A stretch of DNA of 64,000 nucleotides, from assembly GCA_963662315.1 (NCBI GenBank), contig OY759353.1, positions 3,808,001 to 3,872,000 of the forward strand, given 5' to 3'. Under the pieces are notes generated by a model. That model worked only from the letters and a program-made list of their open reading frames with translations. It was not told where the DNA came from and ran no database searches. The stretch is from Geopsychrobacteraceae bacterium. Lineage in GTDB: Bacteria > Desulfobacterota > Desulfuromonadia > Desulfuromonadales > Geopsychrobacteraceae. Each line of letters begins with the position of its first letter. Position 1 is the stretch's first letter. This document shows positions 1 through 64,000 of the stretch, piece by piece. Both the position numbers and the translations under genes were made by a program.

Positions 1-484
1 CGATGGAGCCACTGCCGCCGAGACTGATGGCAAACGGAGCGTTGCGCAGTTTGACAATCAGATCATTCAAAGAATTCCATACCGAGTCATGGCGCACGGC
101 GATGACACCGTAATCCGCTGCCAGTGCTCCCAGCCAACGCACGTCATTGACACTGTAATTGCCGAATTTCTGGGTCGCGATATTAAGTGCTGATCCGGAA
201 CTGGTGGCCACAATCAGTTGCGGGTCGTTGTTGCGGATACCGATAACATGGTTATAAGCCACAGCACCGATTCCTCCGGTTTTGTAGCGTATCGTCATGG
301 GCGTGTCGATCAGGTTGCTGGCCAGTAGCGCCTTGGCTACCAACTGGCAGCTGAGGTCCATGCCCCCGCCAGCTTTGGCAGCGACCAGACATTCCGTCTG
401 GTCTGCCTGAAAGGCAACAGCGATAGTGCTGTAAAATTGAGAGGTTGAAACGAGAGTTGCCAATAGAAGCAGAAGTTTTTTCAT
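1..484 (-). CDS. Tripartite tricarboxylate transporter substrate-binding protein (TctC/Bug family), 3' end outside the window
   Basis: Not in the ORF track. Manual translation from ATG at 484 gives MKKLLLLLATLVSTSQFYSTIAVAFQADQTECLVAAKAGGGMDLSCQL...GGIGAVAYN...NDVRWLGALAADYG, with a signal peptide and clear alignment to the 771..1742 protein. Confidence 0.85.
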   Translation of the reverse strand, partial: MKKLLLLLATLVSTSQFYSTIAVAFQADQTECLVAAKAGGGMDLSCQLVAKALLASNLIDTPMTIRYKTGGIGAVAYNHVIGIRNNDPQLIVATSSGSALNIATQKFGNYSVNDVRWLGALAADYGVIAVRHDSVWNSLNDLIVKLRNAPFAISLGGSGSI

Positions 485-693
485 CGGATCCCAGCTGGTT
501 TCAAAAAGAACAAAAAGAACTTTAAAAACAGAAAAAACCTTTAGTTCCATAACATTTACAGAATACTAACATCCGGTTATCTATAAAACAATAATTGAAA
601 GCGGTGGCTGGAAAACAGTGGTTTGTGGGCCGAATCGGTAACCTTGTAATGGATAATTCTGAAGATGAAACGTTTTGTTCTTGAGGTTTCTTT

Positions 694-710
694 TTGGTGC
701 AAAAGCTGCT
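694..710 (+). promoter_or_regulatory. Possible sigma54 -24/-12 promoter for tctCBA
   Basis: TTGGTGCAAAAGCTGCT has GG-N10-GC spacing about 60 bp upstream of tctC; imperfect match to TGGCAC-N5-TTGC. Confidence 0.3.
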
Positions 711-770
711 GCCTAAAACTGTGCCCGTGTTAGTGGGCCAAACTCATTTTCGTTACGAGGAGGTAGGACT

Positions 771-1742
771 ATGAAGTTGGTTAAAGTTGTTGCTCTTGGT
801 TTTCTCGCCTGTTGCCTAGCAACACTGCCGGCGTTTGCGGCGGGCATTGAAAAACCAGAGTGTATTGCCCCAGCCAAACCTGGTGGTGGGTTTGACCTGA
901 CGTGCCGGGTCGCTCAGATTGGTCTTAAAGACCACATGCCTAAGCTGATGCAGGTTACCTTCATGCCGGGCGGTATTGGTGCCGTTGCTTTTAACCTGTT
1001 CAACTCGACCCGGACTGATGATCCGAATGCCATCGTTGCGTTCTCTTCCGGCTCTCTGCTTAATATCGCGACCGGTAAATATGGTAAATGGAGCGCTGAT
1101 GACGTGCGTTGGCTGGCAACTGCCGGGGCTGATTTCGGTGCTATCGTCGTTAAGGGCGACAGTCCTTACAAGACGCTTGACGATCTTATGGCTGAATTCA
1201 AAAAGAGTGAGAGCAGTCTGGTCGTAGGTGCCGGTGGTTCTGTCGGTAGCCAGGACTGGATGAAGGCTGCTTTGTTACTTAAATCGGTCGGCAAAGATCC
1301 GCGTAAAATGCGTTATGTTGCTTTTGATGGTGGTGGCGATGCTATTGCCGGACTGCTTGGTGGCAGCATCCAGGTTTATACTGGTGATGTCGGTGAGATG
1401 GTTTCCCACCTTGGTACCGGTTCCATGCGGATTCTTGCTGTCATGTCCGACAAGCGTTTGCCTGAACCTTTTGCTGATATCCCAACCGCTAAAGAACTTG
1501 GTTATGATGCTGAGTGGGTCATTATGCGCGGTTATTACATGGGTAAGAATGTTTCCGATGAAGCTTACAATGCTTGGGCTGATGCCTTCAAGGCGGCTTA
1601 CAAAACCGAAGAGTTTGCCAAAATTCAACAGGAAAAAGGTCTCCTGCCTCTGAATATGGCCGGCGAAGAATTCAATCAGGATGTTAAAAAACGCGTTGCC
1701 AAGATGCGTGAAATTGCTAAGGAAGCAGGTTTGATCAAGTAA
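771..1742 (+). CDS. tctC: Tripartite tricarboxylate transporter periplasmic binding protein
   Basis: Signal peptide; ECIAPAKPGGGFDLTCR, GGIGAVAFN and GGSVGSQDW motifs; GGAGG RBS; followed by tctB and tctA. Confidence 0.92.
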   Translation: MKLVKVVALGFLACCLATLPAFAAGIEKPECIAPAKPGGGFDLTCRVAQIGLKDHMPKLMQVTFMPGGIGAVAFNLFNSTRTDDPNAIVAFSSGSLLNIATGKYGKWSADDVRWLATAGADFGAIVVKGDSPYKTLDDLMAEFKKSESSLVVGAGGSVGSQDWMKAALLLKSVGKDPRKMRYVAFDGGGDAIAGLLGGSIQVYTGDVGEMVSHLGTGSMRILAVMSDKRLPEPFADIPTAKELGYDAEWVIMRGYYMGKNVSDEAYNAWADAFKAAYKTEEFAKIQQEKGLLPLNMAGEEFNQDVKKRVAKMREIAKEAGLIK

Positions 1743-1769
1743 TTTTGATTGTTTATTGAACGAGCATGA

Positions 1770-1808
1770 TAGTGGTGCCGGCTGTCTGTGAGCTGCCGGT
1801 ACCGCTAC
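1770..1808 (+). other. Intergenic stem-loop after tctC
   Basis: TAGTGGTGCCGGC...GCCGGTACCGCTA imperfect inverted repeat, a typical position for a hairpin that stabilises binding-protein mRNA. Confidence 0.5.
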
Positions 1809-1818
1809 GGAGAATGAG

Positions 1819-2259
1819 ATGGCTGATAGAATTTTTGGAACGGTTATTCTGCTGGTGACGCTGGCGTATGGGTTTGTCGCCTTTACCGTGATTGAGGCTC
1901 CTTTTCAATATGACCCACTGGGACCGGAAAGTTGGCCGCGGATATTGGCTGTTTGTGCCGGGTTATGTGCTTTGTACGTAATGATTCGGCCGGATGACCT
2001 GAAGTTTAACGTGGCCAATAATGTTTTGACCCGGATTGGAATTGTTGTTGTCATGCTGGCTGCGTATGCTCACTTTTATGAGCCCGCCGGGTTTATTGTG
2101 GCGACGACGATTTTTTGCGCGGTCTTTTCAAAATTGTTCGGTGCCAGCTACAAGGAGTCCGTGCTGTTCGGTATCGGTACCGGTGTGCTGGGGTATATCC
2201 TGTGTGCCCTGCTACTTGATCTGAACTTGCCGAAGGGCATCCTGGAAGCGATTTTGTGA
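1819..2259 (+). CDS. tctB: Tripartite tricarboxylate transporter small membrane subunit
   Basis: 146 aa, about 4 TM segments, YDPLGPESWP motif, lies between tctC and tctA. Confidence 0.88.
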   Translation: MADRIFGTVILLVTLAYGFVAFTVIEAPFQYDPLGPESWPRILAVCAGLCALYVMIRPDDLKFNVANNVLTRIGIVVVMLAAYAHFYEPAGFIVATTIFCAVFSKLFGASYKESVLFGIGTGVLGYILCALLLDLNLPKGILEAIL

Positions 2260-2266
2260 GGTTGAC

Positions 2267-3763
2267 ATGTTTGATGTGTTTGGAAATTTAGGTCAAGGAT
2301 TCGCGGTTGCCCTGCAACCGATGAACTTTCTGTACGTCATTATCGGTTGTATGTCGGGAACCTTGATCGGCGCTCTGCCTGGCATCGGACCGATTAACGG
2401 GGTTGCCATTCTGTTGCCTATCGCTTTCAGTGCCGGTCTGCCACCTGAATCGGCCCTGATTCTGCTGGCCGGTATCTATTACGGTGCTGAATATGGCGGG
2501 CGGATCTCTTCAATTCTGCTCAATGTCCCAGGGGATGCCGGTGCGGTTTTCACCACCCTTGATGGTAACCCGATGGCGAAGAATGGCGAGGCTGGCCGGG
2601 CGCTGTCCCTGTCTGCGGTAGCGTCATTTCTGGGCGGGACTTTTGCCGTTGTCCTGATGACTCTGTTCGGTCCGTTGCTGGCTTCGGTGGCGATCAAGTT
2701 CAATCCGTCCGACTACGTGGCCCTGATGGTGTTCGCTTTTACCTGCCTGTCATCACTGGTTGGTAAAAATCCGGTCAAAACCCTGTTAGGTGCCATCATG
2801 GGCTTTATGATCACCACGATCGGGATTGATGCGAACACGGGTGTTCCGCGCTTTACCTTTGATGTTCCGGACCTGCTTTCCGGTATCGATTTCCTGATTA
2901 TTGTTATCGGGCTGTTCGGTATGGCTGAGCTGATTCACCTGGTTGAACAACAGATTATGGGTAAACTTGAGGTTCTGCCGATCGGAAAGAGTTTCGTCTC
3001 CTGGGCTGATATCAAAAAGATTAAATGGACCATATTACGCAGCTCGCTGATCGGTTTTTTTATCGGTGTTCTGCCGGGTACCGGAGCTTCGGTTGCTTCT
3101 GCTGTTACCTACGGGACTGAGAAACGTCTGGCTGGTGAAGAAGGTAAGTATTTCGGCACCGGTGATGTCCGCGGCCTGGCTGCTCCAGAGGCGGCTAATA
3201 ACGCCTCTGCCGGTGGCGCAATGGTGCCGATGCTGACCCTTGGTATTCCAGGGTCGGGAACCACGGCCATCTTGCTGGGAGCCTTGTTGCTGTTCAACGT
3301 GACTCCCGGTCCGCTGATGTTCCAGAATCGTCCGGAAATCGCCTGGGGCCTGATCGCCTCCATGTATATCGGTAACATTGCCCTGCTGGTTATCAACCTG
3401 CCCATGGTCGGGTTGTTTGCCCGCTTGTTGACGATTCCCCAGAAATATCTGACTCCGTTGATCGCCGTGCTGGCCTTTGTCGGTATCTACTCCGTCGTCA
3501 GCAATCCCTTTGATCTTTACATGATTATCGGTCTCGGCGTGTTCGGTTGGCTGCTGCGCAAGTTACAGTTCTCCCTGGCTCCGGTTATTCTCGGTGTCGT
3601 TCTCGGCAATATTTTTGAAGATAACTTAAGACGTGCTTTGTCGATCTCTGCCGGGGACTGGTCGATTCTGTTCGATACTCCGTCAAGCATTGTCCTGTAC
3701 ATCATGGCTTTCCTGATTGTTTTTGCACCAATGCTGCTGGGTCGTGTTCTTAAAAAAGCATAA
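2267..3763 (+). CDS. tctA: Tripartite tricarboxylate transporter large membrane subunit
   Basis: GALPGIGP, YYGAEYGG, PEAANNA and LTLGIPGS motifs of TctA. Confidence 0.95.
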   Translation: MFDVFGNLGQGFAVALQPMNFLYVIIGCMSGTLIGALPGIGPINGVAILLPIAFSAGLPPESALILLAGIYYGAEYGGRISSILLNVPGDAGAVFTTLDGNPMAKNGEAGRALSLSAVASFLGGTFAVVLMTLFGPLLASVAIKFNPSDYVALMVFAFTCLSSLVGKNPVKTLLGAIMGFMITTIGIDANTGVPRFTFDVPDLLSGIDFLIIVIGLFGMAELIHLVEQQIMGKLEVLPIGKSFVSWADIKKIKWTILRSSLIGFFIGVLPGTGASVASAVTYGTEKRLAGEEGKYFGTGDVRGLAAPEAANNASAGGAMVPMLTLGIPGSGTTAILLGALLLFNVTPGPLMFQNRPEIAWGLIASMYIGNIALLVINLPMVGLFARLLTIPQKYLTPLIAVLAFVGIYSVVSNPFDLYMIIGLGVFGWLLRKLQFSLAPVILGVVLGNIFEDNLRRALSISAGDWSILFDTPSSIVLYIMAFLIVFAPMLLGRVLKKA

Positions 3764-3773
3764 TCGTTTATCT

Positions 3774-3810
3774 GGTGGTACTGTCGGTTGGAAAAATCGG
3801 CAGTGCCACC
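3774..3810 (+). terminator. Stem-loop after tctA
   Basis: GGTGGTACTGTCGGTT...AATCGGCAGTGCCACC inverted repeat just after the stop; no strong U-tract. Confidence 0.45.
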
Positions 3811-3943
3811 TGCTTGCAGGTCTTGGCTCAATGCGGGCTTTGCCCTGACAATTCATCTGATCTTATCTTCTTTAGTACGTTTCTTGTGTGTCAATAAATA
3901 TCGCTGTCTGAATTTACTCATAACTATTTCAAGGAGCATGTTC

Positions 3944-4435
3944 ATGGCTGAGAACGTAAACCCATTTAAAACAGCTGACCTTTTTGATGATCATGGCGAT
4001 CGGCTCCAGGTATGTGAACCTTTGTTTTGCGACTATGGTGGTAATAAGTCCTTTTGTGGGCCTATCGTAACCATTAAATGTTTTGAAGATAATTCTCTGG
4101 TTGGCGATACTCTTGGTACTCCTGGCAATGGGCAGGTCCTGGTCGTTGATGCCGGTGGCTCAAAGCGTTGTGCGATGCTGGGGGATCGTCTGGCTCAAAA
4201 GGGGGTCGATAACGGCTGGGCCGGAGTTCTCATGTTTGGCTGTATCAGAGATGCCGAAGATATAGGCACCATGCCCCTGGGGGTTAAGGCTCTGGCGACC
4301 ATGCCGCGCAAGAGTATCAAAAAGGGTATTGGAGAAAAAGATCTGGAGGTGTGCTTCGCCGGGGTGACCTTTCGCAGCGGCGAATGGCTTTACGCGGACC
4401 GGGACGGGATAGTCGTCAGTAAAGTGAGGCTCTGA
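3944..4435 (+). CDS. rraA: RraA family protein (RNase E regulator / HMG-aldolase-like, oxaloacetate decarboxylase-like)
   Basis: TADLFD, KCFEDNSLV, VLVVDAGGS, GCIRD and YADRDG motifs; ATG at 3944 after AAGGAG (ORF track start 3788 is too early). Confidence 0.9.
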   Translation: MAENVNPFKTADLFDDHGDRLQVCEPLFCDYGGNKSFCGPIVTIKCFEDNSLVGDTLGTPGNGQVLVVDAGGSKRCAMLGDRLAQKGVDNGWAGVLMFGCIRDAEDIGTMPLGVKALATMPRKSIKKGIGEKDLEVCFAGVTFRSGEWLYADRDGIVVSKVRL

Positions 4436-4613
4436 GAGATTTCTCACGGCTGCTGAGCGATTATCGGAAATTTCTTTGTGGATATTCTTGATGTGACAGG
4501 CATTGCCCTGTAAGATGAGCGAACACTGAGAAGACAACGGCTGATGTGTTGGGCCGTTGTCTTTTAGCTGAGGGTTGCTGAGAAATTCGTGTCCACAGAG
4601 AGTTATCTACAAC

Positions 4614-6299
4614 ATGATTCACACTTTTGATCTTTTACAGCAGATGGCAATCTTTCTATTAATTGCCTATCTGTTCAGCAAATCCCCTGCCTTTAAACCC
4701 CTGGTTGCCGACGCTCTTCTGCTTAAGCACAAGATCCTGCTGTTTATCTTCTTCTCAGGTTTTTCCATTCTTGGAACCTATATCGGTTTGCCCGTTCACA
4801 ATGCGGTTTTTAACACAAGTGCTATTGGCAATGTCATCTCCGGCATGATCGGCGGGCCGATTCTCGGATTGGGGACTGGTATTATAAGCGGTTTGTTTGG
4901 CATTCTGCTTGGGAACTATTCAAGTGTTTCTTTTGCTCTGGCCAGTTCGGCGGTTGCGCAGGGGCTGTTGGGGGGAGGCGTTCATCTGGTGATGATGCGC
5001 AAAAATCAGTCGGAACAGCTTTTTTATCCGGGGGTGGCTATGGTTACTGCCTTGTCCGGCGCTATTCTGCAACTGATCATATTGCGCCTTTTTCTGCAGC
5101 CGGGCAGCGAAGATTGGCGTGTCGTTCATGCGTTTGCCCTGCCATTGTTGTCGGCCAATGCTCTTGGGGCAGCGTTATTCATGACCATGATGCGGGACCA
5201 GAAAACCATGCTCGACAAAGTCGGTGCCATGTTTTCTGCCAAGGCGCTGAATATTGCTGAACGCAGCCTGGGAATACTGAGCCAGGGGTTTACCCCGGAG
5301 ACGGCACATCGTCTGGCTGAAATTATTTATGATGAAACCGGTGTCGGGGCCGTTGGTATCAGTGATCGTGAAACGACCCTGGCTTTTGTTGGTGAGGGAT
5401 CCGATCACCATCGCCCCGGGTTGTCCATCGCTTCATCCAAAACACGGGAAGCGATTCGCGATAACAAGGTCATCTATTCCGATGGGGTCCACGAGAAGTT
5501 TACCTGTGCCCTGCGTGACGATTGCCCCTTGGGCTCTGCTCTGATTGTCCCCTTGCGTGCCGATAATGAGGTTGTCGGGACCATCAAGTTGTATGAGCCG
5601 AAACATAAACTGTTTTTGAATCTGAACAAAACTCTGGGCGAAGGGATCGCCCGCTTGCTTTCGGAACAGTTGCTGCGCGATCGCTATGAAAATCAGAAAA
5701 ACTTGCTGGTTAAATCAGAACTCAAACTGATTCAGGCGCAGGTTAACCCACATTTTCTGTTTAACGCTCTTAATACCATTGTGGCCGTGGTGCGTAAGGA
5801 TCCTGATCAGGCGCGCAGCCTGCTGCTCCATTTGTCCAATTATTTTCGTAAGAATCTTAAGCGATCCAGTGATTTGGCCACATTGGAAGAAGAGTTGGAT
5901 CACGTTAACTCCTATCTGGTTATTCAGAAAGCACGCTTTGGGGAGAAGTTGCTGATCGAGCAGGATATCGACCCGCAGCTGTTAAAAACCAAAGTTCCCA
6001 CTTTTACTTTGCAGCCGATTGTAGAAAATGCTATCAAACACGGCATTTCCAATATGCTCGATGCTGGTAAAGTGAAGATCGCCGCCCGCCGAGAGGGTGG
6101 AAAAATCTATATCGAGATCACTGATGACGCCGGTGCCTATTGTGAAAAACTCAGGACTGACGGCCTTGGTATGAATATTGTTGATAAGCGAATTAAGAAT
6201 CTCTATGGCAGCCATTACGGGACAGCAATCTCTTGCATTCCCGATGAAATGACCAGGGTCTCACTGATTCTGCCGGATAAAAACGGAGTAAGCAAATGA
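4614..6299 (+). CDS. LytS/YehU (BtsS-like) sensor histidine kinase: 5TM-5TMR_LYT, GAF and kinase domains
   Basis: AQVNPHFLFNALNT and LQPIVENAIKHG motifs; hydrophobic N-terminus; GAF with CPLGSALIVPL. Confidence 0.92.
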   Translation: MIHTFDLLQQMAIFLLIAYLFSKSPAFKPLVADALLLKHKILLFIFFSGFSILGTYIGLPVHNAVFNTSAIGNVISGMIGGPILGLGTGIISGLFGILLGNYSSVSFALASSAVAQGLLGGGVHLVMMRKNQSEQLFYPGVAMVTALSGAILQLIILRLFLQPGSEDWRVVHAFALPLLSANALGAALFMTMMRDQKTMLDKVGAMFSAKALNIAERSLGILSQGFTPETAHRLAEIIYDETGVGAVGISDRETTLAFVGEGSDHHRPGLSIASSKTREAIRDNKVIYSDGVHEKFTCALRDDCPLGSALIVPLRADNEVVGTIKLYEPKHKLFLNLNKTLGEGIARLLSEQLLRDRYENQKNLLVKSELKLIQAQVNPHFLFNALNTIVAVVRKDPDQARSLLLHLSNYFRKNLKRSSDLATLEEELDHVNSYLVIQKARFGEKLLIEQDIDPQLLKTKVPTFTLQPIVENAIKHGISNMLDAGKVKIAARREGGKIYIEITDDAGAYCEKLRTDGLGMNIVDKRIKNLYGSHYGTAISCIPDEMTRVSLILPDKNGVSK

Positions 6300-7006
6300 T
6301 CAGAGTGTTAATCGTCGATGATGAATCACACGCACGCGAAGAACTGGCGGTGTTACTGGAAGATATCGGCGGTGTTGAAATTGTCGGCAGCTGTGCCAAT
6401 GCCATGGAAGCGATTCGCATGGTTAATCATGAGAAGCCTGATGTCGTTTTCCTGGATATTAAGATGCCGGTTCTGGACGGCTTTGATCTGCTGGGCATGA
6501 TTGAAGAAGAGGTCATGCCATATATCGTTTTTGTAACGGCATTTGATGAGTACGCGTTAAAATCCTTTGAGGAGAAGACCCTCGATTATCTGCTGAAACC
6601 GGTCGACCCTGAGCATCTGGGGCGGGCTATGCAGAAGATTCGTAATGCCGTTGCCAGTAACCAGTCGCCTAATTATCAGATCCCGCAATTGACGCGGATT
6701 CCCTGTATCAGCGGTCATAAAATTAAGCTGGTAAACCCTGAAAATGTTGAATATGCGCATTCTGATATCAGTGGTGTTCACGTTTATATCGCGGATGGTG
6801 GCTACTTTACCGAACTCACGCTGAAGGTGCTCGAAGGACGGGCCGGCTATCTTCGTTGTCATAAACAATATCTGGTAAATCCACGTTTTGTAGATGAAAT
6901 TGTTACCCAGGAAAATGGCCTCGCTGAAATCAAAACACACAGCGGTTACACCCTGCCGGTAAGCAGGCGTTATCTGCGTAAATTGAAGGATGCGTTCGGT
7001 CTTTAA
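6296..7006 (+). CDS. LytTR family response regulator (BtsR/YehT-like)
   Basis: REC domain (VDDE, FLDIKMP, VTAFDEYA, YLLKP) plus LytTR domain (LRCHKQYLVN, PVSRRY); ATGA overlap with the kinase. Confidence 0.93.
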   Translation: MIRVLIVDDESHAREELAVLLEDIGGVEIVGSCANAMEAIRMVNHEKPDVVFLDIKMPVLDGFDLLGMIEEEVMPYIVFVTAFDEYALKSFEEKTLDYLLKPVDPEHLGRAMQKIRNAVASNQSPNYQIPQLTRIPCISGHKIKLVNPENVEYAHSDISGVHVYIADGGYFTELTLKVLEGRAGYLRCHKQYLVNPRFVDEIVTQENGLAEIKTHSGYTLPVSRRYLRKLKDAFGL

Positions 7007-7024
7007 ACAGTGTTTTTAGACCGT

Positions 7025-7074
7025 CCCGCTTATTAAAGCATTCCGACCGCTTAGTTTCCTAATCCTACCGTTTG
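7025..7074 (+). promoter_or_regulatory. Three direct repeats matching the BtsR/YehT operator
   Basis: CCCGCTTA (7025)-13 bp-ACCGCTTA (7046)-13 bp-ACCGTTTG (7067); the E. coli YehT/BtsR site is ACC[G/A]CT[C/T]A x2 with a 13-bp spacer. Confidence 0.75.
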
Positions 7075-7186
7075 TCTTATCTGACCTTTTTACTCCAGGC
7101 GTATTGTCCTATCTTAAACTCGAACGGTCGCAGAGGGAGTTCTCTTCTGCGAGAATTTTTCGCGAGTATTACTAAGGAGTGGAACA

Positions 7187-7321
7187 ATGGGTGAAGCAGC
7201 ACTGTCTTATTGGTTGGAAGAGTTTATCAATCCTTCTCCGCAGCCAGCTGATGCCGATATGGAATATTCGGCGCTATTAGCCGGTGAGTCGGATGATGAC
7301 TGGAAATATGGTTCCGATTGA
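7187..7321 (+). CDS. Small acidic hypothetical protein, 44 aa
   Basis: TAAGGAG RBS at 7173-7179; MGEAALSYWLEEFINPSPQPADADMEYSALLAGESDDDWKYGSD*; not in the ORF track. Confidence 0.55.
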   Translation: MGEAALSYWLEEFINPSPQPADADMEYSALLAGESDDDWKYGSD

Positions 7322-7441
7322 TTGACTGTTCCAAGCGTATCTTTATAATGCGCAACGATGGCCCAGCTTATTTGTTAAGTGTTGGGCCTTTGTTATATTT
7401 GCAAGAAGGGTAGTTCCATTTTTTTTCGAGGGAGAGTCGAT

Positions 7442-7729
7442 ATGTCAGTAAGAATTGTTATTGTACGTCATGTACCACAGGAGAAAGCTTCTGAGTTAAG
7501 ACCTTTGCTGTTGGAAATGAGAGCCCTTGCCAACGCTCAGCCGGGATATGTTTCTGGCGAAACTCTGGTTAATTATGATGACCCGAGCGAGTACCTGGTT
7601 TTGAGTACCTGGCAGACGCTTAAGGATTGGAATGTCTGGTTGGCTGATGAACGACGCAAGAGGTTGCAGTCCGAAGTTGATGCGATTACCGGTTGTGAGA
7701 CACTTTATTCAGTGTATTACAACGGTTAA
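7442..7729 (+). CDS. Antibiotic biosynthesis monooxygenase (ABM) family protein
   Basis: AQPGYVSGETL...YLVLSTWQTLKDW pattern; ATG at 7442 after GGGAGAG. Confidence 0.75.
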   Translation: MSVRIVIVRHVPQEKASELRPLLLEMRALANAQPGYVSGETLVNYDDPSEYLVLSTWQTLKDWNVWLADERRKRLQSEVDAITGCETLYSVYYNG

Positions 7730-7776
7730 TGCCGACAAGATGTCAAAGAACTTACTCAGATAAAGGATAATCGCTG

Positions 7777-9327
7777 ATGATGGAAGCGAAGATTAATGCA
7801 TTGTTGGAGAAACGTCAGAAAGCTCTTGTCGGTGGTGGTAGCGACAAAATCAAAAAGCGCCATGAAAAGGGATTGCTGACGGCACGTGAGAGGATCGATC
7901 TGCTGCTTGACGAAGGGAGCTTTGAAGAGTTCGATATGTTCAAAGGTCATCGTTGTCATCACTTCGGTATGGAGAAGATCGAGACAATTGGCGATGGTGT
8001 TGTCACCGGTTACGGTACTATCGGTGGTCGTTTGGTTTATGTATTTGCTTTTGACTTTACTGTTCTGGGTGGTTCCTTGTCCGAAACTCTGGCAGAGAAA
8101 GTCTGCAAAGTTATGGACATGGCCGTTAAGAATGGTGCCCCTGTTATCGGTCTGAACGATTCCGGTGGCGCTCGTATTCAGGAAGGGATCGAGAGTCTTG
8201 CCGGTTACTCTGATATTTTCCTGCGCAACGTTATGGCTTCCGGTGTTGTTCCCCAGTTGTCAGGTATTTTTGGCCCCTGTGCTGGTGGTGCCGTTTACTC
8301 TCCAGCTCTGACTGATTTTAACGTTATGGTTCGCAATAACAGCTACATGTTCTTGACCGGACCTAAAGTTGTTAAAGCTGTTACCCACGAAGATGTTACG
8401 ACAGAAGCTCTCGGTGGTGCCAGCGTCCATACAACCAAGAGTGGGGTTGCTCACCTGGCGGGAGACACAGAAGAACAGGCTATTGCTCAGTTGCGCGAAC
8501 TGTTCTCTTATATGCCGCAGAACAACATGGAAGTTCCCCCGCGTAAGGAGACCGATGATCCTATCAGTCGTGAGGAAATGGGGCTGTGCCGTCTGCTTCC
8601 CGAAAACCCTAACCATCCCTACGATATCAAGCAACTGATCGCTGCCACTGTTGACGATGGCCAGTTCCTTGAGATTCAACCGGACTGGGCGCCAAATATT
8701 GTTATCGCTTTTGCTCGCTACGGCGGTCAATCTGTTGGTATCGTTGCCAACCAGCCGCTGCACCTTGCCGGGGTTCTGGATAACGATTCGTCCATCAAGG
8801 CTGCTCGCTTTGTCCGTTTCTGCGATGCGTTCAACATTCCATTGGTTACCTTTGTTGATGTTCCTGGCTTCTTGCCTGGTACCGCGCAGGAGTATGGCGG
8901 CATCATTCGTAACGGTGCCAAGCTTCTCTACGCATATGCCGAAGCAACTGTACCTAAAGTCACAGTTGTTGTTCGCAAGTCCTACGGTGGGGCTTACTGT
9001 GTTATGAGCTCCAAGCATCTGCGTGGAGACGTGAACTATTCCTGGCCAACCGGTGAAATCGCAGTTATGGGAGCCAAAGGTGCTGCAGAGATTCTGTTTG
9101 CCGGCGCTGCCAAAAAAGACCCTGAGAACTCCGCTAAAATTATGGCCGAAGGCATTGAAGAGTATTCCGATAAATTCGCTAACCCCTACGAAGCAGCCAA
9201 GCGCGGCTACGTTGACGCCGTTATTATGCCCCAGCGCACCCGTTTCCGGATTTGCAAGGCATTGGCGATGCTCGAAGGGAAGCAAGATTGCAATCCGCGT
9301 AAAAAACACGGAAATATCCCTCTGTAA
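7777..9327 (+). CDS. mmdA: Acyl-CoA carboxyltransferase, methylmalonyl-CoA decarboxylase alpha / PccB type
   Basis: [40 protein letters not shown] and KKHGNIPL motifs; upstream of delta, biotin-carrier and beta subunits. Confidence 0.85.
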
Positions 9328-9363
9328 CCAGAACATTAATCACTTAAACGAACGGATACGATT

Positions 9364-9720
9364 ATGAATTTTGGCTGGCAGAATGTGGTTGATGGTCATG
9401 GGATCGGTCTCATGATCACCGGGATGTTGATTGTTTTTGCGGGATTGCTGCTGATCAGTGGAGTCATCGTCCTGATGGGTTCCCTGGACGGCAGAAAACA
9501 TAAGGCAAAGACAGCTTCTGTTTCGGTAGATGATGCGAAAGCTCTTAAAGAACCGACAAAAGAAGAGCTTATTGCTGTTGCGGCTCTGGTTGTTTATCTT
9601 GAATCAGAACGTAGCATGGGCGAATTGACAATTAAATTACCTAAGCAGAAGCGGGTCGGATCAATCTGGGCTTCTGCAGGCAAAATGCGCTCGCTGTCTG
9701 AAGGAGGCTCCTATGCGTAA
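9364..9720 (+). CDS. Na+-translocating decarboxylase membrane-anchor subunit (OadG/MmdD family)
   Basis: GMLIVFAGLLLI TM segment, ELIAVAA motif and C-terminal W..AG. Confidence 0.8.
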   Translation: MNFGWQNVVDGHGIGLMITGMLIVFAGLLLISGVIVLMGSLDGRKHKAKTASVSVDDAKALKEPTKEELIAVAALVVYLESERSMGELTIKLPKQKRVGSIWASAGKMRSLSEGGSYA

Positions 9721-10147
9721 ATATACATTAAAATTGAACGATAAAAATTTTGAAGTACAGCTGAACAATCTCAGCGCCGAAGACGCTGTTCTTGAAATAA
9801 ATGGTGAAAAATATACGGTTGCAATCTCTGCCATCGAAGAAGTGCTTCCAGAGGGTGTTGAACTGAACTTCGCGGCTGTCAGCGCTGCCGCGCCGCTGGC
9901 TTCTTCAAAGCCCAAAGGTCCAGTAACCGCTGGTGACGGTACCGTGCTCGCTCCGATTCCCGGATCGATTATGCAGGTTTATGTCAAGGTCGGTGACGAG
10001 GTCAAGGTCGGGCAGGCCTTGTTCAAGATGGAAGCCATGAAGATGGAAAATGAAATCAATGCCCGAGTTGACGGAAAGGTATGTGCCGTCAACATCAAGG
10101 TCGGCGATAGCGTCAACCAGGGCGATGAGTTGATAGTCATTGATTGA
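9713..10147 (+). CDS. Biotin carboxyl carrier subunit of the decarboxylase
   Basis: APIPG, EAMKMENEI biotinylation motif, Ala/Pro linker. Confidence 0.92.
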   Translation: MRKYTLKLNDKNFEVQLNNLSAEDAVLEINGEKYTVAISAIEEVLPEGVELNFAAVSAAAPLASSKPKGPVTAGDGTVLAPIPGSIMQVYVKVGDEVKVGQALFKMEAMKMENEINARVDGKVCAVNIKVGDSVNQGDELIVID

Positions 10148-10213
10148 TGGAGGAGTCCCCGGCGATCGGGGACGTCTTCCGGTTTCCGTTGAATTTCAGC
10201 AGAGAGCGTTACT

Positions 10214-11332
10214 ATGGATATGTTAACCAGTTTTTTAATGAGTACAGGTTTTGTCGAGATCGCCTGGCCAAACATTATTATGATACTGTTTGGGTGTCTT
10301 TTTGTTTGGCTGGCAATCACAAAAGGGTTTGAGCCCCTGTTACTTTTACCGATTGGCTTTGGCCTAATCGTTGGTAATATCCCGATCCCCGAAGCCATGT
10401 CTGGAGGCGAGGAAGGGATGTTTTTCGTCAATATTTACAAGGGGGTTACAGGGGGGATTTATCCGCCATTGATTTTCCTTGGTGTTGGTGCCATGACCGA
10501 CTTTTCACCAATGCTGAGCAATCCGAAACTGGTGTTGCTTGGTGCTGCAGCTCAGTTTGGTATTTTCGGGACTCTGATCGCCGCTATGTTTATTGGCTTT
10601 ACCCCTGCCCAGGCTGGTGCGATTGGTATTATCGGTGGCGCAGACGGTCCGACTGCTATCTTCCTGTCGTCTGTTCTTGCTCCTGAACTGCTCGGATCCA
10701 TCGCCATTGCCGCCTATTCGTATATGTCCCTCGTTCCGGTTATTCAGCCGCCGATTATGCGTCTGTTGACAACGAAGGAAGAACGGGTCATCCGCATGGA
10801 AATGGCCCGTCAGGTTACCAAACGCGAAAAGATTATTTTTCCCATTGTCGGCTTTCTTATTTGCACCCTGATTGCTCCGGGTTCCATGGTTCTTATCGGG
10901 TGTCTGTTCTTTGGTAATATTTTAAAGGAAAGTATGGTCACCGAACGTCTGGCCAATACTGCCCGCAATGCCATGATCGATATCCTGACCATCCTGCTTG
11001 GCTTCTCTATAGGTGCAAACACCCTGGCCGCTGACTTCTTGACCGCCAGATCGATCGGGATCTTTGTTATGGGCGCTACCGCTTTTGCTGTTGCAACGGC
11101 CTGTGGTGTGTTGTTTGCCAAGCTTATGAATATGTTTTCGAAAAAGAAAATCAATCCGCTGGTTGGAGCGGCAGGGGTTTCTGCTGTGCCTAACGCGGCG
11201 CGGGTTGTTAATAAAGTCGGATTGGAATATGATCCGACCAACTACCTGCTGATGCATGCCATGGCTCCAAATGTTGCGGGTGTTGTTGGCTCTGCTATCG
11301 CTGCAGGTGTTCTGCTGTCTGTTCTTGGTTAG
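10214..11332 (+). CDS. Na+-translocating decarboxylase beta subunit (OadB/MmdB family)
   Basis: FEPLLLLPIGFG, IGIIGGADGPT, AYSYMSLVP and GVSAVP motifs. Confidence 0.95.
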   Translation: MDMLTSFLMSTGFVEIAWPNIIMILFGCLFVWLAITKGFEPLLLLPIGFGLIVGNIPIPEAMSGGEEGMFFVNIYKGVTGGIYPPLIFLGVGAMTDFSPMLSNPKLVLLGAAAQFGIFGTLIAAMFIGFTPAQAGAIGIIGGADGPTAIFLSSVLAPELLGSIAIAAYSYMSLVPVIQPPIMRLLTTKEERVIRMEMARQVTKREKIIFPIVGFLICTLIAPGSMVLIGCLFFGNILKESMVTERLANTARNAMIDILTILLGFSIGANTLAADFLTARSIGIFVMGATAFAVATACGVLFAKLMNMFSKKKINPLVGAAGVSAVPNAARVVNKVGLEYDPTNYLLMHAMAPNVAGVVGSAIAAGVLLSVLG

Positions 11333-11378
11333 ATCTGGAGCAAAGAACCTTTAAGTCTGGAAGTGTGAGAATAAGAAC

Positions 11379-12392
11379 ATGGTTGTTCGCCTGATTAACA
11401 AATATGATCAGTTGAAGGCAAAAGAGCTCATCGAAGAGAATGGGTTCGTGTATGAAGATAAGTTTGATGCCATGTTCGGTGTCTTTGAGGATGGCGAACT
11501 GGTTGCGACAGCGACCAGAGACCACAACGTTTTTAAAATGATCTGTATTCGTGACAGTCACCAGGGGGGAAACCTCCTTGGTGAACTGCTCACGGAGCTC
11601 ATCAACAGTTGTGAGTTTACCAATATCAGTAATTATTTTATTTTTACCAAACCCGACCGTTGTCAGTCCTTTCATCATTTTAACTTTCACCCACTGGTCA
11701 ATCATGAAAAGCTTTGCCTCCTTGAGTATGGTCATGGCTTGCAAAGCTATCTTGATCAGCATCGTGATCTGGTTAGAGAAGGGAATAATGGTGCGGTCGT
11801 TGTCAATTGTAACCCCTTCACCCGCGGCCATCAGTACCTGATTGAAGAGGCTTCTAAGCAGGTCGATCAGCTATACGTTTTTGTTGTGCGTGAAGATCGC
11901 TCAATTTTTCCATTTGATGTCCGGTTTCGCCTGGCCCAGGACGGAACGGCACATCTGCCTAACGTTACAGTATTGGATACCTCCGATTATGCGATCAGTC
12001 AGGTTACTTTTCCTGGTTATTTTTTAAAGCAGGATGATGACCAGCAGGTTGTCCAGATGGAAGTGGACCTGCACTTATTCGGCAAACATATCGCTCCGTT
12101 TTTTAATATCAAAAAACGCTTTATCGGAACGGAGCCTTATTGCCGGACCACAAGAATATACAGCGAAACAATGCATAAAGTGCTCGCATTGTACAATATT
12201 GAAACTGTACAATTGGAGCGCAAAACCATTGCATCGCAACCGATCAGTGCCTCCAGAGTTCGTGAAGCGTTGAAACGTGAAGCATTTGAAACTCTGAAGG
12301 ATCTCGTTCCTGATTCCACGCTCGGCTTTTTACGTTCGGCTCAGGCACGTGATTTACTGACGACTCTGAAAGATTATCAAAGGAGACATTGA
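11379..12392 (+). CDS. citC: [Citrate (pro-3S)-lyase] ligase
   Basis: VVNCNPFTRGHQYL, FVVRED, RFIGTEP and ISASRVR motifs. Confidence 0.92.
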   Translation: MVVRLINKYDQLKAKELIEENGFVYEDKFDAMFGVFEDGELVATATRDHNVFKMICIRDSHQGGNLLGELLTELINSCEFTNISNYFIFTKPDRCQSFHHFNFHPLVNHEKLCLLEYGHGLQSYLDQHRDLVREGNNGAVVVNCNPFTRGHQYLIEEASKQVDQLYVFVVREDRSIFPFDVRFRLAQDGTAHLPNVTVLDTSDYAISQVTFPGYFLKQDDDQQVVQMEVDLHLFGKHIAPFFNIKKRFIGTEPYCRTTRIYSETMHKVLALYNIETVQLERKTIASQPISASRVREALKREAFETLKDLVPDSTLGFLRSAQARDLLTTLKDYQRRH

Positions 12393-12661
12393 TGAAGTTA
12401 ACTAAAAAAGCCCAGGCAGGAACCATGCAGTCAAGTGATCTGATGGTTTTCCTTGAGCCTGCGGACGAATTGCGCGTGGAAATTGATTCAACGGTAAAAA
12501 TTCAGTTTGGCCATTTGATTGAGAAACAGGTTAAGGCTGTTTTGGAAAAACTGTCTGTAACAAGCGGTCATATTAAAATCAGTGATCGTGGTGCTCTTGA
12601 TTACGCCATTGCGGCTCGTTTGGAAACTGCCATCAGAAGAGCCTGCGGGGAGGATTTGTAG
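12392..12661 (+). CDS. citD: Citrate lyase acyl carrier protein (gamma chain)
   Basis: AGTMQSSD prosthetic-group Ser motif; DRGALD. Confidence 0.92.
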   Translation: MKLTKKAQAGTMQSSDLMVFLEPADELRVEIDSTVKIQFGHLIEKQVKAVLEKLSVTSGHIKISDRGALDYAIAARLETAIRRACGEDL

Positions 12662-12663
12662 AC

Positions 12664-13134
12664 ATGAAAGGCGTCTATTGTAAAGAATGGACTCAGGGCC
12701 GCCGGTATATCGTAAAAATCGAACCAGGTCAGAAGATTAAAGAGAGTTTGATTCAATTTGCCAAGCAGGAAAATATCCAGAACGGAGTTGTTGTTTCTGC
12801 TGTTGGCTCAGTTGTGAAGGCCGGTTTTCGTGGCATAAAGTCCGGGGCTAGCCTTCCAATTACTGAACCGCGTATGCGGATTATTGAGTTGGAAGGTCCA
12901 CTTGAACTGGTTGGCCTCGAAGGTAATCTGATTGTTACTGATAGCAATGAGATTGATTGCCACCTGCATATCATGATGGCGAAGAGTTCCGGTGAGGTCG
13001 TTGGCGGCCATATGTTCGATGCTGAGATCTTTGCCAGCTGTGAAATTATGTTTACCGAGATACTGGTATCTGGTGTTGAACGGCATGTTTCCAAAACCGG
13101 TGGCATCTCAACTATCTATATTGAGGAGGAGTGA
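12664..13134 (+). CDS. PPC domain (DUF296) protein
   Basis: SAVGSV, ELVGLEGN, HLHI and VVGGH motifs. Confidence 0.8.
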   Translation: MKGVYCKEWTQGRRYIVKIEPGQKIKESLIQFAKQENIQNGVVVSAVGSVVKAGFRGIKSGASLPITEPRMRIIELEGPLELVGLEGNLIVTDSNEIDCHLHIMMAKSSGEVVGGHMFDAEIFASCEIMFTEILVSGVERHVSKTGGISTIYIEEE

Positions 13135-13139
13135 TTGTC

Positions 13140-14060
13140 ATGGCTAATTTTGAGTTGATGAGATCACTGTTGTACGTTCCCGGTAATATGCCTTCAATGC
13201 TGCAGAACGTACCGATGTTTCAGAGCGATTGTGTCATGATCGACCTTGAAGATTCGGTACCCTATGCTGAAAAGGATGCTGCCCGGGATTTGGTTCGCAA
13301 TTTTCTGGAAAATTATAAAGAGCACAATAAAAGCATTCTGGTGCGTATCAACAGTCTGAAAACCAAATGGTGGAAGCAGGATCTGGACGCTATTTTGCCG
13401 GCCATGACTGATGGTATCCGCCTGCCTGAAGCGGATACTCCGGAATATGTCGAGCAGCTTGATACCATTTTGACTGAATATGAAGAAGAGCTGGGTTTGC
13501 CGATCGGGCATTTTAAAATTCTGCCATCTATCGAAACAGCCGAAGGCGTTATCAATTGTATCAAAATTGCTAAAAGTTCTTCACGTCTGCTGGGGCTGGC
13601 TTTTGGTGCTGAAGATTACACCGCCAGCCTTGAAATCGAACGGACCAAGGGCGGGGAAGAATTGTTTGCTGCCAGAACCCGTATTGTCTGGGCATGTAAG
13701 GCTGCCGGTATTCAGGCTATTGACACTATTTTCCCTGATGCTGCGGATATGGACGCTCTGGAAAAAGAAACCCAACTGATCAAGACCCTCGGTTTTGCTG
13801 GAAAATCTCTGGTTAACCCGCGTCAGATTGAAGTTGTGCATAATGTCTTTATGCCTAAACAGGAACAAATTGATTACGCCCTGCAGGTTGTCGATGCCAT
13901 TCAGCGTGCCCGTGAAATGGGTACTGGGGTTATTTCCTTGGGTGGTAAAATGATTGATATTCCTGTGGTTATTCGTGCGGTAAAAACCCTTAAATCAGCA
14001 CAGGCCCATGGACTGGTTGATATTGATATTGATGAAGAGGTGATCTATGGCCAAAAATAG
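13140..14060 (+). CDS. citE: Citrate lyase beta chain (citryl-ACP lyase)
   Basis: RSLLYVPG, DLEDSV, FGAEDY and GKSLVNPRQI motifs. Confidence 0.9.
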   Translation: MANFELMRSLLYVPGNMPSMLQNVPMFQSDCVMIDLEDSVPYAEKDAARDLVRNFLENYKEHNKSILVRINSLKTKWWKQDLDAILPAMTDGIRLPEADTPEYVEQLDTILTEYEEELGLPIGHFKILPSIETAEGVINCIKIAKSSSRLLGLAFGAEDYTASLEIERTKGGEELFAARTRIVWACKAAGIQAIDTIFPDAADMDALEKETQLIKTLGFAGKSLVNPRQIEVVHNVFMPKQEQIDYALQVVDAIQRAREMGTGVISLGGKMIDIPVVIRAVKTLKSAQAHGLVDIDIDEEVIYGQK

Positions 14061-15585
14061 TTTGGGGCGTGAGCTCCCAGAATCTTTTGCCGGAAAGGCT
14101 GTTGTCCCTTTCCAGGATCCCTTCAGTTATAAAAAGCCCGGCGACCTTGCAACGCGTTCGGTGCGGAGGGTCAATCCTGGTGACAACAAGGTGCTTGGCA
14201 GTCTGCGTGAAGCTATTGAGGCTTCAGGCTTGCGCAGTGGCATGACGATTGCGACTCACCATCATCTGCGCAATGGTGATGCGGTACTTAATCAGGTTAT
14301 TAAAGAAATTGATGCCATGGGCATCAAAGATATTAAGATCGCCTCCAGTTCCGTTCACCCGGTCCACGCCGAATTGATCCCTTACATTCAAAAAGGCGTC
14401 ATTACCGGAATCGAGACTGGTGTTAACGGTCTGATCGGTGAAATGGCCTCCAAGGGTGAGCTGTCTTGTCCGATTACCGTGCGTACCCATGGTGGGCGTG
14501 CCCGTGCTGTTATCGCTGGAGACGTCCAGATTGATGTTGCTTTTATCGGAGCTCCATGCTGCGACAAATACGGTAACTTGAACGGTCAAAGCGGCCCTTC
14601 TGCTTGCGGTAGTCTTGGCTATGCCTTTACCGATGCTCAATATGCCAAATATGTTGTTGCTGTAACCGACAACCTCGTACCTTATCCGGCTGTTCCGGTT
14701 TCGATTCCAATGTCAATGGTTGATAGCGTTGTTGTTGTTGATTCTCTTGGTGATCCCAAGAAGATTGTTTCAACCACGACCCGTATTACCCGTGACCCGG
14801 TCGGACTTCAGATTGCCAAATATGCTTCTCAGGTTATAGAAGCCTCTGGTCTGCTGAAGGATGGATTTGCTTTTCAGACAGGTTCAGGGGGTATTTCCCT
14901 GGCTGTTGCCGACCGCGTTAAACAACTCATGAGCGCCGGTAATATCAAAGGTAGCTTTGGTTGCGGCGGTATTACCGGATACTTTGTCGACATGCTTGAA
15001 CAGGGGCTGTTCAAAGCTCTGTTTGATGTTCAGTGTTTCGACCTTAAGGCGGTTGATTCCATTGCCCGCAATCAGAATCACCTGGAGATGAGCGCTGATC
15101 TTTACGCTAATCCCTATAATTCTGGCTGTGTCGTTAATATGCTGGATACGGTTATTCTCGGTGCGACCGAGGTTGATGTCGACTTTAACGTCAATGTCAA
15201 TACCGAGTCCAACGGCTATCTCCTGCACAACACCGGCGGTCACAGCGATGCCGCTGCTGGTGCTAAACTGTCGATTATTACTGCACCGCTGATTCGTGGG
15301 CGCCTGCCGATTATCCGTGATGCGGTGACTACGGTAACCACTCCGGGGGCTACCATTGATGCCATCGTTACTGAGCGCGGTATTGCCGTTAATGAGCATC
15401 AGCAAGATCTTAAAAAAGAGCTGATCAAGCGCAAGATCCCGGTTATGGATATCCACGACCTGAGGAAGCTTGCCATCAGCATTACCGGAGAACCGAAACC
15501 GGTAGAGTTCACCGATGATGTCGTTGCCCTGATCGAATACCGTGACGGTTCAATTATTGATGCTGTACGCAGAGTTAAAGCATAG
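14047..15585 (+). CDS. citF: Citrate lyase alpha chain (citrate:acetyl-ACP transferase)
   Basis: HHHLRNGD, THGGRAR, CGSLGY, QTGSGG and GGHSD motifs. Confidence 0.95.
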   Translation: MAKNSLGRELPESFAGKAVVPFQDPFSYKKPGDLATRSVRRVNPGDNKVLGSLREAIEASGLRSGMTIATHHHLRNGDAVLNQVIKEIDAMGIKDIKIASSSVHPVHAELIPYIQKGVITGIETGVNGLIGEMASKGELSCPITVRTHGGRARAVIAGDVQIDVAFIGAPCCDKYGNLNGQSGPSACGSLGYAFTDAQYAKYVVAVTDNLVPYPAVPVSIPMSMVDSVVVVDSLGDPKKIVSTTTRITRDPVGLQIAKYASQVIEASGLLKDGFAFQTGSGGISLAVADRVKQLMSAGNIKGSFGCGGITGYFVDMLEQGLFKALFDVQCFDLKAVDSIARNQNHLEMSADLYANPYNSGCVVNMLDTVILGATEVDVDFNVNVNTESNGYLLHNTGGHSDAAAGAKLSIITAPLIRGRLPIIRDAVTTVTTPGATIDAIVTERGIAVNEHQQDLKKELIKRKIPVMDIHDLRKLAISITGEPKPVEFTDDVVALIEYRDGSIIDAVRRVKA

Positions 15586-16066
15586 TATTCTTCTTGCCCG
15601 TGAGCGACGCGATGAGAAACTTCATCAGCTATTAACGTCGCTCACGGCCGGTTCTGTTATCCAATTGTCCCTGAATATCCCCGGGCCCGACAAATGCCCA
15701 CCCGGATATCAGGGACTTTTCCGTTGGGGGCAGCAACAGTTGGAAACAGCCATAAAGCTTGAATGCGTGTTGCGCAAAGAGGATGCCCTCGGACCCTGGG
15801 CGCTGTACACGACAAGCGTATCTGCTGATGCTGTTAAACGGTGTTGCTGCGCAGTCGAAAAATCATTGCCTGCTGCTCGTCTTCTTGATTGTGACGTGTA
15901 TGCGTTTGACGGTACCGTATATGACCGTGCATTTATGGGGTTGCCACAACGGCAATGCCTGGTTTGCGATCAGCCGGCAAGGGACTGCATGCGCGTAAAA
16001 CGACATGGTTGGGATCAAGTAAAGGAACGTCTTGAAGAACTGCTCAAACCCTATACAGCTGTTTAG
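15560..16066 (+). CDS. citX: Apo-citrate lyase phosphoribosyl-dephospho-CoA transferase
   Basis: LLARERR, LNIPGPDK, RLLDCDV and RQCLVC...C motifs; start uncertain. Confidence 0.85.
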   Translation: MLYAELKHSILLARERRDEKLHQLLTSLTAGSVIQLSLNIPGPDKCPPGYQGLFRWGQQQLETAIKLECVLRKEDALGPWALYTTSVSADAVKRCCCAVEKSLPAARLLDCDVYAFDGTVYDRAFMGLPQRQCLVCDQPARDCMRVKRHGWDQVKERLEELLKPYTAV

Positions 16067-16841
16067 TCTTGCCGATGCTCTGGTTGAGGGGCTTAAGGCG
16101 GAATTGTTTCTGACCCCAAAGCCCGGCCTTGTTGATCTGTGCAACACAGGATCGCATAAGGATCTGTCTTTGCTGACCATGGCCCGATCCATTACGTTAA
16201 TGCGTGTCTATTTTAAAGAGCTGTGTGCGGCATTGCTTACTCCGAGTGGCGGGCAGGATCCGGTCGCGATCGGACAGGCTGCTGAACAGCGAATGTTTGC
16301 AGCGCTGGCGACCAACTGCCACAAAGGGGGAATTTTCCTTTGTGGCTTGGTGCTTATCGGGGCCAGCCGTTGTGATATGCGCTCCCCTGAAGTGCTACGA
16401 GGGCAGGTTGCTCGTGCGGCTGAGGAGATTTTTTCAGATCGTGAGCGTTTGCGTGGTAGCCATGGTGATCTGGTCAGAAAGGACCATCCCTCTTCAGGTA
16501 TTGTGACGGAAGCATTAAATGGCTTACCCGGACTGTTTGATTGTGTATTGCCACAGATATTGCAATATCCAAGTGACATACGTGGTGTATTTATGGCTAT
16601 GGCAGAACTGATGCTTTATGTTGACGATTCGACAACACGTCACCGCTGTGGCGATGCCGGAATGGATATTTTACGGGCCGCTGGAAAGGAATTAAAGCAG
16701 TGTTTGCTGGCCGACCAGGATCATATCCATTTGTTGACCAGGCTTGATTGTGAATTCAGACAACAGAATCTGACGATGGGGGGCGTAGCTGATCTGCTGG
16801 GCGTCGGGCTTGGCTATGCTGCTTATCTGCAGAAGTTGTGA
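16032..16841 (+). CDS. citG: Triphosphoribosyl-dephospho-CoA synthase
   Basis: LTPKPGLVD..NTGSHKD, NCHKGGIF and GGVADLL motifs. Confidence 0.88.
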   Translation: MKNCSNPIQLFSLADALVEGLKAELFLTPKPGLVDLCNTGSHKDLSLLTMARSITLMRVYFKELCAALLTPSGGQDPVAIGQAAEQRMFAALATNCHKGGIFLCGLVLIGASRCDMRSPEVLRGQVARAAEEIFSDRERLRGSHGDLVRKDHPSSGIVTEALNGLPGLFDCVLPQILQYPSDIRGVFMAMAELMLYVDDSTTRHRCGDAGMDILRAAGKELKQCLLADQDHIHLLTRLDCEFRQQNLTMGGVADLLGVGLGYAAYLQKL

Positions 16842-17125
16842 CCTGGCCGCTTGGTTAGGATTTTGTGTCATTAAGAATCGAATACGATCCAGGAAAACAG
16901 CGGGGCGGACTATAGGTTCTTTTCCGCCATTTGTCCCATGTATAATCCCTCTCTTGCCTCATATTCCATTTGGGTTTATGATATTCTGTTGCCGACTCAA
17001 AGAAGTTATAAGGTTTCACGGTCAGCAATAAACTGTAATCCGTCTCACCTTTATTGGTGTCCAAAATGATAACCCAATCTGCTAGGCCTGTATTACTGCA
17101 GTAAACGAAAGCTTTAGGTTCTGTT

Positions 17126-18934
17126 GTGTCCAATCAAGCAAAAGGTATAGATCAATCCATCAAACATTCACTTCAGCAGTTTGTGCAGACATTGCTCAAA
17201 CATCTTAAAATCAGCGAAAATACCTTTTTAATTATTCTGGCCGTGATCATTGGTGTGCTGGGTGGGTTAGGCAATTTTTTATTTCGTCAGACCATCGAGT
17301 TGATTCACTGGCTGGTGTTTGAACAGGCCCATGAACGTTTCAATATTTCTGTCGATCATTGGTCTTGGGAACGTCTTTTGTTGATGTTTCTACCGGCTAT
17401 TGGTGGTTTACTGGTTATCCCTCTCTGGGTGTTTTTTGGTAAAGATTTAAAAGGGGGATTTTCAACCTTTCTGGTCAAGGTCAATCTGAAGGGTGCCAAG
17501 CTACCTTTAAGGCCGCTATTTACTAAAGGGTTAGGTTCCGCAATTACCCTGGGTACCGGCGGCAGCGCCGGGCAGGAAGGCCCCATCGCTGTTATCGGAG
17601 GGACCATCGGCAGCCAGTTTGGCAAGCTGTTCAAGGTCAGTGGTAATCGCCTTAAAGTCCTGGTGGCCTGTGGCGCCGCCGCCGGGGTTGCCGCAACTTT
17701 TAACGCTCCTATCGCCGGAGTTTTCTTCGCCGCTGAAATTGTGCTGCTGTCATCGTTTGAGCTGGCCAGTTTTACCTCCATTGTTATTGCCAGCGGTATG
17801 GCAACGGTTGTCTCACGGGCCCTGCTCGGTAACGTTTCAGAAATTGTTACTCCGAACTTTTCCCTGCACAGCTACTGGGAGCTTGGCCTTTATGTTGTCC
17901 TCGGATTTGTTATCGGTGGCCTGGCTGCCGGATTTATCGACCTGCATTTCCGCATTAAGGATATTATCGATGCCATCAAAATACCACGGTTGGCCAAACC
18001 TGTTGTAGGTGGCCTTTTCGTCGGTCTGGTCGGGGTTTTCCTACCACAGGTGTTTGGTAACGGTTACGGTTTTATCAGTCAGGTTCTGCACGGTAATTTT
18101 CCCTGGTATCTGCTGGCAGTGCTGGTTATTGCCAAAATGGTTGCGACATCTGTGACCCTGGGTTCCGGATTGCCTGGCGGCATGTTTGCCCCCTGCTTGT
18201 TCCTGGGGGCTGTCGCCGGAGGCGCTTTCGGCAACCTGATAGAAGCTCTGTTTCCAGGTTTGGCTATTTCCGGAGGGGCTTATGCGTTGGTCGGCATGGG
18301 AGCCTTCCTGGCCGCTGCCACCCATTCGCCCATGACAGCTATCTTTCTGTTGTTTGAGACAACCGACAGTTACGAGGTTATTGTTCCGATTATGATTACC
18401 TGCGTTATCGGAACGACAATTGCCCGGCGGATTAAAAAGGAAAGCCTTGAAACTGCGGAGCTTAGCCGGCTGGGGATAGATCTTGAGGCTGGAAAAGAAC
18501 GCAATATCATGAAGAGCCTTGCTGTTGGTGAAGTGATGCAGCGGCGTGTTGAAAGTGTTCCGGAGAGTATGACGCTGGGTGAGTTTTCCCGCTTCATACA
18601 ACGCACCCATCACACCAACTTCCCACTGGTGAATAGTGCCGGAGAATTGACAGGCATTATTTCGGTACAGGATTTTCTTGGTGCTGTTTTTGAGAAGGAA
18701 TTGATGGATCTGGTTGTGGTCAAGGAGCTGGCGACAACTGATGTGGTCACTGTTCACGCCGAAGAGGATCTTGACGCGGCGATGCGCAAGATCGGTTATC
18801 GTAATATTGAACAGTTGCCGGTCGTTGACCGGGAAACGCACCGCAAGCTGTATGGCATTATCTCACGGCGCGACATGATTTCAGCCTATAACCGGGTGCT
18901 CATGAGCCGGACTCTGGTGGACGACGATGATTGA
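17126..18934 (+). CDS. ClC chloride channel/antiporter family protein with a C-terminal CBS pair
   Basis: GGSAGQEGP, FNAPIAG and GGMFAP motifs plus CBS domains. Confidence 0.9.
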   Translation: MSNQAKGIDQSIKHSLQQFVQTLLKHLKISENTFLIILAVIIGVLGGLGNFLFRQTIELIHWLVFEQAHERFNISVDHWSWERLLLMFLPAIGGLLVIPLWVFFGKDLKGGFSTFLVKVNLKGAKLPLRPLFTKGLGSAITLGTGGSAGQEGPIAVIGGTIGSQFGKLFKVSGNRLKVLVACGAAAGVAATFNAPIAGVFFAAEIVLLSSFELASFTSIVIASGMATVVSRALLGNVSEIVTPNFSLHSYWELGLYVVLGFVIGGLAAGFIDLHFRIKDIIDAIKIPRLAKPVVGGLFVGLVGVFLPQVFGNGYGFISQVLHGNFPWYLLAVLVIAKMVATSVTLGSGLPGGMFAPCLFLGAVAGGAFGNLIEALFPGLAISGGAYALVGMGAFLAAATHSPMTAIFLLFETTDSYEVIVPIMITCVIGTTIARRIKKESLETAELSRLGIDLEAGKERNIMKSLAVGEVMQRRVESVPESMTLGEFSRFIQRTHHTNFPLVNSAGELTGIISVQDFLGAVFEKELMDLVVVKELATTDVVTVHAEEDLDAAMRKIGYRNIEQLPVVDRETHRKLYGIISRRDMISAYNRVLMSRTLVDDDD

Positions 18935-21173
18935 TCTGCTGACCCATCTCAATGAACCGCAGCGCCAGGCTGTGTTGCATGGTGATGCTCCGTTGCTACT
19001 GCTTGCCGGGGCCGGATCAGGGAAGACCAGGGCATTGACCCATCGGGTTGCCTATCTGATTCAGGAACGGGGGGTGCCTGCCTGGCGGATTATGGCGGTC
19101 ACCTTTACCAACAAAGCGGCCAATGAAATGCGTGAACGGCTGGAGGCTCTGCTCGGTAGTGGAGACCTGCCCTGGGTCGCGACCTTTCACGCCAGCTGTG
19201 TTCGTATTTTGCGCCAGGACATAGAGGCGCTAGGTTTTGGCCGGGATTTTTCCATTTATGATGATCAGGATCAACTGCGTCTGCTCCGTGATCTTCTCAA
19301 AGAAATGGATATTCCTGAAAAAGTTTTGAAACCGCGTGCTGCGGCCGGAGCCATTGACAGTGCAAAAAATCGTGGTTTAGGCCCTGCGAGCTACGCTGCA
19401 CAACATCCTGATCAACCTCTCGTGGCTGAAATTTACGAGCGTTACCAAGCCAAGTTAAAAGCCGCCAATGCCGTTGATTTTGGTGATCTTCTGCTGCTGA
19501 CGGTGCGTTTGCTGGAAGATCATGCCGCGGTGCGTGAGCGTTGGCAACAGCGGTTTACCCATATTCTGATTGATGAATTTCAGGATACCAACAGTGTTCA
19601 GTATCGCCTGATGCAGCTGTTGGCCACTCCTGAAACGGCTCTGTGCGTGGTCGGTGATGACGACCAGTCCATCTATCGCTGGCGTGGTGCGGAAGTTGGT
19701 AATATCCTCGGGTTTGATCTGGATTTTCCTGGGGCCAGAATTATTCGCCTGGAGCAGAATTACCGTTCGACGCGTAATATTATCGAAGCTGCCGGGGCGG
19801 TTGTCGGGCGGAATACCGACCGCCGGGAGAAGCAACTATGGACCGATAATCCCGCTGGGGAACCGTTGCACATTGAAACTGCAGCGGACGATCTTGAAGA
19901 AGCGCACTTTGTGGCGCGTGAAATTGAACGCTGTCAGCGGAGCGGCTATGATTTGCGTGACGTTGCGGTGTTCTATCGCACCAACGCCCAGTCCCGTGCG
20001 CTTGAAGAAGCCTTGCGTGCCAGTCGCATCCCTTATGCCATGTTCGGGGGGCTGAAGTTTTATGCGCGGCAGGAAATTAAAGATGCTTTGGCTTACTTGC
20101 GAATACTGGTGAATCCACAGGATTCTCTTTCGGTCAGACGCATTATCAATGTTCCGGCGCGGGGCATTGGTGCAACGACCATTGCCAAAATAGCTGCTTT
20201 AGAAGAGGAGGCCGGAGGGTTCCTGGCGGCTTGTCGCCAAGTTGTTGAAGAAAAGATTTTAAGTGGTGTCGCGGCAAAAAAAGTCACAGAGTTTGTCGCT
20301 TTGATCGATGATTTTACAACCCGTCTTGAGCGTCTTCCCTATCCCCAGCTGATGGCTGAACTGCTTCATGAGAGTGGTTACAGTCCGGTCTTGCTCGAAG
20401 ACGCGCAGAACGCCATGACCGGAGACGGGAAACAGGAGGCGAAAGGGCGGCTCGAGAACCTTGAACAGCTGCTTGCCGGTATGGAAGAGCATGCCAGTCA
20501 TGCAGGCTCTCTGTCCGAATATCTGGAACAGGTGGCACTTATTTCGGATCTGGATAAGCATGATCCGGCTCAGCAGAGGGTCACCTTGATGACTTTGCAT
20601 TCAGCAAAAGGGCTGGAATTTCCCATCGTGTTTATGACCGGAATGGAAGAGGGATTGTTTCCACATTCGCGTACCGGCGCCTTGGGGGAAGAGTTGGCTG
20701 AGGAGCGACGACTCTGCTATGTCGGCATGACCAGAGCGATGCGGCGTCTCTATCTGTCGCATGCTCGCCGGCGCCGGGTTTACGGTTCATACCAGTTTAA
20801 TCCGCCGAGTCGTTTTCTGGCTGAGATCCCGGCGCATCTGATTGCTGGCAACGATTCCCTACCTGTGCCAGATGCAAAGCCAAAGGGGCTCCATAATCTG
20901 GCAGGCCTGGCAGACCTGGTCGCTGCAGAACCCGTACCACCGGTTGTTGTTGAATCTGTTACCGAACCGGTAGCAGCAGTTCCGGACGATGTCCCTGAAG
21001 TTGATACCCAGGGGGGCTTACGTCTGGGTACCCGGGTTCGCCACATCAAATTCGGCATTGGTACGATCCGACGGATCGAAGGTTCTGGAGACAAGCAGAA
21101 AGTAACCATCTATTTCAATTCCGTCGGAAGCAAGAAATTGCTCGCAAAATTCGCTGGACTGATACCCGTTTAG
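18927..21173 (+). CDS. pcrA: ATP-dependent DNA helicase UvrD/PcrA
   Basis: AGAGSGKT, DEFQD, GDDDQSIY, NYRS, HSAKGLEF and EERRLCYVGMTRA motifs; C-terminal Tudor-like domain. Confidence 0.93.
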   Translation: MIDLLTHLNEPQRQAVLHGDAPLLLLAGAGSGKTRALTHRVAYLIQERGVPAWRIMAVTFTNKAANEMRERLEALLGSGDLPWVATFHASCVRILRQDIEALGFGRDFSIYDDQDQLRLLRDLLKEMDIPEKVLKPRAAAGAIDSAKNRGLGPASYAAQHPDQPLVAEIYERYQAKLKAANAVDFGDLLLLTVRLLEDHAAVRERWQQRFTHILIDEFQDTNSVQYRLMQLLATPETALCVVGDDDQSIYRWRGAEVGNILGFDLDFPGARIIRLEQNYRSTRNIIEAAGAVVGRNTDRREKQLWTDNPAGEPLHIETAADDLEEAHFVAREIERCQRSGYDLRDVAVFYRTNAQSRALEEALRASRIPYAMFGGLKFYARQEIKDALAYLRILVNPQDSLSVRRIINVPARGIGATTIAKIAALEEEAGGFLAACRQVVEEKILSGVAAKKVTEFVALIDDFTTRLERLPYPQLMAELLHESGYSPVLLEDAQNAMTGDGKQEAKGRLENLEQLLAGMEEHASHAGSLSEYLEQVALISDLDKHDPAQQRVTLMTLHSAKGLEFPIVFMTGMEEGLFPHSRTGALGEELAEERRLCYVGMTRAMRRLYLSHARRRRVYGSYQFNPPSRFLAEIPAHLIAGNDSLPVPDAKPKGLHNLAGLADLVAAEPVPPVVVESVTEPVAAVPDDVPEVDTQGGLRLGTRVRHIKFGIGTIRRIEGSGDKQKVTIYFNSVGSKKLLAKFAGLIPV

Positions 21174-21181
21174 AGGGGAGC

Positions 21182-24100
21182 ATGGAAGTTACAGAAAACT
21201 TCACACTGTTGCTGGTTGATGATAATCCGACCAACTTGATGTTGCTGGCCCAGATCATTGAAATGGACCTTCCCAATGTCAGAGTTTTGCAGGCCCGTAG
21301 TGCGCGCGAAGGGTTGGCCCTGGCGGATGAAGAAGCTGTCGATGGGGCCTTCATCGATGTCCAGATGCCGCATGTGAGCGGATTGGATATGTGCCGCGAA
21401 TTGCGCAAACGGCCCCATACGGCAAATATCCCACTGGTACTGTTGACCGCTCATATGGCGGCTCCGGAAATGCGTGCTGAAGGGCTGGAAGTCGGCGCTT
21501 ACGATTTTATTACCCAGCCGATCAGCAATGTCGAAATGCTTGCGCGCGTAAAGGTCATGTTACGCATGTGCTCCGATGACCGGCGCATCAGTAAGAATCG
21601 GTTACAGCTTAAGCAGGAATTGTTTGAGCGCTCTGATCATCTGCGCTGGATTAGTGGTTTGCTGATTTCCGGAAATGGTGCCCTTAAAGAGCAGGACGAA
21701 GCGGCATTGCAACGGTTGTCACAAACGGTTGCAGAAATGAAAGCCGCTGATGCCCAGCTGTCATTTGACCAGGTGGTTCTGGCCTTGCCCATGCCGTGGC
21801 GTCGCACCCTGCTGAAGCTGGCACTGCTTGAGTCGGTACCTATGCCTCTGGCCCATGAGCTGAGTGAAATCAATGATATTCGGGCCGTTGTTACTTATCT
21901 GGAACGGCATGATGTGCTGGTTCTGGATCAGGGGAGTTGCAGTGAACGTTTGATTTTCAACAACGAGATTCGCACCTTTCTGTGTCAGCGCGCCTACTCC
22001 GACCTGAGTGAGTCTGAACGGCAGAAGGTCTTGGTACAGGCTGCTAACTGGTACCGCTGTGAAAAGGATTATCGTGGCGTTGTCAGCTGTTTGGTTGCTG
22101 CGCAAAGATATGAAGAGACGGCGCTGATCTTCAGTCAGATCGGGTTCAGTATGGGCATGCATCGCTTCAGCAGGGATTTGCTGGATTTTGTCGGGGCGAT
22201 TCCGGATGATGTGCTGGTGACGAACGGCTGGCTGACTCTTTTTAAAGCGCGCAGTTTGCTGAAGGGCTTTTCGCCGGATACGACAATCTGGCTTGAGCTG
22301 GCCTGGCAGCATTTTGAAGTTAACCAGGATCCGCGCGGTTTATTGCTGACTATGGTTCTGCAGGCTATTCAGTCAATTTATATTGATGGGAGTTACGAAA
22401 ACTGGACAGACCGAGTCGCTTATTTCAGGCATTTGTACACTGAAAATGCTGACGCTTTGCACCCGACGGAGCGTTTCAAGGTTCTGTTCGCTCTGTGTCT
22501 GCTGGAAATATTTGTCAATGGTGACCTGGCGCGAGCGGATGCCATTGTTTCTGATAGTCTGGCCTCTGCTCAGCAGCAGAAGCATGTGGAGGCCCAGCTT
22601 GAGTTTATCATCATTCGGATCAATATCGCTCTTTTGCAGGGTCGATTACGGGTAGCCGCCGCCTTTCTCGAACAGGGGTTCAAGTTGGCCGGACCTTTGA
22701 GTGATCCGGTCTTTGATTTGGTTCTGGAAAAGATGGGGTGTGGATTTTTACACGCCAGGGGCGATCATCGCGGGGTGGAACGCCTGTGTCGCGGTATTGT
22801 ATCGCGCCTTGGTTCGACCGTTTTACAGCGTACCGTTATCGACTCTCAACTGACCTACCTTCAGGTTCTGTTACTCCTCCCTTTTGCTGAACAAAGGGTG
22901 GCCTTTGACTTGCTAGATATCTCATTGACCAACACTCAGAGATTTGAGTATGGTCATCCGCACAGTCGCTTGCTGCAGGTGCGAGGTTTGCTTAAGGCTC
23001 TCTCCGGCCAGGAGGCGGAGGCGTGGAGTGATATGCAGGCCGCTTTGCAGTTAAGGCAACAGGCCGGGGGACAGCTGTTCAGTCAGGAAAACCGTTTGCT
23101 GGCAGCCATGACTTGTTATCAGTTGAAAGATTATGAACAGGCTCAGAGTTATCTGGATGATACCCTGTCTGAAGCGACACTGGCCGATCGGATTCGCCCT
23201 GGGGTCCACGCCTGGCTTGCGGCCGTATTGCTGAAGCGCAGAAAACGGACTAAAGCGCTTGAGCAGTTTCAGCTATTGATGGACTGTTTACGCAAGCAGC
23301 GTAACTGTTACTTCTGGGGATTGACCCGGGATTTGCCCGATTCCCTGTTGCCGTTGATCGGCAGTAAGCAGGATGTTTGTTTGCTGCGGCCGATGTTCGA
23401 AAAATTTCAAAGCAAAACCCTGACGCTGGCTGGCCAGCCGATACCGGCGCTGAAAGTGCGCTGTCTTGGTGTTTTCGAGGTGGAATTATCTGGCCGGGTT
23501 TTCAGTATGGGGGATGTCGGACACGCCTCACGACAGATTTTTTCCCTGCTACTGGCAGCTCCGGGGTTATCATTGAGCATTGAGAAAATCATGACTTCTC
23601 TATGGCCCGACAGTGCGCCGCCGAAAGCCCGAAACAGTTTTGATACAGCTCATCTGCGCTTGCGTAAAGCACTTGAGGCGATGTTCGGTGACTGTGTCAG
23701 AAAAGATTATCTGGTCCTTGAGAAGGGGTTATTGTCGTTAAGGCACGCACAGATTGACAGTGCGGCCTTTTGCCAGACGTATGAACGGGTTCTGTATCAC
23801 CTGCAACGCGAGAATTTTTGGCAGGCTGAAAACGCCTGCCGCAATATGGATCAACTCTGGCAAGGAAAGTTCCTTAACGGTTATGATCTTGACGATGAAT
23901 TGGCGGCGCTCGGGGAACAGCTTAACCAGATGCGTATTGATCAGTTAAGTCATCTGGCAAATCTGCTGATCAAAAAACATAAAGGCGAAGAAGCAAAAAG
24001 CTTGTTGTTGCAATGTCTGAACCTTGACCCCACCCAGGATTCAATAATACGGCAATTGTTGTTGCTTTATCGGGGGCAACGGGACTATCGTTCTGCCTCT

Positions 24101-24214
24101 GCACTTCTTGAACAATATCGTAAAGCCCTTCTAGCAGAAGAGTATGATCAGGATGAAGTTGATGAATTGCTGGAAGCTCTGGATGGAAAATGGTCATCTG
24201 TGGCCGAATTATAA
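21182..24214 (+). CDS. Response regulator with MalT-like helical/TPR region and C-terminal SARP/BTAD-type activator domain
   Basis: N-terminal REC (VDDN, IDVQMP, LLTA); C-terminal VRCLGVFEV...LWPD...LRLRKAL pattern. Confidence 0.7.
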   Translation: MEVTENFTLLLVDDNPTNLMLLAQIIEMDLPNVRVLQARSAREGLALADEEAVDGAFIDVQMPHVSGLDMCRELRKRPHTANIPLVLLTAHMAAPEMRAEGLEVGAYDFITQPISNVEMLARVKVMLRMCSDDRRISKNRLQLKQELFERSDHLRWISGLLISGNGALKEQDEAALQRLSQTVAEMKAADAQLSFDQVVLALPMPWRRTLLKLALLESVPMPLAHELSEINDIRAVVTYLERHDVLVLDQGSCSERLIFNNEIRTFLCQRAYSDLSESERQKVLVQAANWYRCEKDYRGVVSCLVAAQRYEETALIFSQIGFSMGMHRFSRDLLDFVGAIPDDVLVTNGWLTLFKARSLLKGFSPDTTIWLELAWQHFEVNQDPRGLLLTMVLQAIQSIYIDGSYENWTDRVAYFRHLYTENADALHPTERFKVLFALCLLEIFVNGDLARADAIVSDSLASAQQQKHVEAQLEFIIIRINIALLQGRLRVAAAFLEQGFKLAGPLSDPVFDLVLEKMGCGFLHARGDHRGVERLCRGIVSRLGSTVLQRTVIDSQLTYLQVLLLLPFAEQRVAFDLLDISLTNTQRFEYGHPHSRLLQVRGLLKALSGQEAEAWSDMQAALQLRQQAGGQLFSQENRLLAAMTCYQLKDYEQAQSYLDDTLSEATLADRIRPGVHAWLAAVLLKRRKRTKALEQFQLLMDCLRKQRNCYFWGLTRDLPDSLLPLIGSKQDVCLLRPMFEKFQSKTLTLAGQPIPALKVRCLGVFEVELSGRVFSMGDVGHASRQIFSLLLAAPGLSLSIEKIMTSLWPDSAPPKARNSFDTAHLRLRKALEAMFGDCVRKDYLVLEKGLLSLRHAQIDSAAFCQTYERVLYHLQRENFWQAENACRNMDQLWQGKFLNGYDLDDELAALGEQLNQMRIDQLSHLANLLIKKHKGEEAKSLLLQCLNLDPTQDSIIRQLLLLYRGQRDYRSASALLEQYRKALLAEEYDQDEVDELLEALDGKWSSVAEL

Positions 24215-24232
24215 TAAATAGGGAGATATGTT

Positions 24233-25102
24233 ATGAGTAGTTGTGATGGATGTAATGATAGTTCCTGTTCAGTTAAACAGACTGCAGACCCTAATGATCA
24301 GCAGCAGCAGATGAAGCAGGCCCTTGCAAAGCGCATGTGTGGCATCAAGAACAAGATCGTGGTTATGTCCGGTAAAGGGGGGGTTGGTAAAAGTACTACA
24401 GCTGTCAATCTGTCCCTGGCCCTGGCCAAAAAGGGGCACGCTGTTGGGCTTCTGGATATTGACCTGCATGGTCCTAGTATTCCCAAAATGTTCGGGGTTG
24501 AGAACCAGCGGCCAAAATTCGATGAAAGCGGCTTGTTCCCTATTGAAGTATCCGGTATCAAACTGATGTCACTTGGCTTTTTGCTGCCATCAACCAGTGA
24601 TGCGAGCATCATGCGCGGACCGATGAAACATGGCGCCATCCAGCAGTTGCTGACCGATGTCAATTGGGGGGATCTGGATTATTTGGTGCTTGACTGTCCC
24701 CCGGGAACCGGTGATGAACCATTAAGTGCTGTACATCTTCTGGGCAGCAGCTCTTCAGCCGTTGTCGTCACGACTCCGCAGGATGTTGCTTTGAGCGATG
24801 TTGAGCGCTCACTGAGCTTCTGTCGTGAGGTGAAACTTCCGGTTATCGGACTGGTCGAAAACATGAGCGGTTTTATCTGTCCCCACTGCGGTGGAAAGTC
24901 CGATATCTTCAAGAGCGGTGGCGCTGAAAAACTGGCTGAGAAAACCGGGGCCACCCTGCTTGCCAAAGTACCGTTTGAGCCACTGGTGGTCATTGGTGGC
25001 GACTCAGGTATGCCTCATTTACTGGCTTATCCGGATTCTGCTAATAGTGAAGCTTTGCTGAGTGTAGCTGACGCCGTTATCAAATACTGCCAGGCCGATT
25101 AA
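24233..25102 (+). CDS. Mrp/NBP35 (ApbC) Fe-S cluster carrier ATPase
   Basis: SGKGGVGKST, DCPPGTGD, VTTPQ and ENMSGFICPHC motifs. Confidence 0.93.
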   Translation: MSSCDGCNDSSCSVKQTADPNDQQQQMKQALAKRMCGIKNKIVVMSGKGGVGKSTTAVNLSLALAKKGHAVGLLDIDLHGPSIPKMFGVENQRPKFDESGLFPIEVSGIKLMSLGFLLPSTSDASIMRGPMKHGAIQQLLTDVNWGDLDYLVLDCPPGTGDEPLSAVHLLGSSSSAVVVTTPQDVALSDVERSLSFCREVKLPVIGLVENMSGFICPHCGGKSDIFKSGGAEKLAEKTGATLLAKVPFEPLVVIGGDSGMPHLLAYPDSANSEALLSVADAVIKYCQAD

Positions 25103-25164
25103 GGTCAACACGCGGGTTCTCCTTGCCTGGCGTCTGCTAAGATGTTATTTCTGAACACTAAAAA

Positions 25165-25194
25165 TAGGGGTGCGGAAGGTCTACCGCACCCCTA
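25165..25194. repeat. Perfect 11-bp GC-rich hairpin (terminator- or REP-like)
   Basis: TAGGGGTGCGG-AAGGTCTA-CCGCACCCCTA. Confidence 0.5.
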
Positions 25195-25266
25195 CAGGTG
25201 TCTGTTGATCGACCTGTTTACGGGTGGATTTCTGAAGTAAAGCAATTTGGAATGTCGAGGATTAAT

Positions 25267-25554
25267 ATGAAGATCAGTCAACAGGATGTTGAATATGTGG
25301 CCCGCCTGGCCCGTCTGACGCTGGAACCGGAGGAACTGGCCACCATGACCGAGCAGATGGACGCTATTCTCGGTTATGTGGATAAGCTCAATGAGCTCGA
25401 TACCGATGGTATTGAGCCGACTGCTCATGCCGTACCAATGGCCAATGCGTTCAGAGCCGACGAAATTAAAGCGTCGGTTGGCATTGAACGAGCGTTGCAG
25501 AATGCCCCTGAGAGTCATAACGGTTGTTTCAGAGTTCCTAAAGTCATTGAGTAG
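25267..25554 (+). CDS. gatC: Asp/Glu-tRNA amidotransferase subunit C
   Basis: VARLARL, LDTDGIEPT and FRVPKVIE motifs; precedes gatA and gatB. Confidence 0.95.
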   Translation: MKISQQDVEYVARLARLTLEPEELATMTEQMDAILGYVDKLNELDTDGIEPTAHAVPMANAFRADEIKASVGIERALQNAPESHNGCFRVPKVIE

Positions 25555-25638
25555 TATTGGCTGCTGATTGATATCAGGGCGGAGTTATTTTTAAGGGTTA
25601 CCAGCACTTAAACTGTGACCGACAGTTTTGGAGTTTTT

Positions 25639-27102
25639 ATGTCATTTGAAGCAAGTTTAACGATTGGGCAGATGCGTGAGCAGCTGAAAACAGGTGAGGT
25701 GACGGCCATTGATCTCACAAAAAACTACCTTGAGCGGATTAAGGCAACGGATGGACGGCTGAATGCTTTTATCACCGTGTGTGAGCAGGAAGCACTGCAA
25801 ATGGCTGCTGCGGCTGATCAGCGCATTGCCAAGGGGGAAGATACGCCGCTGCTCGGCGTGCCTCTGGCTATCAAGGATATCTTCAACATGACGGATGTCC
25901 GTACTACGTGCGGGTCGAAAATTCTGAGTAATTATGTGTCCCCCTACGACGCCACGGCCGTTCGTCGACTTTCTGAGCAGGGGGCCGTTATCGTTGGCAA
26001 GCTGAATATGGATGAGTTTGCCATGGGCAGTTCCAATGAAAACAGTGCCTCAGGGCCAGTTAAAAATCCATGGAACACTGACTGCATCCCAGGCGGCTCA
26101 TCTGGTGGTAGCGCTGCCGCTGTGGCCGCACGGCAGGTGGTTGCCGCTCTTGGTACCGATACCGGTGGTTCAATTCGTCAACCGGCGTCCCACTGTGGTG
26201 TGGTCGGCCTGAAACCGACCTACGGACGGGTGTCCCGTTATGGGGTCATTGCCTATGCCTCTTCTCTGGATCAGGTTGGCCCCTTGGCCGGTAATGTTGA
26301 AGACTGTGCGCGGCTGCTGGGAGCCGTAGCCGGTTATGATCCCGCCGATTCAACCTCTGTTGATGCCCCGGTTCCTGATTATCTGGGGGCTCTGAGCGCA
26401 GGCGTCAAGGGTAAAAAAATCGGTCTGCCAAAAGAATATTTCATCGCTGGACTTGATGCTGATGTCAAGCGCTCCATCGCTGAAGCCATCGAGGTTTATC
26501 GTGGTCTGGGGGCGGAATTTGTCGATGTCAGCCTGCCCCACACCGATTATTCCGTCGCCTGTTATTACCTGATTGCAACCGCTGAAGCATCGAGTAACCT
26601 GGCGCGTTATGACGGGGTGCGCTACGGGGTGCGCAAGGACGAAGGCGCAGGCTTGATTAACATGTATCAAAGCAGTCGAGCCGCCGGATTCGGCCCCGAA
26701 GTCAAGCGCCGCATCATGCTTGGCACCTATGCCTTGTCCTCTGGTTATTACGATGCCTACTACCTGAAGGCTCAGAAAGTCCGGACCCTGATTCGTCAGG
26801 ATTTTCTCAATGCATTCGAACAGGTGGATTTCCTCCTGACTCCGGTCGCTCCGACCCCGGCTTTTAAGATCGGTGAGAAGGTCAACGATCCGTTGCAGAT
26901 GTATCTCTCTGACATCTTTACCATCCCGGTCAACCTGGCTGGAACCTGTGCGCTGAGTCTACCGTGTGGTATGAGTCAGGATGGTCTGCCGGTTGGTCTG
27001 CAACTGATCGGCAAGCCGTTTGCCGAAGCAGAAATCCTGCAGGCGGCCTATGCCTTTGAACAGGTCTCGCCATGGGGTGGGCGTGTTCCTGAGCTGTTTT
27101 GA
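25639..27102 (+). CDS. gatA: Asp/Glu-tRNA amidotransferase subunit A
   Basis: Amidase signature [31 protein letters not shown]. Confidence 0.97.
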
Positions 27103-27165
27103 TGGGATGTGCCGAAGGGTTGGTCTTATTATTAATTAGTCATCCACACGTGACAAGGTTACACA

Positions 27166-28602
27166 ATGAATTCAAAATATGAAGTTGTTATCGGGCTGGA
27201 AGTTCACGTTCAGCTGACCACCAAAACCAAAATTTTCTGTGGTTGTTCAACGGCTTTTGGCCAGGCACCCAACAGTCAGACCTGTCCGGTCTGTCTCGGT
27301 TTGCCCGGGGCCCTGCCGGTTCTCAACCAGCAGGTTGTCGAAAACGCCATCAAGGCCGGCCTGGCAACCCATTGCCGGATCTCGCCGCGCTCGATTTTTG
27401 CCCGGAAAAACTATTTTTACCCCGATTTGCCCAAAGGCTATCAGATCTCCCAGTTTGAACTGCCCATCTGCGAGCATGGCTGGCTGGATATTGAAACAGA
27501 AGAGCTGGGTAAAAAACGGATCGGCATCACCCGGATCCACATGGAAGAGGATGCCGGGAAATTGCTGCATTCCGACGCTAACAGCTCTTCCGTCGACCTC
27601 AACCGGGCTTGTACTCCGCTGCTGGAAGTAGTCTCCGAACCAGACATGCGCAGCTCTGACGAGGCGATCGCTTATCTGAAACAACTGCACCAGATCGTTG
27701 TTTACCTGGGGATCTGTGACGGCAACCTGGAAGAAGGGTCGTTTCGCTGCGATGCCAACGTGTCGATCCGCCCCTGGGGGCAGAAAGAGTTTGGGACCCG
27801 CGCTGAACTGAAAAACATCAACTCGTTCCGCTTTATCAAGCAGGCGATCGAATACGAAGTTGAACGCCAGATCGACGTTATCGAAGACGGTGGCAAAGTT
27901 GTCCAGGAAACGCGGCTGTTCAATGCTGATACCGGCATGACGCGCTCTATGCGGGGTAAAGAAGAGGCTCACGATTACCGCTATTTCCCCGATCCTGACC
28001 TGTTGCCGCTGGAAGTTTCCGATGCCTGGATTGCCAAGGTTCGTGACGCATTACCGGAGCTGCCGGATGCCAAGCTGCAGCGCTACCTTGTTGACCTCGG
28101 TCTGCCGGCCTATGATGCCGGTGTCCTGTCTGCAGAACGTCCGGTTGCCGAATATTTTGATGCCCTGGTTGCTCTTCATAATAACCCCAAGCTGTGTTCC
28201 AACTGGGTCATGGGGGATCTGCTGGGTGCGGTTAAGGATAAGGGGATCCTTATCAGTGAATGTCCGGTGACTCCAGAATTGCTGGCCGGAATCCTTCAGC
28301 GTATTGATGACAAGACCATATCCGGAAAGATTGCCAAGACGGTTTTCGAAGCGGTGTGGGAGAGTGGCAAGACCGCTGACCAGATTATTGAAGAAAAAGG
28401 GCTCAAGCAGGTTTCAGACACGGGTGCTATTGAGGCGATTGTCGCCGAGGTACTGGCTGCCAACCCGACCGAAGTTGCCGAGTATAAAGCTGGCAAGGAC
28501 AAGCTGATGGGCTTTTTTGTCGGTCAGGTTATGAAAGCCAGCAAAGGTAAGGCGAATCCCGGCATGGCTAACCAGTTGTTGCAGAAAAAACTGGCTGAAT
28601 AA
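27166..28602 (+). CDS. gatB: Asp/Glu-tRNA amidotransferase subunit B
   Basis: [31 protein letters not shown] and [10 protein letters not shown] motifs. Confidence 0.97.
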
Positions 28603-28655
28603 GACTAAAAGCAGGGGTTTCGATTAGAATCACCTCAAGAAAAAGGTTTTTCAAG

Positions 28656-29723
28656 ATGGCGAGTTGTCCAATTGACCCGAGTATTATCAGACCGATCCGT
28701 TTTGTGGCCGGTAAATGTGAAATGATTGATCAGCGTCTGCTGCCCGCAGAAGAAATCTGGTTGAGTTACGACTCTTATGAAGGTGTTGCTGACGCTATTC
28801 GCGATATGGTCGTGCGCGGGGCACCGGCAATAGGTGTTGCTGCGGCTATCGGAGCCTGGTTCGGAGCGCGTGATATTGACAGTGAAGACAGCCAGGAATT
28901 TTTTCAGCGCTTTGAAGAGATCTGCGCGGTATTGGCGGCGACCAGGCCGACAGCGGTTAACCTGTGCTGGGCGCTGAACCGAATGAAAAGCTTTGCCCAT
29001 GCGAACCTTGACCGCAGTGTTGCCGAACTGAAAATCGGCCTTGAGTACGAGGCTCTGGCTATTGCCCAGGAAGATGAAATGATCAACCGCAAAATGGGCC
29101 GGCACGGTGAGTCCCTACTGCCTGATGGCGCCCGCGTGTTGACGCACTGCAATGCAGGAGCTCTTGCTACCGGGGGGTATGGTACCGCCCTTGGTGTGAT
29201 TCGGGCCGCAGTTGCTGCGGGCAAAAAGATTTCCGTTGTCGCTGATGAAACCCGCCCCTTTCTCCAGGGGGCCCGCTTGACCGCCTGGGAGTTGCACAAA
29301 GAGAATATTCCGGTGACCCTGATCTGTGACAATATGGCCGGTTACCTGATGAGCAAAGGGGAGATCGACTGCGTTATCGTTGGCGCTGATCGTATTGCGG
29401 CCAACGGTGATGTGGCTAACAAGATTGGAACCTATACCGTTGCGGTTCTTGCCAAAGAGCACAATATTCCTTTCTATGTCGCCGCTCCTGTATCGACCAT
29501 TGACCTGAGTCTGGCTGACGGTTCTTTGATTCCCATCGAAGAGCGTAACCCGCGTGAGATCACTCACGTGAAAGATGTTCAGCTTGCTCCGCCAGGCATT
29601 GCGGTCAGGAATCCGGCCTTTGACGTGACTCCCGCGCGTCTGGTAACCGCGATAATCACCGAGCATGGTGTTGCGCAGGGGGATTATGTCACGTCATTAC
29701 GGCGTATTGTTGCTGAAAACTGA
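28656..29723 (+). CDS. mtnA: S-methyl-5-thioribose-1-phosphate isomerase
   Basis: [29 protein letters not shown] and NKIGTY motifs. Confidence 0.95.
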
Positions 29724-29735
29724 TACAGGAGTTAT

Positions 29736-32700
29736 ATGAACCCAGGACTGGCGCCGATTAAACAACAGCTTGCTAAGCTCCATAACGAGCGCGCATCCCT
29801 TGTGGCCTGGCTTGATACGTTTCCTTTGCTGGCTGGTGGGCGCTGTTGTGCCAATCTTGAGTGTCTATCTGATTATCTCAATGACTCGGATCTTCTGGCC
29901 CGTATTCTGTTCCAGGCCTTTGATGTTGCCGATCCTGATAATGGCCTGAATCTGCTGGAGCGCTTGAGTTGTTCCATTGCGGCCGAAGTCCTTATCCCGG
30001 TATTGAATGATGGCGAGCGCTGCCGTCAACTGCTGACAGTGCTTGGCGGATCGCCTTTTCTGGCGGGTATTTTGTGCCGCAATCAGAGTTACTTTGAATT
30101 TTTGTTTGAAGTTGGGGGGATTGACAGGCCGGTTAACGAAGCGACGATGCTGGCCGAGTTACGTTCCCTTATTCCTCTGAACAGTGACTTTAATGAGTTG
30201 CAAAAGCAGCTGCGCTTGTATAAAGCCCGTCAGATTCTGCGCATTGGCAGTCGTGATCTATGCGGTCTGGCCAGCCTGGAAGAAGTCACCGCGGAGCTGT
30301 CCGGGCTTGCAGCCGCGAGCCTGCAACGTGCTTATGAGGTCTGCTCACGCCACCTGCAGGAGGAGTATGGGCAGCCGCTGCACAATGCCGAAAGCGAAAC
30401 TGACGGCACGCTGGCCGAGATGACCATCCTTGGTATGGGGAAATTCGGTGGCAATGAACTGAATTTCTCTTCAGATATTGATCTGATCTACTGCTATTCT
30501 TCCACCCATGGCGAAACGACCGGCGGTTCCCGTAACGAGAGAATCAGTCTGCATCGCTATTTTCTTAAACTGGCGGAACAGATCACCCGGGCTCTGCACC
30601 AGGTGACGGAACACGGCTTTGTCTTTCGTGTTGATACACGTTTGCGTCCGGATGGCAATAATGGCGATCTGGCCATTTCCATTAATGGTGCCGAAGCCTA
30701 TTATGAGTCATGGGGGCAGAGCTGGGAACGTGCTGCCATGATCAAGGCCCGGCCGGTTGCCGGATCTATCACGCTGGGGAGCGAACTGCTGACCCGGCTT
30801 AAGCCGTTTGTCTATCGTCGTTATCTTGATTTTGGTATGGTTGAAGATATCAAAATCATGAAACAGAAAATTAATGCCAGTCTTGAGCGTGCTGGCGAGC
30901 GTGAGCGCAACCTCAAACTTGGACAGGGCGGGATTCGGGAAATCGAATTTTTCATTCAGGCGCATCAGCTGATTAATGGCGGGACCCGGCCGCAATTACA
31001 ATTTCGCAATTCATTGCGGGTCCTGAAGCTGCTGGCCGAGGAAAATCTGGTCTCGTCCAGGGATTTAAAAGCTCTGCAGGACGCTTACCGTTTTTTGCGT
31101 ACGGTCGAGCATCGCATTCAGATTGTTCAGGAACAGCAGACCCATATGTTGCCGGTTGGCGAGCGAGACTGTACGGTGCTGGCCCGGCGATGCGGATTCC
31201 GTGATCATCAGACTTTTCAGACATGCTTGGCTGAGCATCGTCGGGCTGTCAGTGAAATCTTCAAGGATCTGTTTCATTCGTCTGATGAAGAGGATCTTCA
31301 TATCTCTCCGGAAGTTGAGATTTTCTTTGACGAAACGGCAGATCCGGATCTGGTTAAAGATTTTCTCGCGGAAAAAGGGTTCACGAATCCTGATGCGGCC
31401 TATGATACTTTACAGAACTTGCGAGCTGGTGATCCACATAAACGCCTGACCCGTCGGGGGCGCCGCAGCCTTGAACGGATCGCGCCATTGCTGATGAATG
31501 AATTGCTTGATTCGCCGAATCCCGATCAGGCGCTGAACAATCTGGAAAACTTTCTGTCGGTGATCCGGGCGCGGGATTCCTTTTTTGCGTTGCTGGTGGA
31601 GAATCCTGAAACCGTGCGGATTCTGGTTGCTCTGTTTGGTTCCAGCCAGTTGCTGTCGCGTATTTTTATTCAGCGCCCGGAGCTGCTCGATACCATGGTG
31701 TCGCAGTCCCATGCTGTTATCGAGAAGACGCGTGAAGAAATAACTTCAGAATTAAGTGATGAGCTTGCTCGCGCTGAGAATTTTGAAGTTCAGCTCGATG
31801 TCTTGCGCCGCTTTCGCAATGCAGAATTTCTGCGCCTGGCCCTTAACGACCTGCATGGTCAGGTTAAGCAGAGTGTTACCACACGGCAATTGTCCTGGCT
31901 TGCGGAGGCCTGCCTCGAACAGGCTTGCTGCCTGGCTCGCCAGGAGCTGGCGGTACGCTTTGGCACGGCTTTTACCGATGCCAGTGATGGTGCCAAAGAA
32001 GCGGCATTTGCCATTGTCGGCATGGGGAAGCTGGGCGGGCTCGAACTGAATTATCACTCGGATCTCGATATCATCTTTATCTTTGAAGGCGCTGGAACAA
32101 CCCGTCCCCTGCCGACAACCGACGTCACGCGGTTTCGTCAGCTCAGCAGTTACGAATACTTTGCCAAACTGGCACAGCGGATCATTTCCATCCTTACCCT
32201 GGTCACGCGCGAAGGGGTGGTTTATCAGATTGATACCCGGCTGCGTCCGTCGGGAAATCAGGGGCCGCTGGTTTCAGGGTTTGATGCTTTTGTTCGCTAT
32301 CATCAGGAATCCGCCCAACCCTGGGAGCGTCAGGCCATGACCAAGGCTCGGGTCGTATGCGGCCCTCCAGATTTTTGCCGGCGCTTGCAGGGGGTTATCA
32401 GTGAATTGACTTTTGAACGACCTCTACCGGAGAATTTGAAAGAAGAGATTTCTCGCTTACGTGACCGGATGGAAGTAGAAATTGCTAAAGAGAATGATAA
32501 GCTGATTAATATCAAGACCGGGCGCGGAGGTATGGTTGATGTTGAATTCATTACCCAATATCTTCAATTGCTGCACGCCGGTTCCGTAACCGAATTGCGT
32601 CAGCAAGGAACCATTGCCCTGCTTGAATGTCTCGCCGAGAAACAGCTGATATGCAAAAATGATGCACGTCAACTGATTACTGGCTATCGGTTTTTAAGGC

Positions 32701-32912
32701 GCCTTGAAAACCGTCTCAGGTTATTGTACGACCAGTCGATCAATGAATTGTCTACACAGCCAGCTGTTTTACGCAAGGTTGCTTTAAGTCTTGGCTTTGG
32801 AACTCAGGGACTTAAGCCGGAAGTAGAGTTTCTCGACACCTATCAGCGCATCACCGAAGGTATACGAATGCTGCTTGAAAAATATTTGCGAGGGAACCAT
32901 GGCCAACGCTGA
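29736..32912 (+). CDS. glnE: Glutamine synthetase adenylyltransferase / adenylyl-removing enzyme
   Basis: Two nucleotidyltransferase domains (GMGKFGGNELNFSSDIDL; GMGKLGGLELNYHSDLD); RLRP and KLGQGGIREIEF motifs. Confidence 0.93.
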   Translation: MNPGLAPIKQQLAKLHNERASLVAWLDTFPLLAGGRCCANLECLSDYLNDSDLLARILFQAFDVADPDNGLNLLERLSCSIAAEVLIPVLNDGERCRQLLTVLGGSPFLAGILCRNQSYFEFLFEVGGIDRPVNEATMLAELRSLIPLNSDFNELQKQLRLYKARQILRIGSRDLCGLASLEEVTAELSGLAAASLQRAYEVCSRHLQEEYGQPLHNAESETDGTLAEMTILGMGKFGGNELNFSSDIDLIYCYSSTHGETTGGSRNERISLHRYFLKLAEQITRALHQVTEHGFVFRVDTRLRPDGNNGDLAISINGAEAYYESWGQSWERAAMIKARPVAGSITLGSELLTRLKPFVYRRYLDFGMVEDIKIMKQKINASLERAGERERNLKLGQGGIREIEFFIQAHQLINGGTRPQLQFRNSLRVLKLLAEENLVSSRDLKALQDAYRFLRTVEHRIQIVQEQQTHMLPVGERDCTVLARRCGFRDHQTFQTCLAEHRRAVSEIFKDLFHSSDEEDLHISPEVEIFFDETADPDLVKDFLAEKGFTNPDAAYDTLQNLRAGDPHKRLTRRGRRSLERIAPLLMNELLDSPNPDQALNNLENFLSVIRARDSFFALLVENPETVRILVALFGSSQLLSRIFIQRPELLDTMVSQSHAVIEKTREEITSELSDELARAENFEVQLDVLRRFRNAEFLRLALNDLHGQVKQSVTTRQLSWLAEACLEQACCLARQELAVRFGTAFTDASDGAKEAAFAIVGMGKLGGLELNYHSDLDIIFIFEGAGTTRPLPTTDVTRFRQLSSYEYFAKLAQRIISILTLVTREGVVYQIDTRLRPSGNQGPLVSGFDAFVRYHQESAQPWERQAMTKARVVCGPPDFCRRLQGVISELTFERPLPENLKEEISRLRDRMEVEIAKENDKLINIKTGRGGMVDVEFITQYLQLLHAGSVTELRQQGTIALLECLAEKQLICKNDARQLITGYRFLRRLENRLRLLYDQSINELSTQPAVLRKVALSLGFGTQGLKPEVEFLDTYQRITEGIRMLLEKYLRGNHGQR

Positions 32913-34794
32913 AAAAAGAATCCTGATTATCGAGACCGAACTCGATCTACGTTATTTTTTACAGCAGGCGTTCAGCTCCGCCGGATTTAGAGTGGACGCT
33001 GTTGAGCGTGGCGCGGACGGTTTGAAACTACTGCTCACCGAAGAATTCCACTTGGCTTTGATCAACCTTGATATGCCCGAAATTTCCGGAGCCAATATCT
33101 GCCGTGCTCTGCGTAAGCACGACCAAACCAGGGAGTTGCCCCTGGTAATGATCTCCAATAAACCCTTCAACCCTGATACGTATGAGCAGGACAAACAAGC
33201 CTGCAATGTCGATGAGTTTTTGTATAAACCGATCACCGGCATCGATTTGGAGAATATGCTTGAGCGTGTGTTTAAGCGCCGCTCCCAACGTGCGGAGAAG
33301 AAGGAACAACCGATTCGGGATTTTACTATTCCGATTCTGCTGCATCGCTTTTATATGGAGAAGGAGACCGGGTTACTGCACCTTAACCACGGAAGTGCGA
33401 AAAAGGTGGTTTATATCAAGGAGGGCTATCCGATTTTTACCCGTTCCAACGTTCTGAATGAGTGTCTGGGGCGGATGCTGGTCAAAGAAGGGCGCATCAC
33501 CCAGGTTGACTGTGATCAGTCGGTGGAGCTCAGCCGCGCTTCCGGGCGTCTGCAAGGGACTGAATTGATCGGCATGGGGCTGTTGACACCCAAGGAGTTG
33601 CATGAAGCGCTGATCCATCAGGTCACTGAAAAATTATTGTCCACATTTTCCTGGCGCAACGGAACCTGGCAGTTTATTCCCGGTAAGGATTTTAAACGCA
33701 ATGTCACCCGTATCCAATTGACCCCAGCCACGCTTATTGCCAAAGGGATTGAACGTTTCTGGACCAGCGTGCAGCTCGATGACTATCTGGCGCCGTTTCG
33801 CTCAGATTACCTGAAGCAGACGGAAGACCCTCAATATCGTTTTCAGGATGTTGAGTTGAGTAAGCGTGGTCAGGCTATTCTGAAGAGTTGTCGAGGCACC
33901 CATACCCTTGAGCAGATCCTCGATGAACATCCTCTGGCGCGGCGAGAAGTACAGAAGATTCTTTCCGCGTTGTTAATCTCAGAACTTGTTGAGCGTCATA
34001 CGTTGCCGCAACCGGTTGCTGACGACGACATTGCCGTTGATGATGGTGACAAGATCATCGATTCCAAGTTGCGCTATAAAATTCTTGATGATTACCAGCG
34101 GATCGTTGGATCCAACTACTTTGTTGCTCTTGGCATCGCTGAGGATGGTAGCTCGGCAGAGGCACGGCGGGCCTACTATCGCCTGGCCAAAGAGTATCAC
34201 CCCGACCGCTATTTGGGGGGCGATCTTTCGCGCGAGATGAGCACCAAGATTAATGAGATCTTTCAATATGTTACCCAGGCCTATACGGTGCTGAGCGACC
34301 CGGAGACCCGTGCGAAATATGTTGAAGAACTGCATCACGGTCCAGCCAAGAAACTTGACATCAATCAGATTATCGAAGCTGAAGGAGCCTATCAGGAAGG
34401 GCGTGCTCTGATCAAAATCCGGCATTATGTCGGGGCAGCTAAGACCCTGAAGCGGGCTATCGAATTGAGTCCTGAAGAACCTGAGTATATGTCTGCTTAT
34501 GCCTGGGCGCTGTTCAAATCTAACCCTGAAAATGAGCAGATTCTCAATCAGGCACTGGAAATTCTGCTGGCAGCCAGGGAGTTAAATGCGCAGAACGATA
34601 TGACTCATTTGTATCTTGGTCATGTTTATCATGCGCTGCGCAAAGACCGGCAGGCCGAGAAAGCGTTTGAAATGGCGGTACAGGCCAATCCTGATTGTAC
34701 CGAAGCGTTGCGGGAACTGCGTCTGCTTAATTTGCGACGTGAGCATGTTCCTCAGAGTAAGGGCCTGTTTGGCAAGTTTCTTAAGAAGGATTAG
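32899..34794 (+). CDS. Multidomain protein: atypical REC, DUF4388-like, J-domain and TPR
   Basis: REC-like N-terminus; CLGRMLV/GTELIGMGLL motifs; YYRLAKEYHPD J-domain; TPRs at the C-terminus. Confidence 0.75.
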   Translation: MANAEKRILIIETELDLRYFLQQAFSSAGFRVDAVERGADGLKLLLTEEFHLALINLDMPEISGANICRALRKHDQTRELPLVMISNKPFNPDTYEQDKQACNVDEFLYKPITGIDLENMLERVFKRRSQRAEKKEQPIRDFTIPILLHRFYMEKETGLLHLNHGSAKKVVYIKEGYPIFTRSNVLNECLGRMLVKEGRITQVDCDQSVELSRASGRLQGTELIGMGLLTPKELHEALIHQVTEKLLSTFSWRNGTWQFIPGKDFKRNVTRIQLTPATLIAKGIERFWTSVQLDDYLAPFRSDYLKQTEDPQYRFQDVELSKRGQAILKSCRGTHTLEQILDEHPLARREVQKILSALLISELVERHTLPQPVADDDIAVDDGDKIIDSKLRYKILDDYQRIVGSNYFVALGIAEDGSSAEARRAYYRLAKEYHPDRYLGGDLSREMSTKINEIFQYVTQAYTVLSDPETRAKYVEELHHGPAKKLDINQIIEAEGAYQEGRALIKIRHYVGAAKTLKRAIELSPEEPEYMSAYAWALFKSNPENEQILNQALEILLAARELNAQNDMTHLYLGHVYHALRKDRQAEKAFEMAVQANPDCTEALRELRLLNLRREHVPQSKGLFGKFLKKD

Positions 34795-34798
34795 CTTG

Positions 34799-35566
34799 CT
34801 ATTGCTGTTTTCTGATCAAACCCAGGTCAAGCAGGTGACGTGGTTGAATGTTGCCTGCCGCGGCGATCATGCTGTGGCGAATCTGGGGAATATCCTTGCT
34901 GAGCGTGGCGATGAGCTGTTTCATGCGCTGACGCTGCTGATCTTCCTGGGCCGCCGCCGGACAGCCACAGTTGATAAGCGGAAATTTCCTTAGCTGGCTG
35001 TAGGCCCGAATATCCTGTTCCTCCACATAAACCAGTGGCCGGATGACCGTATGCTGACCGTTGTCAGCTTCAAGTTTGGCACTCATCGCCGCAATGGTAC
35101 CAACATAAAACTGGTTCAGAAGCAAGGTCTCAATAACGTCGTCAAGGTGATGCCCCAGCGCAATTTTGTTGCATCCCAGTTCTGTTGCCAGCGTATACAG
35201 GTGCCCACGTCGCAACCGCGCACAGAACGCACAGTAGGAAGATCCCGGCCGGAGCTTCTCTTCAATAATCTGGTAGCTTGCTGTTGTTTCCATGCGGTAG
35301 GTAAAACCGTGGTTTTGCAAGTGCTGCTCAATAATGTTTTTCTGGTAGCCGGGGAAGCCGGCATCAAAATTGACGGCAATCAGTTCATATTTAACCGGTG
35401 CCTTGCGGCGCAGAGCCTCAAGAACATGCAAAAGCGTGTACGAGTCTTTGCCTCCGGATACCCCGACGGCAATGCGGTCTCCATCCTCAATAAGATTAAA
35501 GTCGCCAATCGCCTTACCGACCAGCTTGCGAATCTTGTTGAATAATTTCAGTTCTGTGTTTTTCAT
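34799..35566 (-). CDS. ttcA: tRNA 2-thiocytidine(32) synthetase
   Basis: SGGKDS PP-loop, CAFCARLRRG, GHHLDD and C-x-C motifs; ATG at 35566 after an AGGAG RBS. Confidence 0.92.
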   Translation of the reverse strand: MKNTELKLFNKIRKLVGKAIGDFNLIEDGDRIAVGVSGGKDSYTLLHVLEALRRKAPVKYELIAVNFDAGFPGYQKNIIEQHLQNHGFTYRMETTASYQIIEEKLRPGSSYCAFCARLRRGHLYTLATELGCNKIALGHHLDDVIETLLLNQFYVGTIAAMSAKLEADNGQHTVIRPLVYVEEQDIRAYSQLRKFPLINCGCPAAAQEDQQRQRMKQLIATLSKDIPQIRHSMIAAAGNIQPRHLLDLGLIRKQQ

Positions 35567-35720
35567 GTCTCTCCTTTTCCTTCGTGGAACAGCATTTGTA
35601 AAAGAAAAAGGCGGAAAATTCAAGTCTTCCTGGTCCTGATAGGTAACTTGGAGCGGTTTTTGCTTTTAGTATCCAGGTACGTCAAAATTATTATCCCGGT
35701 TGTAAGGATGGAGGACCTGT

Positions 35721-36470
35721 ATGAGTATCGATACGCTACGCTCTGTCGCTGCTTCCCTGGCACCACTGATGGATGGTGACGGTCAGGTGCAGGCGGCTGG
35801 AAAAGGCACTGCACGTTTTGCTAAACTTCTTGATGGCCTTTCTAGTGCTCCGGAATCGTTGCGTAAATCACCACAGGGATTAGCGTCAATGGCCCATCTG
35901 ACTCAGCTTCAGATGTTGCATAGTCTGTTCGTTGACGAAGAGGATAACGACGACAATGACAGTCTGTTTACCGCAGCACAGACTTTAGGAGAATTCAGTC
36001 TGCTGCAGGCACAGAAAAGTCAATATATTGACAAGTATTGTGCGCATCAGCGACCTTCTGTGCAGCTGAATCAACCCCAGGAGCGTCAGGATATTGACCG
36101 GCTTATTGATCAGGTTGCTGAAAAAGTCAGTCTGGCACCGGCTCTTATTCACTCCGTAGTTGCCACTGAAAGTGCCTACCGGACTGATGCCATATCTCCC
36201 GTCGGTGCACAGGGATTAATGCAGTTGATGCCGGAAACCGCAAAAGAGCTTGGTGTAACCGACAGCTTTAATGCCCATGAAAATCTGCTGGGTGGCAGCC
36301 GCTACCTGAAGCAGTTGCTGGATAAATATGATGGTGATCTTGATCATGCCCTGGCCGCCTATAATTGGGGGCAGGGGAATGTTGATCGCCATGGCCTGGC
36401 CAAAATGCCGGCAGAAACACGTAACTATCTGGCAAGAGTCAAGTCACTATTGGGTAACCAGGCGCTATAG
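35721..36470 (+). CDS. Lytic transglycosylase (SLT domain) protein
   Basis: ES, GAQGLMQLMP, ALAAYNWG and ETRNY motifs. Confidence 0.9.
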   Translation: MSIDTLRSVAASLAPLMDGDGQVQAAGKGTARFAKLLDGLSSAPESLRKSPQGLASMAHLTQLQMLHSLFVDEEDNDDNDSLFTAAQTLGEFSLLQAQKSQYIDKYCAHQRPSVQLNQPQERQDIDRLIDQVAEKVSLAPALIHSVVATESAYRTDAISPVGAQGLMQLMPETAKELGVTDSFNAHENLLGGSRYLKQLLDKYDGDLDHALAAYNWGQGNVDRHGLAKMPAETRNYLARVKSLLGNQAL

Positions 36471-36481
36471 GGACGCTATTC

Positions 36482-37117
36482 TCATGTCGTTGTTGTCTGG
36501 CCGAAGCGCCGTAATTGGCGGTCATGGTAGCCGCTGAGAGTGACCAGGGCCAGAATAGCACCGATCAGGGCTAAAGCCATGTCAGATTGGGTGTCCCAGA
36601 TATAGCCCTGGGTGCCGAGAAAAGCATCTGCTGCTTCATGCGACAGCAGGGCAACCCACCACTCGATCAGCTCGTAAAAGGCACTGATCGCCAGGCAGAT
36701 ACAGATGATAAAAAAGTTCTGCCACCCGTGTCCATTCACAACTCGAAGGCGGCTCAGGATCTCTCTGGCAACCAGCGCTGGCACAAAGCCCTGGGCAAGG
36801 TGGCCAACTTTATCGTAGTTATTCCGGCTCAGTGAAAAAAACTCTTTTAGCCAGTCAAACAAAGGTACCTTGGCATAGGTATAGTGGCCGCCAACCATCA
36901 GGATAAGACAGTGAATCAGGATCAGCTGGTAGGCCAGAGAGGAAAGGGGGAAGCGTTTAAAGGTGAGTGCAAGGATGGCAAGGCCGAGCAGCGCCGGAAA
37001 CACCTCAAGAAACCAGGTCAACTTATCGGAGGGGTCGATGACCGACCAGATGAGAACCGCAAAATAGATCAATAACCAGACAATAATCGCATGTTTTTCC
37101 GGCCGGGCTGTCGTCAT
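36482..37117 (-). CDS. DUF2238 (YjdF-like) membrane protein
   Basis: GGHYTYAKVP, RNNYDKVGH, YELIEWW and FLGTQGYIWDTQSDM motifs. Confidence 0.85.
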   Translation of the reverse strand: MTTARPEKHAIIVWLLIYFAVLIWSVIDPSDKLTWFLEVFPALLGLAILALTFKRFPLSSLAYQLILIHCLILMVGGHYTYAKVPLFDWLKEFFSLSRNNYDKVGHLAQGFVPALVAREILSRLRVVNGHGWQNFFIICICLAISAFYELIEWWVALLSHEAADAFLGTQGYIWDTQSDMALALIGAILALVTLSGYHDRQLRRFGQTTTT

Positions 37118-37125
37118 GTCCGCTC

Positions 37126-37479
37126 CTAATAGGTTTGATACATTTCTTTGCCGTTAGCAAGGTTGAGCCAGCCTTTGGCAATACGGTAAATGAGCCAAAG
37201 CATTCCTGCCGTCAGTATAATATAGCCAACCAGGAAGAGCAGGGTGATAAGCCCGATCGCTGACCACAGCAGACCGAACCAGAACGTTCTGATCTGCCAG
37301 CGGAAGTGCGATTCAAGCCAGGTTCCTCTGACATCATCACGTTTTACATAATTAATGATGATTGCGGCAAACAGCGAGATGCCAAAGAAGAAAGACAGCG
37401 CCTGAAGGGCATAAATAAGGGTAGTGATGTTACGGGCGCTGTTATCATTGCCGGGGATGGTGATGGGTTCTTGGTACAT
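37126..37479 (-). CDS. Small membrane protein (DUF4870-like)
   Basis: YVKR...WLESHFRWQIRTFW motif, 3 TM segments. Confidence 0.75.
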   Translation of the reverse strand: MYQEPITIPGNDNSARNITTLIYALQALSFFFGISLFAAIIINYVKRDDVRGTWLESHFRWQIRTFWFGLLWSAIGLITLLFLVGYIILTAGMLWLIYRIAKGWLNLANGKEMYQTY

Positions 37480-37604
37480 TGCTGATCCGCTGCTTTCAAT
37501 AATTGATTTGAGAATAAGATATATTCTTCAAGCAGTATAGCTGAGCAGGGCAGGTAAAGAAAGTGTGTTGACTAACGCAAAATATGGAAAAATCGGTGCC
37601 GGGG

Positions 37605-37651
37605 TAAACAGACAGGCCTCCCATATTAACTGCGGGAGGCCTGTTTGTTTA
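37605..37651 (-). terminator. Intrinsic terminator downstream of the GntR gene
   Basis: TAAACAGACAGGCCTCCC...GGGAGGCCTGTTTGTTTA long inverted repeat. Confidence 0.7.
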
Positions 37652-37695
37652 GATGCTTCGCGTATGTGTACATGAGGAGCCGTCCGAGGAGCAGA

Positions 37696-38418
37696 TCAGG
37701 CCTGGCTGGATGATTCCATAAGCAACGCTTGATACAGGTTACGACTGGTCATCAGATGATTCCTCATGGCTTTGCGCGCTTCAACTTCCTCATTCGCTGA
37801 AATTGCCGCGTAAATGCGATGGTGTTCCTGAAGAATCTTGCGCAGGTAGTCTTTCAGTTTGTCTGGATCCATTTCGTTTTTATAAAGCCGCGAGCGAGGG
37901 ATAACCTTATCCTGTAAAAAATTGAAAAATTCGACGTAACGGGAATTGTTGGTCGATGCGGCAATGGCTTTGTGGAAATCATAGTCTGCCGTATCTGCGG
38001 AGTGACCGGCTTCAATAGATTTTTCCATAACGCGCAACGATTCCAGCAACTTCATCAGTTGGGCCGTAGTCCGGCGTGTGGCAGCCAGTCCGGCGGCTTC
38101 AATCTCTACTGCCATCCTTAACTCAAGAACCTCTAGGATGTCAGACAAATCAGCGTATTCAGCATTGAAAAGGGTGTTTTTTTCTTCCCCTTTTGTCTGA
38201 TGTAAAACATAGACGCCAGCCCCCTGGCGTGATTCAAGAATCCCCGCCGCTTTCAGTGCGGCAATCGCCTCGCGGACAACCGTTCTGCTAACGCCGAACT
38301 GTTTGGTTAGCGTAGGTTCGGTCGGCAGGCGCATTCCTGGTCTGTAACGACCTTCTTTAATGTCGGTCTGCAGTGATTTAATGACTTTGTCAGTCAGTGA
38401 AACGCGTGGTGTTACCAT
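37696..38418 (-). CDS. GntR family (FadR subfamily) transcriptional regulator
   Basis: RLPTE..L...FGVSRTVVREA HTH; FCD domain (DYDFH, EHHRIY). Confidence 0.92.
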   Translation of the reverse strand: MVTPRVSLTDKVIKSLQTDIKEGRYRPGMRLPTEPTLTKQFGVSRTVVREAIAALKAAGILESRQGAGVYVLHQTKGEEKNTLFNAEYADLSDILEVLELRMAVEIEAAGLAATRRTTAQLMKLLESLRVMEKSIEAGHSADTADYDFHKAIAASTNNSRYVEFFNFLQDKVIPRSRLYKNEMDPDKLKDYLRKILQEHHRIYAAISANEEVEARKAMRNHLMTSRNLYQALLMESSSQA

Positions 38419-38532
38419 CTCTATCTCCCTGGAAATTAATCCAGCATCATAAGTCAGAACAACACAAATGATCAATACTAAAACAGTATCTTTGAATATG
38501 ATTATATGTGTTCTGTTAATTCGTACTACGCA

Positions 38533-38562
38533 TTGACAATATTGATATGATAACCGTATTAT
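38533..38562 (+). promoter_or_regulatory. Putative sigma70 promoter for the aldolase-garR-garK operon
   Basis: TTGACA-18 bp-TATTAT. Confidence 0.45.
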
Positions 38563-38677
38563 GCAAACGCATCTGGATGGAGGGCGTTTGTTGGCAGTTC
38601 GGCACGAGACTTAATTATTGGACAATCGATATCGGTCGAAATAGAGATCCAATATACATGAAAAATAGAAGACTTTT

Positions 38678-39210
38678 ATGGATATAAGCTTTATCAAGAG
38701 GGTTATCCCTCCCATCGTTACACCGACTAACGAAAATGATGTCATTAAAGAATCTGTTCAGTGCGACATCGTTGATCATATCATCAAGGGTGGAGTACAC
38801 GGTATACTGGCATTAGGCAGTAATGGTGAATTCTATGGCCTCGATCCTGAGCAGCAGGAGCGTAGCGGCCAGATTGTTATTGATCAGGCCGCTGGCCGCG
38901 TACCGGTTTACTTCGGTATCGGGAGCATTACGACCCGCGAGTGTGTCAAGTGGGCTAAAAAAGCTGAAGAGCTCAAAGCTGATGCAATCAGTGTTCTGCA
39001 TCCCATGTTCATTGGGCCCAATGATGAAGAAATGTACCAGCACTTTAAAGCCGTCGCTGAAGCAACCAGCACTGCCAGTGCTGATTTACAACAATCCTGA
39101 TCGGATTTGATATGGGCGAACCGATCAAACCGAATACTCGCAGCAATCCGGAAGTTCTTGCGGTCCTGCAGAAACATCTGGATACCCTGGACGCAAAGAA
39201 GCTGGTTTGA
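38678..39210 (+). pseudogene. DapA/DHDPS-family aldolase pseudogene (frameshift plus internal deletion)
   Basis: N-terminal PPIVTP and LGSNGEF; shifts frame near 39070 into LPVLIYNNPDR, then jumps to a C-terminal-like GFDMGEPIKPN...KKLV* ending at 39210. Confidence 0.8.
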
Positions 39211-39259
39211 TTTTAGCGGATCAGTTTGAAGACAAAGAATCAACAACAAGGAGCGAATC

Positions 39260-40144
39260 ATGAAAATCGGATTTATCGGACTTGGCATCATGGGCAAACC
39301 CATGAGCAAGAACCTGATCAAGGCAGGTTACGATCTGGTCGTCTGTGACCTGAACCCCGCAGCCGTTGCAGACGTTGTTGCCGCTGGCGCAGCCAGCGCC
39401 CCAAGCGCGAAAGCCGTTGCAGAAGTTGCTGACGTCATCATCACCATGCTCCCCAACGCACCCCAGGTCAAAGCCGTTGTACTGGGCGCCGATGGTGTTC
39501 TTGAAGGGGCCAAGCCGGGCAGTGTTGTCATCGACATGAGCTCCATCGCTCCGCTCGCCAGCCAGGAAGTGGCTGCCAAACTGGCGAAAAAAGAGGTCGC
39601 CATGCTTGACGCTCCGGTCTCAGGCGGCGAACCGAAAGCCATCGATGGCACCCTGTCGGTTATGGTCGGGGGCGAGAAGGAGGTTTTTGACAGGTATTAC
39701 GATATCATGAAAGCCATGGCCGGTTCCGTTGTCTACACCGGAAAAATTGGTGCCGGCAACGTCACCAAGCTCGCCAATCAGATGATCGTTGCCATCAACA
39801 TCGCGGCCATGAGCGAAGCCCTGGTGCTGGCCACCAAGGCCGGTGTCGAACCTGACCTGGTCTATCAGGCCATTCGTGGCGGTTTGGCCGGCAGCACCGT
39901 CCTTGACGCTAAAGCGCCCCTGGTCATGGATCGCAAATTTGATCCGGGTTTCCGCATCAGCCTGCATATCAAAGACCTGGCTAACGCTCTTGACACCGCT
40001 CATGAAGTTGGTGTACCGGTACAGATGACAGCAGCCGTCATGGAAATGATGCAGGCCATGAAAGTCGACGGCATGGACGGCCTCGATCACGGCGCCCTGA
40101 TCCGTCACTACGAGAAACTTGCCCGGGTTGAAGTCAAGCGCTAA
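39260..40144 (+). CDS. garR: 2-hydroxy-3-oxopropionate (tartronate semialdehyde) reductase
   Basis: GFIGLGIMGKPMSKNL, DAPVSGGEPKAIDGTL, KLANQ and HIKDL motifs. Confidence 0.92.
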   Translation: MKIGFIGLGIMGKPMSKNLIKAGYDLVVCDLNPAAVADVVAAGAASAPSAKAVAEVADVIITMLPNAPQVKAVVLGADGVLEGAKPGSVVIDMSSIAPLASQEVAAKLAKKEVAMLDAPVSGGEPKAIDGTLSVMVGGEKEVFDRYYDIMKAMAGSVVYTGKIGAGNVTKLANQMIVAINIAAMSEALVLATKAGVEPDLVYQAIRGGLAGSTVLDAKAPLVMDRKFDPGFRISLHIKDLANALDTAHEVGVPVQMTAAVMEMMQAMKVDGMDGLDHGALIRHYEKLARVEVKR

Positions 40145-40289
40145 GCAAACCAAGGCACTTTCATAATGGCTTTGGTAAGGGCTGCAATCAGCAGCCTTTG
40201 GCAAAGCTTGCAACAATCCACATCAGGCTATTTCCGGCACGACTCCAGGGGGCTTTTCAGGCTTCCGTCAATCACATTGGATAGATATT

Positions 40290-41429
40290 ATGAAGATCGT
40301 TATTGCCCCCGATTCGTTTAAGGAAAGTTTAAGCTCCATGGAGGTTGCGTCAGCGATTGAAGCGGGTTTTAAAGCCATCTATCCGGTTGCTGAATATGTG
40401 AAGCTGCCGATTGCCGATGGTGGCGAAGGAACCGTTGCCGCTCTGGTCGAAGCGACCGACGGAGAACTCGTCAAACTGAATGTCACCGGTCCCCTGGGCA
40501 CCTCCGTCGAATCCTTTTATGGACGCAGTGGTGACGGGAGGACTGCCGTTATCGAAATGGCTGCGGCCAGTGGTCTGGACCTGGTCCCGCCTGCCCGGCG
40601 CAACCCACTGGTAACGACCAGCTTTGGTACCGGGGAGCTGATTTTACATGCCCTTGATAGCGGTGTTCGTAACTTTATTATCGGCATTGGCGGCAGTGCG
40701 ACCAATGATGGCGGCGTGGGCATGCTGCAGGCATTAGGTGCTAGGCTGCTGGACAGTAATGGTACCCAGATTGGCTATGGAGGAGGGAGTATCGCCTCGC
40801 TGGACAGTATTGAAACCAGCGGTCTTGATGCCCGCCTCAAGGAATGTCGCGTTCAGGTGGCTTGCGATGTCGATAACCCTCTGACCGGTGAGCGTGGTGC
40901 CTCTGCCATTTTTGGTCCTCAAAAAGGCGCGACCCCTCAGATGGTTGCTCAACTTGATCAGAACCTTGCGCATTTTGCGGAACTGATTCGCAGGAATTTG
41001 AATAAGGATATCGAGCGGAGCGCCGGCGCTGGAGCTGCAGGCGGTATGGGCGCGGCCCTGCTGGCTTTTCTTGAGGCCGATCTGCGCCCCGGGGTTGAGA
41101 TTGTTGTTGAGGCCATCAAACTGGCAGATGCCGTCAAAGGAGCCAGTCTGGTGATTACCGGCGAAGGTCGAATGGACAAGCAGACCGTATTCGGAAAGGC
41201 TCCTATAGGTGTTGCCAAAGTTGCTGCCGTGCAGAAGGTTCCGGTTATCGGTCTGGCAGGCAGTCTAGGCGATGGGGTTGAGGCCGTTTTTGAGCATGGT
41301 ATCACGGCGGTTTTCAGTGTTGTCACTGGACCCTGTTCCTTGGAACAGGCTCTAAACGACGCCAGCACCAATATTGAAACTACAGCTCGCAATGTCGCTG
41401 CGCTGTTGCAATGCCAACTTTGGCTTTGA
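40290..41429 (+). CDS. Glycerate kinase (GlxK/GarK family)
   Basis: APDSFKESL, ADGGEGT, GGSATNDGG and TGEGR motifs. Confidence 0.93.
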   Translation: MKIVIAPDSFKESLSSMEVASAIEAGFKAIYPVAEYVKLPIADGGEGTVAALVEATDGELVKLNVTGPLGTSVESFYGRSGDGRTAVIEMAAASGLDLVPPARRNPLVTTSFGTGELILHALDSGVRNFIIGIGGSATNDGGVGMLQALGARLLDSNGTQIGYGGGSIASLDSIETSGLDARLKECRVQVACDVDNPLTGERGASAIFGPQKGATPQMVAQLDQNLAHFAELIRRNLNKDIERSAGAGAAGGMGAALLAFLEADLRPGVEIVVEAIKLADAVKGASLVITGEGRMDKQTVFGKAPIGVAKVAAVQKVPVIGLAGSLGDGVEAVFEHGITAVFSVVTGPCSLEQALNDASTNIETTARNVAALLQCQLWL

Positions 41430-41675
41430 ATGACAGGAGTTCCATAAGGCCAAGTGCTGAGCCCTTCAAACGCTAGCCAGCAGTCGAGAATTCCTGCGGT
41501 GCCTCTATCTCCGGCGATGGAGTTTACGCTTTCGCCGGTAATATGCGGAACAGGGGATTTATGTTGATGACAAGATTTAGAGCGAGATCAAAATTATGTA
41601 ATTGAGTCTATGAAGAGAGGGCGTCAGTGGCGCGATTCTGTTCATCTTTTTTAAGCCACGCAGGAGTTATTCTTT

Positions 41676-43109
41676 ATGTTTCGTCGTACAAAAATTGTTT
41701 CCACTCTTGGGCCTGCCAGTGAAGGAGAAGCTCAGCTTAATGCCTTGGTTGAGGCCGGAGTTAATGTTTTTCGTCTTAATTTTTCCCATGGTGACCATAA
41801 GAACAAACTGGAACTGATCGAACGGATTCGCAGAATTGCTGCAGAAAAGGGGAGTAATGTCGCTATTCTGGGAGATTTGCAGGGCCCCAAAATCCGTACC
41901 GGTCTGATGAAAGGCGGTTTCATGGAATTGGTCAGCGGTACCGAAGTGGTCGTAACAACCAGTACCGTTGAAGGTGAAGGCACGACTATTCCGACCATTT
42001 ATGAAAATCTGCCCAAAGATGTCAAACCGGGAGACCGAATTCTTCTTGATGACGGTCTTATGGATATGGAAGTTATCAGCGTCGAGGGGCAGGATGTTCA
42101 TTGTAAGGTTATTACCGGGGGCAAGCTTAAAGACCGTAAAGGGATCAATTTACCCGGAACCAAGGTTTCAGCTCCGGCGTTGACCGAAAAAGATCTCGAA
42201 GATCTGGAGTTTTGTGTCGCCCATAAAGTCGATTTCCTGGCGTTGTCATTCGTGCGTAAAGCCTCCGATGTGCAGCATATGAAGGACATTCTGGCCACTA
42301 AAGACCATGCTCCTCTGATCGTATCCAAAATTGAAAAACCTGAAGCGGTGGAAAATTTCGATTCCATCCTCGAAGTAACAGATGCTGTCATGGTTGCCCG
42401 TGGTGACCTTGGTGTCGAAATGAGTCCGGAAAAGGTGCCGTTGATTCAGAAGATGATTATTCAGAAGTGCAATGCAGCGGGCAAGCCGGTGATTACCGCA
42501 ACCCAGATGCTGGAAAGTATGATCACGAATCCGCGCCCGACCCGTGCGGAAGTTTCTGATGTTGCCAACGCGATCCTGGATGGCACCGATGCGATCATGC
42601 TGTCGGGAGAAACTGCCGCCGGCAAATACCCGGTTGAGGCGGTCAGTGTCATGGACCATGTTGCGCGCGATGTTGAGCAGAGTGTTCAGTACCTGAATCG
42701 TATGGTCAGTCCCAAGCTGATTTATCACGGGAAACAGTGCATGACTGAGTCGATTGGCCATGGCGCCTGCCAGATTGCTGAAAATGTTGGTGCCGCAGCG
42801 ATTCTTGCCTTTACCCAGACCGGCAGTACTGCGGCCCTGGTATCCAAATATCGTCCCAATCTGCCGATTTATGCCATGACTCCCAATGAAGAGGTCAAGC
42901 GGCGCATGTCGCTGTATTCCGGAGTCCGGGCGGTGCGGGTGACCAACTATGACTCCACCGAACTGCAGGTCATGGCTGTCGAACAGGCAGCGTTAAAAGC
43001 CGGGGTTGTGAAAACCGGAGACGTCACCGTTATTACCATGGGGAGCCCGGTACGCCAGTCGGGCACCACCAACCTGCTCAAGGTTCACTTGATCGGTGAA
43101 GTTATCTAA
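41676..43109 (+). CDS. pyk: Pyruvate kinase
   Basis: TKIVSTLGP, RLNFSHG, DLQGPKIR, MVARGDLG and ATQMLESM motifs. Confidence 0.97.
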   Translation: MFRRTKIVSTLGPASEGEAQLNALVEAGVNVFRLNFSHGDHKNKLELIERIRRIAAEKGSNVAILGDLQGPKIRTGLMKGGFMELVSGTEVVVTTSTVEGEGTTIPTIYENLPKDVKPGDRILLDDGLMDMEVISVEGQDVHCKVITGGKLKDRKGINLPGTKVSAPALTEKDLEDLEFCVAHKVDFLALSFVRKASDVQHMKDILATKDHAPLIVSKIEKPEAVENFDSILEVTDAVMVARGDLGVEMSPEKVPLIQKMIIQKCNAAGKPVITATQMLESMITNPRPTRAEVSDVANAILDGTDAIMLSGETAAGKYPVEAVSVMDHVARDVEQSVQYLNRMVSPKLIYHGKQCMTESIGHGACQIAENVGAAAILAFTQTGSTAALVSKYRPNLPIYAMTPNEEVKRRMSLYSGVRAVRVTNYDSTELQVMAVEQAALKAGVVKTGDVTVITMGSPVRQSGTTNLLKVHLIGEVI

Positions 43110-43110
43110 G

Positions 43111-43146
43111 AAAAAGACCTCCCTGGCAAACTGGGGAGGTCTTTTT
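43111..43146. terminator. Bidirectional intrinsic terminator after pyk
   Basis: AAAAAGACCTCCC...GGGAGGTCTTTTT. Confidence 0.85.
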
Positions 43147-43187
43147 GTATTGATAGGGATACCAGATATACTGCAGGAGAAAATGTT

Positions 43188-43270
43188 TTGAATTCGATCA
43201 AAACTGTAGCCCTAGCGGATGGCACCAAAGTGCCCGCCCTTGGTCAGGAAACCTGGTATGTGGGGGGATG
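43188..43270 (+). pseudogene. Aldo/keto reductase N-terminal remnant
   Basis: KTVALADGTKVPALGQETWYVG resembles the AKR start (LGQGTW); similarity is lost after about 26 codons. Confidence 0.55.
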
Positions 43271-43786
43271 GCCGGCAGCAATTTATCCAGGTTCCTCTGG
43301 ATATTGTCTGGGTGTTGAAATATCTGTGCCTTCGTTTGCTGAGGGCATTGATATTACTGATATGCCCTATTTCATCCTGAAGCAGGCCGGTCATTTCCAA
43401 ACAAAAACTGCGCCCCTGATTTTCTGAGTTTGTCTTCCGTGACAACGAATCTAGCGCAGCACTCACTGACAATATGCTTGTTCAGCACAACACGCATAAC
43501 TATAATGGCACAGAACTTTCCGTGTTTGGTCCTTCAACCTTAAAACGGGATTCTGACAAAAGAGAGGGGTTTTTCCATTTATACCTCCAAATATCGGCAT
43601 AGCTGGAAAAATATCGATTTCAAAGAAACTGGAAATTATTTTCCATGTTTGAGTAAGAATATATTACTAGGTGGAAAATTCTCCAGTCTATAGACGCCTA
43701 TATATGGACTATTTTCCATCTATCAATACTGTTGGTAGTACCAATTAAAATAACGAAATTTTCATTTCTATTAAGGACAATTACTA

Positions 43787-44776
43787 GTGGGTAGTGAAGC
43801 AAAAATATCTGTCTTCTTCTCATGGCAATCTGATTCTTCTAACAAAACAAACCTTAGCTTGATTGAAGATTGTCTAAAGAAGGCAGTAAAAGAAATTTCT
43901 AAAGAAGAATCAATAATTGTCATCGTTGACAGAGACACAAAGGGGGTCGGTGGAACACCTAGTATAGTTGATGCGATTTTGAAAAAAATAAGAAGTTGCG
44001 ATGTATTTGTATGGGACGCAACGATAATTAACGATATGCCAAGACACACACCAAACCCTAATGTTCTTCTTGAACTTGGATATGCACTTGCAATTGTTGG
44101 GGAAGGGAGAATCATTGGGGTCATGAATGAAGCAAAAGGAAATGGCCCGGAAAAGCTACCATTCGATCTAGTGCATAGGCGTTGGCCAATTCGGTACCAA
44201 CTAGATGATTCTGACCCCAAGTTTGAAGAAAATAAAAAAAACACGAAAAATTTTCTTACAAGTACATTTGCAAGGGCACTCAGAGAAGCCATCAAAGAAC
44301 CCAAAATAGGAGCAGTCCATAGTGACATAGATTTTCTTACTGCGAAGGTTCTTTGGGGGTGCATTAATTCTACATGGGTGCAGAACTGGCTCATGTTTAG
44401 AAAAAACAACATTCAATACGATAAACGTGAATATCGTGACAAACTTGAAGATTATTGCGACATCGCCTCAAAGCCGGAAAATAGCTTTTCTGAAAATACC
44501 CTTGGGGAGTTGCACGGAAATTTGATCAATGCCATTCAGGGGTATCTATGGGCCGCTGCAGTTGAAATGGTTCCCTGTTTTGGCAATGAAGATGCCTACG
44601 TTATCAACGCCAAAGATCAAGCTCGGCAACATGGATGGATTGAGAATTATGACGAAATGTACGATCGACAAGTAGGAGAGCTGAGAAAAGGAATTAATGC
44701 AGTAGAAAATGCGTGGGATCTTTATGTGCAGAGTCTCCGGGTTAAATACCCAGAAATTACCCACGACTTAATGTGA
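43787..44776 (+). CDS. TIR-like / nucleoside-deoxyribosyltransferase-like N-terminal domain protein
   Basis: VFFSWQSD...DRDTKGVGGTPSIVDAILKKIRSCDVFVWD...PNPNVLLELGYA; low GC; C-terminal half unrecognised. Confidence 0.65.
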   Translation: MGSEAKISVFFSWQSDSSNKTNLSLIEDCLKKAVKEISKEESIIVIVDRDTKGVGGTPSIVDAILKKIRSCDVFVWDATIINDMPRHTPNPNVLLELGYALAIVGEGRIIGVMNEAKGNGPEKLPFDLVHRRWPIRYQLDDSDPKFEENKKNTKNFLTSTFARALREAIKEPKIGAVHSDIDFLTAKVLWGCINSTWVQNWLMFRKNNIQYDKREYRDKLEDYCDIASKPENSFSENTLGELHGNLINAIQGYLWAAAVEMVPCFGNEDAYVINAKDQARQHGWIENYDEMYDRQVGELRKGINAVENAWDLYVQSLRVKYPEITHDLM

Positions 44777-44809
44777 TGTTTCGAGGATTTAAAAAATTCA
44801 AAACTGCCA

Positions 44810-45012
44810 ATCGGGTAGCCGGGGGTTTTGCTCCCCCAGCCCCCACACCACCCGGCATGCGGGTCCGCACCGGGCGGTTCGATGAAACTACCGGGCCGTA
44901 GCCGGGTAATGTCGCTTCACCCACAGGTCTTTGACAGAAACTAAACCCTGATCCTTCAGCACTGGTTAGTCATGCCGGAATGGGCCGCCAGCCGGCGGGA
45001 CATGGCCCACGC
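44810..45012 (-). mobile_element. 3' remnant of a group IIC intron (end of IEP, domains V and VI)
   Basis: Minus strand: GAACCGCCCGGTGCGGACCCGCATGCCGGGTGGTGTGGGGG (DV) ... CCCCCGGCTACCCGAT (DVI and 3' end); preceded by the frameshifted IEP tail GMTNQ-LKDQGLVSVKDLWVKRHYPATAR*. Confidence 0.85.
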
Positions 45013-45030
45013 GGAGTTCCGGGGACAGGC

Positions 45031-45774
45031 GGAGTTCCGGGGACAGTATATAGATCTTTGACAAAGTCTTGTTTCCTGATAGTCTTTTTCTTATGGCAAG
45101 AATAGCACGAGTTATTGCACCGGGCTTGCCCCATCATGTAACGCAACGGGGCAACCGGCGGCAGACGACATTTTTTTGCGATGAGGATTTTCAGATTTAT
45201 ATCGATCTGATGGCTCATTGGTGTGCCAAGTATCATGTGGATATCTGGGCTTGGTGCCTCATGCCAAACCATGTTCATTTAATTGCGGTGCCAACAGATG
45301 AAGCCGGCCTGGCGCGTGCGATTGGTGAAGCGCATAGACGCTATACCCGACATATCAATTTCCGCCATGATTGGCGGGGTCATCTGTGGCAAGAACGTTT
45401 TGCTTCTTTCCCTATGGACGAAGCCTATCTGCTTGCCGCTGCGCGTTATATAGAAATGAACCCTGTCGCTGCAAACCTGGTCTCTGACCTTGGGCAGTAC
45501 CCCTGGAGTAGTGCGAAAGCGCACCTCAACGACCTGGATGATGGTCTGGTGAACCGCGCTCCACTATTGGATCTGGTTTCAGACTGGCAAAGTTTCCTGA
45601 AGTTAAGTAACGAAGAAGAACTGGAGATTTTGCATAAACATGAGAAAACAGGGCGACCACTTGGGAATTTGTCATTTGTTGAAAGTATCGAAGTTCTATT
45701 AGCACGGACATTGCGGCCTCTGCCACCAGGCCCTAAAAAGAATGATTAGTTCTATATACTGTCCCCGGAACTCC
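45031..45774 (+). mobile_element. RAYT (Y1 HUH transposase) element, copy 1, with 24-bp terminal inverted repeats
   Basis: GGAGTTCCGGGGACAGTATATAGA (45031-45054) and its exact reverse complement (45751-45774); no TSD. Confidence 0.85.
45093..45749 (+). CDS. REP-associated tyrosine transposase (Y1_Tnp), copy 1
   Basis: HHVTQRGNRRQ, CLMPNHVHL (HUH), RYIEMNPV (catalytic Tyr) and YPWSS motifs. Confidence 0.9.
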   Translation: MARIARVIAPGLPHHVTQRGNRRQTTFFCDEDFQIYIDLMAHWCAKYHVDIWAWCLMPNHVHLIAVPTDEAGLARAIGEAHRRYTRHINFRHDWRGHLWQERFASFPMDEAYLLAAARYIEMNPVAANLVSDLGQYPWSSAKAHLNDLDDGLVNRAPLLDLVSDWQSFLKLSNEEELEILHKHEKTGRPLGNLSFVESIEVLLARTLRPLPPGPKKND

Positions 45775-45777
45775 CCC

Positions 45778-45949
45778 CATGAGAAAACAGGGCGACCACT
45801 TGGGAATTTGTCATTTATTGAAAGTATCGAAGTTCTATTAGCACGGACATTGCGGCCTCTGCCACCAGGCCCTAAAAAGAATGATTAGTTCTATATACTG
45901 TCCCCGGAACTCCAGCTATATACTGTCCCCGGAACTCCCCCGGAACTCC
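45778..45949 (+). repeat. Stuttered duplications of the RAYT right end
   Basis: 45778-45913 repeats 45639-45774 (136 bp, 1 mismatch seen); further end copies at 45916-45938 and 45939-45949. Confidence 0.9.
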
Positions 45950-46058
45950 AGCCAATTTGATAGGCAGCCCCCTTCTCTGGGGTATATCGGTTCGCCCAAA
46001 CACCAAGTCCTCCGTCACTCTGGCCATGCGTAAATGATGGTTTAAGTTTGTTTGGAAC
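45950..46058 (-). pseudogene. Orphan toxin-tip fragment, possibly Tox-REase-5-like
   Basis: Frame beginning at GTTCCAAAC reads VPNKLKPSFTHGQSDGGLGVWANRYTPEKGAAYQIG and is cut by the RAYT end. Confidence 0.5.
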
Positions 46059-46090
46059 ATTTCTTTAGCTTAGAAATGTTCCAAACACAA

Positions 46091-46426
46091 TCAAACCTCT
46101 ACGAACTTATTCCCGCTATCAAAATGTTTAACCAATTCCTGTATTAGAAATTCGTAAACCGAATTTGATGCACTATCCGATGGCAAAAAATAGATTTTAG
46201 ATAAGTAATACCTTTTTCCTAAAGCATCATTAACCAGCTTCAAACCTGAAAGAACTTGGTCCAAAACCTGTGCAGAAGAAGTCCTCGCCTTCAAATCATT
46301 TTTAACATCCCATTCTACGACTTCTACAGCGGTTTCTTGTTCAGAAAAACTAACACCTAGAATGTTATCCTGAGAACCCGTCATCCGAGCAACTTTATAA
46401 ACGTTTCCATCTTTTACAAATTGCAT
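46091..46426 (-). CDS. Putative immunity protein for toxin 1
   Basis: 111 aa, low GC, TAATG overlap with the toxin 1 stop. Confidence 0.7.
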   Translation of the reverse strand: MQFVKDGNVYKVARMTGSQDNILGVSFSEQETAVEVVEWDVKNDLKARTSSAQVLDQVLSGLKLVNDALGKRYYLSKIYFLPSDSASNSVYEFLIQELVKHFDSGNKFVEV

Positions 46427-47475
46427 TATTCAACCCCCCAAGGAAAACCTCTCCAACGCCAATCAACTCTGTCATGAGCTTTGCTATAACCAGAATCATA
46501 TTTCAACTCATACCACCTTTCGGCAATTTCATGTTTCATCCATGTGATATCGGCGTCAGTATGTGTTCCGCTTTCTAAGCGCTTCCAAGCCTGAGCCTGC
46601 TCTATCGTACTATCAAATCTTCCTACCGTTGCCGGGATACCCTGATCCACATAACGATCCAGTAAATGCTCGTTATAGAAAACGTGATCTTTTACTTTTT
46701 GAATATTTCCAGGTTTGAAGCCTGTACTTGATGCAATTGCAGAAACATCTGAATCACTTGCCCTTATTGCATCATATAGATCATCTGCTGATGCCGTATA
46801 TCCTCCACCACCAGTTTGTTTTAGTGGTGAAGTGTTGTTTGCAATATAGCGACGTATCAGCGCTTGTTGTTCGCCACGCTCCAAACTGGAAATATCTGCT
46901 GGAATCATAATTGAATCAGCCTGATAACGCGAATACCAATTTGCAGCTGCCGCTTTTACTTGTTTATTCGTTTCCTCACCGGATTTCTTATCCGGCTTGG
47001 CCTGTTTTATTTCCTGTTTCTCAGTAGCTTTCAGACCCTGATTGTCCACAGTTTTGACAACATTCCTTGATAAAGATCTCTGCTGGCTGTGGGTTTGCGG
47101 GGCCATGATTTTACTATAAGCAGATGAGACTATTCCCTGCAGGTTTTCATATTGGTTTATTCCTGACAGGCTGGCGACCCAGCGGCCTTTTTGGGGATTG
47201 TTCGGGTAGTCAGGGTCCTGCTGCCAGTAGACGACCCCCAAGAAGGGGAGCTTCATAGAGTAGACGAGGCAGACTTCCATCTTGTCAATTTTTTTTAGCA
47301 GCTCATCAAGCCCCTGTTGATAATTGCGCCACTGGGCAGGAACGAATTCGTTTAGATTATGAATGCTGGTAAAACCGTCACAATAGGCGTCACGGACATC
47401 GTTTTTAGCGAAAAACGGATTGGAAATATACGGCAGGTCAGCAACCGTAATATCTCTGGCAGCAACAAGTCTCAT
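46426..47475 (-). CDS. Polymorphic toxin 1 (shared N-terminus, C-terminal HExxE...H-type domain)
   Basis: First about 135 aa nearly identical to the 49662 and 55642 ORFs; unique C-terminus KDHVF..H..RFD..AWKRL..KHEIAE..GYSKAH. Confidence 0.75.
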   Translation of the reverse strand: MRLVAARDITVADLPYISNPFFAKNDVRDAYCDGFTSIHNLNEFVPAQWRNYQQGLDELLKKIDKMEVCLVYSMKLPFLGVVYWQQDPDYPNNPQKGRWVASLSGINQYENLQGIVSSAYSKIMAPQTHSQQRSLSRNVVKTVDNQGLKATEKQEIKQAKPDKKSGEETNKQVKAAAANWYSRYQADSIMIPADISSLERGEQQALIRRYIANNTSPLKQTGGGGYTASADDLYDAIRASDSDVSAIASSTGFKPGNIQKVKDHVFYNEHLLDRYVDQGIPATVGRFDSTIEQAQAWKRLESGTHTDADITWMKHEIAERWYELKYDSGYSKAHDRVDWRWRGFPWGVE

Positions 47476-47987
47476 CGGTATCCCCCCTCAAGGATAAAAT
47501 AAGTTGCTATAAGAAATAACTATCTGGAAAGTTTTAATGAGAGGAGAGGATAGCGTTTTTTTAGCTTGAGTCAAGATGTTTAGCAGGAATTTTAAGGGCG
47601 GTCTTTTCAACTCGGGATCAATTTTCAGAAGTTATCTTAGATAAAATCACATCAAAACCGCCGGGTCCCGGCCCGGCAGCCGGATTCATTTTTTCCAGCG
47701 ATGAAAAAACGAATCAAAAAAATCTTTTAAGGTCAAACACACTGACGATAGTCGATTCGGTCTACACTTTATCGTTGCTACCAGCAGTGAACAGCCCGCC
47801 CAACGATGCTATTGCATCCATGGGCAGAACCGAATTAAAGTGAATACATAAAAATGCCAACGGCATTTTTGCGGTTCTGGCCATCAGGCGCGTATTGCGC
47901 TTACTATTTGTCGCCCGCTTGGGACAAATAGTAAGGCGTTGTGCGGGGCGCAACACCGCGACCGTGCTTGTTTCATTTCAATCATAG
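47476..47987. repeat. Upstream non-coding region of the toxin unit, copy 1 (truncated, with an internal deletion)
   Basis: Near-identical to 50799-51633 and 56782-57615; contains hairpin repeats and a minus-strand TTGACT-16-TATCCT promoter-like sequence at 47547-47574. Confidence 0.9.
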
Positions 47988-48731
47988 GGAGTTCCGGGGA
48001 CAGTATATAGATCTTTGACAAAGACTTGTTGCCTGATAGTCTTTTTCTTATGGCGAGAATAGCACGAGTTATTGCACCGGGCTTGCCCCATCATGTAACG
48101 CAACGAGGCAACCGGCGGCAGACGACATTTTTTTGCGATGAGGATTTTCAGATTTATATCGATCTGATGGCTCATTGGTGTGCCAAGTATCATGTGGATA
48201 TCTGGGCTTGGTGCCTCATGCCAAACCATGTTCATTTAATTGCGGTGCCAACAGATGAAGCCGGCCTGGCGCGTGCGATTGGTGAAGCGCATAGACGCTA
48301 TACCCGACATATCAATTTCCGCCATGATTGGCGGGGTCATCTGTGGCAAGAACGTTTTGCTTCTTTCCCTATGGACGAAGCCTATCTGCTTGCCGCTGCG
48401 CGTTATATAGAAATGAACCCTGTCGCTGCAAACCTGGTCTCTGACCCTGGGCAGTACCCCTGGAGTAGTGCGAAAGCGCACCTCAACGACCTGGATGATG
48501 GTCTGGTGAACCGCGCTCCACTATTGGATCTGGTTTCAGACTGGCAAAGTTTCCTAAAGTTAATTAACGAAGAAGAACTGGAGATTCTGCATAAACATGA
48601 GAAAACAGGGCGACCACTTGGGAATTTGTCATTTGTTGAAAGTATCGAAGTTCTATTAGCACGGACATTGCGGCCTCTGCCACCAAGCCCTAAAAAGAAT
48701 GATTAGTTCTATATACTGTCCCCGGAACTCC
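47988..48731 (+). mobile_element. RAYT element, copy 2, with 24-bp terminal inverted repeats
   Basis: TIRs at 47988-48011 and 48708-48731. Confidence 0.85.
48050..48706 (+). CDS. REP-associated tyrosine transposase, copy 2
   Basis: Near-identical to copy 1; intact HUH and Tyr motifs. Confidence 0.9.
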   Translation: MARIARVIAPGLPHHVTQRGNRRQTTFFCDEDFQIYIDLMAHWCAKYHVDIWAWCLMPNHVHLIAVPTDEAGLARAIGEAHRRYTRHINFRHDWRGHLWQERFASFPMDEAYLLAAARYIEMNPVAANLVSDPGQYPWSSAKAHLNDLDDGLVNRAPLLDLVSDWQSFLKLINEEELEILHKHEKTGRPLGNLSFVESIEVLLARTLRPLPPSPKKND

Positions 48732-49101
48732 CGGTCAGATAGAGCGGTCGTCGAAAGGCAACGATCTCCATCGCCGCTTTGCAGCGCGGGCAGCGGAACA
48801 CCGGTCGTGATCGCACGGGAATCGGTTCGAGCATGACGCGCAGAACGTACTGTACCAAACGCAGAGTTCTTTTGGCGTTACCGTGCAGAAAACCATAATC
48901 CCGCACCCGGCGAAACCCTTTTGGGAGAACATGCTGGAGGACCAGCCAGAGAAAGTCTTCCCCCTTCAGGGTGAGGGTCTGCTCTTGCTGGGTCTCGCTG
49001 TCGCGATAGCGGAAAGTCACCTTTCCTTTTTGGCAGGAGATGATGTTGTTCTCGGCAATCACACCGCGATAGAGGTAGCGCGACAGATATTTCAGGGCCG
49101 T
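48732..49101 (-). pseudogene. IS91-family (Y2) transposase C-terminal fragment
   Basis: ALKYLSRYLYRG, VTFRYRD, FLWLVLQHVLPKGFRRVRDYGFL and CPRC motifs; bounded on both sides by RAYT end motifs. Confidence 0.8.
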
Positions 49102-49116
49102 GGAGTTCCGGGGACA

Positions 49117-49241
49117 TCCATTTCTTTATTAGTAATCCCTTTTTCCTGCTTGAGGGCCATCAAGGATTCAAACTCTGCGCTTGCCAATGACCTTAGCTGA
49201 TCTGCTTGCTGAGAGTTAACGAGTAGCCTACTGTTTGGAAC
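49117..49241 (-). pseudogene. Orphan toxin-tip fragment (same tip as 55012-55220)
   Basis: VPNSRLLVNSQQADQLRSLASAEFESLMALKQEKGITNKEM, cut by GGAGTTCCGGGGACA at 49102-49116. Confidence 0.65.
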
Positions 49242-49244
49242 AAC

Positions 49245-49652
49245 CTACAATTCGATAATCACCTCAGAGTTAAATGATTCAGGCATTTGAAGAAATCTTC
49301 TCCATGCAGTAACTACGGCCTTAAATTCAGCAAGTGAAAATCTTCCTTCTGGCTGCCCAACCCATTCATCATTTACATTTATATCAACTTGAATACCATT
49401 TTGGGAAATTAAGACATCCACGTCATTTCCTTCTATATCAGACTCACTTTCGTGCCCTTCCTCTATCATTTCAACTTCAGCCAATACTCGATCACAATCA
49501 TCAATAGACTGAGCAATGCAACTTAAAATATTGGCGAGATATCGCTGATATCTCGCCACATCCTGACCATCTATAAACTCCTGGCACTGATGATAAACTT
49601 GTCCCAACACAGGATGGTTTCCACCATCAGCATAATAAAGCTTTAACTTCAC
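49245..49652 (-). CDS. Putative immunity protein for the EndoU toxin
   Basis: 135 aa, acidic, immediately downstream of toxin 2, GAGGTG RBS. Confidence 0.72.
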   Translation of the reverse strand: MKLKLYYADGGNHPVLGQVYHQCQEFIDGQDVARYQRYLANILSCIAQSIDDCDRVLAEVEMIEEGHESESDIEGNDVDVLISQNGIQVDINVNDEWVGQPEGRFSLAEFKAVVTAWRRFLQMPESFNSEVIIEL

Positions 49653-49661
49653 ATTGCACCT

Positions 49662-50798
49662 CTAAGGTTTCTTTGGCGTTTGATATACCGGATAAACAGT
49701 TGTTTTTGGTGAAATCCAACCCTCGACTTTGACACCGGAAGGCGTAACTGAAATCCACTTATCACCTTGAACAATCTTATTCGGGTCATTCCAAGCTGCA
49801 TCAACTTCTGTTTTAACACGGATTTCATCCCAACCTTTGGGAAACATCGTATTAGTAGAATTATTGCTAGTCTTAGTTATCCACTGTCCCGGATTCGCCG
49901 GATCGGGAACTTGAATCGTAGCTTTATATACATCTGCAACATCAGGCACCGATTCAGTTCTGGGGACAATTCGGACATCACCGTAGAGCAAAGTATGACC
50001 GCCAGTCGGTTTACCTTTTTTCGTGTAGTCAGCTTTCAATACGTGATCAAAATCTACTGGTGATTGCTGAACGTACTTGTTTGGAACAACTATCTCACCA
50101 GCAGATGATACTACAGGCCCCATCGAAAGTCCAAGCCCAGCTCTCAAACCACCAGCGGTCAACGCTGTGCCAACAACGTCATTTGTCTCAGCAGGCGTCT
50201 GAGAAAGTCGCATGCTGTAGGTACTTGCAAAGTCAGTTTGCTTAAATGCAGTAGCCTCTTGCAATACTTGATCGCCTCTTTCGGTCTCCTCAGGCCTTGC
50301 CATCACCTGCTTCTGGCCCAAAAAATTGCGTCTGCCGCCTTTGACACTGTTCTCAAACCCTTGGTTGACCACCGCTTTGGCTGTGCTGCTTTGCAAAGAT
50401 CTCTGCTGGCTGTGGGTTTGCGGTACCATGATTTTACTGTAAGCAGATGAGACTATTCCCTGCAGGTTTTCATATTGGTTTATTCCTGACAGGCTGGCAA
50501 CCCAGCGGCCTTTTTGGGGATTGTTCGGGTAGTCAGGGGCCTGCTGCCAGTAGACGACCCCCAAGAAGGGGAGCTTCATAGAGTAGACGAGGCAGACTTC
50601 CATCTTGTCAATTTTTTTTAGCAGCTCATCAAGCCCCTGTTGATAATGGCGCCACTGGACAGGAACGAATTCGTTTAGATTATGAATGCTGGTAAAACCG
50701 TCACAATAGGCGTCACGGACATCGTTTTTAGCGAAAAACGGATTGGAAATATACGGCAGGTCAGTAACCGTAATATCTCTGGCAGCAACAAGTCTCAT
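49662..50798 (-). CDS. Polymorphic toxin 2 with a C-terminal bacterial EndoU nuclease domain
   Basis: Shared N-terminus; after VVPN: FDHVL...TGGH...K...NTMFPKGW...TVYPV. Confidence 0.8.
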   Translation of the reverse strand: MRLVAARDITVTDLPYISNPFFAKNDVRDAYCDGFTSIHNLNEFVPVQWRHYQQGLDELLKKIDKMEVCLVYSMKLPFLGVVYWQQAPDYPNNPQKGRWVASLSGINQYENLQGIVSSAYSKIMVPQTHSQQRSLQSSTAKAVVNQGFENSVKGGRRNFLGQKQVMARPEETERGDQVLQEATAFKQTDFASTYSMRLSQTPAETNDVVGTALTAGGLRAGLGLSMGPVVSSAGEIVVPNKYVQQSPVDFDHVLKADYTKKGKPTGGHTLLYGDVRIVPRTESVPDVADVYKATIQVPDPANPGQWITKTSNNSTNTMFPKGWDEIRVKTEVDAAWNDPNKIVQGDKWISVTPSGVKVEGWISPKTTVYPVYQTPKKP

Positions 50799-51633
50799 CG
50801 GTATCCCCCCTCAAGGATAAAATAAGTTGCTATAAGAAATAACTATCTGGAAAGTTTTAATGAGGGGAGAGGATAGCGTTTTTTTAGATTCAGTCAAGAT
50901 ATTTAGCAGGAGTTTTAAGGGCGGTCTTTTCGACTCGGGATCAATTTTCAGAAGTTATCTTAGATAAAATTACATCAAAACCGCCGGGTCCCGGCCCGGC
51001 AGCCGGATTCATTTTTTCCAGCGATAAAAAAACGAATCAAAAAAATCTTTTAAGGTCAAACACACTGACGATAATTGATTCGGTCAACGTCTAATCGTTG
51101 CTACCCGTAGTGAACAGACCGCCCAACGATGCTGCGCATCCATGGGCAGAACCGAATTAAAGTGAGTACATAAAAATGCCAACGGCATTTTTGCGGTTCT
51201 GGCCATCAGGCGCGTATTGCGCCGTCGGCCGGCTGGTTAGATGCTGGATGTTCCTTTGGAGAGACGAAGCCCGAGTACGGACCCTTTAAAGAAGGGCGTT
51301 TTGTGCTTACTATTTGTCGCCCGCCTGGGACAAATAGTAAGGCGTCGTGCGGGGCGCAACACCGCGACCTTGCTTGTTTCATTTCAATCATAAAAGACAA
51401 CACCACCGGGTCCCGGCCCGGCAGCCGGATTCATTTTTTCCAGCGATGAAAAAACGAATCAAAAAAAATCTTTAGGTCAAACACACTGACGACAATTGAT
51501 TTTCGGTCTACGCTTATTCGTTGTTACGAGCAGAGAACAGAACGTCTGACGATGCTGTCGTATCAATAGACAGTGGAAGCTCATGGTCCTAATCCATAAA
51601 TTAACCAAGACTCACCGTTTTGGAGTTGTTGTG
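50799..51633. repeat. Upstream non-coding region of the toxin unit, copy 2
   Basis: Near-identical to copies 1 and 3; two CCGGGTCCCGGCCCGG hairpin modules at 50984 and 51406. Confidence 0.9.
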
Positions 51634-52318
51634 GGAGTTCCGGGGACAGTATATAGATCTTTGACAAAGACTTGTTGCCTGCTAGTCTTTTTCTTATGGC
51701 GAGAATAGCACGAGTTATTGCACCGGGCTTGCCCCATCATGTAACGCAACGGGGCAACCGGCGGCAGACGACATTTTTTTGCGATGAGGATTTTCAGATT
51801 TATATCGATCTGATGGCTCATTGGTGTGCCAAGTATCATGTGGATATCTGGGCTTGGTGCCTCATGCCAAACCATGTTCATTTAATTGCGGTGCCAACAG
51901 ATGAAGCCGGCCTGGCGCGTGCGATTGGTGAAGCGCATAGACGCTATACCCGACATATCAATTTCCGCCATGATTGGCGGGGTCATCTGTGGCAAGAACG
52001 TTTTGCTTCTTTCCCTATGGATGAAGCCCATCTCCTTGCCGCTGCGCGTTATATAGAAATGAACCCTGTCGCTGCAAACCTGGTCTCTGACCCTGGGCAG
52101 TACCCCTGGAGTAGTGCGAAAGCGCACCTCAATGACCTGGATGATGGTCTGGAGAACCGCGCTCCACTATTGGATCTGGTTTCAGACTGGCAAAGTTTCC
52201 TAAAGTTAAGTAACGAAGAAGAACTGGAGATTTTGCATAAACATGAGAAAACAGGGCGACCACTTGGGAATTTGTCTTTTGTTGAAAGTATCGAAGTTCT
52301 ATTAGCACGGACATTGCG

Positions 52319-54944
52319 GAGGGTGTAAAATCCTTTGTGTAAATAGACCCAGTCGGTTACAACCCGTAACCACTGGAGGAACCACAGATGTCTATACCTG
52401 ACGACCTGCTTGATAGCCTGATGAAGGACTACAAAAACCCTGAAGATCTCATTGGGGAAACCGGGCTGCTGAAACAACTGACAAAAAAACTTTTGGAGCG
52501 GGCGATGCAAACCGAGATGACCGATCACCTCGGCTATGAAAAAAACGCTCCGACTACTAATAAATCCGGCAATACTCGTAACGGAAGTTACCAGAAAAAG
52601 ATCAAGGGTGAGTTTGGAGAACTTGATATTTCTGTTCCCCGAGACCGGGATGCCAGCTTTGAACCAGCTATCCTCCCCAAAGGGCAAAGCCGATTTTCTG
52701 GCTTTGATGATAAAATCATCGCTTTGTATGCTCGCGGCATGACCACCCGCGACATCCAGGCACACTTGGAAGAAATCTATGGGGTTGAGATTTCACCGAC
52801 GCTGGTTTCTCAGGTAACCAAGGCTGTTCAGGAGGAGGTTGTTCTGTGGCAGAATCGCCCCCTTGATGATGTTTGGCCAATCGTCTACCTTGATGCTCTT
52901 CGCGTCAAGGTTCGGCAGGATAACCGAGTCATAAATAAAGCTGTCTATCTTGCTGTTGGTGTCAATCTTGACGGCGTGAAAGAGGTTCTAGGCATGTGGA
53001 CTGCCGAGAATGAAGGAGCCAAATTCTGGCTGCAGGTCGTCACCGAATTGAAGAACCGTGGGGTCAAGGATATCTTCATTGCCTGCGTCGACGGACTGAA
53101 GGGATTTCCTGAAGCGATAGAGGCCGTCTTCCCGAAAACGCAGGTTCAGCTCTGCATCGTCCATATGGTTCGGCACAGCCTGAACTACGTCTCTTGGAAA
53201 CAACGCAAGGAAGTCGCTGCCGACTTAAAAACAATCTATTCAGCGGCGACACTGGAGGAGGCTGAGTACCACCTGGAACTCTTCGGAGATAAATGGGATT
53301 CCAGCCATCCTACAATCAGCAAATCATGGCGAAACAACTGGGAGCGGATTACTCCGCTGTTCTCTTATCCGCCAGAGATCCGAAAGGCAATTTACACGAC
53401 CAACGCCATTGAGTCGGTAAATATGTCGTTGAGGAAGGTAATGAAGAACCGAGGTTCGTTCCCCAATGACGAGGCCATGTTTAAGCTGATGTATCTGGCT
53501 TTACAGAATATTGCCAAGAAATGGACAATGCCGATCCGTAACTGGCGATCGGGTAGTGTTCAAAATTCTGTGTCAATTCGTTACTATCATCACAACCAAA
53601 GGAATGACACATGACTCAACCCAAAATCACCTTCGATCTAGACGCTGCTCTTGCGGCCTTGCGTGAAGGCAAGGATCTCAACGGCAAAGACGGGATTCTC
53701 ACTCCGCTGATCAAGCAGCTTACAGAAGCCGCCATACAGGCCGAACTTGATGAGCACTTGGCCAATGAGGAAGGCCCGAATCGCAAAAACGGTAAAACGT
53801 CAAAAACAATCAAGTCCCTCTCGGACAGTTTTATTCTTGATACTCCGCGTGATCGCGCCAATACCTTTGAGCCCCAGCTGGTTAAAAAAAATCAGACTCA
53901 GCTTACCGATGAGTTGGAGCGGAAAATCATTGCCCTGTTTGCTCTTGGTACGAGCTATCAGGATATTCGGCAACATGTCTCCGACATGTATGGAATTTCC
54001 GTTTCCAACGGCACAATTAACGCCGTAACCGACAAGCTCTTGCCGGACCTGCAAGCCTGGCGAGAGCGCGATCTTGAAGCGATTTATCCGATCCTCTGGC
54101 TGGACGCTATCCACTACAAGGTCAAGGAAAACGGCCGTTATATCGGTAAGGCGATCTACACCATCCTGGGCCTGAACATCGAAGGCAAGAAAGAGCTTCT
54201 CGGACTCTATCTCTCCGACAATGAAGGGGCACACCACTGGTTAAGCGTTCTTACCGATCTGCATAACCGCGGGGTACAGGACATTTTGATCGCATGTGTC
54301 GATGGCCTCAAGGGTTTCCCCGAAGCTATCGAAAGCATCTATCCGAATACTGAAATCCAGCACTGCGTCATCCACCAGATTCGCAATTCGATCAAGTATG
54401 TAGCCTCAAAGAATCAAAAGGCCTTCATGGCTGATCTGAAGTGTGTCTACAAGGCAGCGACCCTCAACGCAGCGGAGCTGGCTTTGGACGACTTGGAATC
54501 GAAATGGGGTGAGAAGTATCCCATGGTCATTAAGTCTTGGCGCAGTAAATGGCCGACCTTATCCAACTATTTCAAGTACCCCGATTACGTCCGGACAGCC
54601 ATCTATACCACCAATGCTGTGGAGGCGGTTCACCGACAGTTCCGCAAACTGACCAAGACAAAGGGTGGCTTCGCCAATGAAAACAGCTTGCTGAAGCTGC
54701 TTTACGCTGGCATACTCAAGGCCTCCGAGCGTTGGACACATCCGATTCAGAACTGGAATCTGACGCTGGCTCAGCTGACCATCCATTTTCCGGGTCGGCT
54801 GGAAAAACATCTCAGTCTATGAGCCTGACACAGAATCCTGAACACCCTCGGCGATCGGCACTGAATCAGTTTTCGATTATATTTGAAGGGCGGATGCCAC
54901 TGCTCTAACCGACGGGGCATTTACACAATCTGCTTTACACCCTC
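52319..54944 (+). mobile_element. IS256-family element (outer); transposase 52388..54908 disrupted near its C-terminus
   Basis: IRL GAGGGTGTAAAATCCTTTGTGTAAAT and matching IRR ending at 54944; 8-bp TSD ACATTGCG at 52311 and 54945; VPRDR, CVDGLKG, QLCIVH and TTNAIE motifs. Confidence 0.93.
53552..54849 (+). mobile_element. IS256-family element (inner) with intact transposase 53611..54822
   Basis: IRL GGTAGTGTTCAAAATTCTGTGTCA and IRR TGACACAGAATCCTGAACACCCTC; 8-bp TSD GGCGATCG at 53544 and 54850; TPRDR, CVDGLKG and TTNAVE motifs. Confidence 0.93.
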
Positions 54945-55011
54945 ACATTGCGGCCTCTGCCACCAGGCCCTAAAAAGAATGATTAGTTCTATATACTGTC
55001 CCCGGAACTCC

Positions 55012-55220
55012 TCCGGCATAAAACCTTGTTGATTGTTGCGGTGAATCTGCGAGATTTTTCCTGTTTTCAGATCCATTGCAACGGAAAGTGCAGGCCCCAT
55101 TTCTTTATTAGTAATCCCTTTTGCCTGCTTGAGGGCCATCAAGGATTCAAACTCTGCGCTTGCCAATGACCTTAGCTGATCTGCTTGCTGAGAGTTAACG
55201 AGTAGCCTACTGTTTGGAAC
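55012..55220 (-). pseudogene. Orphan toxin-tip fragment, possibly the start of a YwqJ-like deaminase
   Basis: VPNSRLL...KEMGPALSVAMDLKTGKISQIHRNNQQGFMP, cut by the RAYT right end; no proper start or RBS of its own. Confidence 0.6.
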
Positions 55221-55222
55221 AA

Positions 55223-55642
55223 TCAATTATTTACATTCAAACACGATGGAATTTTTCCGTTTGTCTTTAAAAAGCTTAAACATATTTCGCGAACAGTCTC
55301 TATATCATCAATTAAGCTCCGATCATTCTGAAATTGTCCCAATATAGCGATATTTTTAGCATCTTTATCTGGGTTATATAATCGGTAAATTAATCGATCT
55401 CCTTCAGAGTCAACTTCGCTACATTCCACATAACATTTCCCTGCATCACAACTTACGTTAAGACTGCATTCGCCAGGCTCATCTTCCTCTCCTTTCCAAA
55501 GGGATAGAAAGCCATTATTTGAGTACACCGAATCTAACCGTGCAAAAACTTCTCTTTCAGTTGGATTTTTCAGCATTGTACTTTGGTTCCGTTCTCCAGA
55601 GGGTGAATAAACAAACCCTCCTATGCTCAGTTGTTCGATCAT
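55223..55642 (-). CDS. Putative immunity protein for the deaminase toxin (Imm1-like)
   Basis: 139 aa, TAATG overlap with toxin 3; acidic, C-terminal D.E.V.E....F...G pattern. Confidence 0.72.
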   Translation of the reverse strand: MIEQLSIGGFVYSPSGERNQSTMLKNPTEREVFARLDSVYSNNGFLSLWKGEEDEPGECSLNVSCDAGKCYVECSEVDSEGDRLIYRLYNPDKDAKNIAILGQFQNDRSLIDDIETVREICLSFLKTNGKIPSCLNVNN

Positions 55643-56781
55643 TATTCAGCCTTTGACTTAATAATTTTAAACTTGCTCATACCTGGCTCCCAATAATAAG
55701 TTTTCGGGAGGCCCGTTTTATTACTTAAAGAACGAACAGTTAAACTAGTGTATTCGTCTTTAATTGCAGCTTGCACAAGATCTTTTTGGCAAAAACCACA
55801 AACATCAAGACCATCTACATCCATTACAACATTTGAACCTTTCCCAACACCGGAATTTCGAATTTGCTGAGCCACTCCGATTTCAGCATGAGCATTTGCC
55901 ATATTGCTATTTGGATACCCACCTTCTCGTAGAGGTTTAGCCTCAACGAATTCTGAAATAAACGTTTTCTGATTCGCATCCGCTCCCAATCTAAGAGTTG
56001 GATTGATATCTTCAAATAGTTGATCGCCTACTTTTGCTCGAGCTCTAACAGATAATTCAGTGTTTGGAACCACTCTTCCACCAGCAGATGATACTACAGT
56101 CCCCTTCGAAAGTCCAAGCCCAGTTCTCAAACCACCAGCGGTCAACGCTGTGCCAACAACGTCATTTGTCTCAGCAGGCGTCTGAGAAAGTCGCATGCTG
56201 TAGGTACTTGCAAAGTCAGTTTGCTTAAAAGCAGTAGCCTCTTGCAATACGTGATCGCCTCTTTCGGCCTCCTCAGGCCTTGCCATCACCTGCTTCTGGC
56301 CCAAAAAATTGCGTCTGCCGCCTTCGACACTGTTCTCAAACCCTTGGTTGACCACCGCTTTGGCTGTGCTGCTTTGCAAAGAGGCCTGCTGGCTGTGGGT
56401 TTGCGGTACCATGATTTTACTGTAAGCAGATGAGACTATTCCCTGCAGGTTTGCATATTGGTTTATTCCTGATAGGCTGGCGACCCAGCGGCCTTTTTGA
56501 GAATTGTTCGGGTAGTCAGGGTCCTGCTGCCAGTAGACGACCCCCAAGAAGGGGAGCTTCATAGAGTAGACGAGGCAGACTTCCATCTTGTCAATTTTTT
56601 TTAGCAGCTCATCAAGCCCCTGTTGATAATTGCGCCACTGGGCAGGAACGAATTCGTTTAGATTATGAATGCTGGTAAAACCGTCACAATAGGCGTCACG
56701 GACATCGTTTTTAGCGAAAAACGGATTGGAAATATACGGCAGGTCAGCAACCGTAATATCTCTGGCAGCAACAAGTCTCAT
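55642..56781 (-). CDS. Polymorphic toxin 3 with a C-terminal nucleic-acid deaminase-like domain
   Basis: Shared N-terminus; after VVPN: PNSNMANAHAEIG...VCGFC (HxE...CxxC zinc motif). Confidence 0.8.
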   Translation of the reverse strand: MRLVAARDITVADLPYISNPFFAKNDVRDAYCDGFTSIHNLNEFVPAQWRNYQQGLDELLKKIDKMEVCLVYSMKLPFLGVVYWQQDPDYPNNSQKGRWVASLSGINQYANLQGIVSSAYSKIMVPQTHSQQASLQSSTAKAVVNQGFENSVEGGRRNFLGQKQVMARPEEAERGDHVLQEATAFKQTDFASTYSMRLSQTPAETNDVVGTALTAGGLRTGLGLSKGTVVSSAGGRVVPNTELSVRARAKVGDQLFEDINPTLRLGADANQKTFISEFVEAKPLREGGYPNSNMANAHAEIGVAQQIRNSGVGKGSNVVMDVDGLDVCGFCQKDLVQAAIKDEYTSLTVRSLSNKTGLPKTYYWEPGMSKFKIIKSKAE

Positions 56782-57615
56782 CGGTATCCCCCCTCAAGGA
56801 TAAAATAAGTTGCTATAAGAAATAACTATCTGGAAAGTTTTAATGAGAGGAGAGGATAGCGTTTTTTTAGCTTGAGTCAAGATGTTTAGCAGGAATTTTA
56901 AGGGCGGTCTTTTCAACTCGGGATCAATTTTCAGAAGTTATCTTAGATAAAATCACATCAAAATCGCCGGGTCCCGGCCCGGCAGCCGGATTCATTTTTT
57001 CCAGCGATAAAAAAACGAATCAAAAAAATCTTTTAAGGTCAAACACACTGACGATAGTCGATTCGGTCTACACTTTATCGTTGCTACCAGCAGTGAACAG
57101 CCCGCCCAACGATGCTATTGCATCCATGGGCAGAACCGAATTAAAGTGAATACATAAAAATGCCAACGGCATTTTTGCGGTTCTGGCCATCAGGCGCGTA
57201 TTGCGCCGTCGGCCGGCTGGTTAGATGCTGGAGGTTTCTTTGGAGAGATGAAGCCCGAGTACGGACCCTTTAAAAAAGGGCGTTTTGTGCTTACTATTTG
57301 TCGCCCGCCTGGGACAAATAGTAAGGCGTTGTGCGGGGCGCAACACCGTGACCGTGCTTGTTTCATTTCAATCATAAAAGACAACACCACCGGGTCCCGG
57401 CCCGGCAGCCGGATTCATTTTTTTCCAGCGCTGAAAAAACGAATCAAAAAAATCTTTAAGGTCAAACACACTGACGATAATTGATTCGGTTTACGTTCTA
57501 TCGTTGCTATCAGCAGTGAACAGACCGCCCAACGATGCTGTCGTATCAATAGACAGTGGAAGCTCATGGCCCTACTCCATAAATTAACCAAGATTCACCG
57601 TTTTGGAGTTGTTGG
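56782..57615. repeat. Upstream non-coding region of the toxin unit, copy 3 (most complete)
   Basis: Hairpin modules at 56967 and 57390; 13-bp perfect stem at 57290-57325. Confidence 0.9.
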
Positions 57616-57810
57616 GTAAATAATATCTCAAAAGAGTCAGAGATTGGTCAGAAATCACCTATATAATGGATTAATTGGCAATATGAGAAGCCTGATCGAA
57701 GACTTTCATTCGGTGGGCATTAAAATTTTTAATATTATATGTGAGGTGTAGAGATTCATGGGATTCAGGTTTTTCTACAGACTCGTTAGCTTTACCATCA
57801 AGGAAGTCAC

Positions 57811-58227
57811 ATGCAATTTGAAGAACAAGTATTCATCGCCGCATCTGCTGAAGAGGTGTTCAGGTTGTATGCTGACGTAAGCAGCTGGTCTACATGGGAT
57901 ACTGAGGTAAAAGCATCTTCCATTGACGGGGTATTTGCTTCTGGTGTCAATGGTCAGCTTCAGCCTACTAAAGGACCAAAAGCAAAAATTACCATCACAG
58001 AAGTGTTTTCCAACTACTCGTTTACGGTAGAAAGTAAGCTCCCTTTGTGCATTATGCTCTTTGAACATGAACTTTCGAAACGTTCGGGGGGTACGAATGC
58101 CTTGCATCGAATAAGCTTTGAAGGTTTGCTTTCACCTTTGTTCGGTTGGCTTATTGGCTCTCAAATTCGGAAAGGGCTGCCGGGTACGTTGCAGGGCCTG
58201 AAGCAGGTTGCCGAACAACAAAGCTAA
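57811..58227 (+). CDS. SRPBCC / polyketide cyclase-like protein with gene-cassette-like boundaries
   Basis: I.AS.E.VF..Y.DV..W..W pattern; flanked by GTTAGCT (57785) and AGCTAAC (58222) containing the stop codon. Confidence 0.8.
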   Translation: MQFEEQVFIAASAEEVFRLYADVSSWSTWDTEVKASSIDGVFASGVNGQLQPTKGPKAKITITEVFSNYSFTVESKLPLCIMLFEHELSKRSGGTNALHRISFEGLLSPLFGWLIGSQIRKGLPGTLQGLKQVAEQQS

Positions 58228-58413
58228 CAAGTTTTGTTGGGGGGCTGGCGGGCCTTTACCTGACCGGTTTTCAGGCGCACTGTGTCTCCAAATCGGCCGC
58301 TACATTTGGAAGATTGACCCTCTTCCATAATCTTAAATTGTTCATTTACAGATATTATTCCTTTGGCCATGCTATAACGAAAAGAATCATCAGCAATGGA
58401 AAGGATCTTCTCC

Positions 58414-59217
58414 ATGTCATCACATTTAACGATTGCCCTGGCGCAGGTGTCAGTTGCGCGTGAAAAAAATATGAATCTGGATACAGCTCGGCGCTGTGTT
58501 GCCAAAGCAGCAGGTATGGGCGCAGAGCTGGTCATCTTCCCGGAAATGTTTATGTCCTGTCCGCAGCAAGGAGTCCCTCTGGCGATGGCGGCGGAGGCGT
58601 TAGATGGTGAGTTTGTTACTGCTTTGGCGGCTCTGGCAAAACAGTACCAGCTGGCCATAATGTCCGGTGTCTGGGAGACGGTGGAAGGGGACACTGAACG
58701 GGCCGCGAATGTTGTCATTACCCTTGATAAAACGGGAGCTCTTATTTCCCGTTATAACAAGATTCACCTGTTCAACGCTCTGAGTGTCAGGGAGTCGGAT
58801 CAGATGATTGGCGGCCACACTCCCCCGGACAATTTTGAACTGAATGGCATCAGGGTCGGAATAGCGATCTGCTATGATCTGCGCTTCCCTGAGATCTTTC
58901 GCTATCATGCAACCCGTGGGGTCGACCTTGTCATTGTTCCGGCGGCCTGGTATTCCGGCCCTCTTAAAGAGGATCACTGGCTGACTTTGTTACGGGCTCG
59001 GGCGATTGAAAACACCATGTACGTTGCGGGGTGTGATCTGTGTGGTAAGGCCTTCTCCGGTCGGTCAGTCTGCTTTGATCCGTTTGGCGTACCGTTGACC
59101 GATGCCGGTGAAGGGGAAAACGTAGTGATAACCAGGGTTGAGAAACAACGGGTTACAGATATTCGTGAAAAACTTCCGTGCCTTGAACACCTCCGCCCTG
59201 ATTTGTTGTCTTTTTAA
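58414..59217 (+). CDS. Carbon-nitrogen hydrolase (nitrilase superfamily, Nit1/YbeM-like)
   Basis: FPE, YNKIHLF, ICYDLRFPE and RARAIEN motifs (Glu-Lys-Cys triad). Confidence 0.9.
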   Translation: MSSHLTIALAQVSVAREKNMNLDTARRCVAKAAGMGAELVIFPEMFMSCPQQGVPLAMAAEALDGEFVTALAALAKQYQLAIMSGVWETVEGDTERAANVVITLDKTGALISRYNKIHLFNALSVRESDQMIGGHTPPDNFELNGIRVGIAICYDLRFPEIFRYHATRGVDLVIVPAAWYSGPLKEDHWLTLLRARAIENTMYVAGCDLCGKAFSGRSVCFDPFGVPLTDAGEGENVVITRVEKQRVTDIREKLPCLEHLRPDLLSF

Positions 59218-59350
59218 GAGGGCACTCCATCCGCTTGTGCGGGTATGGCCGAACGTAGGTCTGTCCTTTTTCGCGAACAGGTCTATGAAAATGGCGATTC
59301 ATTTAATTCAAGCCGGACGGATCATCTTCGTGATTTCGGCGTATTAGATT

Positions 59351-59378
59351 CCCTCCGGTCACTCGAGTTACCGGAGGG
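59351..59378. terminator. Hairpin between convergent genes
   Basis: CCCTCCGGT-CACTCGAGTT-ACCGGAGGG. Confidence 0.5.
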
Positions 59379-59417
59379 TCGTTGTTCAATGGAAAAAGAG
59401 CAGTTTCCGGCTGAGAA

Positions 59418-61895
59418 CTAATTGGTCAGTGCATCTTTTACTGCCCGGGCCAACTGTTCAGTGGAATATGGCTTATAGATAAACCTGTGGGCTCCGGCAG
59501 CCAAAGCTTCTATTACGTCATTACTCTCCGAGAAACCACTGACAATAATCGCGCGCTGAGCAGGATGCTTCTTGATGATTTCTAAATAAGTTTCCTTGCC
59601 GTTCAACCCTGGTGGCATGAGCATATCGATAATAATCAGGTCCGGTGGACATTGTCTAACTGCCTCTATCGCCTGTTCACCACTGCTGACGGCAGCTGCC
59701 TGGTAGCCACACGACTCAAGCATCTGGCAGGCAAGGTCACGCATATGGGGTTCATCGTCGACGACCAGAATTTTTTCACCATGACCATTTGGGGCGGCTG
59801 TAGCTTCGGGATGTTCCATGATGGTTTCTGTATCACTGGCAACCGGGAAATAGAGACTGAAAGACGTCCCCTGCGGACTGCTATCGACCAGGATTCGACC
59901 ATTGTGGTCCTGAACGGTGTTCCAGACCACGGCCAGGCCTAAGCCAGTGCCGCTGCGACCCAGGGTCTTTTTCGTGTAAAAGGGTTCAAAAATATGCTCA
60001 AGGTCTGCCTGAGAAATACCGGTCCCTGAATCGCGGATCTGCAGCAAGATGTAATTGCCTGGGGCGGGCATGCGACCGGATGCATCCGTGGGCAGAATAC
60101 TGGTAGTCGTTGTCGAGATGGTGATGGTTCCAATACTCTCTATGGCTTCTGCCGCGTTATTGACCAGATTCATCATGATTTTGTTGATATGAATTGGCGA
60201 GGCGGACATGAGTGGTATGTCTGGAGCCCAGTGGGTTTTGATATCTACCCCCGGGTAGCCTTTAGCCAATTTCTGGAACTCAGGTGAATTCAGGTATTCC
60301 TTTATCAACTCATTCAGATTGACAGGAATCCGTGCGGTTGCGGCACCCTTGGCAACGGTGAGCAGATCGGCCACAATCGCGGCGGCCCGGCGACCGGCGT
60401 CACGGATGACGCTGAGCGGTTTGCGCAATTCACTGTGCTCGGGAAGTTTCTTGATGATCAGCTCTGGGTAACCGGTAATTGCAGCCAGAATATTATTCAG
60501 GTCATGAGCAACACCACCGGCCATAAGTCCGATAGCTTCCATCTTCTGCGCCTGCTGCAGTTGTTTTTCAAGGGCCTCATTCTTCCTGGCCGTACGTTTG
60601 ATCTCGGTAATATCCTCAGAAATACCAATCAGGTGAGTTGCGACACCCTGTTTGTCCAGTAGCGGGATTTTCCGGGTGTGAAGGGTGCGTAACCCGGATT
60701 GGGGGGTGAACACGGATTCTTCCGGGATATCAACCAGCTGCTTGCCTGCAAGGACGTCTCTGTCCATTTGGGTAAAGTGTCTGGCCTCTTCTTCCTGAAA
60801 AACTTCAAAATCACTTTTACCGATAATGTCCCGAGCCGGTACGCCGATAATCGTTTCCCCGGCCTTGTTGAACAGGACGAACCTTAATTTCTTGGCTTCC
60901 TTAACAAAAACAACGTTGGGAATATTATCCAGTATGGCATCGAGGAAGTTTCGATTGTCGTTTAGCTCGGCAGAGTATTGTTTGGCCTGCTCAAGTGCTT
61001 CAATGGTCTTTTTCTTGATGAGATGTTCGTGATGCTGCCACAGAAACACCAGGATGGCACCAATGCAGGAAAGTAAACAACCAAAGATCAGAATCCTGGT
61101 CCGGTTGGGAGATGGTTGCTGCCAGCCCTGCAACGGCAGCGCTGCAAGTTGCCAGCTGCCGCCGGGGATATGAACTTCGATGGTCACCGGGTTGGCACTG
61201 AAGACGCTCTCGTCGCCAGCAATGAGCCGACCTTGATTCCCCAGGCCATCTGCTCCGCGGAGGGCAATACGCAGAGTCTGTTCAGAAGAGAAAAAACCTG
61301 CGCTGGTCAGGAGTTTGTCCTTATCAATTACGATGCTGGCCAGCCCCCAATAGATAGAGTTATCTGGGTGCTCGGGGTCAACGGTAAAAATAGGGGTACG
61401 ACTGATAAAGGCGCTCCCCCCCTGAATCAGATTGACCGGTCCGGCAATAATAGTTTTACGTTCTTCAATTGCTTTTTTAACGATTGGCCACTGTTGACGG
61501 TTCTGCTCATAATTGAGCCCCAGGGCATTTTCATTCCCCTTCAAAGGGTGAACAAAGCTGATAGTATTATCTGGTGCTATGCCGATATTGATGATGAAAT
61601 TCGGCGTGCTCAGTATTTCATCAGCGATAGCATGGAAAACTTGCTGATCAAGATGAGGATAGGCGGTAAAGAAGGCAGTCAGGGAGCGGGTCAGGTAATA
61701 ATTGTTATAAATTCCCGTTTCCAGACCGACACTGATGTTGCTCAGTTCGCTGATCACCTCTGTTTTGAGGGTTTGCTGATACCTCTGCCCGTCAAGGTAG
61801 AGCAGGGCAATGGTCAGGCACAAAAGCAGAATTCCAGTAGCGAAACTGATGGCTAAAGATAATCTGGAAATATTTGAATAATTTTGTAACCGCAT
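59418..61895 (-). CDS. Hybrid sensor histidine kinase (CHASE-like, PAS, HisKA, HATPase, REC)
   Basis: GPVNLIQGG CHASE-like motif; AGGVAHDLNN, EPFYTKK, GTGLGL; C-terminal REC. Confidence 0.92.
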   Translation of the reverse strand: MRLQNYSNISRLSLAISFATGILLLCLTIALLYLDGQRYQQTLKTEVISELSNISVGLETGIYNNYYLTRSLTAFFTAYPHLDQQVFHAIADEILSTPNFIINIGIAPDNTISFVHPLKGNENALGLNYEQNRQQWPIVKKAIEERKTIIAGPVNLIQGGSAFISRTPIFTVDPEHPDNSIYWGLASIVIDKDKLLTSAGFFSSEQTLRIALRGADGLGNQGRLIAGDESVFSANPVTIEVHIPGGSWQLAALPLQGWQQPSPNRTRILIFGCLLSCIGAILVFLWQHHEHLIKKKTIEALEQAKQYSAELNDNRNFLDAILDNIPNVVFVKEAKKLRFVLFNKAGETIIGVPARDIIGKSDFEVFQEEEARHFTQMDRDVLAGKQLVDIPEESVFTPQSGLRTLHTRKIPLLDKQGVATHLIGISEDITEIKRTARKNEALEKQLQQAQKMEAIGLMAGGVAHDLNNILAAITGYPELIIKKLPEHSELRKPLSVIRDAGRRAAAIVADLLTVAKGAATARIPVNLNELIKEYLNSPEFQKLAKGYPGVDIKTHWAPDIPLMSASPIHINKIMMNLVNNAAEAIESIGTITISTTTTSILPTDASGRMPAPGNYILLQIRDSGTGISQADLEHIFEPFYTKKTLGRSGTGLGLAVVWNTVQDHNGRILVDSSPQGTSFSLYFPVASDTETIMEHPEATAAPNGHGEKILVVDDEPHMRDLACQMLESCGYQAAAVSSGEQAIEAVRQCPPDLIIIDMLMPPGLNGKETYLEIIKKHPAQRAIIVSGFSESNDVIEALAAGAHRFIYKPYSTEQLARAVKDALTN

Positions 61896-62300
61896 GAATG
61901 CGCAAGTTCCGTTAGTTTATAGTGATAATAGCCTGAAGTAACCTGATACACCCCCTGATTAGTAACCTAGATTAGATTAGCAAAATTAAGTAAAACTGCT
62001 ACCTCCGTCGGTGAATTTAAATAAAAAATAACCATTTCAGGTATTCAATTTATTCTGATAATGCTGAAGGACGGGTACGGAACTTCCCATCGCAAGAGAG
62101 TCAGGTGGTTGCGCTGTAATGGTTTGAACTAAATGATATTGAGCTATTAAATCTTATAGAAATTTCTGAAAAACAACAATACATATAATGAACAATATTT
62201 AAAGATGAACACTGTTAGCAATTAAATATGGATTTTTATCATAATCTCACGAAATGAAGAAAAACTATGGAAAGTCAATCGACTGAGCTTTCACAGTTCA

Positions 62301-63422
62301 TCAGCCGACCCGATGGCGGAACAGCCAGGAAGCCGGAGGCAGGGTAACAAGGGCAATGATTATCAGAGGCCATAGTTGAGGCCAGATGGCACTGACTCCG
62401 GCGCCTTCAAGAAAAATCTGGCGCAAGGAAATCACGACATAACGCATCGGGTTTGCCAGGGTGCCGAGCTGTAGCCAGTGGGGCATATTTTCAATGGGGG
62501 TGGTGAATCCAGACAAAATTACTGCTGGCATGATGAAGACAAATGCTCCAAGCAATCCCTGCTGCATGGTCATGGCTAACGAGGACACCAGCAGGCCGAT
62601 CCCAACGATGGAGATCATGAACAGGGTCAGCACCAACAGCAGGGCAAGAAAACTGCCGCGAAATGGCAAATCGAACAACAGAACACTGCCAGCAACCAGT
62701 AGCAGGGAGTCGAAAAGGCCGAAGAAAATTCCGGGCATCGACTTGGCCAACAGGATTTCGCCTGGAGTGAAAGGTGCCACAAGTAACTGATCAAAGGTGC
62801 CGAATTCGCGTTCGCGAGCGACCGAAAGGCTGGTCAGAACCAGGACAATAACCATACTGATGGTACCGCCCAGGGGGGCAACGATATACCAGCGACTGAT
62901 CAGGTTGCGATTAAACCAGGCCCGTTGGGTCAATGCTATATGAACCGTAGAGGAGGATGCAGGCTGCTGACTCAGCCAGTTGCGGTTAAAGCGGCTGATG
63001 ATTTGATTGGCATAGTCCAGGGAGACGGCTGCAACATTGGAATTCCGACCATCGACGATAATCTGGATAGCCGCGGGCAGTCCCTGCAGCAGTTTTTCGC
63101 TGAACTCCGCACCGATGTGAATCACCATGCGAACCTCTCCGGAATCTATTGCCTTGTCAATTTCCTGCACGGAATGAAGGTAGCGTACCAGACGAAAATT
63201 TTCCGAACCGTAAAAGTCTGCGGCTACTGCCCGTGACTCACTGGTGCGGGCCTGGTCGAGCACTGCATAACGAACTGCTGTGACATCGAAGGTGGCGGCA
63301 AAACCGAACAGGAAAAACTGAATCAACGGCGGACCGATGACGATGAAGCGGCTTTTCGGGTCGCGCAGGATAATGCTGAACTCCTTGGCAATAAGGGCGA
63401 GAATGCGACGCATCAGGATCAT
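62301..63422 (-). CDS. ABC-2 type transporter permease (YbhR-like)
   Basis: KEF..LRDP, AREREFGTFDQLLVAP and LSGFTTPIENMP motifs. Confidence 0.9.
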   Translation of the reverse strand: MILMRRILALIAKEFSIILRDPKSRFIVIGPPLIQFFLFGFAATFDVTAVRYAVLDQARTSESRAVAADFYGSENFRLVRYLHSVQEIDKAIDSGEVRMVIHIGAEFSEKLLQGLPAAIQIIVDGRNSNVAAVSLDYANQIISRFNRNWLSQQPASSSTVHIALTQRAWFNRNLISRWYIVAPLGGTISMVIVLVLTSLSVAREREFGTFDQLLVAPFTPGEILLAKSMPGIFFGLFDSLLLVAGSVLLFDLPFRGSFLALLLVLTLFMISIVGIGLLVSSLAMTMQQGLLGAFVFIMPAVILSGFTTPIENMPHWLQLGTLANPMRYVVISLRQIFLEGAGVSAIWPQLWPLIIIALVTLPPASWLFRHRVG

Positions 63423-63426
63423 GACA

Positions 63427-64000
63427 TCACTCCAGCCGCTTACTTAGTTTGCGGCGGGCAATGGCGAGCAGTAGAACGGCCATAACTGTCAGCGCCGCTC
63501 CTGCCGGCCACAAAATACTGCCGATGTTGCCAGCCAGAAACAGGGTATGACTGATTTCTACAAAATAGCGCGCCGGAATGACATGGCTGACCAGCTGGAT
63601 GAACTGCGGGGTACTTTCCAGGTCAAAAAGCATCCCGGAAAGGAAAAATGCGGGAAGAAATCCTGCGACCAGGGAAATCTGCGCGGCGACAAATTGAATT
63701 TTCACGGTCGCGGAAATTGCCAGCCCAAAGCCGAGAGACGCCAGCAAAAAGATGGAACTGAGCAGGAATAACAGCCACAGAGAGCCCTGTAACGGCACGG
63801 AAAAAATCCACATTCCTCCGGCCACGCAGATCAGCAGCCCGAGCATGCCAAGAATATAATAGGGGAGGATTTTTCCGATCAGCAGTTCATTCAGGCTGAT
63901 GGGCGTGACCAGAATCGCCTCCATGGTACCGCGTTCCCACTCTCGGGCAATAACCAGGGCGGTCAGCAGGGTGCCGACCAGGGTCATAATCAGGGCGATC
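63427..64000 (-). CDS. ABC-2 type transporter permease (YbhS-like), 5' end outside the window
   Basis: LLTALVIAREWERGTMEA, GKILPY and PARYF motifs. Confidence 0.9.
   Translation of the reverse strand, partial: IALIMTLVGTLLTALVIAREWERGTMEAILVTPISLNELLIGKILPYYILGMLGLLICVAGGMWIFSVPLQGSLWLLFLLSSIFLLASLGFGLAISATVKIQFVAAQISLVAGFLPAFFLSGMLFDLESTPQFIQLVSHVIPARYFVEISHTLFLAGNIGSILWPAGAALTVMAVLLLAIARRKLSKRLE

Follow-up and report, generated by a model that had tools for sequence, protein, structure and literature searches.

Between positions 45013 and 57615 of the window (the whole stretch of DNA that was analysed, 64,000 nucleotides long), three RAYT-type Y1 transposase elements alternate with three toxin-immunity pairs. 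This segment is probably an island of 'orphan' polymorphic toxin-immunity cassettes, in which the RAYT is a co-resident mobile element and not a built-in component of the toxins. The toxin front end is most likely the hallmark of a new polymorphic effector class, which is probably cargo of the type VI secretion system. In the proposed arrangement, each toxin would be made up of a rare, unnamed N-terminal domain (~130 residues), a linker belonging to one of two classes and an exchangeable tip, with the cognate immunity gene located directly 3' of the toxin. As a candidate new delivery domain for polymorphic antibacterial toxins, the N-terminal domain could be used, in the way that MIX, RIX and PIX were, as a marker for finding effectors and toxic tips not yet described.

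Organisation of the island

The island occupies a variable slot with the pyruvate kinase gene on one side and a gene for a carbon-nitrogen hydrolase on the other; in genomes G002 and G003 this slot is 1.3–1.4 kb long and has no homology to the island. A group II intron domain remnant (44810–44879, minus strand; Rfam RF00029, 43.8 bits against a gathering threshold of 40, E 5.5e-6) lies at the left edge. RAYT element 1 (45028–45777, plus strand) contains an ORF at 45069–45749 (Y1_Tnp, 6e-14) and is followed by a tandem duplicate of the RAYT 3' end together with extra end fragments (45778–45950, plus strand). The minus strand then carries candidate immunity gene 1 (46091–46426; 111 aa, directly after toxin 1), toxin 1 (46426–47475; 349 aa), which sequence comparison divides into the shared N-terminal domain, a short linker and an unnamed tip, and a leader (47476–47652), beyond which lies a plus-strand copy of a 423-bp structured repeat (47653–47986; repeat positions 1–247 and 321–417).

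Unit 2 opens with RAYT element 2 (47988–48734, plus strand; ORF 48026–48706). On the minus strand, this is followed by an IS91-family transposase fragment consisting of the C-terminal part only (48735–49117; Y2_Tnp 8.7e-19, transpos_IS91 below cut-off), the truncated start of a downstream gene (49118–49243), candidate immunity gene 2 (49245–49652; 135 aa, the ORF after toxin 2) and toxin 2 (49662–50798; 378 aa). The upstream region of this unit (50799–51633, plus strand) consists of a leader (50799–50975), 1.4 copies of the 423-bp repeat (50976–51573) and a 60-bp tail that ends at 51633, closing in ...GGAGTTGTTGTG.

In unit 3, RAYT element 3 is broken at 52319/52320 by an IS256-family element (52320–54944, plus strand) that carries a second, nested IS256 (53544–54849; Transposase_mut 3.7e-123 and 9e-92), leaving a 5' part (51634–52319, plus strand; ORF from 51672) and a 3' remainder with the right inverted repeat (54945–55014, plus strand). 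In contigs from runs X5 and X6, position 53543 is joined directly to 54850; the outer IS256 therefore exists without the inner 1306 bp. Next on the minus strand are a truncated downstream gene (55015–55226; the 5' part of a 101-aa ORF, running into the RAYT end), candidate immunity gene 3 (55223–55642) and toxin 3 (55642–56781; 379 aa). A leader, 1.4 repeat copies and a tail as in unit 2 (56782–57614, plus strand) abut unique chromosome at 57615.

The RAYT stretch is present three times in the window at 98.3–99.1% identity, the copies being spaced 2957 and 3646 bp apart. The first-pass annotation treated the segment as a unit repeated three times; the structure does occur three times, but duplication of a whole unit, with both ends matching, holds for units 2 and 3 only. 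These two have the RAYT, a 126-bp flank, linker, leader, repeats and tail in common and differ in tip and immunity gene, and the linker class and right end of unit 1 are unlike theirs.

It is extremely improbable that the triplication is an assembly artefact. None of the contigs of four short-read runs spans the repeats, as an artefact would allow, and unit order is as given by the assembly. However, the tip-immunity DNA is unique to each unit and is matched with 0 differences by short-read contigs from two samples, at single-copy depth (478, 498.7 and 494.7 in run X1), the depth of the RAYT contig is roughly fourfold higher (1897), consistent with four copies, and the genome assembled as a single 4.71-Mb contig.

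The upstream region was described in the first-pass annotation as a hairpin region near-identical between units. Near-copies are indeed present at the units, but the region has two parts, a 177-bp leader and copies of a 423–455 bp structured repeat, which makes up most of it and is genus-wide (83 BLAST segments across this genome); only the leader is toxin-specific, its eight genome copies being found only at toxin genes, one before each.

The N-terminal domain

Residues 1–133 are common to all three toxins of the window, as the first-pass annotation had noted, and a longer shared stretch (residues 1–240) is found in units 2 and 3. The domain has eight paralogues in this genome, all sharing residues 1–133 and distributed over four chromosomal sites, and across the first 400 bp these have 93–99% DNA identity. 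Unit 3 is 99.0% identical to the dispersed locus D3, and unit 1 is 98.0% identical to unit 2; the window copies are no closer to one another than to dispersed ones, and the paralogues therefore exchange sequence.

None of 60 relatives carries a copy of the domain. Among 1.84 billion representatives it was found in about 15 distant clusters, and 19 representatives match at E ≤ 1e-3, a rarity that sets it apart from the PIX class; its distant relatives occur in uncultured Gammaproteobacteria. These relatives carry other tips, namely PG_binding_1 with CHAP (P0008), WHH (P0016) and PT-TG (P0014). The domain has no match in Pfam or NCBIfam and no fold match (none by Foldseek at E ≤ 0.001; best Z 3.2); by this absence of a family or solved-fold match it would differ from PIX and RIX.

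Toxic tips, candidate immunity genes and proposed tip exchange

The constant N-terminus, the swapped and recognisable tips and the different small gene after each toxin support the earlier reading of the locus as a polymorphic toxin-immunity system. The EndoU and deaminase tips also stand, corresponding to the Pfam toxin-tip families EndoU_bacteria in toxin 2 (2.6e-12, residues 249–371) and Deam_C in toxin 3 (3.1e-36, residues 242–372). The label 'HExxE-type' for toxin 1 is withdrawn, its only basis being the string HEIAE, with no supporting family. The tip of toxin 1 matches no Pfam family, nor do those of the paralogues at loci C and D1. Of 268 candidates, 45 proteins share the toxin 1 tip at E ≤ 1e-3, among them proteins named Rhs core, a VENN pre-toxin protein and PAAR proteins (PF05488), in which it stands behind other trafficking domains; judged from these relatives, it is a genuine, widely shuffled toxin tip. 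At the other sites, the Pfam tip families are RNAse_A_bac (two, one weakly) and Colicin-DNase/WHH.

Each toxin is followed by a different small ORF, and the immunity function of these genes is inferred from their position. In the window, candidate immunity gene 3 belongs to DUF6911 (1.2e-13), and candidates 1 and 2, two of the three, match no Pfam family; elsewhere in the genome, CdiI_2 is found with an RNAse_A_bac tip and DUF6985 with the Colicin-DNase/WHH tip.

The 'orphan tip' that the first-pass annotation placed in each unit proved to be something else. For units 2 and 3 it corresponds to the opening 126 bp of another gene, which begins at the immunity stop codon (49118–49243 and 55097–55222; 99.2% identical and the only two copies in the genome) and is truncated in unit 2 by the IS91 fragment and in unit 3 by the RAYT end, whilst the spacer of unit 1 is the duplicated RAYT 3' end (45778–45913). 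In both units 2 and 3, this gene start forms the conserved flank to the right of the swapped region.

Tips would be swapped through homologous recombination that uses conserved flanks: the N-terminus and linker on one side and, in units 2 and 3, the downstream gene start on the other, with the eight paralogues at four chromosomal sites as potential donors and recipients. Units 2 and 3 probably arose through duplication of one whole unit, with the tip and immunity gene replaced afterwards; side by side, they would then record a tip replacement with a conserved flank at either end.

The RAYT as a probable mobile element

The inverted repeats of the RAYT, previously noted along with its near-identity between units, are 30 nt long at element 1 (45028–45057 and 45748–45777, 93% complementary) and enclose the transposase only. 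The translation shows HVH and RYIEMNP motifs and scores 52.7 bits for Y1_Tnp (Pfam cut-off 23) and 75.9 bits for REP_Tyr_transpos (NCBIfam cut-off 80); assignment to IS200/IS605 is not supported, the score being 18.3 bits against the NCBIfam transpos_IS200 cut-off of 55. The genome contains four copies at 98.3–99.1% identity plus one fragment. The left flanks of the four copies all differ, and the toxin-free copy at 3420208 is as similar (98.8–99.1%) as the tandem copies are. A copy in another genus has 97.2–98.0% DNA identity, and same-genus genomes hold only RAYT relatives at about 45% identity. The four near-identical copies and the copy in another genus do not fit a domesticated, single-copy, vertically inherited RAYT. 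The 16-nt core of the end repeats has 13 occurrences in the genome, all of them at RAYT copies, and by this motif count the genome has no REP or REPIN population, in contrast to REP-associated RAYTs.

The RAYT would thus be a compact, recently mobile, horizontally transferred and IS-like element, with a Y1 HUH transposase between plain 27–30 bp inverted repeats. It shares these repeat- and IS-rich islands, which are probably dispensable, with IS256, IS110, IS481, IS91 and intron remnants, and its copies may supply homology for rearrangements. It looks like a selfish jumping element in a repeat-rich island and not like a proven weapon component.

Association of the RAYT with the toxins

The first-pass annotation proposed that the transposase is repeatedly linked to the toxin module. 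Within this genome the linkage is real, with a Y1 gene or fragment within 0–2895 bp of all eight toxin modules; these Y1 genes belong to four lineages that are 37–48% identical to each other, and Y1 genes are present at 4 of 4 toxin sites compared with about 1 of 12 repeat arrays without toxins. Intact Y1 genes lie near toxins in 6 of 10 cases compared with 6 of 34 for other IS (Fisher p 0.015, the copies not being independent), and other IS are likewise enriched there: of about 34 loci, 6 lie no more than 5 kb from the toxins, in stretches that make up about 1% of the genome. The co-occurrence check outside this genome went against a dedicated pairing: Y1_Tnp was found in none of 52 ORFs from six distant toxin N-terminus loci (several on short contigs), and polymorphic-toxin or immunity families were found in none of 129 ORFs around 17 RAYT genes in eight loci of relatives. 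A dedicated RAYT-toxin system is not supported, and a role of the RAYT in amplifying the toxin module is neither shown nor excluded.

The RAYT might instead be a working partner, its Y1 HUH enzyme sometimes using a downstream surrogate end (a hairpin plus GGAGTT tail), such that RAYT, immunity gene, toxin and upstream region are copied or moved as one, giving rise to tandem arrays and new toxin sites. We hold this to be unlikely, although the proximity of every toxin module to a Y1 gene or fragment and the involvement of four lineages would agree with it. The first base of units 2 and 3 is precisely the outermost base of the RAYT left repeat, and both units end at an identical hairpin-plus-GGAGTTGTTG tail that is found only at these two places, and a transposase-made unit would show such ends. 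RAYT genes in relatives also cluster, 1–13 kb apart, around other genes, which would fit cargo capture between copies. However, the junctions are different at unit 1, at the solo copy and at locus C, and the repetition of the start of the RAYT inverted repeat by the first six bases of the tail was noticed after the fact. Known Y1 transposases use hairpin ends, whereas shuffled sequence folds as well as the RAYT ends do (z 0.02, −1.14, 0.71 and −0.80). Outside this genome the pairing was seen at 0 of 6 and 0 of 8 loci, and because the toxin 5' regions are 93–99% alike and the nearby RAYTs 37–48%, the toxins have not long been co-travelling with the RAYTs.

It is highly doubtful that Y1 HUH transposases of several lineages and the 423–455 bp repeat together form a single-strand platform that copies and reshuffles toxin-immunity units, whose ends would be the transposase left repeat and the downstream hairpin with a GGAGTT surrogate site. 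Were it so, the platform would amount to an HUH-based analogue of gene capture by integrons or ISCR elements, devoted in this case to bacterial weapons. The presence of four Y1 lineages beside all eight toxin modules provides a testable lead on whether HUH enzymes help to amplify weapon cassettes.

Proposed delivery route

For the orphan cassettes with a co-resident RAYT that we favour, the N-terminal domain would load the toxin onto the type VI secretion system, as MIX, FIX, RIX and PIX do, a route inferred from co-occurrence. The genome has a complete type VI cluster at 18.7–46 kb (TssA, B, C, E, F, G, J, K, L, Hcp, ClpV and two VgrG), and 4 of 5 further genomes with distant homologues of the domain also encode TssC. 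None of the eight toxins adjoins a type VI gene, which would also suit export by a phage-tail-like particle or bacteriocin-like release; effectors of the PIX class, though, are as a rule encoded by orphan genes at a distance from the type VI cluster (10.1101/2023.07.16.549128), and the toxin genes here are placed likewise. At genome position 349208, one paralogue immediately follows a tail-sheath gene and a gp19-type tube gene. With no Baseplate_J gene found in the genome and only two tube genes, a complete contractile particle is not apparent, and against the type VI cluster and the TssC co-occurrence, release by such a route appears distinctly unlikely.

Relation to known systems

Orphan cdiA-CT/cdiI modules, Rhs arrays and Neisseria maf islands are tandem tip-immunity modules with a conserved upstream stretch that lets tips recombine and with mobile-element debris around them, and the present island resembles them in each of these features. 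Tips and immunities are also shared with these systems, including RNAse_A_bac, CdiI_2, EndoU and the toxin 1 tip found on VENN and Rhs proteins. Orphan cdiA-CT modules are 5'-truncated and located behind one large gene, whereas each cassette here is complete and promoter-bearing, with its own start codon and leader. Unlike CDI, Rhs and MafB toxins, none of the eight contains a VENN pre-toxin domain, Rhs repeats or another known N-terminal trafficking domain (Pfam, E ≤ 0.01). The layout is shared with PIX and the other type VI effectors of the MIX, FIX, RIX and WHIX kind, in which an N-terminal domain of ~130–140 residues precedes varied tips and an immunity gene follows.

The closest RAYTs are those of Group 1, which are IS-like and whose flanking 16-mer averages 12 occurrences, according to Bertels, Gallie and Rainey 2017 (PMC5581495). 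The plain inverted repeats of the present element, with no significant hairpin, and the lack of a REP or REPIN population in this genome differ from Group 1, and the likeness is one of features, not phylogeny. It extends to near-identical duplicates on one replicon, signs of horizontal transfer, a Y1 HUH transposase just under the REP_Tyr_transpos cut-off and a 16-mer count of 13 against 12.

The toxin–immunity island

The segment at 45013–57615 is a real polymorphic toxin–immunity island with an undescribed N-terminal domain. The three-unit layout proposed by the first-pass annotation is reproduced: the Y1 transposase (RAYT) stretch occurs three times at 98–99% identity, its copies spaced 2957 and 3646 bp apart, and a toxin gene with its small ORF occurs three times, all on the minus strand. 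Toxin 1 (46426–47475), which lies between RAYT copies 1 and 2, matches no Pfam family, whilst toxin 2 (49662–50798) matches EndoU_bacteria and toxin 3 (55642–56781) Deam_C; the small ORFs after them are located at 46091–46426 (no Pfam family), 49245–49652 and 55223–55642 (DUF6911) respectively. The first RAYT copy is bounded by 30-nt inverted repeats (45028–45057 and 45748–45777). The window RAYT transposases belong to the Pfam family Y1_Tnp and score 75.9 bits against NCBIfam REP_Tyr_transpos, just under its cut-off of 80, and 18.3 bits against transpos_IS200, far below its cut-off of 55.

Each unit had also been said to contain an orphan tip. Sequence comparison identifies this as no tip, but the 5′ part of another gene, which opens at the immunity stop codon. 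The first 126 bp of this gene are 99% identical behind immunity 2 and immunity 3, with no other copy in the genome. In unit 2 an IS91 fragment cuts the gene short, and in unit 3 the RAYT end does so; the spacer of unit 1 is the RAYT 3′ end in tandem duplicate. RAYT copy 3 is interrupted at 52319/52320 by an IS256 element with a second IS256 nested inside (pair at 52320–54944, inner element at 53544–54849). In contigs from X5 and X6, sequencing runs of two other organisms, 53543 is followed directly by 54850, and the outer IS256 is therefore present there without the inner 1306 bp; nine bases fit on either side of this joint. Rfam places a group II intron remnant at 44810–44879, and a 329-aa ORF at the left of the island (43787–44776), with a weak match to the CAP12/Pycsar TIR domain (21.5 bits, cut-off 24.7), may be a defence gene.

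Genomic slot and support from sequencing runs

Pyruvate kinase and carbon-nitrogen hydrolase genes delimit a slot (43110–58330) of 15.2 kb here. In G002 and G003, both of the same genus, it spans 1.3–1.4 kb and has no homology to this stretch, and in G001, a third such genome, it spans about 24 kb; the island therefore occupies a slot that varies. That the island is real is borne out by two samples of the same organism, in which contigs cover the unique tip–immunity stretch of each of the three units with no differences and at single-copy depth, compared with an about fourfold depth for the RAYT contig. Run X5 matches the toxin 5′ region with two differences in 326 bp (47197–47522) and the flank of unit 1 on the RAYT side with one difference in 295 bp (45778–46072); the positions recorded for this run also include 56273. 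Its data consist of contigs, which are without tip 1 and immunity 1 and have a loose end inside the toxin, and this hints that its organism carries another tip within the same pair of flanks; uncovered parts in X5 and X6 and absent bridging contigs carry no evidential weight.

The toxin family and its tips

The source genome, a single contig of 4,709,195 bp, contains eight toxin genes with the shared N-terminus at four sites, three of the genes being inside the window. The description of a constant N-terminus joined to differing tips holds for this family, with Pfam matches to EndoU_bacteria, Deam_C, RNAse_A_bac and Colicin-DNase/WHH. The other paralogues are located at genome positions 349208 (weak RNAse_A_bac match), 3991904 and 4206673 (no family for either), 4210935 (RNAse_A_bac, then a CdiI_2 gene) and 4213098 (Colicin-DNase/WHH, then a DUF6985 gene). 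A lone DUF6985 immunity-type gene without a toxin (G000:C1:4216352–4216816 on the source contig; L013:1353–1817) lies 3 kb away from the 4.21-Mb toxin cluster and adjoins a repeat array. All eight toxin genes have their own start codon and are preceded by a 177-bp leader, which occurs nowhere else in the genome and has a promoter-like site inside it.

Of 268 candidates for relatives of the toxin 1 tip, 45 proteins pass E ≤ 1e-3, including source-named Rhs core and VENN pre-toxin proteins as well as carriers of PF05488 and PF06255; this tip, though unnamed, is therefore a genuine shuffled toxin tip. The tip has no matches at E ≤ 1 in a PDB sequence search and weak leads only in the ESM Atlas (best 0.94, an unnamed cluster; a Pyocin_S cluster, 0.92).

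As judged from sequence searches, the N-terminal domain is rare and appears not to have been described previously. Among 5.8 billion clusters, a word-indexed search returned only proteins of the source genome and one metagenomic protein (62% identity), which carries PG_binding_1 and CHAP domains. Against 1.84 billion representatives, a profile search gave 19 proteins at E ≤ 1e-3, of which five belong to this genome and the other 14 are distant; all align at their N-termini, and recognisable tips are present in two (WHH/Colicin-DNase and PT-TG). The domain is present in none of 60 relatives, among them six same-genus genomes. An AlphaFold model of the domain, computed from 17 sequences with a mean pLDDT of 79, matched no solved structure at E ≤ 0.001 in Foldseek, and VIA wide gave a best Z of 3.2 and no usable match.

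Origin of the array and proposed tip replacement

The window toxins are 97.0–98.0% identical to each other, and toxin 3 is 99.0% identical to that of D3, a paralogue site outside the window. They resemble the dispersed paralogues at least as closely as one another; the array therefore did not arise by a recent en-bloc triplication, and sequence is exchanged between paralogues. Units 2 and 3 match over a stretch that opens at base 1 of the left RAYT repeat and takes in the RAYT, 126-bp flank, linker, N-terminus, leader and repeats, differing only in the tip and immunity gene. The match stops at a 60-bp tail ending ...CCAAGACTCACCGTTTTGGAGTTGTTG, which occurs only in these two places and in unit 3 abuts unique chromosome. 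The favoured reading is a duplicated unit in which the tip was replaced between two conserved flanks. The main rival for their origin is a unit made by the transposase, which the precise ends would fit, as would the tail's GGAGTT, a repetition of the first bases of the inverted repeat; we regard this rival as unlikely.

The RAYT element

The RAYT is present in four copies (98.3–99.1% identity over 686 bp), one of them at a toxin-free site (3420208), and a fragment lies at 679192. A copy in the genome of another genus has 97.2–98.0% DNA identity, whereas same-genus genomes contain RAYT relatives only at about 45%, a pattern indicative of horizontal transfer. All 13 occurrences of the 16-nt end motif in the genome are at RAYT copies, and shuffled sequence folds as well as the ends do; there is therefore no REP population and there are no REPtron-defining hairpins, unlike in REPtrons, which are defined by both. 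The element behaves like the IS-like RAYT Group 1 (PMC5581495). The left flanks of the four copies are all different, and neither a common target sequence nor a duplicated target was found at them.

In relatives (L050–L056; G006, G004, G017, G046 and G001), RAYT genes of this family are often found in 2–4 copies within 1–26 kb, surrounding ordinary genes such as TRAP transporters, a Pel polysaccharide operon and cytochromes. A Y1_Tnp domain fused to a DnaA_C helix-turn-helix (G000:C1:2500467–2501522; L033:5468–6523) adjoins the genes for RNase G, ribosomal proteins L21 and L27 and Obg, a housekeeping setting that gives it a domesticated look. The genome has three further such fusions, as genes or remnants.

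Association between RAYT and toxin modules

The proposed link between RAYT and toxin module stands inside this genome (8/8 modules) but fails outside it (0/6 toxin loci and 0/129 ORFs). Here, a Y1 gene or fragment lies 0–2895 bp from every module, and 8 of 15 Y1 genes or fragments are within 3 kb of one, a space of 0.97% of the genome. The Y1 genes at toxins fall into four lineages; every lineage has tight inverted repeats of its own, and a GGGGAC core is common to all of these. A general junkyard effect accounts for part of this proximity; about 34 other IS loci include six at ≤5 kb from a toxin. Intact Y1 genes are more concentrated near toxins (6/10) than other IS (Fisher p 0.015, for copies that are not independent).

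The predicted co-occurrence elsewhere was not found, with no Y1 gene among 52 ORFs in six distant toxin loci, only one of which extends the full 10 kb on both sides; the locus scan for the N-terminal domain used a 6-sequence alignment, the 17-sequence alignment having no usable conserved stretch. Conversely, around 17 RAYT genes in eight loci of relatives, none of 129 ORFs matches a polymorphic-toxin or immunity family, the neighbours being TRAP transporters, a Pel operon, cytochromes, other insertion sequences and one HipA kinase. A RAYT-linked system as a general pairing is not supported, and the link remains a local, testable association. Titles and abstracts in the literature searched, with subscription journals outside its coverage, hold no description of RAYT or IS200 paired with polymorphic toxins.

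The upstream repeat

Beyond the leader, the upstream region consists of copies of a 423–455 bp repeat (47653–47986, 50976–51573 and 56959–57556), which gives 83 BLAST segments in the genome and often forms tandem arrays among small accessory genes, punctuating gene runs (for example G000:C1:284655–286843, 1037307–1046215 and 4241900–4243486). It is found in all six same-genus genomes, with >90 matches in G003, and is not toxin-specific. In a consensus fold from 15 copies, 13 of 77 pairs keep pairing via changes on both sides; Rfam returned nothing for the upstream hairpins at E ≤ 1 over 44700–58000. A general tie between RAYT and these arrays was rejected, about 11 of 12 toxin-free arrays being without a Y1 gene.

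Delivery route

The toxins are probably delivered via type VI secretion: the source genome has a complete type VI cluster, and TssC is present in four of five other genomes with distant homologues of the N-terminal domain. The toxins share architecture and orphan gene position with PIX, a known class of type VI effector N-termini, for which neighbouring transposases are also said to be frequent (10.1101/2023.07.16.549128). Export by a phage-tail-like route would fit one paralogue that has a sheath gene and a tube gene directly before it; a search of the genome did not find Baseplate_J, which counts against this route and leaves type VI secretion as the favoured one.

At that site (G000:C1:346260–348398), a phage-type tail sheath (L007:14261–15841) and a gp19 tube (L001:4935–5399) lie directly before the toxin paralogue, and a 1250-aa ORF without any family follows. 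A second, solitary tube gene (L010:13989–14447) is located beside another repeat array.

Follow-up and report, generated by a model that had tools for sequence, protein, structure and literature searches.

A ten-nucleotide V-P-N junction word at the boundaries of toxin tip and immunity modules in a Geopsychrobacteraceae genome

Introduction

The window analysed here, 64,000 nucleotides of a Geopsychrobacteraceae genome, contains three toxin genes, each followed by an immunity gene and then by the beginning of a further toxin tip that lacks a start codon (an orphan), and a ten-nucleotide word recurs both inside toxin genes and behind immunity genes. The locus raises the question of what this word is: the joint of a protein, the footprint of a mobile element, or a DNA joint at which tips and immunity genes are exchanged and, if the last, by which kind of recombination. 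In a preliminary description of the same DNA it was taken for the site-specific recombination core of an integron-like cassette array.

Results

Six matches to the motif (GTTCCAAACA, coding for V-P-N; TGTTTGGAAC on the + strand) are present in the window compared to 0.19 expected, and none of 100 shuffles reached six; the independence of these copies is limited in that the orphans behind immunity genes 2 and 3 are the same sequence (125/126 nt) and the in-gene copies occupy paralogous positions. Copies of TGTTTGGAAC start on the + strand at 46049, 49232, 50078, 55211 and 56061, all five as given in the preliminary description, from which the sixth, an inverted copy at 46078-46087, is absent. 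Genome-wide there are 17 exact copies versus about 9.5 expected, and 8 of these are at toxin loci; the enrichment seen in the window does not extend to the other 9, which correspond to the background level. In toxins 2 and 3 the motif lies at nt 711, in frame 0, which is the boundary of the constant and variable parts, and it starts 3 nt (immunity gene 2), 2 nt (immunity gene 3) and 32 nt (immunity gene 1) after a stop codon, in agreement with the placement described earlier (Table 1). The open V-P-N-register frame reported behind each copy is likewise present (141-142 codons in the genes; 49, 99 and 55 codons in the orphans), and it was correctly remarked that longer homology arms are lacking, as orphan and gene share only 11-13 nt.

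Table 1. Toxin units, junction motif copies and neighbouring elements in the window
Feature	Position	Strand	Description
Toxin 3, 379 aa	55642..56781	-	ORF; constant N-terminal domain, linker ..GGRVVPN, cytidine-deaminase-like tip (Pfam Deam_C PF24241, E 3e-36, residues 242-372)
Toxin 3 in-gene motif GTTCCAAACA (V-P-N)	56061..56070	-	nt 711, frame 0
Immunity gene 3, 139 aa	55223..55642	-	ORF; Pfam DUF6911, E 1e-13; stop 2 nt ahead of next motif
Post-immunity-3 motif	55211..55220	-	motif search; opens orphan tip VPNSRLL..
Orphan tip fragment after immunity gene 3, about 70 codons	55015..55220	-	no start codon; cut by RAYT-like element end (54945-55014); in-frame stop 3 codons upstream
Toxin 2, 378 aa	49662..50798	-	ORF; toxin 3-type constant part, EndoU-type RNase tip (Pfam EndoU_bacteria, E 3e-12, residues 249-371)
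Toxin 2 in-gene motif (GTT GTT CCA AAC A)	50078..50087	-	motif search
Immunity gene 2, 135 aa	49245..49652	-	ORF; stop codon 3 nt ahead of motif
Post-immunity-2 motif	49232..49241	-	motif search; inside TAG GTT GTTCCAAACA
Orphan tip VPNSRLL.. after immunity gene 2	49118..49241	-	125/126 nt as in the orphan after immunity gene 3; cut by IS91-family fragment (Pfam Y2_Tnp fragment 48709-49062)
Toxin 1, 349 aa	46426..47475	-	ORF; N-terminal domain common to toxins 2 and 3, other linker, no VVPN junction
Immunity gene 1, 111 aa	46091..46426	-	ORF; no family match in Pfam search
Hairpin, perfect 16-bp, motif and inverted copy (TGTTTGGAACATTTCT / AGAAATGTTCCAAACA)	46049..46087	.	distal arm opens orphan VPNKLKPS..
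Orphan tip fragment after immunity gene 1, about 37 unique codons	45914..46058	-	cut by repeated RAYT-like element ends
Promoter-like TTGACT-16-TATCCT upstream of toxin 3	56853..56880	-	consensus match only
RAYT-like Y1 (HUH) transposase gene	45069..45749	+	Pfam Y1_Tnp; convergent with toxin unit
Two IS256-family (Mutator) transposase genes	52388..54822	+	Pfam Transposase_mut, E 4e-123 and 9e-92

Homology between toxins 2 and 3 stops at the in-gene motif, and homology of a foreign deaminase toxin (P0035) to toxin 3 begins 1-2 residues past it. Units 2 and 3 are alike in their flanks (constant part 95% identical, orphan as above), whereas everything between the two motif copies differs; tip+immunity modules are bounded exactly by the motif, as had been proposed, and the related claim that recombination joining two motif copies would yield an in-frame fusion to the next tip is supported. 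The first 240 residues of toxin 3 are 94-95% identical to its paralogues. Promoter-like sites of the kind preceding toxin 3 recur at 50870-50897 and 47547-47574, again as consensus matches only, and an RBS-like GAGGGGGG precedes the ATG. As a whole, the window is a tandem triplication carrying different modules.

Toxin 1 ceases to resemble the VVPN-class genes near nt 395, and parts from its nearest paralogue near nt 500. The I-A-N variant ATTGCAAACA earlier assigned to it exists, but is not supported as its junction: it has 2 mismatches to the motif, sites allowing as many as 3 mismatches are no commoner than chance predicts (501 versus 544 expected), and it lies ~130 nt beyond the point where the resemblance of toxin 1 to that paralogue ends.

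The genome carries 8 paralogous toxin genes with the new N-terminal domain. Their constant region (0.7 kb) is 90-99% identical across all eight; over its first 390 nt the genes hardly differ, and the sequence beyond is mosaic, with breaks that also fall off the motif (about nt 395, 460-510 and 500), which a single-site enzyme would not give. Among the VVPN/VVPD paralogues this pattern is in keeping with homologous recombination having often exchanged stretches of the constant part. GTTCCARAC is found at nt 711 in five of the eight, and six promoterless orphan tips begin at the same word. The tips match toxin domains (EndoU, Deam_C, RNAse_A_bac, Colicin-DNase/WHH), the genes downstream of them match CdiI_2, DUF6911 and DUF6985, and a Pfam search found no PT-VENN domain in the toxins. 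Tips carried by VgrG, PAAR and LysM proteins share 59-76% identity with one of the orphan tips, and the VgrG-fused relative of that orphan tip reads ..SVRVVPDKNFD at the matching joint. The toxins most likely represent a new polymorphic-toxin family and, judging from gene content and homology, are probably delivered by type VI secretion, through a T6SS, of which the genome encodes one (TssC, Hcp) together with 5 VgrG genes.

The word recurs in a metagenome-assembled gammaproteobacterium (G072), a member of another order, in which one 82-kb contig (C17) holds two arrays. The 16 motif copies of C17 lie on one strand, spaced 591-1132 nt within an array, and 14 intact orphan modules with immunity genes each start 0-25 nt past the previous immunity stop; the earlier view of the modules as arrays is thereby borne out, at 8 motif copies per array. 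In a duplicated module the shared homology starts exactly at the motif, and the one module common to both genomes has about 70% nucleotide identity. The array-associated carriers are IS66-truncated genes of unassigned family, adjoining an Rhs/LysM protein; IS66 and IS110 copies are located at the array ends and at none of the 14 internal junctions, and no Y1 transposase gene was found on the array contig.

In the two genomes together GTT CCA RAC is used at 27/27 module starts, compared to 0/13 internal VP[ND] tripeptides from the same regions and strands (genome codon shares are 0.39 for GTT, 0.19 for CCA and 0.45 for AAC); the constraint thus acts on the DNA and not on the peptide alone, and the codon choice is indeed fixed. 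Among 19 distinct silent orphans there is zero substitution at 9 of the 10 motif positions and none has a synonymous change, while 26 of 27 sites have A as their tenth base, though the next residue is K, N, S or T. Expressed genes show N/D variation (A/G, position 7) and one A-to-C at position 10. The six bases 5' of the orphan motif are biased (T15 A10 A8 G15 T16 T13; n=19), a bias that is not common to expressed genes and that reflects in part the immunity stop codons located there. The distance from the immunity stop is -1 to 32 nt in 19 of 20 orphan junctions, 13 of those 19 being at 4 nt or less, and in 4 junctions motif and stop codon overlap by 1 nt. What lies to the left of the orphan motif is unrelated from site to site: the 3' end of an immunity gene in 19 cases and a truncated IS in one.

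All three orphan frames of the window are interrupted by mobile DNA. The RAYT-like transposase scores 75.9 bits against NCBIfam REP_Tyr_transpos, under the cut-off of 80; further copies are located at 48026-48706 and 51672-52328 (97-99% identity among window copies), the element ends carry GAGTTCCGGGG repeats, and the IS256-family genes sit between the unit 3 orphan and the RAYT-like gene of unit 3. Insertions into orphans are found 23, 37, 43, 70, 73 and 131 codons past the motif. One IS110-family copy ends exactly at the left edge of the motif, a hint of preferred breakage there, and the IS110 copies otherwise resemble normal insertion sequences, present in multiple copies and differently flanked.

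With respect to a dedicated enzyme, a hairpin is present at only 1 of 11 motif sites, the 134-nt stretch with the unit 1 hairpin being unique among them in its fold z-score (-5.96, versus -0.9 to +0.6 at the others), and no conserved inverted arms were found around the core. The integron integrase (IntI) of the genome is about 1 Mb away, and neither the 100 kb to either side of each toxin locus nor the 82-kb array contig contains a tyrosine recombinase. Contigs of four public sequencing runs, from which rare variants drop out, gave only the reference arrangement when searched for alternative junctions. Thus, of the proposed integron-like array with a site-specific core, the boundary, the DNA-level fixation, the in-frame fusion and the arrays of 8 stand, whereas its integron-specific mechanism is not supported, given the rarity of the hairpin, the unlinked IntI, the lack of a nearby tyrosine recombinase and the single arrangement in the contigs.

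Discussion

The best explanation, to which we give roughly an even chance, takes the motif as the DNA counterpart of a V-P-(N/D) joint at the end of the constant 'carrier' segment in small polymorphic toxins directed against bacteria, a new family that is probably T6SS cargo and whose modules are swapped by general recombination. Motif, toxin tip (about 130-180 codons) and immunity gene make up one module, with the next motif 0-32 nt on; modules lie head to tail behind an expressed gene, and promoter, start codon and carrier belong to the first alone. They would be loaded, stacked or lost via the general recombination of the cell, with one crossover anchored in the constant region, which is 0.7 kb long and 90-99% identical across the eight paralogues, and a second in the only other sequence still shared, the 11-16-nt junction, by homology-facilitated or short-homology recombination or by unequal exchange of tandem gene copies. 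An orphan that loses its junction could not be moved to the expressed position, and the junction would therefore stay letter-perfect; a dedicated recombinase would be unnecessary. A shared length of 10-13 bp is far below that of efficient RecA-dependent exchange, so that exchange events are expected to be rare, yet the motif is unchanged at 9/10 positions in 19 orphans while the one module found in both genomes has drifted to about 70% nucleotide identity, and the tight, regular packing (13/19 at 4 nt or less) is unlike random illegitimate joints. The six-base bias ahead of the orphan motifs and the IS110 copy truncated at the motif edge also count against this model. The model also presumes donors that already bear a post-immunity motif, and would leave the origin of the first joint unexplained.

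Rather unlikely is a dedicated recombinase, its gene lying elsewhere in the genome, for which the motif (10 nt), or the 16-nt TARGTW-GTTCCARACA of the orphans, is the crossover site, such that circular or linear motif-tip-immunity modules would enter and leave the in-gene copy much as integron cassettes do, though through a simple, unfolded, in-frame site. Such an enzyme is favored by the nine letter-perfect positions in 19 silent orphans from two orders, the A at the tenth base in 26/27 sites despite a varied next residue, the upstream six-base bias in orphans, the tight packing with 1-nt stop/motif overlap in 4 junctions, the arrays of up to 8 copies, the unrelated left neighbours, and the use of one joint by three carriers (the new N-terminal domain, VgrG, and the IS66-truncated genes of G072); IS110-family (DEDD) transposase genes, moreover, adjoin arrays in both genomes. 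These IS110 copies, however, look like common multi-copy elements that are flanked differently, neither genome has a cis-linked recombinase, and RAYT-like genes, which adjoin 4/4 toxin regions here, are absent from the G072 array contig. The site lacks inverted arms and is unfolded at 10/11 sites, the mosaic breaks fall off the motif, and 16 direct repeats of an efficient site should make for unstable arrays, yet 14 orphans are intact; that the contigs of four runs contain no alternative joint weighs little, since contigs hide rare forms.

It is improbable that V-V-P-(N/D) is only a structural or processing joint of the protein, like VENN or DPxGL, whose orphans are remnants of earlier displacements that decay with their original codons and which has no present role as DNA. 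While mobile DNA has truncated 5/5 distinct orphans of the Geopsychrobacteraceae genome, which are unable to yield working toxins, the joint peptide recurs in the VgrG-fused toxin, and expressed genes show the N/D and position 10 changes, silent orphans are free of peptide selection and yet 0/19 has a synonymous change, all 13 internal VP[ND] tripeptides are encoded differently, the 14 G072 orphans are intact with immunity genes, and tip 3 does not need the peptide, as its foreign relative is without VVPN. More improbable still is a footprint of RAYT-like, IS110 or IS91 elements that cut or target GTTC/GTTCC, even though IS91-family elements target GTTC/CTTG, four RAYT-like genes (35-45% mutual identity) adjoin all four toxin regions, RAYT-like genes of these regions make up 6/12 Y1_Tnp matches of the genome, their element ends contain GAGTTCCGGGG repeats, every orphan here is cut by RAYT-like or IS elements, and an IS110 copy stops at the motif. 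The G072 array contig has no Y1 gene and its IS66 and IS110 copies lie at array ends rather than at the 14 internal junctions, expressed genes translate the motif as part of their reading frame, and insertion points within orphans vary (23-131 codons past the motif).

General recombination at the carrier joint, the preferred reading, has its closest precedent in the VENN-to-VENN module of CdiA orphans. In the available excerpts of Poole et al. (2011; PMC3150448), CdiA-CT/CdiI likewise has a constant carrier, a variable tip with immunity gene, and promoterless orphan modules stacked downstream, some with only the junction-coding sequence common to the main gene; recombination between junction-coding sequences, possibly following tandem duplication, is thus already in print for CDI VENN. 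Unlike CdiA, a filamentous two-partner-secretion protein, the present carrier has 240 aa and a new N-terminal domain; its joint is V-V-P-N/D, the DNA word is common to at least two carrier types (the third, VgrG, at the peptide level only), and DNA-level fixation was tested against internal codon controls. The Rhs junction motif DPxGL is unrelated to the VVPN/D joint; alternative C-terminal cassettes of Rhs were reportedly described by Koskiniemi and colleagues in 2014. MafB cassettes, according to the excerpts of Jamet et al. (2015; PMC4287609), are silent, without start codon and each followed by an immunity gene, and for MafB/Rhs, as here, cassette loading by recombination is deduced from genome comparison; those cassettes, however, usually keep longer conserved stretches or none, and the MafB junction motif DWVKN is unrelated to the present joint.

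For Vibrio cholerae, the excerpts of Kirchberger et al. (2017; PMC5361080) describe T6SS effector-immunity arrays formed by sequential displacement, for which homology-facilitated illegitimate recombination is proposed and whose likeness to integrons the authors note, with no integrase known. There as here new effector-immunity pairs join beside a conserved 5' region, but in Vibrio the previous effector disappears, so that immunity genes alone accumulate, and those excerpts describe no fixed junction word. Compact promoterless cassettes in one orientation, a single expression point and a short junction repeat are shared with integrons and with the recombinase-associated AID-1 immunity arrays of Bacteroidales, as far as excerpts of the latter report go (bioRxiv 10.1101/471110). 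Unlike either, the present loci have no adjacent integrase or XerD-family gene and, unlike integrons, no folded attC-like site and a junction inside the reading frame, so that insertion yields a protein fusion and not an operon member. In shufflons and invertase switches (R64 Rci/sfx, Gin/Cin) a short in-gene site also joins alternative C-termini in frame, with sites that are inverted and reversible, a linked recombinase and no immunity genes; all motif copies here are direct, the single hairpin excepted. The observation reaches past the window, as the motif is a module joint in a second genome of a different order, and its retention in two unrelated bacteria suggests that it is a joint for module exchange.

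Paralogous toxin genes and their N-terminal domain

The window contains three tandem minus-strand units, each made up of a promoter-like site, a gene of 349-379 aa, a small downstream gene, an orphan fragment (a toxin tip that starts at the junction motif and has no start codon), mobile DNA and a convergent RAYT-like gene. The genome as a whole holds eight paralogous toxin genes (Table), encoding proteins of 338-397 aa that share 94-100% identity over residues 1-130 and have tips unrelated to one another. The first 390 nt of all eight paralogues show 93-100% identity per 30-nt window at loci up to 3.9 Mb apart, which suggests that the N-terminal domain may be subject to ongoing gene conversion; beyond nt 390 the paralogues form a mosaic. 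A 110-residue linker ending ..SSAG(G/E)(R/I)VVP(N/D) at nt 711 is common to five of the eight genes, and three diverge earlier (~nt 395-510) and lack the VVP(N/D) joint. Pfam toxin domains are present in five tips (EndoU, Deam_C, RNAse_A_bac and Colicin-DNase/WHH; RNAse_A_bac has one strong match and one weak match, the latter with E 5e-4 and below cut-off), and three tips have no match. Downstream of each of the eight toxin genes lies a small ORF, a putative immunity gene, and three of these match CdiI_2, DUF6911 and DUF6985, families encountered as immunity proteins.

The N-terminal 125 residues have no match in Pfam or NCBIfam. A word-indexed search of 5.8 billion clusters returned only the organism's own paralogues and one ENA protein that shares the domain and has a tip consisting of CHAP and PG_binding; a further 14 distant relatives (E 1e-6 to 6e-4), which have the N-terminus in common and differ in their tips (WHH nuclease and PT-TG among them), came from a profile search against 1.84 billion representatives. 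Among ~1.8 billion representative proteins the domain has only about 15 relatives. Relatives were found in none of 71 genomes of the family, nor in genome_contigs and metagenome_contigs. The AlphaFold2 model of the domain (mean pLDDT 50.4) is too poor for a fold search, and the ESM Atlas yielded no usable match. The domain is probably a new trafficking domain of polymorphic antibacterial toxins.

Every toxin gene is preceded by a ~423-nt repeat element that is rich in hairpins, frequently tandem (Table), matches no Rfam family and is present in dozens of copies in the genome, some of them inside the integron cassette region. The octamer GCTGGTGG, the E. coli Chi sequence, occurs in 380 copies genome-wide versus ~130 expected (rank 1 of 168 same-composition octamers), with 67% of the copies on the leading strand. 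In the VVPN/VVPD toxin genes one copy precedes the junction motif by ~75 nt (window ~56136-56143 and 50153-50160), and toxin 3 has a second copy ~10 nt before the motif.

Table. Coordinates of the toxin genes, motif arrays and associated elements
Feature	Sequence	Positions
Eight toxin genes	Genome	349208, 3855475, 3858798, 3864781, 3991904, 4206673, 4210935, 4213098
RAYT-like Y1 genes	Window	45069-45749, 48026-48706, 51672-52328
RAYT-like Y1 genes	Genome	351218-352195, 4208686-4209603, 3991001-3991663
~423-nt repeat	Window	56960-57560, 50976-51573, 47653-47986
~423-nt repeat, examples elsewhere	Genome	285-287, 1037-1046, 2847-2854, 4242-4243 kb
Two arrays of the second genome (loci L070, L071)	G072:C17	11606-28754

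The junction motif is concentrated at toxin loci and fixed in its codons

The 10-nt motif TGTTTGGAAC (+ strand), which in the gene sense reads GTTCCAAACA and encodes V-P-N, lies where the preliminary description had placed it, at 46049, 49232, 50078, 55211 and 56061, and a sixth copy is present in inverted orientation at 46078-46087. The window thus has six matches, a number that 0 of 100 shuffles attained, versus 0.19 expected. The genome-wide count (4.71 Mb) that had been proposed as a check gave 17 exact copies versus ~9.5 expected, eight at toxin loci and nine elsewhere; with one mismatch allowed there are 273 matches versus 278 expected, and toxin loci account for 12 of the 273. On these counts the word has no general enrichment but is concentrated at toxin loci. 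The sequence ATTGCAAACA, described earlier as a variant of the motif in toxin 1, is present, yet it has two mismatches, and the 501 matches obtained when up to three mismatches are allowed are no more than chance would give (544 expected); it also lies ~130 nt past the end of the likeness of toxin 1 to its nearest paralogue, and was rejected as a variant on both grounds. The copy that follows the immunity gene of toxin 1 forms with the inverted copy a hairpin of 16 perfectly paired bp around a 7-nt loop (46049-46087), the only such structure among 11 motif sites; it sits behind toxin 1, the sole toxin of the window without an in-gene motif, and may stem from a templated inverted duplication or be a recombination intermediate.

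The sense strands of all array regions, including those of the second genome described below, were scanned for every VP[ND] tripeptide, whatever its codons. GTT CCA (A/G)AC is used at 27 of 27 module starts (11 in the source genome and 16 in the second) and in 0 of 13 other VP[ND] tripeptides, two of which lie inside the toxin 2 tip; codon shares in the source genome are 0.39 for GTT, 0.19 for CCA and 0.45 for AAC. The tenth base is A at 26 of the 27 sites, the following residue being K, N, S or T, and among 19 distinct orphans nine of the ten motif positions are invariant. The six bases 5' of the motif are biased (T15 A10 A8 G15 T16 T13; n=19), partly because immunity stop codons fall there.

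Module boundaries, orphans and relatives of the tips

Units 2 and 3 have constant parts that are 95% identical and orphans that are identical in 125 of 126 nt, and they differ throughout the stretch between their two motif copies. Downstream of four VVPN/VVPD-type genes out of five, the motif recurs 2-19 nt after the immunity stop and opens a frame without a start codon; in the fifth the orphan lies 2 kb downstream, beyond mobile DNA. Toxin 1, with no in-gene motif, still has a copy downstream. The sequence shared by orphan and gene amounts to only 11-13 nt. There are six orphan starts in the source genome (five distinct) and 14 in the second genome, and at 19 of these 20 orphan junctions a stop codon ends -1 to 32 nt before the motif; in 13 of the 19 it is no more than 4 nt away, and four stops use the motif's first G. 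Mobile DNA cuts all five distinct orphans of the source genome, 23 to 131 codons past the motif, and in this genome they are relics. The debris behind the orphans has received a pair of neighboring IS256-family transposase genes in unit 3 (52388-54822) and an IS91-family (Y2) fragment in unit 2 (48709-49062). At another locus the final ~10 nt are missing from an IS110-family copy, one of four (genome 4203075-4204549), which abuts an orphan motif; the joint reads ..GGATGT followed immediately by TCCAAACA.

The orphan behind gene 349208 matches C-termini of VgrG-, PAAR- or LysM-fused proteins at 59-76% identity. The alignment of the VgrG-fused relative to this orphan begins exactly at VPDK, after the residues ..SVRV, and two VgrG relatives (L027 and L028) have other C-terminal extensions and no VVP[ND]. 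The closest foreign relative of tip 3 is 83% identical to it, contains no VVPN, and has homology that starts 1-2 residues past the motif, which argues that the joint belongs to the boundary between carrier and tip and not to the fold of the tip. These relationships point to the tips as T6SS-type toxin modules. The genome encodes one T6SS (VipB/TssC 416 bits, Hcp 126 bits, five Phage_GPD (VgrG) matches); no VgrG, TssC or Hcp match adjoins a toxin gene at any of the eight loci.

The same word in a second genome

A one-genome-per-species search with the orphan tip behind gene 349208 identified G072, a metagenome-assembled gammaproteobacterium that does not belong to the 233 genomes of the source organism's order. 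On its 82-kb contig C17, GTTCCARACA is repeated 16 times, always on the same strand; the copies fall into two arrays of eight, with a spacing of 591-1132 nt within an array. Each array begins with a copy embedded in a long reading frame, with 195 and 161 codons open upstream of it, and one of the two frames ends in a TNT-domain tip; both lead genes are 5'-truncated by IS66 elements, so that the arrays may be silent at present, and a 2522-aa Rhs/LysM protein is encoded upstream of them. The other 14 copies are each preceded by a long ORF and each open a frame of 129-184 codons, except for the last (67 codons), which is cut by an IS110-family element. That element ends array 2 inside a module, where the sequence stops at ..ACTTTGG and the intact copy runs on with TCCAAAG. 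In a partly duplicated module the homology begins exactly at the motif. An alignment search of G072 found the N-terminal domain of the source genome to be absent; the same word thus serves different carriers. One module, with ~70% DNA identity, is common to both genomes, and 11 single motif matches elsewhere in G072 look like background.

A wider probe, TARGTWGTTCCARACA, which depends on the six consensus bases before the motif and would overlook many arrays, matched 3 of the 233 genomes of the order (the source genome included), the same three in a class sample of 342, and 0 of 60 relatives of G072; a reversed-pattern control gave similar numbers of single matches. The matches in two genomes, G011 and G013, were taken as chance because their open frames extend for only 27-48 codons. 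The observation made in the preliminary description is real, stronger than was known then, and general beyond the source genome.

Search for integron features, linked recombinases and alternative junctions

The motif had been proposed as the core site of an integron-like cassette array. The features specific to integrons, namely IntI adjacency, a folded attC and the core site, were each tested and none was found; site-specific, integron-like recombination is not shown by these data. The gene at 2835995-2836939, the only TIGR02249 match above cut-off (481 bits versus 265), is a bona fide integron integrase; however, unlike an integron, in which IntI lies beside the cassette array, it is ~1 Mb from the nearest toxin locus. 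It adjoins many small same-strand ORFs, and a crude regular-expression scan beside it detected no convincing attC-like sites, a result that does not show the integron to be empty. Folding of the 134 nt of DNA ending at the motif gives z = -5.96 at the post-immunity-1 site, whereas z ranges from -0.92 to +0.56 at the 10 remaining sites. In an integron each cassette ends in attC, an imperfect palindrome that folds as a single strand; 10 of the 11 sites do not fold, and the spacers preceding the motif measure only -1 to 32 nt. The integron core site is GTTRRRY, with which the GTTCCAA of the motif has GTT alone in common. PF00589 (Phage_integrase) has no match on the array contig of G072 or closer than 100 kb to a toxin locus, and in the same regions no XerD-family tyrosine recombinase was found heading an array, a difference from rAID-1 (recombinase-associated acquired interbacterial defence).

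Four RAYT-like Y1 types (35-45% mutual identity) adjoin all four toxin regions and supply 6 of the 12 genome-wide Y1_Tnp matches (Table); three are convergent and directly behind a truncated orphan, and one is divergent and upstream. Scores against NF047646, the NCBIfam equivalog for RAYT (REP-associated tyrosine transposase), are 75.9, 61.8 and 76.5 bits (cut-off 80), and Pfam Y1_Tnp is matched above cut-off. Since the toxin genes are ~95% identical but the Y1 genes are old, the link between them does not reflect co-duplication, and RAYT-like transposases were rejected as a shared recombinase because the array contig of G072 has none. Just past the first RAYT-like gene is a match to group II intron domain V/VI (44810-44879, minus strand; RF00029, 43.8 bits versus a gathering score of 40), and the translated start of an ORF behind toxin locus 3991904 has a probable likeness to the maturase region, at the C-terminus, of group II intron reverse transcriptases.

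The alternative junctions expected from cassette excision were sought in Logan contigs from four public runs, which represent two samples of one study, and did not appear: only the reference arrangement was found, in contigs where rare excision products are invisible. The sole joint reported, 49243 to 50078 (skipping 834 nt), is in a contig of 943 nt that has seven differences in 75 constant-side nt and loose ends matching unit 3, and is therefore assigned to a paralogous tip-3/immunity-3 module and not to a deletion; one bin of run X6 lacks cover, which is uninformative.

Discussion

In its anatomy this is a polymorphic toxin family whose orphan modules are stacked. A constant N-terminus, a variable toxic C-terminus, an adjacent immunity gene and orphan cassettes define such systems as summarized in PMC4287609, and variable C-termini on a conserved N-terminus, toxin-family tips and stand-alone alternative C-termini are all present here. 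The closest precedent for the anatomy of the source genome is CDI, for which PMC3150448 describes some orphans that have only VENN-coding sequence in common with cdiA and modules that run 'precisely' from VENN to VENN, and proposes recombination between VENN sequences, perhaps after tandem duplication. CDI differs in that its PT-VENN or haemagglutinin-repeat families are matched by none of the eight toxins, which also have no two-partner-secretion carrier. For Vibrio T6SS arrays, PMC5361080 proposes homology-facilitated illegitimate recombination and notes a likeness to integrons with no integrase known, and integron-like immunity arrays with a XerD-family recombinase are described for Bacteroidales in bioRxiv 10.1101/471110. 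The kind of system is thus already known; new are the toxin family, its N-terminal domain, and a junction word fixed in DNA that delimits tip/immunity modules.

Taken together with the anatomy, the CDI, Vibrio T6SS and Bacteroidales precedents lead us to favor module exchange by general recombination, an explanation to which we give about an even chance. The exchange would be anchored in the 0.7-kb constant part and finished in the short junction, and the word would be kept because modules without it could no longer be loaded. Rare events at short homology explain poorly why the motif is letter-perfect in silent orphans, why modules are so tightly packed, why the bases upstream of the motif are biased, why its left partners are unrelated, and why one word is found on different carriers; these points leave room for a dedicated recombination system unlinked to the toxin loci, which we consider possible though unlikely. 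Whether codons are fixed across homologues had been named at the outset as a check, and their fixation at module starts, with different codons at the remaining tripeptides, favors constraint on DNA; a purely peptide-level relic fits the data less well and is improbable. The arrays in both genomes are adjoined by IS110-family genes, copies of which look like ordinary multi-copy insertion sequences. A mobile-element footprint, also a poorer fit, is very improbable.

Besides general recombination, a further reading, which we regard as doubtful, is that TARGTW-GTTCCARACA is the attachment site of a recombination system encoded elsewhere in the genome. Such a system would act across bacterial orders, inserting and excising cassettes in frame on several unrelated carriers (VgrG, Rhs-linked genes and the new N-terminal domain). 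If true, this would amount to an 'in-frame integron' for interbacterial weapons, with no linked integrase or folded sites. For CDI, Rhs, MafB and T6SS effectors it has long been an open question how tip/immunity modules are gained, stacked and reloaded, and the present family is unusually clear-cut in this respect: its carrier is small, the 10-nt junction comes with internal codon controls, arrays reach up to eight modules, and the word is found in different orders and on different carriers. These features make the question of exchange directly testable, and the motif provides a simple sequence probe for silent toxin reservoirs.

Follow-up and report, generated by a model that had tools for sequence, protein, structure and literature searches.

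A rare, conserved N-terminal domain on polymorphic toxins of a Geopsychrobacteraceae bacterium, a candidate export tag for T6SS

Three toxin genes in the window (the whole 64,000-nt stretch of contig OY759353.1 analysed here) begin with the same domain of about 135 residues, hereafter the head, which is carried by eight genes in the whole genome and has no match in Pfam or NCBIfam. Judged from their sequences, the loci qualify as a polymorphic toxin system, combining a constant head and variable tails with an immunity-type gene downstream and displaced tail remnants; the term is used here in the sense that Zhang et al. are said to have given it in 2012. The reading that we favour, with about an even chance of being right, is that the head would be a new, lineage-restricted export tag for these toxins that docks on a T6SS.

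The shared head and its exchangeable tails

The three window toxins all lie on the minus strand (toxin 1, 46426-47475, 349 aa; toxin 2, 49662-50798, 378 aa; toxin 3, 55642-56781, 379 aa), and residues 1-135 of toxins 1 and 3 are 96% and 95% identical, respectively, to those of toxin 2. The domains are arranged as follows.

47071..47475, minus strand: toxin 1 N-terminal domain, residues 1-135 (translation; no Pfam or NCBIfam match there)
46426..47070, minus strand: toxin 1 charged linker and C-terminal domain without a family (no Pfam family over the cut-off)
50394..50798, minus strand: toxin 2 N-terminal domain (translation, identity comparison)
49686..50054, minus strand: toxin 2 EndoU nuclease domain, residues 249-371 (PF14436, E 2.6e-12)
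56377..56781, minus strand: toxin 3 N-terminal domain (translation, identity comparison)
55666..56058, minus strand: toxin 3 deaminase domain, residues 242-372 (PF24241 Deam_C, E 3.1e-36)

An earlier note on this DNA, made from its letters, had described an N-terminus of about 135 aa common to the three toxins, and the identities bear this out. Its position for the toxin 1 head (47070-47475) is correct, the strand being minus (the plus-strand translation is full of stops), and the peptide it quoted, MRLVAARDIT..., is indeed read from the minus-strand ORF 46426-47475. All eight copies start with M[RK]LVAARDIT, have an in-frame stop four codons upstream and carry a Shine-Dalgarno-like GAGGGGGG run just 5' of the ATG. 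By Pfam, the tails of the eight paralogues comprise one EndoU, one Deam_C, two RNAse_A_bac and one Colicin-DNase/WHH domain, the remaining three having no family, which makes at least six different tails; the toxin 1 linker is also present in the copy at genome position 3.992 Mb.

Conservation of the head goes beyond what chance or recent duplication would leave, because its mean dN/dS is 0.28 (135 codons, 28 paralogue pairs) and nine columns are invariant in an alignment of 18 sequences reaching down to 20-33% identity. On these substitutions the head is under purifying selection, and its most conserved part is the first 25 residues, with the motif DLPxIExPFFA.

A profile comparison with PDB sequences gave 0 matches at E<=10 and the ESM Atlas gave no usable match. 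The AlphaFold and Foldseek checks that the earlier note had proposed were run: AlphaFold2 reached a mean pLDDT of 53.0 and 50.5 (15- and 18-row alignments), so that the models are usable for the rough order of secondary structure only, and Foldseek with the first model returned no PDB match at E<=0.001 (best probability 0.06). As the earlier note had stated, PAAR, Rhs, LXG, WXG and MuF are absent from the three window toxins (Pfam, E<=1), the N-terminus has no signal peptide-like hydrophobic stretch by sequence, and no secretion genes occur among the window ORFs scanned. DUF4150 is likewise missing from the three window toxins (Pfam, E<=1), which also carry no VENN, Rhs or haemagglutinin repeat, and neither PAAR, DUF4150, Rhs, LXG, WXG or MuF nor any other Pfam delivery domain is found on the other five copies (Pfam, E<=0.1).

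Behind the head, similarity ends at discrete joints, mapped in 30-nt bins with toxin 2 as the reference. Toxin 3 remains 87-100% identical to toxin 2 per bin up to nt 720 (residue 240, ...VVPN) and then falls to 23-50%, whereas toxin 1 falls at nt 390-450 (67, 57 and 37%), directly past QQRSL at about residue 135. Since the two toxins drop at these different points both crossover tiers are real, in agreement with the earlier proposal of two tiers in which toxins 2 and 3 share about 100 further residues up to VVPN (about 105 as measured here) and toxin 1 diverges just past QQRSL. A third class of break is seen in the copy at 4.213 Mb (nt 450-510), and five genes bear the ...VVP[ND] joint. The Gly/Ala stretch ahead of the joint is mildly hydrophobic, as claimed, and with a best 19-residue Kyte-Doolittle window of 1.33 it is not a clear membrane helix.

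50079..50393, minus strand: toxin 2 second-tier linker, residues 136-240, ending in VVPN (repeat family D9)
56062..56376, minus strand: toxin 3 second-tier linker (repeat family D9; bin identity)
49095..49244, minus strand: orphan toxin C-terminal remnant that starts exactly at VVPN (translation VVPNSRLLVNSQQ...)
54921..55226, minus strand: second orphan C-terminal remnant, (L)IVPNSRLLVNSQQ... (ORF, translation; no Pfam match)

Remnants of the VVPNSRLLVNSQQ... type are found 3' of the immunity genes of toxins 2 and 3; the one at 49095..49244 lies directly past the immunity stop and is 96% identical to 55097-55231 (repeat D13). Tail and immunity modules would be exchanged together by recombination at about residue 135, at about residues 150-170 and at the VVPN joint at 240, and such swaps would leave the displaced remnants.

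Each toxin is followed by a small gene, and promoter-like and terminator-like sites as well as transposase genes accompany the cassettes.

46091..46426, minus strand: candidate immunity gene of toxin 1, 111 aa (abuts the toxin stop; no Pfam match)
49245..49652, minus strand: candidate immunity gene of toxin 2, 135 aa (10 nt past the toxin stop)
55223..55642, minus strand: candidate immunity gene of toxin 3, 139 aa, DUF6911 (PF21852, E 1.2e-13; overlaps the toxin stop)
47547..47574, minus strand: promoter-like site TTGACT-16-TATCCT upstream of toxin 1 (consensus scan)
47653..47729, no strand assigned: terminator-like, GC-rich hairpin repeat bordering the cassette upstream (D10; terminator-like sites on both strands)
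45069..45749, plus strand: RAYT-type Y1 transposase flanking cassette 1 (near-identical by translation to the copy at 48026-48706)
48026..48706, plus strand: RAYT-type Y1 transposase between cassettes 1 and 2 (PF01797 Y1_Tnp, E 5.9e-14)
51672..52328, plus strand: RAYT-type copy between cassettes 2 and 3 (translation; repeat D1)

The gene at 46091..46426 is presumed from its position only to be the immunity gene of toxin 1, and that at 49245..49652 has a sub-threshold match to UPF0231 as its only Pfam match. Families downstream of the toxins in this genome include DUF6911 and DUF6985, while those adjoining homologues elsewhere include SUKH, Imm49 and TsiV, which we take to be immunity families of inter-bacterial polymorphic toxins. 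The promoter-like hexamers of toxin 1, a putative promoter, are kept in 8/8 copies and a terminator-like hairpin lies upstream of 7/8 (five copies of repeat D10 in 40000-64000). Each cassette may thus be autonomous, running in the order terminator-like hairpin, promoter-like site, ribosome-binding site, toxin and immunity gene. Among the neighbours, repeat family D1 is 98-100% identical over a 300-nt reference segment, two putative genes next to 51672..52328 (52388-53614 and 53611-54822) look IS256-type by eye from their translations, an ABC-3C defence system adjoins the 4.2 Mb cluster of copies, and a weak TIR-like match lies at window positions 43787-44776.

Homologues and what their tails imply

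The head is extremely rare. With the toxin 2 head (50394..50798) as query, which also served to find the copies in this genome, a phmmer search of 1.84 billion representatives returned nine proteins and a second library search twelve, and the head was found in 0/232 other genomes of its own order. Four of the nine phmmer proteins are traceable, to a Rhodocyclales MAG or to metagenome/Logan assemblies, and none of the nine could be linked to Enterobacterales. The distant homologues (20-33% identity) keep DLPxIExPFFA and come from a small number of betaproteobacterial genomes. The cluster member P0019 is encoded on an NCBI contig of 2.48 Mb.

In full-length homologues the tails vary, and the recognisable ones are toxins or cell-wall hydrolases: a WHH nuclease (P0010), CHAP with PG_binding_1 (P0015), a shared domain without a name (P0008, P0009 and P0014), and others. 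The earlier note had held that homologues never fused to toxin domains would speak against a delivery role; those found are fused to them. The peptidoglycan hydrolase tail of P0015 argues for export. The tail of P0008, P0009 and P0014 is also fused to PAAR in a Chromatiales MAG (L033, PF05488, E 2.7e-19), so that, ahead of one and the same toxin, the head takes the place of a T6SS spike-tip domain. Scanning metagenomes for P0015 and P0009 gave no matches.

Photobacterium halotolerans WP_051287935.1 shares its linker and tail with P0014, and its N-terminus is in register with the head. It was rejected as a family member, since its N-terminus aligns with the head at an hhalign E of 0.03 and a probability of 1.6%. 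That N-terminal part has no relatives outside its own cluster, and the protein is absent from the eight supplementary files of the RIX paper (PMC10435454).

These tails bear on whether the head is a trafficking device at all. It might instead work inside the producer, for example by sensing or regulating within a toxin-antitoxin pair of the defence type or by binding a chaperone, and the setting of the cassettes among mobile elements and defence genes (ABC-3C, the weak TIR-like match) would suit such a role. We regard this as very improbable: a CHAP and peptidoglycan-binding tail makes no sense in the cytoplasm, the same unnamed tail is PAAR-fused elsewhere, and the neighbouring immunity families are typical of polymorphic toxins used between bacteria.

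A role in another route or step, either as the export signal of an unrecognised pathway or in receptor binding and translocation for uptake of a lysis-released, colicin- or pyocin-like toxin, is unlikely though by no means far-fetched. No single known machine is present in all carriers, the N-terminus does not resemble a signal peptide, and the strong conservation of the first 25 residues together with a low-confidence structure prediction is what a linear docking motif would give; the mild Gly/Ala segment that precedes many tails, here and in the Rhodocyclales homologues, could aid membrane crossing. However, neither a lysis gene nor a dedicated exporter was found at the own or homologue loci scanned, 135 residues are presumably short for both receptor binding and translocation (going by colicin architecture), and the PAAR fusion of the shared tail and a TsiV neighbour point to T6SS.

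Secretion machinery in the carrier genomes

The genome encodes a complete T6SS elsewhere (TssA, B, C, Hcp, E, F, G, ClpV, J, K, L and M), with two VgrG, TagF, FHA and DUF2169. Under the favoured reading, the head would dock the toxin non-covalently onto a secreted part of this T6SS, most probably, if PIX and WHIX are a guide, the spike (VgrG/PAAR). Firing would then carry the variable tail (nuclease, deaminase, RNase or cell-wall hydrolase) into adjacent bacterial cells, and the product of the downstream gene would protect sister cells. Export itself, the T6SS as its machine and the docking site are all points that we infer. None of the eight copies lies near a T6SS gene; this distance and the low pLDDT (53 and 50.5) were counted against this best reading.

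Seven carrier genomes were compared. TssC is present in 6/7 and TssF in 4/5 of those tested, the phage-type tube gp19 in only 2/7. These counts carry little weight. Five of the seven belong to one genus (the G788 genus), where TssC occurs in 17/22 genomes, in 5/5 carriers versus 12/17 non-carriers (hypergeometric P 0.23). Against the family base rate for TssC (118/401), 3/4 carriers gives P 0.08, an enrichment that we discount because its three positives all come from a single genus rich in T6SS. The carriers amount in effect to three independent lineages, two of them with T6SS. The third is represented by a Rhodocyclales MAG (G061) with two intact toxin-immunity loci, in which no TssC, Hcp or TssF was found (as a MAG it is possibly incomplete).

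G061 instead contains a full eCIS cluster (Pvc16_N, sheath, two tubes, GPD, gp25/Baseplate_J, AAA and an eCIS_core protein), on a different contig from its toxins, and in the window genome one copy (genome position 349208) follows a phage-type sheath (PF04984/PF17482) and gp19 tube (PF06841, E 2e-43) at a distance of about 800 nt. Together with the absence of any T6SS marker found in G061, these associations would fit a head that loads toxins onto a phage-type contractile injection system, be it an eCIS or the orphan beta-helix/sheath/gp19 tube trio that precedes the copy at 349208 (sheath and tube at 344-348 kb). The presence of PF06841 in 2/7 carriers is moreover not trivial, as 0/14 control genomes are positive. 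We nevertheless consider such a loading tag quite unlikely, and an early eCIS hypothesis drawn from the sheath and tube neighbour was demoted. The own genome has no complete system: Pvc16_N is missing, its only gp25 is TssE, and a tblastn search using ORFs taken from two eCIS clusters recovered the sheath and tubes only. The copy at 349208, like the other seven, is equipped with a terminator-like hairpin and a promoter-like site of its own, and the sister species G004 has the trio at 95-97% nucleotide identity and without a toxin, the trio thus being intact, with no baseplate genes, in two species. Among G788-genus carriers, gp19 was found in 0/5 and Pvc16_N in 0/3 tested. An eCIS toxin would be expected to have eCIS core genes no more than about ten genes away; of the eight copies, one sits beside a sheath and tube and none beside a full eCIS.

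The N-terminal features also differ from the published eCIS signal, which in the accessible part of its description is short, disordered, very hydrophilic, slightly positive and without a conserved sequence (Pdp1, Kyte-Doolittle sum -36.9, charge slightly positive; PMC11297309). Like eCIS cargo, the toxins carry an N-terminal determinant and no Sec signal, with one copy beside a sheath and tube. The head, however, has a strongly conserved motif, a net charge over residues 6-21 of -1 to -3 in 17/18 sequences (0 in one) and, over the first 50 residues of the own copies, a Kyte-Doolittle sum of -7.3 to -1.7, which is not strongly hydrophilic; eCIS_core/DUF4157 (PF13699) is absent from the three window toxins at E<=1, and the head thus resembles neither form of eCIS determinant.

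It is decidedly improbable that the head is read by the phage-type sheath-tube machinery itself, with the orphan trio as a minimal and hitherto unrecognised toxin-launching device, or is a tag common to eCIS and T6SS. Because its T6SS and eCIS signals conflict, the family lends itself to the question of whether a cargo tag can be common to related contractile machines. The earlier note had proposed a new trafficking domain or a marker for a secretion system such as T6SS encoded elsewhere. The first proposal stands insofar as the head matches no known family and precedes varied toxin tails, trafficking being its conjectural part; the second gains from the complete T6SS in the genome and loses from the carrier MAG with an eCIS and no T6SS marker.

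Comparison with known delivery domains

The head has no confident match to a known effector marker, MIX, FIX, RIX and PIX having been compared indirectly only. The closest parallel in design is PIX, an N-terminal domain of about 140 residues on effectors of Pantoea and other Enterobacterales for which, in the accessible part of the source, secretion and VgrG binding are experimentally shown (10.1101/2023.07.16.549128). To the extent of that account, the two share varied tails (colicin-like, HNH and CdiA-CT-like in PIX), an immunity gene directly downstream, orphan loci beside transposases, a taxon-limited spread and a further homologous stretch behind the head that PIX effectors do not need for secretion. 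Judged indirectly, from library searches with the head that returned only 9 and 12 proteins, it has no detectable sequence relation to PIX.

RIX, described in the accessible portion of PMC10435454 as an arginine-rich motif of 55 residues that Vibrionaceae and Moritellaceae carry, is likewise a family-limited N-terminal marker of orphan polymorphic T6SS effectors, standing in place of PAAR/VgrG ahead of shared tails. That the loci are laid out as in the PIX and RIX accounts (N-terminal domain, orphan position near mobile elements, immunity gene next downstream, spread limited to a family or order) counts for the favoured reading. The head does not class as RIX, as it spans about 135 residues, has 4 Arg in the first 55 and occurs in other phyla and classes. 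Nor does it class as WHIX, a bipartite domain of about 450 residues with a WHxxxH motif (PMC12135965, accessible part), since it is far shorter and lacks WHxxxH. As far as the accessible accounts go, WHIX, MIX and FIX are markers of polymorphic T6SS cargo effectors and attach these to the spike, as the head may do; MIX and FIX are both widespread there, unlike the extremely rare head. Literature keyword searches found no description of the domain, which is weak evidence that it is unpublished as keywords cannot find a sequence motif.

It is chiefly through N-terminal marker domains (MIX, FIX, RIX, PIX, WHIX) that orphan secreted toxins are discovered and that cargo recognition comes to be understood. 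The head would add a new and very rare one, seen in one species of its own order and a few betaproteobacteria, and this rarity speaks for the view that many delivery tags peculiar to single lineages have so far gone unnoticed. Through it at least four tails without a family become candidate new toxins, and its 135 residues would offer a compact handle for testing cargo recognition.

CdiA and Rhs toxins have arrays of orphan C-termini with immunity genes and exchange them at a fixed joint such as VENN. The present loci resemble these arrays in that tails change at the fixed joint VVPN and remnants start exactly at that joint behind an immunity gene. The constant part, however, is a head of 135-240 residues on a protein of 340-400 residues rather than a giant filament or Rhs cage.

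A shared head on eight polymorphic toxin genes

The head (residues 1-135) that the earlier note saw on three toxins is confirmed and extended here as a real, selected and very rare domain defining a small class of polymorphic toxins. In the window it opens three genes, each starting MRLVAARDIT:

46426-47475, minus strand: toxin 1, 349 residues
49662-50798, minus strand: toxin 2, 378 residues, tail EndoU (Pfam)
55642-56781, minus strand: toxin 3, 379 residues, tail Deam_C (Pfam)

The interval 47070..47475, at which the head had been entered, does lie inside a toxin gene, but this is read on the minus strand, the plus strand being closed by stops. Over the head the three products are 95-96% identical, as the common domain had been described, and comparison in 30-nt bins bears out the two tiers of crossover proposed with it: toxin 3 keeps to toxin 2 (87-100% identity) as far as nt 720 (residue 240, ...VVPN) and is at chance level beyond, while toxin 1 departs from toxin 2 between nt 390 and 450. 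On these profiles, therefore, both tiers are real.

The genome (G000) is a single 4.71 Mb contig with eight head genes, three in the window, three at 4.206-4.213 Mb and one each at 3.992 Mb and 0.349 Mb. Five share the VVP[ND] joint at which tails are exchanged, two share the early break followed by a Lys/Glu-rich linker, and one represents a third class breaking at nt 450-510. The start Met is identical in all eight and has an in-frame stop four codons ahead of it; all share a leader of ~185 nt containing a G-rich ribosome-binding site and a TTGACT-16-TATCCT promoter-like site, preceded on the 5' side in 7/8 by a GC-rich terminator-like hairpin repeat. Mean dN/dS over the head is 0.28 among the eight paralogues, so the domain is kept by selection and not merely by recent copying.

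Among the remaining tails, those of two copies match RNAse_A_bac (one of the two below cut-off) and that of another matches Colicin-DNase + WHH (all Pfam); toxin 1 and two other copies have tails matching no Pfam family. A small ORF follows each of the eight toxin genes, being DUF6911 after toxin 3 and DUF6985 proteins after copies of the 4.2 Mb group. The putative immunity genes of toxin 2 and toxin 3 are each followed immediately by a remnant starting exactly at the joint, (V/I)VPNSRLLVNSQQ..., the footprint of an older tail displaced by a new tail-immunity module recombining at VVPN.

Rarity of the head and comparison with known tags

The head was held to be an unrecognised domain, and the searches agree. 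Residues 1-135 have no Pfam or NCBIfam family at E<=1, the head-family profile has no match among PDB sequences at E<=10, and the ESM Atlas gave no usable match. Two AlphaFold runs on the head reached pLDDT 53 and 50.5, and Foldseek returned no match. A phmmer search of 1.84 billion representatives found 9 proteins, 5 from G000 and 4 distant (E 7e-5 to 8e-4), and when 5.8 billion clusters were searched with a profile, restricted to longer proteins, 12 were found, of which 7 are own and 5 foreign. The head is present in 0/232 other species genomes of its order, six other species of its genus included, and in 0/400 other sampled genomes of the order holding G061, a Rhodocyclales MAG with head homologues; it occurs in 3/400 other genomes of G061's family, and in 5/22 genomes of the betaproteobacterial genus to which those three belong. 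In an 18-row alignment L14, P20, A23, L59, L70, P77, W84, G97 and W99 are invariant; the N-terminal motif reads DLPxIExPFFA.

The homologues, collected with their C-terminal parts as the earlier note had proposed, carry other tails behind the head. These include WHH/colicin-DNase with SUKH and Imm49 neighbours, CHAP + PG_binding_1, one tail followed by a TsiV-family protein, and one unnamed domain common to P0008, P0009 and P0014. The last recurs as the C-terminal toxin domain of a PAAR-motif protein on a Chromatiales MAG contig (JALTPW010000885.1, L033:1795-2978); its tblastn match extends beyond the end of the open frame, which suggests that the frame of the gene is broken. A 215-aa member in the carrier genome G593 (L059:10358-11005, G593:C10), between hemY and a ComEC-like gene, consists of the head and a short tail with no toxin, and is either a copy in decay or, in the manner of RIX-only adaptors, a protein made of the head alone. 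Directly upstream of the homologue in another carrier, G788, and in the same orientation, is a giant ORF of at least 2728 aa with 21 PATR repeats (L058:11787-19973, G788:C23).

In its proposed way of working the closest analogue of the head is PIX, described as a 140-residue N-terminal domain with an extra homologous stretch dispensable for secretion, in orphan loci by mobile elements with immunity genes directly downstream, restricted to one order (bioRxiv 10.1101/2023.07.16.549128). RIX is described as 55 residues, arginine-rich and from Vibrionaceae (PMC10435454), and WHIX as bipartite, of ~450 residues, with a WHxxxH motif (PMC12135965); the head differs from each in those defining features that were checked. 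The two large sequence searches, both near-empty, speak indirectly against detectable homology to abundant families such as PIX, MIX and FIX. The head would be a new tag within an already known kind of system; its appeal lies in this novelty, in a cargo list including toxins of no known family, and in a T6SS/eCIS ambiguity open to testing.

The proposed delivery machine

As previously noted, secretion genes are absent from the window, as far as its ORFs were scanned; it holds housekeeping functions such as citrate lyase, oxaloacetate decarboxylase, GatA/B and GlnE. In keeping with the suggestion of a system encoded elsewhere, a complete T6SS lies at ~18-45 kb of G000. The likeliest reading, held at about even odds, is that the T6SS reads the head as an export tag; another route or an uptake role is unlikely, and an intracellular role very improbable. 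Several further features point to the T6SS, namely the PAAR-motif fusion of the P0008/P0009/P0014 tail, the TsiV-family protein adjoining one homologue, a cell-wall hydrolase as one tail, and an N-terminus of negative charge that in the G000 copies lacks strong hydrophilicity. The published eCIS signal (PMC11297309) is described as the opposite in charge and hydrophilicity.

That the head is instead a tag for a phage-type contractile injection system (CIS) is quite improbable, although two observations speak for it. The 0.349 Mb copy follows closely on genes for a beta-helix protein, a phage-type sheath and a gp19-type tube, and G061 combines two head homologues with a complete eCIS cluster, no TssC, Hcp or TssF being found there. 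However, the same trio occurs at 95-97% nucleotide identity in the sister species G004 with no toxin behind it, and the cassette beside it has its own hairpin and promoter-like site, as other copies do. G000 has no Pvc16_N, its only gp25 is that of the T6SS, and in tblastn of all ORFs of two eCIS clusters only the sheath and two tube genes match; CIS baseplate, spike, cap and ATPase genes were undetectable anywhere in G000. The gp19 tube is present in 0/5 carriers of the betaproteobacterial genus, and Pvc16_N in 0/3 tested.

In these carriers TssC is found in 5/5 and TssF in 3/3 tested, and among all carriers TssC is found in 6/7 and gp19 in 2/7. These figures flatter the case. The genus as a whole is rich in T6SSs (TssC in 17/22 genomes), and TssC occurs in 12/17 non-carriers, so 5/5 carriers gives P 0.23; the family-level contrast (3/4 carriers vs 118/401, P 0.08) is confounded by kinship. 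The carriers are in effect three independent lineages, two with a T6SS and two with some phage-type tube. Parsimony still favours the T6SS, which would have been missed only in a single MAG of unknown completeness, whereas a CIS would have been missed in five genomes and would be incomplete in a closed one.

The trio is an intact three-gene unit (G000:C1:344000-348400, L011:5321-9398; in G004 L046:7191-11426) of a DUF1565 beta-helix protein, a short 526-aa sheath and the tube. A second, lone gp19 tube gene stands among unrelated genes at G000:C1:1048024-1048425.

Mobile elements and defence genes around the cassettes

RAYT-type Y1 transposase genes flank the cassettes, and the window holds the following:

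38678-39100: 140-aa ORF whose match to the 289-position DHDPS family is limited to positions 3-127
43787-44776: 329-aa protein
45069-45749, 48026-48706, 51672-52328: three near-identical RAYT-type genes alternating with cassettes
48709-49062: 117-aa fragment whose match to the Y2 transposase family is confined to that family's C-terminal end (positions 119-179 of 183)
52388-54822: two adjoining IS256-like transposase genes (408, 403 aa)

The third RAYT ORF falls 8 residues short of the other two, and further RAYT copies lie within 1-2 kb of the head genes at 0.349, 3.992 and 4.210 Mb; the REP/RAYT repeat system and the toxin-immunity cassettes may have spread jointly. The 117-aa fragment behind the toxin 2 cassette resembles a mobile-element gene that has been truncated. 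The IS256-like pair, right after the third RAYT copy, was assigned by eye from the translation; the one Mutator-family match belongs to a similar gene at L011:17573-18844. At 4.2 Mb three identical IS110-family transposase genes are interleaved with the toxin cluster, which adjoins an ABC-3C system (CTD6, MC2, AAA/SMC-like ATPase; L009:2202-5606, G000:C1:4197202-4200606). The 329-aa protein adjoining the toxin island has a sub-threshold match to the CAP12/Pycsar TIR effector (E 2.5e-4, 21.5 bits vs cut-off 24.7) and is a possible defence gene. The 140-aa ORF probably represents a gene that has been truncated or has lost its frame.
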